Origin: Paragordius varius
Lineage: Eukaryota; Animalia; Nematomorpha
Assembly: GCA_964247055.1 (NCBI GenBank)
Contig: OZ176055.1
Span: 1,054,001-1,118,000, forward strand
Length of the DNA stretch: 64,000 nt
Reading direction: 5' to 3'
Under the pieces are notes generated by a model. The model was not told the DNA's origin, did not search any database, and saw nothing but the letters and a program-made list of their open reading frames with translations. Positions 1 to 64,000 of the stretch are shown here, in pieces. Every line of letters starts with the position of its first letter. Position 1 is the stretch's first letter. The position numbers and the translations under genes are program-made.

Positions 1-546
1 ATCATTTGTATAAATGTGATAACTGCATGATCTTATACAAAACTTTTCATTGAAGTGCCCCATATTTATCTCTCTTTCTCAATGGGGTACAAAGAATAAA
101 TATTTTACAATAACCATTCCCAAAATATATAAATATTTTTAGGGCTAATTGTATATAAATTGCTTATTAATATAAATAAACTGGTGCTTTTGTGACAATT
201 TTAGGCCAAAATATTAGATTTTAAATTCAATAATGAGCATTATATTGAATAAATTTTTATATACTTAAAAGTTTAGGGTTATTTTATTTATAAACTCCTA
301 TGAACTAATTAAATAAATGAAACAACCTATGTATAAAAACTGACATAAAATTAGTATACAGCCTCCATTGTCAACTTTGACAAAATAAAAATAACAGTCG
401 TTCAATATAAATTTGTAGATCTCTGAAAAAATTAATAATTTTAATACCATCTTATAATTTTAAGTACAAATTAAACGATTATTTAATATATTTAATGACT
501 GTAAATATAAAAATTATAAGTCAATAAAAAAGTATCGACTAAAACA

Positions 547-1998
547 GCTATATTTATAAAAATGGAAAGTGGCTTTGTGATCTGTTTCAGGAAAACCGAT
601 TGACCCATTCAAATCCAAATATCGAAATAATATAATCAATAATAAACGTTTTGACAATAGATTCGCCCTTTTTTTGATTTAGGCTCCCAGTTCGGGCCCA
701 TCCCGTGTAAAAGAGGTTTTTTTGAAAACACAAATCCATAAAAATCGTGTCTTTGAGACAATTTTCCGGAAAACGTGTTGGACCATTCGATTTTAAATAT
801 GATTTTTTTTACTTTTTTCGACTGCGCCAAATAGGTCGGCTCGCTTTTTAAATTTAATCCCTCTTTTCCCGATCCCCCCGTATACCACTTTTACAAAAAT
901 AATTTTTTAAATCTATTTTACGCCGTAATAATTCAATGAGGATTCCACGTATTCCCTGTTAAAAAGCAAAAAATTTTTAATCAAGCGCTTTTTTGTATCA
1001 GTCTCTGGGTAGGAAGCTACCCGCCTAAAACTGCGCCACCATATCGAAATTGCGTTGTTTGGGAGTTAAGTTTCAGAAAACTTATCAGGTCACATAATTT
1101 TAATATGGACCTGAAATAATACCCGTAAAAAGGCAAAAATTCAACTCGAGCGGATTTTTTAAATTAGCTGTAAAACAGGCCCTTTACGCCCTAAATAATG
1201 CGCTATCACTGAACTAATATTTAGTTTTAAAGCAATATTTCCAAGAACTCATAGGAACATATGGAATCCATTATAATTCCAGATATTCCCTATATAAAAA
1301 CAAAAGTTTTGCCCGACACTTTTTTATACCTGTGTCTGGGTAGGGAGCTACCCGCAAAAAACTGCGCCACTATATAGAATTTGTGTTGTTTTGGAACTAT
1401 TACAGAAAACTTAGGCCATATGAGCACATTCGAAATACCGTAACTAGTTAAAAACTAAGGTCAGGCCTTTTTTATTAGCCGTAATTTGGGGCCTTTAAAA
1501 TCTAAAAATACGCCATCATATAATGATTATCTCGTGTTGAGGTATTTTTTCGAATGACGATGGTCTCAAAGATGATTCCAAATATTTTCCCTATAGGCAA
1601 AAAATATAATTTAGCACTTTTTCCATATAGTCCTATGTGTCGGTTCACTAAGACGCCATACAAAAATGGCGTGGCTTTGGAGCTAATTTTCAAAAAATGT
1701 AAAAAGCCATACTTCAATATAGGCTTTAAATATTACCCATAAAAAGGTATGGCATAGCAGCTTTTTTCGTTAGCCGTCAATTTGGGGCCTTTACATCAGC
1801 AACAATATATTAATATGAATGCACAGTTTTGAAACTTCTATGAAGCACCGTTGTAAAATCCTATAAGATCATAGCTATTAAATAATGTTTCGAAATATCC
1901 ACATATATGGATCATTTTATTGATCCCTTTTTTCAAATAGTCCCCTAGAAGTCCAAAGAACTTCCTCGGGCTGCGTAGCTGCACGAGATTTATGCTAA
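547..1998 (+). mobile_element. Non-autonomous Helitron-like element with internal ~300-bp tandem units
   Basis: 5' end a|gCTATATTTATAAAAATGG is Helitron TC-like (mutated). The 3' end has two hairpins (GAAGTCC-AAA-GAACTTC; CTCG..TGC..GCA..CGAG) followed by CTAA|T. The same termini recur on the minus strand at 27267-27840, and the same 5' end at ~31363. Confidence 0.7.
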
Positions 1999-2351
1999 TA
2001 TATATATATATATATATTTATATACATACATAGAGAGAGAATATATTTTTAAAAATATCGAAAAAGAATTGTTAGTGTGCATAAATCTGACTGATCACGG
2101 AATTATCTAAATAAAGAATTTTTTTCTCAAAAATACCAATCGTTAATTTAAAAAAAATGTCTTATTTAAAGTAAGCATTATATATATATATATATATATA
2201 TATACATGGATTTATTTTCCAAAAAAATCTATGGAATTTATTATTATGACTCTTCAATCATTGTGGTATGTTCTTCATTCAAACCTAATATATATGTAAA
2301 AAAATTTGAGTTACATAAAATGTATTTATATAAAATTAGGAAAAATGCATA

Positions 2352-14500
<12,149 letters not shown>

Positions 14501-14529
14501 TTATTGAAGTGAGCAAAAAATTTAAAGAT

Positions 14530-16702
14530 ATGAATGAATACTTTGACAATATGGATAATGGAAATGAACTTGAAAATTTAAATAAAATTTTCGATCGAAT
14601 TTTTAATTTCGTTGAGCAACTTAGGACAGGAGATACAATTAACGACGACAAAGATGTACATCAGGTGTTTATAAAATTATAATCCTAGAAAAAATGTTAT
14701 CAAATGATAAAATTGGCTGAAAATCTTCAAAATAAGATATCCTGTCTACACCTTTTGTCATCTAACGAAGAATTAAAAGAGATATCCGGTGAAAATCTAA
14801 AGTATATCTTTTATAACCTTTAAGATTTGTTCTCCTACCTGTACTAATAGGCTGTTTGCATTCAAATGTTAGGACAGGTAAGCGTCTTAACCACTTAAAA
14901 ATAGCTCAAGTAAATTTTAAATATATTCATTAGAAATTAATGCAATCTTTTATTCTTCAATGCAAAACATATCAAATTTTTGGGGATGAAACCTCCATTT
15001 TGATCAATCCAAACGCATCATCATCTAGTCCAGAAACTAATCGAAACTTGAAAATAAAAATGTTTCAAAGGGAAAAAGCCCTTGAAAATGACATAAAAAT
15101 GTTACGAAATGGGATTCGTAATAAAATACAAAATTCAAACCATTTTAAAACGGATGAAGATGCATTTGATCAAGAAATTGTATTATACTAACATAATAAT
15201 TTATTACCGTATAATTCTACTTTTTTTTCGTTTGACTACCTACCTCATTTTAATATTTTATATATTTTTTAATAAAGATTTTACTATAGTATGGATAAAA
15301 ATCTAAAGATTAATTTTAAAATAACCACTTAATTGTACTCTATTATCGTGAAAATATAAATATTTTTCAGTTGTCTTTGCTTGAAAAATGTAGCTTTTGA
15401 CTAAAAAATGTTATATATATAAATACTTTTTAATAGAAAAAGTTGTTTGTAAAGATTTTGGAACAATACACATTGTTTGCGGTGAAAGAATTACCCATTT
15501 TAACATGTAAGCAAAGCTTTTGTATTATCAATTTTAATTTAGTAGAGATCAAAATGTTAACAGAACGAAATAATGTGACAGAAGATGAGAATCTGACAGC
15601 AGAAAATAACCAAAATATGAAGACTGGACCTCAATTTTCTAATCATACCAATATCCCTTCTATAATTAAGGTAAGTTTATTTAAAATACACGTATTAATT
15701 GGTCTTTTAAAATATTAAGGTACTTTGATAGTTTAAAAGGTAAATAGGATTTTTTTTATAATCAGAGTTTAAATTTATCGTCTATCTTTATTAAATATTA
15801 AAAACTTATTGCAAAGAATTTTATATATATATATATATATTAAAAACGGGTTTATTTCGCTTCCAAAAAATGATAATCTGCAATGTTTACAAATAGTATG
15901 CAAAAGTATAATTATATAATAAATATCAAACTGAAAAAAAAAATAACGAAAAAAAACACAATTTTAACATTGTTTTAAACCGCAATTATTGATTATTAAA
16001 TAAATAGTTTAGGCCTTAAAATACGTTTCGTTTTTACACTTTTAAATTTTCCTTTTAAATCTTTTAAAGATGTTTGAATAAAAAAGATTTTTTTGCCACA
16101 TTTAGATTGATAAATTGCATACGAATCCAGAGTTAAACATTAAAAATTTTAGTACTTCGGCAGCTGTTTTTGGTAAAGGGTACCCTAGTTTACCAACTCT
16201 GACACCGGCTGAATGGTATGATCAAAGATTTAATACCGCACATAAAAATTGTGGTTCCCCTAACAATAGAAACGAGCTAATAGTTAATTCTGAAACTCAA
16301 AAAATTGATTGCGAATACAAGTTAGATGAACCTATTCATGATATTTCTGATTTGAGAATCCTGAGACGTTATGAAGATGAATGGAAAGATGGTTTTTTTT
16401 TCTTTCAAAAAATTTGAACTTTTTTATATATACTTATAAGTCAGTGCAATCATTATGATTCTAATAAAGAATTTTTTTCTACATTGTTTGAATAGATTTA
16501 TGGTATTTTTTTCGAAGAGAAAAATAGTATCCTAATAATAATCTTCCATGGTACTGTTTAATACAATCTCATTTGCAATTTATTTTGTTTAATGTTTTTA
16601 TATATCCATTCACCGATCATTTAAAAAATATAGCTATAAATTATTTATTTTTTGTTTGTAGATCATCCTCGGGGATGGGGAAACACATATCGAATGGGAT
16701 AA
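14530..16702 (+). CDS. IGBP1: Immunoglobulin-binding protein 1 / alpha4 / TAP42 (PP2A regulator), ~367 aa, 8 exons
   Basis: Exons: 14530-14664, 14689-14801, 14825-14909, 14934-15179, 15437-15506, 15543-15670, 16106-16391, 16662-16702 (1104 nt). Motifs: SNEELKEI..LK, KRLNHL, VFGKGYPSLPTLT..EWY, DEWKDDHPRGWGN.YRMG*. An in-frame stop lies upstream of ATG 14530; ATG 14551 is an alternative start. Confidence 0.93.
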
Positions 16703-16904
16703 TTTTTTTATACTTAAGAAGTAAAATGCAACTGATGTATATTATTTAATAAATTTTATATATATTATATAAACAAGTTTATTTTTAAAATGAAAGACTT
16801 TATGGAAGCTACCATTTTTTTTTCAACGCGTTTTTGTGCAAAAAATACCTAAATACTCCGATAAAATATTGTGTCATCCACTTGTATAGGGAAAAGTATT
16901 CATA

Positions 16905-17213
16905 ATTATTTACAATTCAATTCACTCTTAAACAATACAAATTCAGCCTTGAACAATTCAAATTCAGCCTAAAAATAGGTTGTGTTTTTGAACTAGTATA
17001 ACTTAATATTAATATGAAATATATCATTATGGTATAGTTTATTATTTTTTAGTATTATTTTAATTTATCACAAAATTTATATTTTCTAATATAGGTTATT
17101 TTTAATCTTAAAAAACATATTTTATTTTAGGGTGAATTTGAATGATTCGAGGTGAATTCGAATTGTTTAAGGGTGATTTGAATTGTTTAAGGATGAGTTA
17201 GAATTGTAAATGG
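16905..17213. mobile_element. MITE family A copy
   Basis: Multiple 21-bp subterminal units at both ends; right end AAATGG|TATA. Confidence 0.65.
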
Positions 17214-17670
17214 TATATATATAGTTATATATTATAAATGTTTTATAATAAAAATATATGCTACTTTTTCTCAAATACAATTCATTCCGAAAGTTTTTTA
17301 GATAGTAAGTTTTACTCATTTTTTTTAAAATAAATTTTTAAATCTTACGTATGGTAAAATAAAATCTTTTACCACTGCGCGTTTTTTATCCATATTAGAC
17401 TTTAATGTGCGAGCTTTAGTTGTAAGTCTTAAGAGGACTTTTGAAAAAAAGTAAAAATTTATTTAATACCATTTTTCCTAAATTATTTTTTAAATACTAA
17501 CATATAAAATTTAGTTTACGCCTATTTATCGTATTTTTTTATTTACGATGAAATGGCTTATGCCATATAGTAACTTTTTTTATATAACCGCATTTAGCTT
17601 TTGAAATTTATTATTTTGCTAATTGAGACATTAAAGCTTTATTAGGTTATATACCTTTTCTAAGCATTTT

Positions 17671-18923
17671 ATTATTATTGTAGCAAAGATCGTTGTCGAT
17701 TTATTGCTTTTTCGAAGGTGTATTTTCTCCAGTTTATTCGATTGTAAGTGAGTGATGTTAGCTGTTGTAAAGAGAGATTGGTTTCTTTGGTTAGGTTTTC
17801 GATCCAGCGCATCTTGCAGCCACGTTTCCTGGTTCCTCGACCTTGCCTGTCATTAGTTGAAATTCCAAGTCATTAGCTCTGGTAATGTGACCAAAGTATG
17901 ATAATTTCATTTTGAGGCACATGCCAATCAGGTGTATCTCGGGGTTTATTTTGTCAAGGATTACAGTGTTATTTATTTTGTCTTTCCAAGTGATTCGAAG
18001 TATCTTCGGCCAGCAATTTCGAAAGCGTTAATGTATTTTTCGTCTACCTTTTTTATTGTCCAGCTTTCTGATGCGTATAGCATGCTAGGAAATAGGATTT
18101 GACTAAACGGATTTTTGTTTTAAGTTTGGTGTCGTGTGATGACCATAGTTTATTATATTTTATCATTTTTGTCTTAGCAATTCCTATTCTTCTTTTGATG
18201 TCGGGGGTGCTGTTGTTAGTTGGACTGCCTAGGTAAGTGTATTGGGACACTACTTCTATTTGTTGGTTGTGAAAAGATAAGTTGTTATAGTGGTTATGAG
18301 CGTTTATAATCATGATTTTAGTTTTTTTAAAGTTGATCGTCAATCCAAATTTTTGACATTCGTTTGAGAATTCAGTTGAGAGTTTTTTGAGGTTGTCCAC
18401 TGAGTTTGACAGCAGTATAGTGTCATCAGCATAGTAAGTGATGATATAATACTGCCGGCGATGCTTATACCATTAGTTTTATCTATGTTTCGTAATACGC
18501 TTTCTATGCAGACGTTAAAAAGAGTGGGTGAACAACCAAGCATCAAAAGTTTTCCTCAAAATAATTCACAGGCGTATCTAAGGCATAATTGAAGCCGAAC
18601 TTTCTAATACCCAAGCGGGATTTAGAACCAATCGCGGATGCAGGGACATGCAGCAATATACGTTGGATATTCGAAAAACAAATTGAATTTCAGAAAAAAA
18701 TCCACATCTGCTTCATTGATTTTACAAAATTCTTCGACAGCGTGAAACACGACACGGTGTTGAAGGCACTATCTCAGATGGGAGTTTCAGATCACATTTT
18801 AAACATCATTAAATCCCTCTATTCCAATTCATCACTAAACATAAAAACCCCACACGGCACAAGTAATTGGGTACAAATGAACAACGGTTTACGACAAGGA
18901 TGCCTCCTTTCACCCACTCTTTT
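17671..18923 (-). mobile_element. 5'-inverted RTE-like LINE remnant with target-site duplication
   Basis: The plus piece 18545-18926 encodes FIDFTKFFDSV..GLRQGCLLSPTLF. The minus piece continues SPTLFN..GLTINFKKTKIM..YTYLGS..IKRRIGIAK and ends in an (AAT)n tail. TSD TAAGCATTTT at 17661-17670 and 18924-18933. Confidence 0.88.
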
Positions 18924-19125
18924 TAAGCATTTTACATGATTTAAATATTAAAGGATTTGAAAAACTTAAAATAATTGTTTGGCGCGTTTTTTTTTTCATT
19001 TATTTCTTCCAAATGGCGTAACCCTATATTTCAGTTTAAAGTCCATTATTTGCATTTATAATATTATTAGGAACCAACAGACCCCATTACACATTATGTA
19101 AAATTAAAGGCTGAAATAAGGTGTA

Positions 19126-19298
19126 CAGTATTCATTTCAATGGTTGCTTATTTCATACTATTAGAGCAATGTGCAACACAACAGTAGTGTATGGAAAAAA
19201 TAACAAAATATGGATAAAAAATTTATTTCTTTTTTCCATGCGCTACTGTTTTGCAAATTGCTATAGTGCGAAAAAAGCAACCATTAAAATGCATACCG
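19126..19298. mobile_element. MITE family C copy
   Basis: TA|CAGTATTCATTTCAATGGTTGC ... GCAACCATTAAAATGCATACCG|TA. Confidence 0.6.
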
Positions 19299-19303
19299 TA
19301 TAC

Positions 19304-21204
19304 CAGTGGTACTCAAACCGCGGGCCGCATGCGGCCCTAAGAGTCCTTTAAAATTGCCCTACGACCATATTGATAGTTAAATTATTTTTTTATTGATGAA
19401 TTTTTAAAATACGCTTAAACAAATTTTCGCTTATTTTAAAATTAATTTATTTTTTTAGATTAAATTTTGGTATTTTACCCAATTCAAAAAGTAGAAAAAA
19501 TTCCCTACACTAAAATGATTTCAAAATTTTGGCACACGTTGTTTTTGTTTCTGTATTCTATTTTCTTATTTTGAAATTTTTATTGCACTTTTTTGTATTT
19601 GAGCAAGCCTTTCAACCAAAATATACATATTCTTTTCATTGCTATCCTACCGCATTTTTTATTACTCATTCCCATAAAGTTTTTCAAATCAACATCATTT
19701 AATTTCATGTTTTTTTAGCATATCAAATTTTATTCCTATTATTTTGAAAAAATTTATATAATATTAAAAAATTCAAAAGATGACATCTAATGCTAAAAAA
19801 CGTAAATTTTCCGATGAAAATCGCTTTTTTAAAAAAGAACGGGAAGAAAAATTCTTTGTCGTTTAAAATGTGTTCTTACCTGCCTTATATGTAAGGACAA
19901 CATAATTGTAAAAAAACAATATTGAAAGACATCTCAGTGTGCGCTCTTGGTGAGATTTTGCAACGACAACAGAATCAACGAGGGATATATTTTAAATTTT
20001 TACCAATGAATAAAACCAAGAAAGGAAGTCATTTTCTCGAAATAATTAGCACTTTTTCCGATAATTATGGTATCTCTATGAAAAAAATGGTTTATATCCT
20101 CACAGATGGCTGTTCCTTTATGATTGGAATAAACAAAGGATTTATTCCCTTGAAAAACAAATATAATTTGTATAATATTTTATCATTTCACTGCTTTATT
20201 CATCAGCAAAACTTGGTTTCGCGTGTAAAAGATGAATCCAATTCAGTAATTAAAACGGTTGTGGATATAGTTCACATACGTGGCAGAAAATTCAACCGCC
20301 GTAAATTCAAAAACCTTTTGAAAGATATATACAGTGAGTTTGATGATATTCTTTTGTACACCGCTGTGAGATGGCTAAGCCTTAGCAAAATATTAAATAG
20401 ATTTTTTGTTTTAATACAGGAAATTCTATTATTTATAGAAGATGACAGAAAGTATGACGAGGTTCAATATTAACAATTGGTGGGTTTTATTAGCCTACCT
20501 TTGCGACATTACTTATAAAAGTATTTTAAGTACAAGTCTTCTAGGGAGTAAAAACCCAATTTGCTAAAATATTTGCTTTTGAAGAAAAAATAATAATATG
20601 TAAAGATATTATAAATAAAACTCTACTATATTTTCCAACACTTAAAACGATTGATGGAAAAAATATGGAATTATAGCGGTATTTAATAATAGACAATCAT
20701 AACACTTTAATCAAATGAGATGAAACTCAGATTTCAAGAATTAAGAAATATTAAAAATTGATTAAAACTCTTTGAAAATCCAAATAAATATGAAAATATA
20801 AAAAATGTGCTCAAGTTATCCTAACTGTTTTTCCCTCAACTTACACGTGTGATACAGCATATTCAAAAATGAAGTATGTCAAAAATACATACAGAAATCG
20901 CTTAACCGTTGATCATATGGACGACATATTAAGATTGGCCTGTCATGAGGCGAAACCAAATTTGTCAAAAGTTATTGGTTACTATCAAAATAAATGTTGC
21001 TATCAAAATATTTTAATTTATAAAACTAAATGGTGCGAAACGAATTTACATGCGATCAGCAAAAAATTCATTGTGCATATTTAGGGTATAAATATGTGCA
21101 TATGTGGCAAATAGCTATGGAATATTTGTCATTATAAGGTTCATGGCCCTCGAAAAAAAATATATTTTATTTGGCCCTTCACATTTTTTTGGTGAGTACC
21201 ACTG
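19304..21204 (+). mobile_element. hAT (Buster/SPIN-Charlie type) DNA transposon, defective
   Basis: TIRs CAGTGGTACTCA / TGAGTACCACTG; 8-bp TSD CCGTATAC / CTGTATAC (7 of 8 match, central TA typical of Buster elements). Confidence 0.88.
19780..20990 (+). pseudogene. Disrupted GTF2IRD2/SPIN-like hAT transposase
   Basis: Fragments MTSNAKKRKF, ILTDG, FHCFIHQQNL, VRWLSLSKILNRF, FSKMKYVKNTYRNRLTVDHMDDILRL; multiple stops and frameshifts. Confidence 0.82.
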
Positions 21205-22010
21205 CTGTATACTATTTGAAACTTTGTGTTTTTGATACAAGTTTTACATAATACACCCTGAACTAAGCTAATAAATAAATTATCTAAAAATAGTCAATAT
21301 TATTTGTGTTCATAAAATGTTTATGTTGCTATGTATTGAAAGAATGACTCTACTTATATGTGAAATAGATAATTTTTGGATTTACAATAAAAGTTTTATA
21401 GCTTAAAAGAATGGATATTTGTAAATTTGCCAATTTTTCCGACAACGAAGACGGTTCTTGGCTTGTTTTCTCTTTGCTGTTAAAAACTAGAAATTTAAAA
21501 TTAAACAATTTTCATGAACTATAAATATGTAGATATACCCATATAAATATTATATTTGCTGTAAAAACCTATCGGTACATTTTAAAAGTAATATTTTAAA
21601 AAGCTTATGTTTCCCCTTTAACAGACTACATCTTATGGATCTAAACCCCTAACTATTATAATGCACTTATCATTCCAATCTTTTTAACAATCGTTCCGCT
21701 ATGTCACTTCACATATCAGTGGTGAAATCTCGTTTATTAATTTATTTCAATATCATATTTTTTGCTTGGTTCCTCCAGGCATATTCAACAAAGAATAATT
21801 TTAGCAAGAAAATTTATATAATCCCCGTGTCAATTTTCATATTAAATAATTGTGTTATAGCCAATATATGCTGCTACCCAATGGTTTTTTATTTATTAGA
21901 AATTTGATTATGATTTAAATATGTTTTATCAATGGTAGTTTTCGTAGAGTACCATGCAACTATCACAATCATGTACACCATTCTTATCTATAAATAAATA
22001 TATATATATA

Positions 22011-22287
22011 CAGTAAAAATTAATATTGTACGGACTAAAAATATAAAGACAAATATTTTTATCTAAAAAACAACCATACTTTTTCAAACCATAATTTATC
22101 CTAATAAAATAATTTAATTACAATCGTCTCCTACATAAATTGCTTGTGTTATCTATTTACTCGATTTTATTTTATAGTTTGAAACAATTAACATAATAAA
22201 ATTAAGACTCAAGTATGAATTCTTTTAGAAAAAAGATAATTGTCTTGATATTTTTACGATTTGTCCATATAATTTCAATTTTTACTG
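22011..22287. mobile_element. MITE family B copy (best preserved)
   Basis: TA|CAGTAAAAATT...AATTTTTACTG|TA. Confidence 0.72.
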
Positions 22288-23405
22288 TATAATAAAATAA
22301 AGTTCGTATGTTAAAAAGGTAAGGCTTTAGTATTTTTAAATCTAAAAACCGACATGTTTTAAGATTTCAGATTCTAAAAACTTGATTTATTTTTCAAAAA
22401 TTAAATCAAAATTTCAACTATTGTTATATTCGCTTAATAAAACTTTGCATCCCAAATAATTTTCTATTGGTTAAAATAAAATTAGCGTCGTTTTTATAAA
22501 CCGATATCGCGGTTCCAAATTTTTGTTTTTTTATATATAATAAATTTATTCCTTTTTTTGATTAGTATTGAAAGTTTGCCTTATTTTTGCAGTTTACATT
22601 TGTATTTTAAAGGGATTTTTTTTCAGTCATGATATTTAGGTTATTTGCTATAGATGATTGGTTTTTTTTCTTGATAATAATAACATAAATTTGTGGTCGA
22701 ATTGAATTATTCCTAAAAATTATAAACAAATTGATAAGGCAACTGTTTCGGTATAAAAAATATATTTCACGTGTTTCATATATTTTTTCAGATTCTATAA
22801 GCGATAAAAATTTTTTTAAGTAAACATTTTATTTATCAGCTTCATACAAAACGGATTAAAAACCCGTCCAAATTAAGAATTTTGCAAAAAAATATCTGAT
22901 CAATGTTACATTAATTTTCGACTAATTGATCGGATGACATTAATTAAATTACCTTTAAAATTTCCAAAAATAATTGTATGCTACTTTTCAAAATTATATT
23001 CATATCTACAATTTATACTGAGGCCCATGGCACGCCTGTGATTATAAAAATTCTTTTCTATATTAAATACATGCAATTGTGTCAAACAGCTATATAAATT
23101 TATTGGGTTTTGATATAATGCACGGCCAGGCCTTTGAGAAGTAAGATTTTTTGTAATCCTTTATAAGTTTTTTGGTTATATTTTATTTCCTTGTTAAAGA
23201 TTAAGCCTTAAATTGGTTGAGCTTTTGTGAAAGTATAAACACATGCCTGAGGGCTGACAGAGTGTGATAATGCAAAAATTGACAGTTTCAGGTTTTATTG
23301 ACAAAACACACATAAACAGTGTAATAGGTCAGAGAGCCCTACCTACTGTACTGTATCAAAGATTTAATTAATATTTTTGTTTGAATGGTTCAAATAGTTG
23401 ATTTT

Positions 23406-23441
<36 letters not shown>

Positions 23442-24131
23442 ACCCCAATCACACTCTATTAAAGTAAATTAGAGTTTAACACGTAGTGTTATGAACGATA
23501 CTCAAGCTAAAATTAATTAATAGAGCTGTCATTATTATCACCTTTTTTGATATTCAATGTTATGAATTGTGTACTATTGTCCGGCAAAGGGAAAGAGAAA
23601 TCTACAGCCAAGATATCCTCATTTGGTATGTAAAAGAAATCGGAGTGTCCAATCTACGAAATAATTAATAAATCCAATTTGAAATTTAATTTTTAATTTT
23701 CTAGCAAATTTGTGTTTTATCATCATTTTTTACTTTAAAATAAACATTACAGTAAAAATTTAAATTATAGTCAAATATATTCGATCCACGGCCCACGAAG
23801 CCATTTATTTCGATGAATGTTTAATATAGAATTGGATACTTTTGGGCCATCTAATCAGTTATTTTATAAACAGATATATTTGGATATAGGTGTAACTGTT
23901 TAGTTTTTTTTTCTCCATTTTATCAATTATCCTAACAATATGACTGCATTGTTGCACCATTATTTTTAAAACAAAACAATAGCTTTTAATGCTTACAGAA
24001 TATTCTTTGTATTTTCCCTTTTCATTGTATATGACTTGAAGAGTTAAAGGAAACTTTGGTGGTACAAATGATAGTTGAGTAGCCATATTATATTGAGTGT
24101 AAAAAAAATTCAAACAATCTATCATTTTTTA

Positions 24132-24137
<6 letters not shown>

Positions 24138-24191
<54 letters not shown>
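24138..24191. repeat. (TA)27 microsatellite
   Basis: Perfect TA run abutting the foldback element. Confidence 0.92.
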
Positions 24192-24192
<1 letters not shown>

Positions 24193-25254
24193 TGTGCAAA
24201 AATTTTTTTTGAGTAGCTTATGACCAGCGAATTCATTTGCCGCAAAAATTTTTATTTGTTGACAACCTAGTTTATGAAATATTGAAAGAAAATTGAAATC
24301 GGGCAAAAAGTGAAAATTATGGATAATTAAGGATCAAAAAATAATGATAAAATTTGATATTATGGTTTATTATCAGATATATTTTCAATATATAAATAGC
24401 CTAATATCATAGAGTTAGGGTTTATATAAAATTTCATATCAAAAGAGGCGTTTTTCTTTTTACACTTAAAAACAAAAAAATTTAATGTAACTATATTAAA
24501 ATATTTATTTAATTATTCACTACATAAACTCACTTTAGCTTGAAAACATTTATATGCTATTCAGTAAAAAAACTTAAACATCATATTAAAACCAAAGATA
24601 TTGTTTTTATTTTTGCATTTTTTTGTCATCTAGTTTATAAGTGTATAAAAATATACTGTTATTTTTTAAAGTCTTTAGTGTGAATGAAGTATATAATTTC
24701 TGCAAAATAGGTTTAAAAGTAGTGAATATCAACCAACAATCCTTACAAATTTCTATAAAAAGTCTGGTTTAATACAAATTAAACTTTTATTAGGATTCGT
24801 AAGGATTGTATTGATATTCCGCTACTTTTTGATCCTATTCTGTATAAATTATATACTTAATAATTCACACTCATATAAGATTCCAAAATAAACAGTTTAA
24901 TTTTTTTATGCACTCATAAACCAGATGAAAACCAAATGCAAAAATAAAAAACAATATTTTTGGTGTAATTTTGATATATAAGTTTATTTTACTGAATAAA
25001 ATATAAATGTTGAGATTTTAATAGTTAAGGTAATAAATAATTAAAAAAAAAATTATTTTAATATAGTTTCATTAAAAATTTTTTGTCTTTTAAGTGTGTT
25101 AAAAAAAACGCCATTTCTGAGATGAAATTTTATAGAAACTCGATTTTCTCTCAAGATTTCAAAAACTAGGTTGTCAAATACAAATTTTTGCGGCTAAATA
25201 CGCTGGTCATAAGTTATCTCGTGAAAAAATTAACCTTCTTTTTTGCACACAGTG
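24190..25254. mobile_element. ~1.06-kb foldback (whole-element imperfect palindrome)
   Basis: Arms of ~500 bp pair along their length, e.g. TTATGACCAGCG / CGCTGGTCATAA, TTGACAACCTAGTTT / AAACTAGGTTGTCAA, AATCCTTAC / GTAAGGATT. Centre is near 24770; right end TTTTTGCACACAGTG. Confidence 0.75.
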
Positions 25255-25461
25255 TTTATATATATATGTGTTAAAAATCGAAAATATACAGATAAACGTA
25301 ATAATATAAATACAAATTTTAAGAAACCGGAGATTTTTATACCTTCATAATTATTTAAATGTAAATATATATTTAGTACCTATTCAATTTCTATTTCATT
25401 AGAATTCAAAACAATGAGTATTTAAAAATTTAAATAAATATAGCGACCTTTATGTGTGTAA

Positions 25462-26008
25462 CACCTGGATATAACGCATTCATTTCAGTCCTTCGATTCA
25501 AATTGGGGTAGTTAGGTACACCAGGCTTGTTTAAAATTAAATATTTTAAAAAATATGGAAAAAATTGCCACCGCAAAAGTTTGCACTTATATAACATACT
25601 AAACAGAAATATAATAAAAAAATATTCAATGCTGGATGAAAATTATATTCAGAGGAAAAAACCCTAAAGTAAAAATTTAGCCAACATGGCATGTGTGCTG
25701 AAGCTAAATGTAAAATGCAAACATACCACTTTTTCTGTTTATATCAATGTTAAATGTGATTTTAATAAAAAAGTAATTTTAAGGCTTAGAATCAAACACA
25801 ATATTTCAATAATGTTCTAAAATAATGGCGTCCAAGTTGATCCGGAACTTTTTTTCCAGAACTAAGTTTTATTAGAATATTTTAGTTTATTTATGTAATT
25901 TCTTTTAGAAGCATAAATTTAAACTGAAACTGTTTCTTTTACTAGTTTTTTTAATTTCAGCTTAAAAATTGATTGGGGTTTTCAGATACCCCAATTTGAA
26001 TCGAAGTG
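25462..26008. mobile_element. piggyBac-like MITE copy
   Basis: CACCTGGATA...AATCGAAGTG; flanks gtaa / ataa are degenerate TTAA. Confidence 0.6.
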
Positions 26009-27266
26009 ATAATTACATTAAATTTTAATTTTAAATTATAAATTACCAAATCTTTTGTAATATTTAAGTACAAACAATTGATCCTGTCCTTTTTGAGTGT
26101 TTTGGTATGCAATTACATTTAAATATGTATTGTCTTGATTCTCATAAGTAATAAAACATTCGTCGCTCTAGAAAGTGAAATTTGGAATATACAGGATTAT
26201 TTTGTTCAATTTTTTAAAAAAAGGGGATATTTGATAATAAAAATACTTCTAAAACACATAAACAAACACTAACTTTTTACAGAAAGCAATATTTGTCCTT
26301 TTAATTTTATCAAAATGGTTACGATTGGGATTTATATATTTGTTCGCATCTCTAATAATTCTTATTCGACTCAAACAAAGCAATATGGGTGTTATTAAAT
26401 TAAGGATAAAACATACGCTAAAAATAATTAATTATTTATTGACGCATTAAAAAATATGCAAAATGTCAAAAAATCAAATTGTTTAAATTCAAATATAATT
26501 AAAGAGCTAACCCGTTCCACATCAATAAGTTTATTCGTGTGCCTATTTCTAACTTCCAACATCATAGAACAATTTTTTATAGTTTGGTCCTTTATATAAA
26601 TGGTATTATCTCCTTGTTGTTGAGTTATCGGCAAATATTTTTCAAGATCAAGGCATATTTTGTTATCAGTTCCTTCAATTTCATGGGGTTGATAGGCTTA
26701 AAAACCAGATAAATAATTTAAAATTTAAGAGTTAAGGAAACAATAAATTTCAGAGTCAGTTTATATTTATTTTTTGTATGGCTTGACAAATTTAAATTAA
26801 AAAAAAGGATTTGTCAGATTTAGAAACTTGTTATTATGTTAATACCTATAGGCGCTGAGTGGGTTGCCTTTATATCACGCATATGTTTTTAATTATCCAA
26901 ATCTAAAATTTATTTTATTTGAATTCTATATAAAAATATAATTTTATATTTAATAAATATGTAGATTCCTCTTATATAAAAAAACAGGTGCAGAAATTTT
27001 AAACTAACCTTTTTTCCATAATACATTAAACTTATAATAACCCTTTAGGGCTCTTGACTAACCAAATCTGAAAATAATGGAAAATTACAAAAATAGGATA
27101 CAGGTTAAAAAAGGTAGTATGATCAAGTAAACAATTGATTTTAGTTGGTCGAGAAATTTTAGATAGGGATTTGCAAATTAACTAAACACCGTGTTGTAAG
27201 AAAAAATTTAATGGTAGTTTTGTATTTTCAATTTAAGATTGTGAGATGGTTAGATATTTTAGGTTA

Positions 27267-27840
27267 CTAGTGTAAATCTCGTGCTGCTATGCAGCCCGAG
27301 GAAGTCCTTCGGACTTCTGGGGGGGAGGGGCTATTTGAAAAAAGGAACAATAAAATGATCCAAATATGTGAATTATTTCGAAACATTATTTAATAGCTAT
27401 GATATCATAAAAATTTCAAAACGGTGCATTCATACTAATACATTGTTTACTTGGGCGAAAAATAGATTCTAAAAATTATTTTTGTGGACTTTGTTTTTTG
27501 AAAAAAATGGCATTTTACGGGGGGTGCGGGTAAAAAGCGGGCCTAAATTAAAAAAAGCGAGACGACTATGTTCGGCGCAATCGAGAATAACTAAACAAAA
27601 ATCATATTTGAAATTGAATGGTCCAACACGTTCTCCGGAAAATTGTCTCAAAGACACGATTTTTGTGAACTTTTGTTTTTAAAAAAAACCATTTTTCACA
27701 CGCTATTTTAAAAAAAGGACGAAGCTATTGTCAGCATTTATTAATGATTATATTTTTTTGATATTTAGATTTGAATGGGTTTACCGGTTTTCGGTGAAAC
27801 AGATCACAAAGCCAGCATTTTCCATTTTTATAAATATATA
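27267..27840 (-). mobile_element. Short non-autonomous Helitron-like copy lacking the tandem array
   Basis: Minus-strand 3' end GAAGTCCGAAGGACTTC-CTCGGGCTGCATAGCAGCACGAG-ATTTACA-CTAG|T; the 5' ~380 bp matches 547-930. Confidence 0.75.
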
Positions 27841-28405
27841 AATAATTCTTTTTTATCGCTATTTCTTCCTATTAGCCAATATTATTTCCTCTTAACTCTA
27901 AATACTATCTGGGAATAATTAAGGTAAAAATGTATAAATGTAATCATTAAAAGACATACCATTAATAACGACATAGGTGCTACAGGTATTGAAACAGGAC
28001 AAAACACCCATGAGGAATATTGGGATTGTGATTGTATTCATGTGATAAATAAAAGTAAAATAAAAATATCTCCTCAAACCTTTCTTTATACATATCTTTT
28101 AGTATATTTCAATTTTTTTAAAAATATTTTTGTTTGCGCAATGCAAATATTTGTTCTTAAAATGATGCACAAATTTATAATTTTCAGGGTCGTGATATCC
28201 GTAAGACCTTGAAAATAAAAATTTTACCAATCGCCTTATGTGACCTTAGCGCTCAACCAAAAAAATTGTACAAAATTTTTTACATATATATAGGTGCTAA
28301 AATATTTTTTTGATATTTGATCAACGCAATTTCGTTTGAATATATGTCACCCCGATGACCTTGTTTACATTTTGCAAAATAAATTAAACAAATAATATTT
28401 AGATT

Positions 28406-28640
28406 AGGGTGGTGTCCAACATACGGCCCTCTAAGATTTATGTGTGGCCCGCGTAGAAATTTAAGAAAATTACCAAATAATAAACAAAATAATTTAGTAA
28501 TATGAAAAATATGTTCACAACTTCTTAGTTAAAACGGATAATAATCAAACATTTTCCGTATGAATCTTTTAAAGATTTTGGCAGCCATTCTTATAAATGT
28601 CCACATATATTGTTTGTGAATGCGGCCGGAGCAATTGATG
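28406..28640. mobile_element. hAT-type MITE fragment
   Basis: GGTGTCCAACATACGGCCC..GTGGCCCGCG left end; the right end is decayed. Confidence 0.4.
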
Positions 28641-29402
28641 GTCACTCACTCGTAATTAAGACGGATAGCTCCAACATTTAATTTTAAATGCTAAAATTAT
28701 CACAAAATTTTTAAAGAGAGATATATATAGCTCATATTTTTTTGACCATTAAACAATCATCTATATATATATTTAATCACTAATTCCGATATTACTTAGG
28801 CACCCTAAAGTAAGCAAATTTATTATATATCCAAGCAATTCCTTATAATATATAATATAACTTTGAATTATATGTGTTATCAAAATATTTTATATTTTGG
28901 GCGTTTACTCAAAATATATTAATTAGTATTATGGGAAATCAGTAGGTTTTTTTAATAACTAAAAAGTTGTATAATTTGCTTAAAATTTATCTTATGCATT
29001 ATAAAATAATAAACATATTTAATGAATAATACATGAAATTTTTATTCGATTCGATTGTGTTATTGAGGATGACAATAGTCCTCTATATAAACATTCAGGG
29101 TTCGACAACCATTTTAAATATAATTTTTGATACAGGCCCATAAATTTATTTTAAATCTGTATGCCAAATATTTTTTCATTTTAATTATTCGTAAACTATG
29201 CGTTTTGGCGTCCCGCGCAAAACAATATAACATCAGACAGAATATTTTCACATTCACAACCGTGTGATAAAAAAATTTGAACAATGTTAATTGTGATGCC
29301 TATTATAATAATGATAGTTAACTTTTTTAGAAATTTTTTATTTTGCTACTACCAAATTATTGCAAGTCCATGCTTATATAACAATAATTATATAATTACT
29401 AA

Positions 29403-31363
29403 CTGGCCCTGTCACGCTTCGCTGTGACGCAGTCTCACCGATAATTATTCCTAATAATTTACAATAAATAGAGTTAATGGATATAAAAAAATATCAAAAA
29501 ACATATTTAATAACAAAAATATCTTTTACGGGTTTTTGCATGGCTGAAATATTGTTTACTGTGAAATTAACCATATTTAATCTGTCCCTTATTAAAGTTA
29601 ATATTCAACGATCATTGGGTTTATTTTAATTTCTTACGAAATGATTTTCCCTTTTTAAAGGAAATGATATACAATTTCCCCAGAAATTTTTTAACTAAAC
29701 TTATATGGCTTCCTAAGTTTTTTGAAGATTAGCTCCAAAACCACCCCATTTTTGTATGGTGTCTCAGTTTTAAACCGGTAGAACCCTGCACTTAGACCTT
29801 TATGGGAAAAGCGCTGAGTTAAATTTTTTGCCTAGGGCCAATATTTAGAATCATTTTTGATACCATCGTATCATGGGTTGTTCGAAAAAATACCCCAACA
29901 TTAAAGGCGTATTTTTAGGGGATAAAGCGGCTAATAAAAAACGCCTGACCTTTTTTACCTAGTTATGGGAATTATTTCAAGCTTGTAATGAGCTCACATG
30001 GCGTCATAAATTTTCTGTGAATTAGCTCCAAAACAATGCAATTTATAGTGGAGCAGTTTTTGGCGGGTAGTTCAGGGCAGGTATAAAAAGGGACTTGGGG
30101 AATATCTGGAATTATCATGGATTCCATGTGTTCCTATTAGATTCATAGGATTTCTAAAACTCGGCTCCAAAGGCATGCTGTATCGATATGGTGACGCAGT
30201 TTTACGCGGGTAGCCCCCTAACAAGGGGGGAAACAAAAAAACGCTCGAATAAAATTTTTGTCTTAATTCGGGTACCTGGTCATGATTACATATTCTATAT
30301 AAGATTTTTGACAAATGACCTCAAAACCAAAAAATCATTCTATGGTGGCGCATTTTTCAGGGCAAGAGCCTAATTAAGGGGTAATTTAATAAAACCGCTT
30401 TACTTAAATTTTTGCCTTTTTACGGGTAATATTTCAGGCCCTTATTGAGTTCATATGGCCTGATAAGTTTTCTATATTTTCCTCCAAAGTCACGCTGTAT
30501 CGATATGGTGGCGCAGTTTTTGGCAGTAGCCCCTTACCCAGATGCCAATATAAAGACGTTCGACGAAAATGTGTGCCTTTTTACAGAGAATACCTGGAAT
30601 CATGATTGATTCCATATGTTTTCATTAGGTGTTGGAAAAAATGTCTCAAAATTAAAAAATCATTCTATGGTGGTGCATTTTCAGGGCATGAAGGACCTAA
30701 TTAACGGCTAATTTTGAAAAACCATACCACCAAATTTTTGGTCTGTTACGGGTAATATACCTATTAACTCATATGGCCTGATAGGTTTTCTGAAATTTAG
30801 CCCCAAAGACACGCTATTTCGATATGATGGGGCAGTTCCTAGGTGGTATCTTCTTACCAGCACTCAATATAAAAAGAACGCACGACTAAATTGCCTTTTA
30901 ACATGGAATATCTGGAATCCTAATTAATTTTTACGGTCTCATACCTTGAGAGAAAAATGGATTCAAAAAATTATTTTTGTGGACTTAGTTTTTTTTAAAA
31001 AAAATGGCATTTTACGGGGATGGGGGGGAGCGGGTAAAAAGAGGGCCTAAATTGAAAAAGCGAGCCGAGTATGTTCGGCGCAATCAAAAATAAGTAAAAA
31101 AATCATATTTGAAATCAAATGGTCCAACACGTTTTAAGGAAAATTGTCTCAAACACACGATTTTTGTGGACTTTTGCTTTCAAAAAAATCCGTTTTTTAC
31201 ACGAGGTGGGCCCGAACTGGGGGCCTAATTTAAAAAAAGGGCGAAGCTATTGTCGGGGCATTTATTAATGATTATATTTTTTCGACATTTGGATTTGAAT
31301 GGGTTTATTGGTTTTCCGGAAAACAGATCACAAAGCCAGCATTTTCCATTTTTAGAAATATAA
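29403..31363 (-). mobile_element. Helitron-like element with tandem array and a different 3' terminus
   Basis: The 5' end is shared with the 547 copy, followed by ~4 tandem units. Minus-strand 3' hairpin GTCACAGCGAAGCGTGAC then CCAG|T. Confidence 0.68.
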
Positions 31364-32614
31364 TAACTATAATTTTTCTATGACAATAAATTTTACAACA
31401 TATCCCTGCCTAAATATAAATTAAGTGGCTTCTTTTTATAATAAAACTCCCCTTTTTTAACTATATTATCGGTAATCATTGGGGTTTTACTGTTTCATGT
31501 GCAATAAGACTCCCCTACATCTTTTAAAGGAAAGGAATTACGGTATGAGTAAATACACATTGCTAGTCTTTTATTAAATATTTCCAGGTAACATATACAG
31601 CAAAGAGCTCTTTTATTAGCTAATAGCAGTATATAGCAAAATAAAAAAACATAGGCTAACATCTCTCTTTTCTTTATATGTTATCGGGATCAAAGGTTTC
31701 AAAACTGTTCTTGTTAAACCAAAATGAAACTCTATATAAAGGGGGCTAAAACGGTGATCGTTGCAAGCAAACAAACCTTCAAATTAAAATTCTCAATAGT
31801 AATGTTAGTCATTAAATTATATGAAAAAAGGGTTATATTATATCTTAAAGCGTTATACCGTTTACATCATGCTTTAAAATAGTTTGAAGTACGCTTCGAC
31901 ATAATATCTCAAATTTTTTTATGCAAAAAATAAGAAAACTAATAAAAATTAAAGTTTAGAAAAAATTAGGTAATAACAGACCTCTTAGAGTATAGAAACG
32001 TAAAAACTCTTAATTATTACGAAAAAAAGGTTATTTCGAAATCATATGCCATATATAATAAATTTTAAATCTAGCTACGGTAATAACAATTGTTTATACA
32101 ATTTTCCTTTTAATAATTTTAACAAAAAATTAACTTTTTAAACTTGATCAAACATTTATTAAAATATTATAAATTAATTTTATTAATATTAAATTTTGAG
32201 GCCTATTTTTGCGGAAGCCCTTAGTGAAAGAGCCATTAGCCTGAATCTTACGGTAAAGTCGAGATTTATAGTTTCGCCACTGCGCGAAAGGCTGCAATCC
32301 AAGCGGTTTGACGGATTCAAAATCCAATTTTATGTATAATTCGAGCAGAAATAAAATATTAACCCATTAAAAATAGGCCAATACTAGTTGTTTACCCCAA
32401 AATGAATCATTTGGAATTGTTTTTACAGAAGGTACTATATCAAAAAAATAATTTTTCTTATGAATAAATAAAAGGTAATTAATATATATTCATAAATAAT
32501 TAATTTTTTTAAATTTCAAAAAGCAGTACAGAAGTGGGCGCAGTACAGTCGCAGTTATTTTCTGAAAATCCAGTACTGTACTGCAAAAAACAGCCTATCT
32601 GGTCACATTAGTGC

Positions 32615-33970
32615 GTTAGGGCATAAAGGACCCGAATTAACGGCTATTAAAAACGTCTGACCTTAATTTTTCCTAGTTGTTACAGGTAATATTTCAAGTT
32701 TTAATGAGATATTTCGTAAATTTTCTGTAAATCCAAAACAACGCAATATCAAAATATAGTGGCGCAGTTTTTGGCGGGTAGCTCCTTACCCAGGGGCAGG
32801 TATAAAAAAAGCGTTGGGCAAAATTTTCGCCTTTATATGGGGAATATTTGGAATCATCAAGGTTTCCATATGTTCCTATAAGTTCTTAGAAATATTGCTT
32901 TAAAACTAAAAAAATGTTCTATGGTGGTGCATTTTTCACGTATAACGACTCATTAAAATAACCCCCTATACTAAAATATTTTAGATGGTAATAATATTTT
33001 AGGCCCTTATTAAGTTCACATAGTCTCTGGTTTTCTGAAATTTGGCTCCAAAGGCAAGCATGCTGTATCAATATAGTGACGCAGTTTTACGCATGTAGCC
33101 CCCTAACCAGGGACGAAACAAAAAAAACGTTCGATTAAAATTATTGCCTTATTCTATATTCTCTATAAGATTTTTGGCAAATTGCCTCAAAACCAAAAAG
33201 TCATTCTATGGTGGAGTAATTTTTAGGGCAAGGGCCTAATTAAGGTGTATCTCTCTTAATTTTTGCCTTAATGGGTAATTTTTCAAGCCCTTACTGAACT
33301 CATATGGCCTGATAAGTTTTTTAAAATGTGCCTCCAAAGTCACGCTGCATCGATATGGTGGCGCAGTTGTTGGCGGGTACACCCTATCCAGAACCCAATA
33401 AAAGACGCTGGAAATTTTTGCCTTTATAGGGGAATATCTGGAATCATCGTTCATTCCATATGTTCTTAATAGTTTTTGGAAAAATGGCCTCAAACTAAAT
33501 AATAGTTGAATGATAGCGTATTTTTTAGGGCGTTAAGAGCCTATTAATGGCTTAAAATAACCGCTCGACTTAAATTGCATTTTTACGGGTAATATTTGAG
33601 GCCCTTATTGAACTCGTATGTCCAGAGAAGTTTTCTGAAAATTAACTCCTAAACAATGCGATTTCGATATAGTGGCGTAGTTTTAGGCGGGTAGGTTGAT
33701 TCAAAAAAGGGCTTTATTAAAATTTTTGCCTTTTTACGGAGAATGTCTGGGATCATATTTGATTCCATATGCTCTCACTAGTTTTCAGAAAAATTGCGTC
33801 AAAACTGAAAATTATTCTATGGTGGCGCATTCAAGGCGCGAAGGAATTAATTAACGGTTAATTTTATAAAAACCGCACGACCTAAATTTTTGCCTTGTTA
33901 CGGATAATATTTCAAGCACTTTTTCAACTCATATGGTTCTGAAATTTAGCCCCAAAAACACGCTATTTCA
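32615..33970 (-). repeat. Tandem array (~4.5 x ~300 bp) of the Helitron internal unit, no termini seen
   Basis: The marker ATAT(A/G)GTG(G/A)CG(C/T)AG recurs at ~32757, 33072, 33352 and 33666. Confidence 0.75.
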
Positions 33971-34373
33971 AACAATAGTTTTACGACTTGGGGTAGATAA
34001 CTAAGCCACAATGTCATCGCGCATAAAAAAATAAAGTGTAATCAAATGTTAAAACTTAGCAAACAACCTTTAATTAACTTTGCACATTGTTAAACAAAAA
34101 CTTCTTATATATTTATGTGCCATATAACAAATGTTATAAGCACTGGTAAACAGGCTAAACGCTTATGTCAAATGAATTAAAAAAATTATAAATCATCACA
34201 ATACCAGAAGAATTTATACAAAAGGCCTTTGTTCGCAATAAAACAGTTCTAATATACTAAGTTGACTGCTAAGAAAGTGCCTTGTTATATATTTGCAAGG
34301 AGTAACAGAATTTAAAAATTTATGATAACACGGCCAAACAGAGTTCTCGATCCTATTATCTAGAAGGTATAGA

Positions 34374-35432
34374 CCACGTACAATTCAAATTCACCCTAAA
34401 AATAAATGTTTTCGAACTAATATAACTGATAATTAATGTGAAATAATTCTTATGGTAATGTTTAGTAATTTTTCAGATTACAGTCATGAAGACTCTATTT
34501 TATCAAAAATTTACTTTTTTGAATGGGTTTAAATATTTGGTAAAAAACAAGAGCTCTATGGTATTAACCATAGCATATTCATTAGAAGAGTAAGAGAAGT
34601 GTGGGGGAAGGCGTCGAAAATCTTTGGTAAAAAATGAAAATACACTAACTACTAACCCTTCACTTAAAATTATTGTAAAAATGGTTAAGAAAATCGTAAT
34701 TTTTATCTCAATTTTTTTGTTTAAGCACTTGGATACAACACATTCATTTTAGTCCTTCGATTCAAATTGGGGTAGTTAAATACCCCAGGCATGTTTAAAA
34801 TTAGATTCTTTAGAAAATATGGAAGGAATCGAAACTATGGCAAAATCCTGCACTTATATAACATTAAGACCAAAATATATAAATTTTATTCAAATATACT
34901 TGATATTACTTATTTTAAGCTAAAACGAAAAGGTAAAAATTTAGTGAACGTGATATGTGTCAAATGATAAAATTTTAAAAAATACAAAATAAACCGCTTT
35001 TTCTATTTCTATCTATGTTATATGTAATTTAAATAAAAAATCAGCTTTTATTTTACCCTTAACAGTAAATGAAAACGAAATTTTGCAAAAATTTATAAAA
35101 AAATGGCGTCTAAGTAGCTTGACGTGGAGCTTTTTTTCAAAACAAAATTTTATCAAGATATTTTGGCATATTTATATAATTTTTGTCAGGATAGAAGCAT
35201 AAATTTGAATTAAGACCGTTTCCATCAGTAGTTTTCTGGGGTATTTATATACCCCAATTCGAATCGAAGTGTTAACGAAAAAAAGTAAATTTTGATAAAA
35301 TAAAGTCTACATGACTATATATTAATTTTAAACAAAATTTCAATTAATATTAAAAAAGGTAAATTTAAACTTTATAAAACACCACAATTTATTTTAGGGT
35401 GAATTGAATTAATGGGTGAATACTGCAAATGG
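34374..35432. mobile_element. MITE family A copy hosting a nested piggyBac-like MITE
   Basis: Left arm ~34374-34500; right arm ends GCAAATGG|TATA at 35432. Confidence 0.55.
34726..35271. mobile_element. piggyBac-like MITE copy
   Basis: CACTTGGATAC...GAATCGAAGTG|TTAA. Confidence 0.68.
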
Positions 35433-35767
35433 TATATTAATAATGTTGATAAAATGAGTGGGATTTTGGATTAATTAATGTCAAAGATTAAATCGTCAAT
35501 TTTAGATGATTCATATATCACTTATGCAGATTAACGGCCCATCAAACAAGACATATATTTACGTAAAATACCAAGCAAATAACATTAATTTTGGATCTTT
35601 CCAATAACCCAAGCAAATTAAAATTTTAATTCAGATATTACTGTTGATTTTACCAATTATAAAAGGATTTTAAACTAACTCATTAAAACAAGTAATATTA
35701 AATAGTTATTTAATGTTTATATTGTTTCAAAGAAGGAAACAGGTTATGATATAGTAATTATGACAAT

Positions 35768-36781
35768 TTAATCTCCAGCAATGGTGGTCTTCTCCGAAAC
35801 GTATATTCCGTCCAAAAAATAACGGATATCTTTCTTCTTGACCGTCGTGCACTGTTGAATCATAGCCGCTAACAATTAAATAAAAAGCAAATTTAAAATT
35901 TTATTAAAACATGTATTCAGGTGTGAATAACACACTTAATAAGTCATTAAAATATATTTTTAACAAAAACTCAGAGATATTGACAATTAAGATTGTAATA
36001 AAAAATTAAACTAAATAGCTTAAGAGATTGCGAAACTATAAACTCAAAAAACTAGTTGTAAATGGTTTAATTTGAGCTTTGTAATTAAAAATTTAGATAT
36101 ATGTAAAGTATATTACCAGATTGAGAAACTTTTTGTATATCGATGCCATCCAAAATAATTTCATCTTTTTGTTTCGTTGAAGAAACACATGTTACGTTCT
36201 CAGGTAATTTAACTTGTCGAATAAACTTTTCACCCAAAAAATTGCGGACTTCAACCACTTTGTTATCTTCCACCATGTTAATATTTATGGGGAAATGAGC
36301 ATATACCGATCGCATTTTATATCTAAAACCCTAAATAACCAGGAAAAAAAGTTAAATTAAAAACTTTTTTAAGAGTGAAAAAGAGTAAAAATTACGTCTG
36401 TAACTCCTTTAATCATATTTTTAATGTGACTGCATATCGTGCGTATAAGAGCAAGTTCCCGTTTATTTCCAAACCATTTTTCAACTTTTATCTTGTTTTT
36501 TCCAATTTTGTAAATCGATACTTGGATATGGCGAAAATCTTTGTTTAAAACACCACGAGGCCCTTTAATAGTGACGACTCTGGATTTAACTGCGGCTTCA
36601 ACTGCAAAAATATATATATTGAAGCATATTCTAATAAAAGGTATAAAATAAAATATTCTCATTGTCTGCCTTGTTATCATCATATTAACAGTAAAATATT
36701 TTAATCATTGATGATTCAATATATAAAATATAAACCATTATCCGGAATATCTACTATTTGAAAAGAATTAATCGTCTTCAT
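35768..36781 (-). CDS. RPL9: 60S ribosomal protein L9 (uL6), 188 aa, 4 exons
   Basis: Exons: 36781-36736, 36601-36396, 36330-36117, 35868-35768 (567 nt). [66 protein letters not shown]. Confidence 0.98.
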
Positions 36782-36792
36782 GTGTTGGTGCT

Positions 36793-36802
36793 GGAGGAAA
36801 GG
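36793..36802 (-). promoter_or_regulatory. TCT initiator / 5'TOP pyrimidine tract of RPL9
   Basis: CCTTTCCTCC ends 11 nt before the ATG and fits the YC+1TTTYY motif known at ribosomal-protein transcription starts. Confidence 0.7.
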
Positions 36803-38201
36803 CTGTCGACCAACCAAAAATAGTTAATTATGTTAAAATTTGAAGAATATAAAATATATATACATAATAATCCTAGGTGATATATTTAAAATTTTATATT
36901 ACATTGAATTAATATATCTAAAAATTACAACGTTTAAATCTTTACGATGCTTCAGAGTATATAAGCAACAAACTAGGCATTTTGAGATAAATTATTTATA
37001 AATCACTTCATACCTTAAAGTTACTGTCCGTAACATTTTTCATTTATTTTAAAATTACTAATCCATTAGAAAATCAAAAAATTTGAGACTGTCGCCATGC
37101 ATAAAAGTAAAAATTCAATTAATATTTTATAACCTTTTTACTTTTACGTCGGCAACATATTAGGGTTTCATACAAAGCTTAATCTTGTAAACAAACCACT
37201 GTTATTTAGTTTAGAAATAAATTATCGAAAATTCTTGTGAGGATAAATACGTTAACTAAATTGCTGATTAATGCGATCTTAGAGCCTACTAAACTTAATT
37301 ATTTTTGTTTTTTAACATAATATACATTAATTTGCCTATTTTTTGGTTAGAAAAATAAAAAAAACGGCGGCAAAAATGTTTGCTAGGGGTTTTTTTAGGT
37401 ATTTCTCAGGCTAATTCGGCCAAATACCTTGAGTACTTTTTAAGATATCCAAATTTTACATCACTCTTGAATTCAAAGGGTCAAGAAAGGTGATTACTGT
37501 TATTTGTTATTGTCTACTATCTATTTAATGATATTTTCTCCAAAATTTTTAGCCTTATAGGCTTACTGGTATAATAATATGAACAAACAACAAAAGATTA
37601 GATGATGTAGAATAACCAATATACCACGATAATTCTAAGAAAATTGTATCATATTTCAATCTAAATACATTTTTTAAATAAAATATGGGCTATGGGCTCT
37701 GCACCCTAATCAAAATTTTGATATACATTTCAACATGATGTATTTTTGTCTGATCTATAATTTATATATGGAATCTTTTAGATATAGCGAAATATTAAGA
37801 AAGATTGAAAGCTTATTCAAAAACATTTTCAATGCGCCGAATGGATTATATAATGCTAATTTGATAACTGCAGATGGGTATATACAAATAGTTAAAAATC
37901 AATTCCCTAGCTTTAAAATAGTTTGTGAATCGACCTGATACACAAAATAAACTCAAGGATATGAAAAAAATCTAAAAATGCTTCACCATTATATAAATTA
38001 ACTGATACATTGGTTGTAAAAAGTGACTTAACCATGATCTTAGTTAATGAAACCTAAGAAAATTAGGACATGACACCGAAAATGCCCAATATTTGCGTTA
38101 CGAGCCGTAAAAAGCGTCTATCAATTGTTTTTTTTAAAAAAATACTTTAAATTGTTTCGAGTCATTAGGTTTGCAAATGTAATTTTGATAAGCGGCAAAT
38201 A

Positions 38202-38400
38202 CAGGGGACAAATTTGAACAGAGACCCTGTCATTCTCAATGATATAAATTGAAATTTTCTCTAATTAATTTGAAATGGGTGCATATTTTGAAAAATGTTT
38301 CAAACCATTAGTTGAAACCCTTATTTTTTCTGGATGGAGTCAGACCGTGGGCAAATATACGATATGATTTAATCTCCATGGTATAAAAAATTAAGATTTT
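38202..38400. mobile_element. Possible Tc1/mariner remnant
   Basis: TA|CAGGGGACAAATTTG terminus and a decayed PRS.D..P.E-like motif on the minus strand; the partner TIR was not found. Confidence 0.25.
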
Positions 38401-39925
38401 TATTTATCAAATGGACCTAAAGTTTTCTGAGAAATGGCTCAAAGCTGTTCCCAACCATTTTTTTAGCCGAGGGGCTTGGAAAAATGAGTTATCATCGGCA
38501 CATTATAAATAATTTAATATGCATTTTATTTGAATGGGCCTTCATGCTTTCCCCATGCTTGGCTTAAAGCCATTTTTTATATTATAGAAAATAATCCATC
38601 TCAAACGTTTGGCAACCAAGGTTTTTTAATAATTATTAGTTAAGTCACTAAAACTCTGGCATATAAATTAATTTTTAGTCGAATATAATAATTTGCTTAA
38701 TATACAATTATAATTTCGCAGCAAATTTTTTATACAAACGATTTTCAAAAATAACCAATTTTATCAATAGGGTCTATAATTTATTCTAAGCGGTGTAGGG
38801 ATAAATTAAGGGCCAATCAGAAAAAAACAACCCTACCAGCAGCGCATTTAAAAACGATTAAAAAATTTGCACTTTTAAATACGAATACATTTTCCCAAAT
38901 TGACTACACCACCAATTGTTCGAAGATCCTATTTTTAGGAGTATGGGAATTAAATAAGGCGCTTTTATTTAAAAAACTATTCCAGTTACTCTGAGCACAT
39001 ATAAAAAAGGTCGTTTCTTTAAATTCGAAAGAGGGACATGCTCTCATAAAATTGCTCAATATTTAAAAAACCAATTTTCACATGGGCGAGAAAAAATGTC
39101 TATTACATCCTCATAAAAAAATTTAAAAAATTCATTGTCGCATTTGACTAGGCTAACATGTTTTTCGGAAAATGTATTTATTTACTTTTAACTTTATTAC
39201 ATCTTATCTAGATTGGCACGAAAACATGACTAAATTATAATATATATTAGAGCACACTATGACTTTAAAAAACTTAAAAATCAAAATAGATAGATATTTT
39301 ACAAACTCTTGAGCATGCATTAATTTTTGGCAAAAACCTTCTTTTTTAATCTGTTTTTTTATTTAATTTAAAACTAAATCTGTCAAGCCGCATATGTTAT
39401 AGCGACCTATAATAGTTATCGGATTTAAATTTTATAATTAATATATTTTTTTGTAAAATATAAAAATATAGAATAATGCTTTTTTGAATTGTAAGAGTTC
39501 GAAAATTAACATCAAAAATGGTAATTTAATTATTGATTTAATTTCATCTAATGGATAAAAATAAATTAAAAAATGGTAATTTTGATTCGTCCTAATCTGC
39601 CTGTTATAAGTCGTGCACAAAAAACGCTTTTTTGAATTAATTAATTTTTGTGTCCGTTATTTTACTTATTTATATTCATAATAACATTAATATAATTCAT
39701 TATATGACTAAACAGAATTACATTTATTTGTTGTATATATATAATGATTTATTAAAATATATATAAATTAATTTGAGCTGATGCATTTTGACTAAATCTT
39801 ACATATATATATATATATATATATTATATATAACTAACTTTCACTCGTTAATTATTTCAGGGTGATTTAAGTTTTGTAATAGGTGTGTACTTGTGTCTTA
39901 TGAAGGACGGAAAGGTTTTCTCGAT

Positions 39926-42900
39926 TTATATATCAATATCTATAGATTTGATTAATTGAATTGATTTTTTACCCTTATTACCATTAGCCGAAGAGTTGGG
40001 TATAATCGCAGCGCTCTTGTTATTTTCAACCGTTTTTATGCTATTACAATTGTTACTTACACTATTATGCTCTTCAAAATGTATAGTTTTAGAGACAACT
40101 ATGCCCTGTATATTCTTTTTATCACTCTTTTCAACTGCAGATCCTTCCCCATCACTTAAAACGATTCCGTTCTTTATTATTGGTTTATTGTGACAAGGGT
40201 TAATATTTATTAACGGTTGTTGGTTAATATTATTTTTTTCCGCCGCTGGTGGTCCTGGTAAATTTCGTTTTAAAACATCATTGTGCTTTATAGCTCCAAT
40301 GGCTTTAACCGATTTTCTGGATGAATTACGTTTCCCAGGAATCCGACCTAAATTTTTGCTTGCGTGTGTCGAAAGTTTTCGGATAGTTTTACTGTTTGGA
40401 CAGCACCAAAAAATTTCAGCTAAAACATGACTAAAGTTTTTGTTCATAAGACCATAAATGATTGGGTTTAGGGCACAATTAAGGAATATGAGGTAAACGG
40501 ATAACATTTCCAACCACGGTGGTACACGTAGATGGAAAAATGTTTCAACAAAATTAACCATACTGATGGGAAACCAACATGCACCAAATGTAGCCACTAT
40601 GAGTAAAATAGTTTGAGTTATAACCCTATCTTCACGTCTTCGACGTTTAAATATACCCTTTTTGCTTAATTGTCTACGTACGCTTTTCATAGTTGACTTA
40701 TATCTCTTTACTCCGTGATGCAGTATCTCTCCCGGGTCAGATCTTACTTGATGGAAAAAACTCGAGGTTGCATCATCCTCCCCAGCATCTGGATTCGAGT
40801 TTTTAGCCAACAATCCATCGGGGTCTGTGTCATTTCTGAATCGCCTAAAGGCGTAACCGGCTCTCCTAGGTGACAACGCATATCGCCATATATAATCTTT
40901 AATTTTGAAATTTGTTGCGTCACGTTGGTTATCATTGCCATCAAGTTTTTTACCATTAATATCGATTGTACCGCCATGCCTGTGTAGTAATGATATCAAT
41001 CTGTTAGGTATTACTGCGTATGATGATGATGGTGTTGTGGCTAATTTTGTGTTATTAGTCAAAGACACCAGTGGTTTGTGTGAGATAATGGGTATTTTTA
41101 TTTTCTTATTCCGATTGAAAAGCAAAGAGGCCGTTGTATCACTCAAATCGCCCAGCCGTGAGCCGGAAGAATTCGGTATATCACACAATAGATCTGAGCA
41201 ACTTCGGATCCGCTTAAATGCATGGTTTGCGTTAAACACTTGACTCATACGTTGAATCATTTCACATATTTCATAGCAAGAATCATCCTCGTCTAAACAC
41301 GAAAGTGGGGTAAGTAATAACCCATCCTGACCCTTTCCTTTACCAACAGCTGTTGTGTTCTCATCATTGTTAAATTTAACAGACGTTCCCAACAATGCAG
41401 GAGATGTGGGATTAACTGTATCATTAATAATATTACCATTATTAATACCATTATTAATGGAATGAAGTGTGTTAGGAACAAGATGTAGATGCTCAACACT
41501 ATTTAAATAAGAAAAAGGTTGATTGTCGCATTTGTCGTTAGAGGACTCCTCGTTTGACCTTGGATGTGGTCCTGCATAATTCCTATCATCCTTATCCTTC
41601 TTATCTTTTGATGCATTAATTAGATTGTAAGGCAACAACACAACATTTTTATCATCAATCTTGCTAGTCGTTTTGGTAGATATATTGCTTTCATTCCTTT
41701 CATTATTATTTAATTTTTGTTCGTCACCATAATAATTATTTATGGCAGGCATCTGATTATTATCGACCTGTTTTTTTGCCACATCCCTAATGCTATTTTT
41801 GTCATCCAGGATTAAATTTTCAAATTTAAAGGCTGGTGTTTGTTGTTTATTGGTTGATGTTGTAACAATTTTATTTATGGGTTTAACGGTGGATCTTCGG
41901 CGATTAAGATCTCGAATGTTTTGTTGACACATTTGCATTAGATCGTAATCTCTAACATCACTCTCTGATAGGGCTTTGGTATAAAGCATTCCGTGTCTGT
42001 GCAGATGTGTTAAAGGCACATATTGTGGTTTTAAAGTCAAATTATTTTTTTCTAGGTTAAAATTTTCTAAATCGGGTGATGCTGTACCCGTTTTTGCTGT
42101 TTTTATGTTAGGGCAAGCTTTCTGTTTATGTTTCATCTGATGGCTTTTTATGGCTTTTGCGACACCGTAGTCTCTAACGACAGGACTCCCACTAAAACTT
42201 GATCTATACTGACCCATGCTTATGGAATTAGCTAATAGGTATGGAGAATTATATTTTAGTTTCAAATTATCTCTCTTTGTGTATGGTAGGGTTTGCTTAG
42301 CATTATTCATTGTGTCATTTATACAATGGCCATTATTTATCTGTCGACAAAAACAGTAGTTGTTTGCATCCTTGAAGGTGGTGTTATCAACACCTCCGTG
42401 CAAACACTTTAATTCATCATCACTGAAATGTTTATTGTCATATATGGTAGAGATGCATTCAGTGTTAGGCACATTTGTGACTTCTCCTCGTTTAGGTTTA
42501 GTTAACATTATACGAGGATAAATGATGATTTGATAAAACCTACTAAGCCAAGGTTTCTTCTTCCTTTTTATATTCATTGTATTATTAGGCTTTTGTCTTT
42601 CTTGGTAGGTATTATTGTAATTATAATTATTATCGTATAAACGTGCTCCATTAGGTATTATGGAGGAATAAGGCGACAACTGGCCACAGCAATATGAACA
42701 AGGACACGTACAGCCAAAATGTAGTTTTGCATTACTGTTTCCATCTTCTATAGTCATATCATTACTGTTTTTTGCAGAAAAAGATTTTTCAGGTTGTGTC
42801 GCTACACAATTTACATGTTCATTATTATTACTATTAATTAAATTATAATTACAATTTATTTTCGTTAAGGCGCCATCATTGTCATCATTATTATGGCACT

Positions 42901-45900
42901 GTTGATGTTTGGTTAGGAAAGTTTTACGTAACAAAGTAAATGCATTATTAATGCGCAATCTTTTAGCCGTTTCCACATTCATTTTTTCTTCGTCCTCTCC
43001 CTGATTATACGTGGGATGATGTCTTTGCCTATGAGTACTCAGCTCTTTGTAGTTACTATTTTCTGATAGAGGCATTAAACTGGAGGAATTGGGATTGTCG
43101 TTATTATTCGATTTGGTGGCATCTGTTGTTGAAGAACCAGTCGTATTAGAATTATTAGTCGACGAAGATTGGGTAGAATTTGAATTAGGGTGAAGATTAT
43201 TGTTGTTTGATGTTGATGAGGTGGAAGAATTATGGGATGAACTACTACTATTATTGGTAATATTACTCCCCGTGTTCAAATTACTTATAGGATCTGATGC
43301 GACATAGTTAAAATGAACTGGGACACTTAAATACCCTTTTGAGCTATTGTCCGCCGTGTTTACAGGAGGATGAGGATAGTCAAATGGTTGCTTTTGTAAC
43401 AAAGGGTCAGTTTGATCTGACCTTTTCTCCCTAGTATTGTTTTCCTGTGCAGGGGCGTCAAAACAGCTGTTCTCAAATTCATTCTCGTTCACACGGCTAC
43501 TTTCATTAAGGAGTATCTTGATTTGTGGTAGGTGGGAAGCGTGCTGATAACCTTTCCAATCACTTTGTTTATTAGATGATTTTGATGATAATGTATCTTT
43601 GGTCTGTATTTTGCTTTTATTTTTGCTTGGGTCAAGAAGGAGGAAATACAAAGGAAGACAGCAATCACATGGTAGTAAATGAGTCCTTAATTTATCATAC
43701 GCGTAATTATTTGTCGAGTGTTGAGTTTGTTGCGTTTGAGTCGTAATGTTGGTGGTTGAGGAAGACGTTTGATTTTGAGAGTTTGAGGGCGAAATTTTAC
43801 GCAACAGAGATGTTAACAAATGGCTTGAGGTTTTGCTACTTTTAACCTCATCACTGATTGTGTTACACTTTTGAGCTGGCTGTTCTTCCACCTTGGACAT
43901 ATGAGTATGTTTTGATTTGAGATTTAGCATAGTTCCATTGCTTTTCCGATGTTTTTGTCCTGTGGTTGTTAATTGCGTTCCCGTTGTTGTCGTATTACTT
44001 TGATGAACTTTTATCCTTTTGCCGCTACTTCGAACCGTTAAAAAAATTTGGAGATAACAATAAAATATGATGCTTGAAGGGATATAAATGCCAAAACTAT
44101 GGCAAAATAGGGTGTAGGATATGTTTGTATTCCATATCAAGGTACATATAGCTTTGCCTGGCACATACGTGTATTTGCTCCAACCAAGAGTCGGTGGTAT
44201 GGATAGAAATATGCAAGCTGTCCATATACCTACATATATATATGTACTATTTACAGCAATTAACAAAAATTCTCCCTCAAACAATTCAAATTCCCCTTTG
44301 AATTCAAATTCATCCTAAAAATAAATTATGTGTTTTCGAACTAATATAACTCATTATTAATATAAAATAAATCTTTATGACATAGTTTATTATTTTTGAA
44401 TATTATTTTTATTTAAAACAAAATTATATTTTTTAAAAATATATAAAATTATTGGTAATTTTTAATCGTAAAAAACATATAATTTATTTGAGGGTGAATT
44501 TGAATTGTTTAAGGGTGAATTTGAATTGTAAATGGTATATATTAAAAACATTTTTTAGCATTTCTCAAAGATTTTGGGATATTAAAATTCTATATATAAT
44601 ATTTATAGTTAGAAATAAACTTTAATCCAAATATTATACAAGAATCTAAAGGGGTTATACATTTTGATTTTCCCGCTAAATATTATTACAAACATAAGGT
44701 CTTTCTTATTTTACATTTAACGTTAAAAACTTTAATCTTTAAAAATTTACATCATTTTAATGCAAACACTTTATTAAAAGTATGGTCAAGTAGGCATGTA
44801 TCATATATTAAATTTATTAATATTTGAAATTTTTTTAACTATGGCAATATGATAGCGGCACATCAACAATTCAATCAAAATGCAAAATGAACCAATTTTA
44901 GAAAATTCATATTATATCTAGTGGGAAGGTCATTTTTTAACAAAAACTCAAAAAATCAATAAAATATTTTTTTTAGAATTTCGTTTTCATTAGAGAATCA
45001 CAAAAAGAACCGTTTCATTATTGAATGAATGATATTGTGCAAAAAAAATTACAGGGGTTTCTACTAAATATTTATCACTACTGTTTTCAGCTATCTATTC
45101 GTCTTAATTAAGGGATAATATAATAAAAATATTTAATTGACGTGTGCGGTGAATATATTGTTTGTGGCATTTCTTTGATCTTTGTCGCTGTTTTCAATGT
45201 TTTTTGGAAAAAAATTTTAAAAATATTATTATTATTTATATAAGTCGCAATACTGATTTATCACGTATATATGTTTAATATGATTTGTTCAAATCACATT
45301 AAAATGTAATTGAAAAAAATTGGTTACATTGAACAGCCTAATTATTGGTTAAAAAAGTCTCTTAATTAGCGAATTACAAAAAATCTAGCGTTACATTCCT
45401 AACTTTTTACTTTTAGAGGACGGATATAATTTGGGTGATTGCTTAAAGCTTTAAACCTGGGTCAAGGTAAACATGCAAAAAATTTGCATACCAATAATTT
45501 GCGAAAATATGGGCACAAAGTCATAGGTGAAATTGATATTTCTTAATCAATTTTTCTAAATACAAATCTATTTAATTGGAAATAAAAAAAACTAGAGAAA
45601 ATTATTATAGTGTGTTTTGTTTGAATCTAATTAATTATCTAGGCGTAAGCCCAATATGGTTTCGAAATGCGGCCCGCCAAGCCATTTGTGTTTGGCATCC
45701 CTTCTTTAAACATATAAATAATACTATTATATTTTAATGATTGTTCCCCCCTCCCCCCCAAAAAAAAATAATTATATTATAATTTTATATTAGATAATAC
45801 AACAAAGAGCGTGTCTGAAATATAGATGGCACCAAAATCAGGTGTAAAGTTATCATTTTGAAACAAATATTTGTAAACTAATTAATTTTACTTATTACAA

Positions 45901-48900
45901 AATATATATTTGTATTTGCCACTCTATTCGATTTGACAAAAAGTTTGAGAATTCCTTATATTTTAATATTTAATGAGCCTAAAAGGCGAAATGAAATAAT
46001 TTCGAATTCGCCTAATATATATATTTTTAAAATTATTAATTGGTATTTGAAATAGCTTTGGGGTGGTGGATTACCCCAAAAGCTAATAAGTATTCTTATA
46101 TATTTAGATTTAATCGAAAAATAAGAACAAATTTTCCCCTCTGAGTTTATACTTTTTTTCTTCATGACCAATTGAAATGGCCTGGAAACCAATATTGTGA
46201 CGACTCTTTAATATTTTTAATAAAAATAAATGTGTTAAGCAAGTCAAAATAAATTGTACTATATCAACTTTAGTGTTTAAATTTAGTTTGTGTAGAATGG
46301 ATGTTATAGTAATAAAAGGGGAAAATACTTATTAAAATTCAGATTTGGTAGCAAACTAACTCTGAAAAAGTACAGGAAGAGTTCAAATTGAAAAGTAGTC
46401 TATATATATTAAATCTGAATAAAAACTGTGTTGTAAAACCTTCCTAACTCATTTTTCGACAATTTTTAAACGACATCATCCCTCTATCTATAATGATATA
46501 TTTTAAAATCAATATTTTTAATGTTTTTACAAATAAAAAATCATTTAAAGAAAATAATTAAAAAATTATATATATAGTTTTATCAAACATTCGAATTAAG
46601 ATATGATATTAAATGTAACAAAAAAAACTAATCTACCTACTGACTGCTCTAAAATAAAAAAGAGACAAAGATGGATTATTTTGTCAGTGGAGTTTACAGA
46701 TACTTAGTGATTTATCTATCTCTATCCTACATTTAAATAAACTTTGCAATTTCGGACCACCGTTTTTATTTTTAGTATAATGAGGTTAAGTTATCTAGTA
46801 TACATCATATACCTTAACTAAACCTTATACAAAAGTTACTGGATGGAATTTTTGCATATATATATTGACTTTTTTGTTGCATAAATGTTAGAGGGAAAAA
46901 ACTCTGTATATAGATAGATTTTAATTTATTCTCATTTTAAAAGGAATAGGTCCATACATTAAATTATTTTTAAAAAAACCGTTTTTGGAATGCAAGTGTA
47001 TAAAAATTAGGTTAATTCATATTGCCTTCAATTATTAGATTTCAAAGTGGTTGATGTAATAAAATTTGTTAGAAGGTCCTTGATAAATAAAAAACGTATA
47101 TTTCATAACTCATTTATTATTTTTTGCCAACAAATTTTTAATTATTGATTTTAACATCAGTTGTAGATTTAGGGGATAGGTTATAGGCTGTATAACGAAC
47201 AATTGGCAGTTTTTTCATGAGTTTAAATATTTGGGAGGACAAGAAACACCCCCCAAAAGATAATTACAAAATTAATTTAAATTTTAATTGATTGTAAAAT
47301 AACAAATCAAATTTTCCGAATATATTCTATAGATATTCCTTGTTATTTGTATCGGTAACACTTTATATAAACAACAAACTATTACTTCTATTAACCATTA
47401 TATATATACCATTTACAATTCAAATTCACCCTTGAACAATTCGAATTCTCTCTAAAATTAACTATGTGTTTTCAAATATTAAAAACTAGCTATTTTTTAT
47501 ATTTTTAAAAAATAAAATTTCGTATGATTAATAACATACTGAAAAATAATAAACCATACCATAAAGATATTATTCATTTTAATGATGATGTGTTATATGA
47601 GCTCGAAAACACATAATTTACTTTTAGGGTAAAAAAACTGTAAAGGTTAATTAACAAATGTCAAAAATTGCTGATGCTACCAAATATCAATTTAAAGCGA
47701 TTTGTAATGCATAATTCAAACATTAACAATAGTTTTTTAATTTTCTAAATTAATTTATTAATATATCTATAAAAGAATTTTTTTAAGGTTTATTTGAAAA
47801 AAATCGTTTGGTGAAATGAGAGTTTAGTAAAAATTACATTAAAAAATTACTATTCCCATATAAAGGCATAGAATGCATATTTTAAAATTTGATCCACCAT
47901 TTACCGTCCAATTTACCCTTGAACAATTCAAATTCATTCTTAAAATAAATTATGTGTTTTCGGGCGAATATAACTCATCATTAATATGAAATATATTCTT
48001 ATGGCATAGTTTTTATTTTTTCAGTATTATATTGATTTTAGACAAAAATTCACTTTTTAAAAATATAAAAAAATTCGAATTATTCGAGGGAAAATCTGAA
48101 TTGTTCAAGGGTGAATTTGAATTGTAAATGGTATCTCATAAATATTTTCTCATAACTACTTAATAATTTAGATTTGGTTCAAATATACCTTAACGCGTAG
48201 GAAAGATGTGAAAGAGTTAAAATAATTTTTTAACATGTTTTAAAATTATTTAATTGCAAATATTTTTGGTTTTAACTTGATAAAAACGATTGGCTAATAA
48301 TACTCTTAAAAATCTGATACCACACATCCCCTTAAGTTTTTTAAGTTAATTTTATGAGTATATGTTTGAAAAAAGCATATAATTTACAAAATTTATAAAA
48401 CATGTAATTAAAATCTTTTAAATAATATGAACTTTTGAACAATAAGAATTCTAATTTTAAGCCCCAATGATCAATGTTATTGTTTTGTGTTAAAATAATT
48501 TTTTTACTATTGCCAATGCTTAACTGTAAAAAAAGTTGAGAGACCCTGTAATTAAAAATATAGGATAAAAAAATCTATCCAACACAAGACAGTAAAAAAA
48601 ATAATTTGAAAAAAATGGAGTTGTAGAAAAATTTTGTCATCAGATCCATAAAAATCAATAAAATTCATCGTTTAATAATATATTATTTAATATGATATAT
48701 CTTGCAAAGCATGAAATTTAAAGATAAAAATTTAATTATATGTTTTTAAAATAATTTAATGTATTTTACATTTTGCATCTTTAAATTAGGGTTTTTTCCC
48801 TATAAAGTTGGTAACTTCTTGCTAAATAAAAAATTACTATGTTTAAAAAATGGTAAATCCCATGGAAGGCTTATTAATTTTTTCATCTTAAAAACTATCT

Positions 48901-49911
48901 GTAACTTATGTTATTCATATTATATATGTAAATATAATTTACTATTTTAAGGGGATTTTTTATACCTTTTTTCCTTTTAGAGCATTAGTATACTCACTAA
49001 AAAAACCTTTAAAGAGCCAAAAATATTTATCTTATCTCAAGGGCAGTATAAATTTCATAGCCAGTTAACACACACAAAATAGATACATCGCGAAAATCAA
49101 TAATTGATTAAGTGACCATAAAAAGGTACTTTTAGGGGGTCGCGGTGTGAGTATCTCTATGCCTGTTTTAAAGGAAAAGGGCAAACTACTTAATGACAAA
49201 ATAATTTTGATAAAATGTTGAAAATAATAGTGTTTTACCTAAAATCATGAGATTAGTGTTTCGATTTGTGAAGATAGTTACACATTGAGTTGGATGAATG
49301 ACCATGCAATATCGATTGGCTGAAATCCCAGCTAACGTAACGACAGAAGTTATGCCAAAAAGTGTGGTAGTCAGTCCATTTATTTGACACAGCGTTGGGG
49401 ACAGGACCCAATCCTTGAAGTACAGAGTTATCAGAATGAATGGACAATTGATAAGAGCTGCCAGTAAATTACAAATGGCCAAACTTAGTATAAATTTATT
49501 GGGTATAGTTTTTAGCGATTTACGACTCATGATTATCCAACTGATAAACCCGTTACCCCCAACCGTCGTAATCATAATTGCAAACATAAAAGTTAGGCGA
49601 AGTAACCAGTTAACTGTGTTTGGTGTACTAATCGTGATGGAATCAATTTTTTTCTCCGGTAAGTATACTGATGATGACAAATTTGTCCAATTCAATCTGA
49701 GATTAAAATTGTTCGCAATACGATTAATGCTGTTAGAATAATTGAATGTATGTCCAAAATGCTGGAGATCAGTGTGATTAACCCTAATACGCTGATAATG
49801 TGAAAAATTTTGATAGTGTGTATAGTTTTGATTATTTTGGATGATAAAGTTTGATGGTGTAGCAAAGGTTGGTGTTGTGATAGAATGTGTTTGAAGTGAA
49901 TATGTTATCAT
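39926..49911 (-). CDS. Orphan class A (rhodopsin-like) GPCR, GPR161/GPR135-like TM core, ~1658 aa with ~1130-aa ICL3
   Basis: Exon 1 49911-49239 (TM1-3: GN, NKFILSLAICN, C3.25, ANRY) is spliced in phase 1 to exon 2 44229-39926 (IW, PPTLGWS, TM5, CWFP, NPIIY, helix 8). There is no Asp3.32 (not aminergic) and no Lys7.43 (not an opsin). Subfamily assignment is from recalled similarity only. Confidence 0.92.
44247..44535. mobile_element. MITE family A copy next to the GPCR exon-2 acceptor
   Basis: 21-bp subterminal units; right end GTAAATGG|TATA. Confidence 0.65.
47409..47648. mobile_element. MITE family A copy
   Basis: TATA|CCATTTACAATTCAAATTCACCC left end; the right end is decayed. Confidence 0.6.
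47897..48131. mobile_element. MITE family A copy
   Basis: CCATTTAC...GTAAATGG|TA. Confidence 0.62.
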
Positions 49912-52900
49912 ATCTTTCTGATAACCTTTTTTGCTCTAGGAATAAGCTATCCAGTGTGAAATATTTCTGAACTCAAATCGTACATTCAAAATAGTGGTGT
50001 TCTTTTCCATTTTTCATCTCATTCGTTGTCAAAAGCTGAGTGCAAGAAATTAAGCTTCTAACATTTTTGGTGGTGAAACTTTTAACGTGTTCATAAATCT
50101 TCACCAATAGATAATCTGTTTAATCTGATATTAAATTAATTAAAATAGTCGATATAATAGATGGAACAAAATTTAAGTGAAAAGACAAAAAATGAAAAAT
50201 CAAGTGTAAATAGTAAAAATCCTCTTTCTAACAATGTTTGTGAGTGTGTGGATTATATTATATCAAAGTATTTTATCTTCCTAACGCTTAGCTTATCTAA
50301 AAACCTCAATGTTCTAAATATATGTATAAATTTGTCATATATATAAAGTGATGTTTTAGAAGAAAAAATTTAATCAGTTATTTATTGACTACTATACAAA
50401 TGAAAAAGATCAAACATTATTGCGTATCCACTGAATTTCAGTTATTGTTTTGATTGAGTTAAAAAATGGATTAGGTTATATTTTAAATTTTCTTTTTCAC
50501 TGGTTTTAATGAATTCCTACCCAAATGAGAGATTCATAAATACGTTTGGAAAAAATGTGAAAAATTGCCCCTTATTATGAGAGTTGGAATTTGCAATATT
50601 TGATTTTATAATTAAATTTTAATCAACAATAAGCTAATTATTGAAAAACCAAACTTACCTATAAAATTTTAAATTATGGACTTTCGACATTCATGCATAT
50701 AAATTTACAAAAAAAGATGGACCTAATTATTCAACATATTGCATGAGAATACTATAAATGGTTTAAAACTAGGGTATCCAACACAAATAGCTTCGTTCCG
50801 CATTTTTTCTCAAAAAAATCAGCGGGCCGTATTCGAATTATAGAAACATTAATTTATACATAGGACTGTAAAATGCAAACATAGCAAAACATTGTCATAT
50901 CGTTGACAATTGGATAAACTTATTTTATTAATTTGTTAAAAAAATATCGATTTAACTAAGATTTTGTGATCAAATTTTCGAAAATTATGGATAGTCAATC
51001 AGTGGATGCATATCAAATCCTGGTTTAAAAAAAGCAGAGTGTACATGAAAATTTTGATTTAGATGACAAATAGAATGGCCAATAATAATTATAATGATGA
51101 AATAATTATGGAATGATATTAAAACTTTTATAATGTTTAAACAATCTTAAATATCCAAAACATAAAAGTCACCTTTTCCTTTACCTTTAAAAAATAAAAT
51201 AACGCTTTTTAAACTTTATTTTTATTATATCGCTCGATAAACACTATATTCAAAGCACTCAATAAAAAAGTAACATGTATTTTTCCGTTTTTAGTAGTCA
51301 GAAATGGTTCCGTGGTTTAAAATGAGGAAGAAATAATTGTGTCTAATTTAATTATTTTTTGTTAAATATAATCGATTATTGAAGTTTATGAAAAAGCAAG
51401 GCTAACTTTGTATCATAAATTAAACAAAAAATTATTAAACTATATAGATTTTACAAAAGGTTAAGGTTCAAATTTTTACAAACATTTAATTAAAAATTTA
51501 TCCACTTTTCTAATTTTTAAAAGAAATCTATTTAAGATGGTACAAAATTACAAAATAATTGTAATTAAGCTTGGATATTTTTATAATGAAAACCATATTT
51601 TTTGAAAAAATATCTATTATAATACGAAATTCGTAAATAGGGGATAAATATGTGAAAAATTCAACTATTAGGTTTCTCCTAAATATTTAGTTTTGGAAAC
51701 TAGCCTCTTATGTGATTGATCCGTTGAGTGGCTTAGATAAAGGAAGAATTTAAATGAAATTAATTTTTACATTTAAAATATGAATATTTAGGAATTTGTT
51801 ATAAATTTAATTTAATTAACTTTTAAACTCTATTGTTCCATATCAGATACCGAACAGGTAAACATATGTTTTAAAAGTTTTTAAACAAAACTGAGGCTAA
51901 ATTTACCGCATGTTACATGAAATTCCATAAAATCCTTATATTTAAAATGATTTTTTTCATTTTACACGCTTAAAATTATAATGTCAAAGCTTATTGAATA
52001 CATCAGTATATAAATCATGTAAATAATACCTATTGATTAAATGTGTTTTGGGCTTGATTCCTGGATAAAAAAATTTAACGATAATTTAAATAAACATTAA
52101 ATTTATATTCCTATATTAAACGTACTCCCATCTTTTTTTAATTTCAAGAGGTGAGTTTTTAACCAAAATTTAGAAATTAGAAAAACTACATTTTTGACTC
52201 TAAATTTGGAAAAAACCTATGTTATATAATATAAAATTAAAATTACTTTACAAAAATGGTTGGGGATATATTGTAAATACCCATAAAATATAAAAATTAT
52301 ATACTATTAACATAATATCAAAGTTGGGCCCATAAATTTAGTGTTTGATTGATTAAATATGATACTTTATTATTTGTTATAAGAGAATAGAACTATTATA
52401 TAATATGATGATAATATAACTTAACTAGACAATTGATAATGTGAACAGTGGTCCAAATACATAAAAAATTGTTTTCGTAAAAAATAATTTTATTAACATT
52501 TGCATTTTTTAAGAATACTGAATGGGATCAGTTCCTAAACCAGTGGATATCACCAAAAATTTTAAGGGCCAAATATAATATTTTTATTAATTCAAGGATC
52601 GCCCACATATAATACCGACAATTGCATAGCCATTCGACAAATATGCCTATATTTACACTCTAAATGTATACTAAAATGAAAAATTTAGGGGACGCGATTT
52701 AAGTAACACTAGCTTAAACGACCTTTTTTATGTAAGAGATGAATAAAATGTTATCTTTTTATTAAAATGTATATAATTTTTTGTTTATATTACCTTAAAA
52801 CTCTAATATTACGGAAGGCCTTCCTACGACGCATTTAGATATCTTAAATTTACCTAGTTTTCAAAATAAAACAGATATATATGTAGGTATCTAAAGTAAA

Positions 52901-55886
52901 AAAAAACGCAAAATACACTGTATTCAAGGCAAATTTATGTTCTCTTTACAGATCTAGCCTAATGGTATTGCAAGGACATATGTCCTTGTTGACTTCGTTA
53001 ATATTAAAAACTGTAAAAATTTTCCAAAAATTGTCATCACAACTAAAAACTAAGGTTTTGAGGAAGTAAAAAATATTTAATACTGAGAGTTATTAAATAA
53101 TACTCAAATGTGCGATTTATACTCAAATTAATAAAAAACTTTAAAGACGAAATGAAAAACATATAATCTTATTTTATTGATGAATTTCTTGGAAACTTTG
53201 ACATTTTATACTGAAAATATAATTTCGGAGTTAATGAAAAAATGTATATTTTGAAGTTTTACGACGCGTTTTTTGTAGCATCAAAGATGTAATAAAATTA
53301 AAAATTAATTAAATCATATCACATAAATTAAATATCAAACAGATACTTATAAATAATTTATTAATAAAGTCCATACTAGACATACTACATATATAAAATA
53401 AGTAATTTAATCAATAAATTTGATTACATCTTTTTTATAATGATAATTATTCATTAATATTCATTAATATCTTGCTGAGTAATGCAAAGAGGTGCAGATT
53501 TTTTAAAAAATTTTAGGAAAAACAAAATTTGGATCTAGTTTATATTTGCTGAATAAAAATTGTGCGCACAATATGATATTTTTGAATTTTTTTGAAGAAA
53601 AGCGTTATTTCAAGTAATTCCCAGGAGAAATTTAGTGTCCCACAACACACAAAATGTTAAAAAAATTTTTTTGGACAAAAAATATAAAATATATTTAGTC
53701 TTAAAAAAACTTTTAATTAAAATAATAATAATAATAATAATTTATTTAGAAAAATTCTAATAATTAAAATAGATATTAAACAGACAAATGTGATTGATTT
53801 TTTCCGTATATATATATTTATACTTAATGGGTTAATCATTAGAAAGTAATAAGTGAATAAAAAATTAACCTATAAAAAAACTTGAATACTTTTGACGTAA
53901 TTAGAATTATGATGATGATGAGTTAGTTAGTTAGCTTTACGTTATTAAAACTGCATTGCATACTTTTTAAAACATAATATGGATAGTAATTTGATATGAG
54001 CATAACACGGGTTAAAAACATATAACTATGAGGTGTATTCAGTTATAACTAAACCAAACAATTCATAAAACAAAAATATATAATCAGTTTTTTTGTAAAA
54101 GTTAGGTTCTCTAGTTTGAAATAAAGTAAGATTGGAGGAAAAAAAGTTTGAAAACATTAATTTTTTGGGTTTATAATTGGTTAAAAATATCAAATATTTT
54201 AACATTACTTAAATATTAAATTAAAGGCTTTTTTTGCTGATAAATAAAATTTTTATTAACATTGGTAGTTTTTTCCGTTTTAATAAATTGAGGGTTTTAT
54301 AGAAATCAACTTTCAATATTGAAATTAAAATATATACCTTGGTAAATATGGATTATCTTTGTTGGTAATTATATAACAGACCGAAATATAGTTGAGAATA
54401 CGAATTTATATATAAATTAAAATGGCATCAATATTGTTGCCATGTTATAGATTTATAAGACTATTTATTTATTGATAATAGATTATATCTTTAACATAAT
54501 TTCATTCAAAATATATGTATATCAAAAAAATATATATTACATATATACGTATATTAAAAAATATTTATAAAATATTTAATACAAATATTGATAATATGTT
54601 ATTTTTAATATTTTTTTTATTTTTAATATTTTTTTGAGTAATAAACTGTTGAATGTGTATAATCGATAAAGGATTAAAAATTAAAGTATATTTCTCCTCA
54701 TATTTTATTCATCTTATGTTTTTAATGCCATGTAATGTAAAAAAAATTTCAACCATATAAAAAAAGATATAAATATTTTATTAATTTTTAAATAAAAATA
54801 AATATATTAATATATGTCCACTTAGGAGATATTTTAAAAATATGACAACCTAATAGCATCTATATTGGGAAAATTTTGTAATGTACAGCTTTTCGGATCA
54901 TTCAAGGATTTTTATATTTTCTCTAAGTAAATATACATGTATTTTAAATCATAATATGTTCCAGTTAAAAATATCTTTTAAAACGCGAAAAAAATAATAA
55001 TCGATGGTATTTATAATAACATAAAGAAACAGATGTATCAAAAAAAAAATTAAAATTTAACTGTGTTATTGGAAGCAGAGGTCATTTTAAGATTTAATTT
55101 GCATGAAAACCCACAAAAGATATTTGGAGAAAGATCAAAGAACATATTAATAATTTTATAGTATTAATATAATTTACATACCTCATGGAGCTGTATTTTT
55201 GGAAAAAATGATGTTTTTTGGTGGATATTTAATTTTTTAGACAAGGTATATATTATAAATAAACGATGCTAAATATATAATATTCATTTGGTTTTTCAGA
55301 TATAAAACCCAGTGAACAAAGAAACATTCGATATTTTTATGCAAAGTTTTTAAGCGAAACGGTGGACAGAAATATTACAACCTATTGATTGTCGGCATAA
55401 AATTTTTAACAGACTAAAAATCATTAAAAACGACTATTGTGACTGTAATGAATTATTTTGTGAAAAATCGTATTCCTGATTTAAGGAATTACAAATTTCC
55501 ATTATTAACAATTAATTATTTTAATTTCTATAAACTGATGTTTTAGCCTGTTTTTTGTTTCAGGTCTAACTTTAAAAAAAGAAATAATATCATAATTATT
55601 GGTATTTCTGCAATAATGATTATTAATTTTATAGGAGTTTTATTTTGAGGTAGCCTCTAGAATGATAATAAAAAAATTGCAACAAAAACTGATAAAATCA
55701 TTATTATAACAAATTACTGTCTAAATTAAATGAAAGTTAAAGAATTTTTGAATCTTGTTAGGATTTCATGAAAATTTGAGGTTTAAAATTAATACAATTC
55801 CACATTTTTAGAATTCTTTGTAGCCCAAAAGATAATGTTGTTATTACAGATTAATTGACACAAATTAAAATGATTTTAATAACGAT

Positions 55887-55929
<43 letters not shown>

Positions 55930-56506
55930 GACTCACAAACTTAAAACAATAAGCTCATATTTAAATTTTTGGATAGTTATTATAATTATATAAATATATT
56001 GTTTTATCCCATTTATTCACTGATTTAGCAGAAAAATGTTAAAACGGTTATCAAAAACCGAACCCACGGTCGGGTTTTAAAAAATATTAATATTCAATAC
56101 ATTTTACATAATTCATTATATTTGGCACATAAACACTGATGTTTTTAATTTAGAAGGTATCTCTATAAATTTTCTTCGAAAATATTATTTAACACAAAAT
56201 AGACCTATCGAACTTATAAGCATCCACACTAGATAAAGAGTCGATGTTTCATATTTACAAACTATCAACTAATTTTTTTAAAAAATTGATAAAAAAGTTA
56301 ATTTTATGGAAAACTATTAGTATAAATGATGGATAGAACCATTTTTATTAATTCTTTGTTATTTTTTTGATATTGACGAGTTTGTTATAATATCTGTTTT
56401 TATTATAATGTAAAATCGTCGTCTTAAACGTTTTTTCGCTATATCATTAAAAGCTCAAAAACCCGATTTTTATTGTATTTCCTGGTTATTAATATTTTAG
56501 TTTAAT

Positions 56507-56788
56507 AAGGGGTTGCTAACACGCAGCCTTCCAAAAATTTCAGCCCGCCAGAAATTCTACAATTTACCAAATCTTAAAAAACTTTTTTTTTAAAACAAAT
56601 TGTCTGATCAATATTTCCAAATTTCAGAATGAACCTCCAAATAACAGAAAAATTACTATATTATTACAGTCTTAGATTAAAATATAACAAAATATTTGTT
56701 ATTGCCTTATATCTTTTCCGAATAAGGCCGGCAGGAATATTTATTCAAAAAACGCGGCCCGCGAATCCATTTGTGTTGGACACCCCTG
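56507..56788. mobile_element. hAT-type MITE
   Basis: AGGGGTTGCTAACAC ... GCGGCCCGCG..GTGTTGGACACCCCTG. Confidence 0.6.
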
Positions 56789-57029
56789 ATATTAAATCTA
56801 AAACTTACAAAATAAATAATAATTATAATCATCTTTTAGATACAAATATTTTTGCCTTATATTTGATTAAAACCTTTACGCTTATGTATTTACCCCAAAA
56901 TACAACACTAAAGATTATTCGGTTTAGGCAATGCCTAATTTTTCGTATGATAAATTATCATTCACAACAACAGAATTAAAATCATATGCATAGGAGTAAA
57001 ACACTCATGGCTATAAGCCGTAGTAATTA

Positions 57030-60000
57030 ATGGATAAAAGGGAACAAAAATTAGAGTATTACGAAAAACTTTTAAATGAAACCATAATTAAAAATCAAGT
57101 TTAAATTTTATGATGTCTAAAAATAGGATCCTATTACATCATTAATTCCATCCTTACCAAATTCATTAGATGCTTGGGTACGAGATAATTGTTATGCTGT
57201 ACTGTCGATATGGGCCCTTTCACTTGCCTATAAAAAGTCTGCGGATCAGGACGATGATAAAACTAAGACATATGAATTGGAACAAAAATGTGTTAAACTT
57301 ATGAGAGCCCTGTTAACATGTTTCCTAAAACAAAAAGATAAATTGGAAAAGTTTAAATATAGTCAGGTGACTTTTTAATTTTTATAAACTCTGTAGAATT
57401 CAAAAGATTCATTTCACGCTAAATTTAATGCCCATACATGTGATACGATTGTTGAGGATTTACAATGGGGACATCTTCAAATTGATGCCGTCTCACTTTA
57501 TCTTCTAATTTTGGCCCAGCTAACATCATCTGGTTTTATTTTGGTTTTTTGGATAAAATTTAATAAATATTAATATTTTTAGCGTTCAACTTTTTTTGCA
57601 TATAAAAATTTTCAATGCTATATATATGGAATAAATATGGTATTTATAAAATTAAACGGTTATGTTAGGCAAGTTTTCTACACCGATATTACAATTAAAA
57701 TATAGAAATATTTTTCAACCAAATAGTTTACTACTAAAATTTATATATGTTGGATTAATTTTGCCTTGATTATTTAACAAGTATGTTTATTTGTATTCGT
57801 ATGGTCAATCTTGCAAATCAACTCAAGGAATACACTCTAATATCTAGATGTAATTTTCACCAATCTTGTCTAGATCAGTCAATAATGAGTATCTTATTTA
57901 TTTATTCGTTCAAATTTTGGGGGCGTAGTCATTTTTGTTTTAGATCCTATATCTTTTTGATTTCTGCCATGTTTTGTGAGGATAGTCTAGTAAAATTTCT
58001 CTGAATCTAATTAATAATGTTTTTAAAATATTTTCATCCGCGCGTTCAATATGGTCTTTAACCAACTTACTCATTGGATTATATGATCAAATGCGTTATA
58101 AATTGGGATTTAAATTGTATTTACTCATTTATATTTGGTTTGATGAATCAAGGATTGCTTGTTTTAAGGATTCTATCTTCCATTCGTAAGAATTTAATTT
58201 TTATTAGTTTTACTCAGTGGATAGGTTTTTGTGTGCCGTGTGTAACAACTCACCGTGTCGCTATAGTGTATATCTTTGCTTTAGTCTTAAGCTTTATTTT
58301 TTATTATTTGCCACTGTCATAATGATATATATATGATTGAGAATGAGTTTTTAGTAGAGTAGATTTTTATATTTTCAAAGTTATGTATGTACAAAATTGT
58401 CTTGGGATGTGTTTATGAATATGAGTGTTAAATCTTAGCCAACAAAATCTGCCACGAGTTTTTCTGTTCTTTTATCGCCTGTAATTCTATCACGTTGAAA
58501 GGTAGAGCGGATTTAAAAAGGAAATTTTGAGACAAGCCGGAATTTATTTGAAGTTTTTGAATAAAGTTAATTATAGGCGGTTTTTATTTTACTATAGCTA
58601 TTGTGGTAAAGATTCTTAAATGCTATAATTAGCCATTCTTTACAAACCCTTTCTTCTTAAGAGCATCCATGATATTACAGTAAAAATCTAAATTATACGG
58701 ACAACATATAAAGACAAAATTTTTTTTCAAAAGAACGCTGAACTTTATAACCTTGATTGTTTAATAACTATTGTTTTTAAATTACAAAATATGAAATAGA
58801 GATGTAAATTGGTAACACAATCATTTTATATTTTTAATTGTAATAAATTATTTATATAGGAAGGTTTAAAAATGGGGTTGTCTTTCGAAAAATTTATATT
58901 TTAACGTTTATATATACAATTTCAATTTTTATTATAGTGTAATGAATACACTATTAGAAATCTTTTTCCCAGGTCAACAAAGGTGTAATGAAGTTGGATC
59001 TAAACATACCATCTATTATATACTTTTTTAATATTTAATAAATAATTTTTAAGTTTATCGAACAGAATATCATATATTATCCTTAGTCTAGATTTTTAAT
59101 AGGCCTTTAAAGGCCTGTATGACATATATATCGCCTTTCCTTTTGTAAATTGGTATTTGATAAAAAAATTTCCATTCATCACGGAGTTTATCTGTTTCAA
59201 CTTTGGATAAATTAAAATATAGAATTATTTAAGAAAGTATTGGTTTTAGAATAAATTTCAGCAAAATCTAAATTATAATCAAATTAATTGGTAAAAAAAT
59301 ACTTTATGTAACATTAGTAGTTTTTATCAAAATTTATGTCAGCATTTTCATATAATTAATAGTCCATGGATGCCCATTTTTTTTTATTTTTGTGTGACAA
59401 TTATTTTTTTCATGTTATAATAATAGGTATGCAAATAATATTTACGTTGGATGAGGTATCTTTCATACAAAATATGGTATTTTACATTGAAGAAGCTTAT
59501 CGGATTGCTGTAAGTAACTTTATTACAAAAATTTAATCATAAAAGTTTTGATAATCTTTCAGCAATAATGATATTAATTGGGGAAAATGATAGATAATTT
59601 TGGTTATGAAAAAATACTAAAATTTGATCGCCAACTTTTATAATTTTACGATTCTAAGTGCAATGAATCATTTTTTTATAATTATTCTATTGATTTTAAC
59701 ATGACGGTACATTGATATCAGTAAATGCATGAAACTTTATTAGTTTACCATTAAGATTGACAATAAAAATTGAAATATGAAACCTAAAAATTAATAGGCA
59801 ATTTTTTTTTAGAAAACAAATACATAGAATTTTCATATACCTTGTTTTTTTTACATTGTACAATATAATTACGAATTTGAAATATGTATAATTGGATCTA
59901 AACAATTTACATTTATTTCTATAAATTATTTTACAACCCAAAACACAAAATGTTTCATTTAAATAATCAAGGTTTTATTGTTCCTTTTGGTTCTGAATCA

Positions 60001-62743
60001 TAATTTTTACTGTACGTATTTTTATCCATTGAGTTATACATATATGAAAAAATTTACAGGATTATGGAATATGGGAACGCGGGCAGAAAACTAATCAGGG
60101 CTTACCGGAACTCAATTCAAGTTCCATCGGAATGGCTAAAGTAAGTTTTTTTAAATTTTTTAAATAAAAAATATACCATTTGCACTGCAAGAGTGTCCTT
60201 GAACACTTCAAGTTGGTCCTTAAAATTTATAAATTTTGATTTAACCATAATTTTTGCACTTATTTTTATATTTTATTATTTATTAACCTAATTTTCCTTA
60301 TTTATTATGTATTTATTCATTTAAAAATAAAAGATTTTATTGAAAAACCACTTTTTTGTTTCAATTTTTTTTTTCAATTGAACAAAATTATTAACTTTTA
60401 AATGTTTTTAACAAAAAATAACAATTTATAACCCAGAAAACTTAAATATTTTTCATTTCATGTTAAAATCTTATAAACATCCAAAATTATTTTAAGAAAT
60501 TAATAAAGATATACGGTTTCTCAATGATTAAAAGTTGATATCAATTTAAAATTTATGTTAAATAATAGAAAATAGTAATGAAGTTAGAATCGTCGTAAAA
60601 TAACGCAAAAATAAAAATATAATTTATTAATTCTCAAATTTTCGCCATAGGCATCATCAGGAGATTAGTTAAGAAAAATATATATAATATAAGAAAATAA
60701 AAATTAAATTAAAAAAATGAATAAAATCATGGTTGATATTACTTATATAGGAAAAAAATCACAAAATAACCGTTAGTGGACAAAGGAAAGAAAGATCACA
60801 AAGAAAACCGTGTGATGTAAAAAAAACCAAATGTGTATTTTTTTTTTCACAAAAATTAATTGTAATGCTATAAATAAAATAATAATTTAACATGAAACAA
60901 TGTAAGCGTAAAATTATTAAAATTTAAGTAATATCTACACTATAAAATGGTTTGGATAACAACCATGAATGCTCAAACAGAATTGACGTTTTAGTCGTTG
61001 AAAGAAAATACAGCGCAAGGATAACAAAAGAAGCACTCTTTATACAGAGCGCAGAAGATGGTTTGCTTAATCGCCGTGAAAAAAGGAAAGCTATAAATTC
61101 TGAAACTAAATCATTTATAAAAGATTATCGAATTTTTAATGACAAACCATTTTATAGTGTAGATATTACTTAAATTTTAATAATTTTACGCTTACATTGT
61201 TTCATGTTAAATTATTATTTTATTTATAGCATTACAATTAATTTTTGTGAAAAAAAAATACACATTTGGTTTTTTTTACATCACAACGGTTTTCTTTGTG
61301 ATCTTTCTTTCCTTTGTCCAATAACGGTTATTTTGTGATTTTTTTTTCCTATATTAGTAATATCAACCATGATTTGATTCATTTTTTTAATTTAATTTTT
61401 ATTTTCTTATATTATATATATTTTTCTTAACTAATCTCCTGATGATGCCTATGGCGAAAATTTGAGAATTAATAAATTATATTTTTATTTTTGCGTTATT
61501 TTACGACGATTCTAACTTCATTACATTACAAACTCTCGTCGTTACCCACTCAATTAATAGAAAATAGGTTAAAAACAATAAAATAGATGAATTATTTACG
61601 ATTTGATCGATAAAAGTTAAAAACAAAACAAAAAGGTTAAAGGACCAACAACTGTTCAAGGACCAACTTGAATTGTTCAAGGACTCTCTTGAAGTGCAAA
61701 TGGTATATGCTAAATATTATCACCTGTTTTCTTGATTAGGTTAGGGTTTAAAAAAAGCGAGGATATATATAGCAGTTAGGTCATAACTTATAATTTGGGT
61801 TTTTTGAAATTTGCATTGGAAAATGTGTAGTGCCGTAAAATTTCAGCATATGATTAGTTTTGCCTTAAATTTTTAGCCAATAAGCAATTTATATGCATAT
61901 AAATTTTAATATATTTGTAATAAGGAATATTGGGATTGAGAACAATTAGGGAAATTTCATTAAAATCTTGTAAAAATAGATTGAATAGTTTTTGTTATAA
62001 AAATTATTGTAATTCATTTTCTTCAATAAAAATTTATTTATCATTAATATAGTTTATATATATATTATAATAATGAATGAATTGTTCCAGGAGTTTAATT
62101 ATCATAATTTTCATGATTTTTAACTTGTTTGAAGAAACATTTTTACGTCCATTGAAAAAATACTTTTATCATTTTAAATATCAATAATTATCTTGATTTT
62201 TTTTATAATTATCATTGTTTTAGATATTTTAAACATACTTTATTTTTTAATTTTATGTAAAAAAAAAATATTTTTTGATATAGGCAGCACTTGAAAGCCT
62301 AAATGAACTGGATTTATTTGGGGCCACAGGGGGCCCACAATCCATTATCCATTGTGTGGCGGGTGAATCTCATCAATGTGAAGTAATTTATTAAAGCATA
62401 AAATTGTGTATTTTTAATTTTTTTCCAGTTACATTTTTATAAATGTAAAATTATTCCATATTTTAGTATAAATTAATCAATTATTAACTTTTTTGAAACT
62501 GTTTGAAAACCAAAAACCGGATCCCCAATTATATATAAAATTAATTTTTAATTAAGTGATATTTTGATATGGGCCTAAACTAAAATTGTTGCAAAAAAAA
62601 TATTGAGAGCTTGTACAATTAATAAATAGTCTTTTGTATAAATTTATGAAGCTGGAAAAATTTTTGTACTAAGATTATCTCTAACCGAAACTATTTTTTT
62701 AAACATATTATGGAATTTAAACGGTAAGGAAAAACTTTATGAT

Positions 62744-62774
<31 letters not shown>

Positions 62775-64000
62775 TTTAACTTTAACACTCATTAATATTT
62801 GTGCGACAGATTGTTTTGGAGTCTATGCTACCCCGTGAATCTAATTCAAAGGTTATAATTTATAAATTATTGGTTATTATGCTGGTATTTTACATTTTTT
62901 TGAAGATTTTATGTTAAATTTTATATATATATTAAATAATTTCCATTTCTAAAATGTAACCCCTACGGTTATTTTTTTTTAAAAAAAAGGAAAATTTAAA
63001 GTAATTTTTTCAAACACGCCATTTTCCCACCTTATTCAAACCTTACATTTGTGACATAAGTCCTTAGAAAACGCAATTTGCATAAAAACATAAATTAAAT
63101 TTTAATTATAAATTTATAATATAAATATAAAATAATAATTCTTCAACTTATTTTTTTAGGGGTGCTTTAAATGAATTTTAAGCTTTTTTATCGCTTATAA
63201 TTAATTACCATGTAACTAACAACCAATTAGATAATATACCATTTACAATTCAAATTTACCACTTGAAATATCCATATTCACTCTATTATTAATAATTAAT
63301 TATGTGCTTTCGGGATAATATATCTCATTATTAATATGAAATATTTTTATAGGGTATAGTTTAATATTTTTTAGAGTATTATGTTAATTTTATTAAACAA
63401 AATTTTTTTTATATTTTAAAAATATAACATACTATATGTAATTTTTAATATATAAAAATAAAAATTTGTAATTTGCTTTAGGGTGAATTTAAATTGTTCA
63501 AGGGTAAATTTGAGTTTTAAATGGTTTATTATACTTAGATTTTTATTTTATGTTTTTTATTTAATGTTTTGATTTTGAAGGAAATCGATTCGGCCATACT
63601 TTTTATTCTGGGTTTCCCAGCCTTTGCCATTGACAGTAAAACAGTTATAACGCACACTAAACAAATGATTATAGATAAGTTACAAGTATAATTCCATCTT
63701 TTTATTAAAAAAAAATTGTTTTATTTTTTATCTTAAAACCTCTTTTTAGGGTAAATATGGATTCAAAAGATTCTTACGTGATGGCTATAAAACGGCTTTA
63801 GAGGTACGGATATTTAAAAACTTTATGAACTTTTTAGCTAAAATTGTATATATATGAACCTTTTAGCTAAAACTATATAAAATTTAATTTTGGATTATAA
63901 AGGATGTCAGTAGATTATATTACGATCCTTTGGAGTTGAGAACGTTCGAGAACATTGAATGTGAATGGCCAATGTTTTTTGCACTCATGAAGATTGATGC
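57030..64000 (+). CDS. PHKA: Phosphorylase b kinase regulatory subunit alpha, 5' portion (continues beyond the window)
   Basis: Exons: 57030-57098, 57127-57366, 57397-57532, 59427-59509, 60060-60140, 62284-62382, 62810-62851, 63581-63685, 63750-63803, 63903-64000+. Motifs: [72 protein letters not shown]. Confidence 0.96.
57780..58640 (-). mobile_element. Possible highly degenerate LINE fragment in a PHKA intron
   Basis: Stop-ridden but protein-like frames (GRFCWLRF; [14 protein letters not shown]) reminiscent of the endonuclease/linker region. Confidence 0.25.
58678..58934. mobile_element. MITE family B copy
   Basis: TA|CAGTAAAAATCTAAATTATACGGAC...AATTTCAATTTTTA. Confidence 0.55.
60628..60667 (-). 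ncRNA. Second copy of the hammerhead-like motif in the inverted arm
   Basis: Exact reverse complement of 61432-61471. Confidence 0.62.
61432..61471 (+). ncRNA. Minimal type I hammerhead ribozyme-like motif (sense to the PLE ORF)
   Basis: TAATCTC-CTGATGA-T-GCC-TAT-GGC-GAA-AATT-T-GAGA-ATTA: core boxes, 3-bp stem II, stem I TCTC/GAGA, and a loopless palindromic stem III. Confidence 0.65.
63239..63524. mobile_element. MITE family A copy
   Basis: TATA|CCATTTACAATTCAAATTTACC...TAAATGG. Confidence 0.62.

Follow-up and report, generated by a model that had tools for sequence, protein, structure and literature searches.

Introns of less than 30 bp have already been described in two animal lineages. 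In a survey of 51 animal genomes, Hadjez et al. (September 2026; PMC13644364) reported such introns, whose splice signals have dwindled to GTa...AG, in the myxobolid Myxozoa (median 22-27 bp) and in Dicyema japonicum; no other animal examined is said to carry them, and further lineages are expected. For comparison, human ultra-short introns of 43-65 nt are dependent on SPF45/RBM17 and independent of U2AF (10.1101/784868), and human introns fail when the distance from donor to branchpoint falls below 46 nt (PMC11291888). The subject of the present analysis is a group of three segments of 23-24 nt that interrupt an IGBP1 gene in a hairworm, and which the first-pass annotation had put forward as an undescribed system. 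Because animal introns of less than 30 nt are published, this description does not hold, and the hairworm is more properly regarded as probably the third animal lineage to possess them.

The window, meaning the whole stretch of 64,000 nt that was analysed, consists of AT-rich animal DNA (~25% GC), in which an Rfam scan found no RNA genes. On the plus strand, a reading frame starting at the ATG at 14530 is interrupted three times in less than 400 nt. Removal of the three interrupting segments, together with four introns further downstream, gives a gene model of eight exons whose single frame spans 367 codons, opening with ATG and closing with TAA, with canonical splice sites at all seven introns. 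Its parts are as follows.

14530-14664, plus strand: exon 1, an open frame of 45 codons that starts at the ATG and has no Pfam match of its own
14665-14688, plus strand: micro-intron 1, 24 nt, GT..AG, phase 0; a stop at codon 51 if retained
14689-14801, plus strand: exon 2, TAP42 profile positions 32-65, 20.8 bits, E = 2.5e-4
14802-14824, plus strand: micro-intron 2, 23 nt, GT..AG, phase 2; a frameshift and a stop at codon 90 if retained
14825-14909, plus strand: exon 3, TAP42 profile positions 67-95, 11.3 bits
14910-14933, plus strand: micro-intron 3, 24 nt, GT..AG, phase 0; a stop at codon 119 if retained
14934-15179, plus strand: exon 4, TAP42 profile positions 97-180, 35.2 bits, E = 1e-8
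15180-15436, plus strand: intron 4, 257 nt
15437-15506, plus strand: exon 5, placed by frame and junctions
15507-15542, plus strand: possible intron 5, 36 nt, GTAAGC..AG
15543-15670, plus strand: exon 6
15671-16105, plus strand: intron 6, 435 nt
16106-16391, plus strand: exon 7, TAP42 profile positions 272-343, 26.0 bits
16392-16661, plus strand: intron 7, 270 nt
16662-16702, plus strand: exon 8, terminating in the stop codon

The identity of the gene as IGBP1/TAP42 (alpha4), proposed earlier from the letters of the sequence, was confirmed by searching the Pfam profile PF04177 (TAP42) exon by exon: exons 4 and 7 (35.2 and 26.0 bits) reach the curated cut-off of 26 bits, and the scores of the exons sum to about 93 bits. 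The coordinates, lengths and GT/AG ends that had been given for the three segments were all found in the sequence, as was an alternative donor at 14656 that would extend the first segment to 33 nt. Retention of any one of the three brings a premature stop (codon 51, 90 or 119), again as had been claimed, and the same is true of every other intron of the model except the one of 36 nt. That segment lies in frame and contains no stop, its retention leaves the frame open, and it could be an intron or could equally be coding.

The strongest features of the model are the junctions between exons 2, 3 and 4. These exons cover profile positions 32-65, 67-95 and 97-180, respectively, and the only positions missing, 66 and 96, sit at split or junction codons. 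This means that the TAP42 profile runs unbroken across the 23-nt segment and the second 24-nt segment, with nothing lost and nothing in surplus, and the restored alignment to alpha4 noticed at first pass is upheld. Introns 2 and 3 are, then, backed both by the open frame and by profile continuity, and intron 1 by the open frame. Of the three micro-introns, the first is the least secure, because exon 1 has no Pfam match, an in-frame ATG lies within exon 2 (14704) and the 33-nt variant is possible; it could be located in the 5' UTR, could be 33 nt in length, or could be unused. Exon 1 would be required to supply the approximately 31 profile positions that lie N-terminal to exon 2.

Matches to individual orthologous proteins were not found with these exons. 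Word-indexed protein searches with exon 4 or exon 7 as queries gave no match, exon 4 compared exhaustively with cluster representatives gave none either, and phmmer comparison of exons 2, 3 and 4, taken singly, with PDB sequences gave nothing relevant. Searches of this kind covered proteins within a length range, set for single-exon queries, into which full-length relatives do not fit. The protein is divergent, with single exons unmatched in either of two very large protein collections.

An open frame can be reached in more than one way. In a brute-force search over GT-AG introns between 15 and 120 nt long, the IGBP1 frame could not be opened by one intron or by two, but 112 sets of three introns opened it in addition to the micro-intron model, so that the first-pass claim that the alternative donors and acceptors tried for the 23-nt intron run into stops proved to be mistaken. 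It is homology, and not the open frame alone, that picks out the micro-intron model, because the alternatives delete residues aligned to TAP42. The 112 combinations nevertheless raise the prospect that longer GT-AG introns are used, or that exons are skipped (for example, 62-116 nt around 14744-14904), in which case part of the residues of exons 2 and 3 would be absent from the protein, and the shortest RPL9 introns, both here and in the hairworm Gordionus, are indeed 46-65 nt. Such an arrangement is very unlikely, as each longer alternative removes residues, among them the conserved L-K-(Y/F)-x-L-(V/L)-P, that align without gaps to TAP42 positions 32-95, and as RUVBL2 and PHKA call for the same solution of 23-31 nt, there too with profile continuity. 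A de novo screen of open reading frames had no discriminating power, with 73 GT-AG micro-intron candidates and 71-143 in controls with scrambled dinucleotides.

The micro-intron sequences are not an assembly error, because they are reproduced in independent DNA contigs. Contigs of run X1, which is possibly the sample behind the assembly, cover 14668-14927, and those of run X3, from another study and under another organism label, cover 14524-14771, in both cases with zero differences. A second haplotype is also present in run X1, with a depth close to that of the first. Among the differences listed for it, intron 1 has a G>A change at position +3 and intron 3 has one substitution (14928 C>T), both of which spare the GT and AG ends; no indels are listed in any of the three micro-introns, and those that are listed fall in the long introns and beyond the stop codon. 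The exonic differences listed number at least 19, of which none is nonsense and nine are synonymous, a pattern that, although the numbers are small, is more in keeping with a constrained gene than with a pseudogene. A depth spike in the same run marks a high-copy repeat at about 15344-15430, within intron 4.

The presence of the segments in DNA contigs of two runs also bears on whether they might be removed at the level of DNA. DNA elimination is part of the development of some nematodes, and the shortest sequences eliminated in Paramecium are similar in size to the 23-31-nt segments, so that a ciliate-like excision from somatic DNA, in place of RNA splicing, might be envisaged. The segments, however, end in GT..AG rather than TA..TA, and no joint over any of them was reported, which makes this explanation hardly credible.

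Three runs were found to contain the stretch; none is recorded as RNA, and X1 and X3 are DNA. Five putative RNA runs under the same species label contained no words of it, and in two putative RNA runs with that label (X4 and X6) nothing aligned to the locus even at 80% likeness. Removal of the three segments from the mRNA is, then, predicted from the genomic sequence. The silence of X4 and X6, as well as the divergence of the protein, would suit a decaying or unexpressed copy whose inserts are chance insertions, with GT and AG at their ends by coincidence. At this base composition, the chance of both ends occurring on one given insert is ~0.0017, and that of GT..AG on all three, with three registers allowed for each, is ~1e-7. 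Together with the intact 367-codon frame and its canonical sites at all seven introns, the lack of any stop among the exonic haplotype differences listed, and the summed TAP42 score, this leaves a decayed copy highly improbable.

Micro-introns in the window are not confined to IGBP1. RUVBL2 lies head to head with it on the minus strand (ATG at 14500), and a third gene, PHKA, starts with an ATG at 57030; the micro-introns of both, and a very long intron in a rhodopsin-type GPCR gene, are the following.

14356-14383, minus strand: RUVBL2 intron 2, 28 nt, GT..AG
14269-14299, minus strand: RUVBL2 intron 3, 31 nt, GT..AG
57099-57126, plus strand: PHKA intron 1, 28 nt, GT..AG
57367-57396, plus strand: PHKA intron 2, 30 nt, GT..AG
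44230-49238, minus strand: intron of the rhodopsin-type GPCR gene, 5,009 nt, with GT after the exon ending LMILG and AG before IWTACIFLSIPP

The RUVBL2 exon that comes after the 31-nt intron (14200-14268) matches positions 23-44 of the TIP49 profile, and the exons flanking the 30-nt intron of PHKA match positions 33-96 and 99-141 of the Pfam GH15 profile, which are contiguous. Intron 1 of RUVBL2 is 59 nt, and the later introns of this gene, estimated from exon pieces, are roughly 500-1,300 nt. The window thus holds seven micro-introns of 23-31 nt in three genes (IGBP1, 24/23/24 nt; RUVBL2, 28/31 nt; PHKA, 28/30 nt), and each of the seven is the first, second or third intron of its gene, with a donor 69-380 nt from the ATG. 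The 16 introns tabulated divide evenly, with eight of 36 nt or less and eight of 59-5,009 nt, and the median of the window rises well above 100 nt once the later introns of RUVBL2 and PHKA (~500-1,800 nt, estimated) are added. Judged on the introns of the window, the genome-wide median of less than ~30 nt that characterizes the regime of the Myxobolidae and Dicyema is not seen here, while conserved genes do contain introns no longer than 30 nt, a mark of an ultra-short-intron regime in animals. The long introns said at first pass to occur alongside the tiny ones were likewise found, namely the 5,009-nt GPCR intron and others of 134-435 nt. Taken together, these genes suggest that micro-introns of 23-31 nt close to the start codon form a class, which coexists with introns of ordinary size (59 nt to 5 kb) both within these genes and within the genome.

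In composition, the two size classes are alike (12-24% GC, compared with 31.5% in the IGBP1 exons). Within this small sample, donors are weak in both classes, with GTG, GTA or GTT followed by AT-rich sequence, and acceptors are mostly TAG. The micro-introns carry several A residues 5-15 nt before the 3' AG and leave no room for a pyrimidine tract, and no branch-site motif shared among eight sequences was found. Overall, a probability of about 80% can be given to the reading that the IGBP1 segments are true spliceosomal introns of the U2-type GT-AG kind, removed constitutively, and the first three of the gene. The major spliceosome would cut them while tolerating a donor-to-branch distance of ~10-16 nt, and would recognize them by little beyond a 5' GT(a/t/g) and a 3' (t)AG, without a pyrimidine tract. 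The adjacent placement of U1 and U2/SF3b known from human introns would then be impossible; given the 46-nt limit between donor and branchpoint in humans, the early complexes would need an arrangement other than the textbook one. Copies that stay unspliced would meet a premature stop and be discarded. The first-pass proposal that one spliceosome handles both tiny and multi-kilobase introns is borne out in so far as the GT-AG behaviour appears obligatory and long introns coexist with short ones, while the splicing itself we infer.

The minimal splice signals, and the early stop that follows from every retained micro-intron, would also be expected if the micro-introns were real but spliced inefficiently or conditionally, with retention and the premature stop acting as a brake on expression, as in Microsporidia. 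The median splicing efficiency of microsporidian short introns is ~25% according to work cited in PMC13644364. Against such a brake, IGBP1, RUVBL2 and PHKA are housekeeping genes whose full-length product is needed, and three introns of low efficiency in series would leave very little mRNA, so it is considered improbable, and constitutive removal is retained as the preferred reading.

Why the micro-introns should cluster near gene starts can at present be addressed only by speculation. One idea is that these introns receive help that depends on the cap or promoter; another is that transposons are kept from inserting into introns close to promoters, and that these introns have been reduced to the minimum. 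A more far-reaching form of the first idea, which is unlikely though worth stating, is that splicing in hairworms is position-dependent, with introns of ~21-31 nt removable only if they lie in the opening few hundred nucleotides of a transcript. Their removal would require neither U2AF nor a pyrimidine tract and would be helped by, for example, the cap-binding complex or the promoter-proximal polymerase, while the rest of each gene would have ordinary introns. If this were true, extreme intron shortening would be uncoupled from genome compaction, and part of the 'loss' of universal genes reported in hairworms would be an artefact of annotation. In PMC13644364, the shrinkage of myxozoan introns is tentatively tied to parasitism, small body size and reduced genomes. 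Micro-introns that lie near gene starts, beside long introns filled with transposons, fit poorly with genome reduction and point to a positional cause instead.

The relationship of this genome to other hairworms was explored through RPL9. Exon 2 of this gene, the one gene tested, was 84% identical to that of Gordionus sp. m RMFG-2023 (Montseny horsehair worm), and the next matches, from a copepod and a rotifer, were 66-70% identical. The nearest sequence relative is, on the evidence of this gene, a hairworm, clearly closer than members of other phyla, and the window is accordingly assigned to a gordiid hairworm (Nematomorpha) of a species other than this Gordionus. Two further origins were rejected: Dicyema, because of its 36.7% GC and uniformly short introns, and a ciliate, because the window has the standard genetic code, animal genes and long introns. 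In Gordionus montsenyensis (GCA_954871325.2), which belongs to the same phylum, the three RPL9 introns are at positions identical to those of the window. They measure 116, 46 and 47 nt, compared with 134, 65 and 248 nt here, so that the RPL9 introns are longer in this genome, whereas the shortest Gordionus introns (46-47 nt, from RPL9 only) exceed the 23-31 nt of the micro-introns in this window. As Gordionus has introns of 46-47 nt at conserved RPL9 positions, short introns appear to run in the phylum. Synteny around the Gordionus gene was limited to RPL9 itself within 10 kb on each side; on the relevant side of it there is no called gene.

The published Gordionus genome has a GC content of 26.9%, and BUSCO completeness in the published hairworm genome is only 71.6%. 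The word 'intron' does not occur in the Gordionus genome preprint, and in the literature searched on hairworms or Nematomorpha and introns no statement of intron length was found. The caution raised at first pass about annotation pipelines was judged to be reasonable: gene finders and read aligners that impose a minimum intron length of 30-40 nt would break genes such as these, and part of the 71.6% BUSCO shortfall may come from mis-annotation of this kind. Beyond annotation, removal of 23-24-nt and 5-kb introns by the same machinery, in a macroscopic and repeat-rich animal, would narrow down the true requirements for intron recognition.

Among the described systems, the closest parallel is provided by the myxobolids (Henneguya salminicola, Thelohanellus kitauei and Myxobolus). 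As described in PMC13644364, they too are a parasitic lineage with GT-AG introns of 20-30 nt, reduced splice signals and no pyrimidine tract, in which micro-introns lie between conserved exons and longer introns occur in the same genome. In myxobolids, however, the ultra-short introns are the majority and the genomes are compact (75-190 Mb), while in the hairworm they are a start-proximal minority in a repeat-rich window where most introns are 130 nt to 5 kb; the hosts of these introns are also far apart, Ecdysozoa in the one case and Cnidaria in the other. Dicyema japonicum (Lu et al. 2019; PMC6736024) resembles the hairworm in having many introns of less than 30 nt and reduced splice-site motifs, but its introns are short throughout (mean 38 bp) in a genome of 67.5 Mb with 36.7% GC, in contrast to the mixture of micro-introns and long introns and the ~25% GC of the window. 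To judge from this locus and its neighbours, the hairworm differs from both published lineages in two respects: its micro-introns form a minority close to gene starts, and they lie in a repeat-rich genome that also has long introns.

More distant comparisons can be made with ciliates and humans. Ciliate introns (Paramecium, ~25 nt; Stentor, 15-16 nt; PMC9505925, 10.1101/2021.08.05.455221) are in the same size range, their retention likewise leads to premature stops, and a canonical spliceosome is kept. Ciliates are, however, unicellular, and nearly all of their introns are tiny, kilobase introns like that of the hairworm being absent. The human ultra-short introns demonstrate that short introns can need a modified recognition of the 3' splice site (10.1101/784868), and a whole hairworm micro-intron is only about half as long as the minimal human distance from donor to branchpoint (46 nt; PMC11291888).

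The start codons of RUVBL2 (ATG at 14500, minus strand) and IGBP1, the TAP42/alpha4 gene (ATG at 14530, plus strand), lie head to head with only 29 nt between them (window 14498-14532), a gap that could scarcely hold a promoter used by both genes and a 5' UTR for each. The IGBP1 ATG has an AG 20 nt upstream of it. The two transcripts may overlap, may have near-absent leaders, or may have a trans-spliced leader added. As read from the sequence, the placement of the RUVBL2 start codon appears to give a first coding exon of 9 nt, or three codons, which is followed by a 59-nt intron (14433-14491, minus strand).

Contigs of X1, a DNA sequencing run that covers the IGBP1 locus, resolved two haplotypes of about equal depth across 14300-16900. 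They diverge by approximately 1.5% in the 5' exons against about 11% at 15561-15810, and numerous small indels separate them in the long introns; either heterozygosity is very high or the sample was pooled. Within intron 4 of IGBP1, X1 contig depth rose from about 450 to about 9,200 at 15344-15430, where numerous contigs also terminate or branch, so that the segment resembles a short repeat of very high copy number.

A 21-nt unit forms short arrays dispersed over the introns and intergenic DNA of the window. Between IGBP1 and RPL9, the stretches poor in genes are filled with pieces of reading frames for reverse transcriptase (LINE-like) and hAT-type transposase.

Repeat arrays and transposon remnants (window positions)
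10948-11001, 21-nt-unit array
11843-11959, 21-nt-unit array
16912-16974, 21-nt-unit array
17125-17207, 21-nt-unit array
44487-44529, 21-nt-unit array
48070-48125, 21-nt-unit array
5474-7457, reverse-transcriptase (LINE-like) / hAT-type transposase fragments
18053-18939, as preceding
19922-21084, as preceding

The arrays at 16912 and 17125 are in opposite orientation to each other, as they would be if they formed the two ends of a MITE-like element.

In a rhodopsin-type receptor gene, exon 2 forms one uninterrupted open frame of about 1,450 codons (39926-44284, minus strand), the greater part of which encodes a low-complexity insert, rich in asparagine and serine, in the third intracellular loop.

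No synteny with the hairworm Gordionus was seen outside RPL9, within 10 kb to either side. All three intron positions of RPL9 are identical between the window (35771-36781) and the Gordionus locus (L001, 10001-10779). The introns are longer here, at 134, 65, and 248 nt compared with 116, 46, and 47 nt in Gordionus, so the shortening of introns across this genome is uneven.
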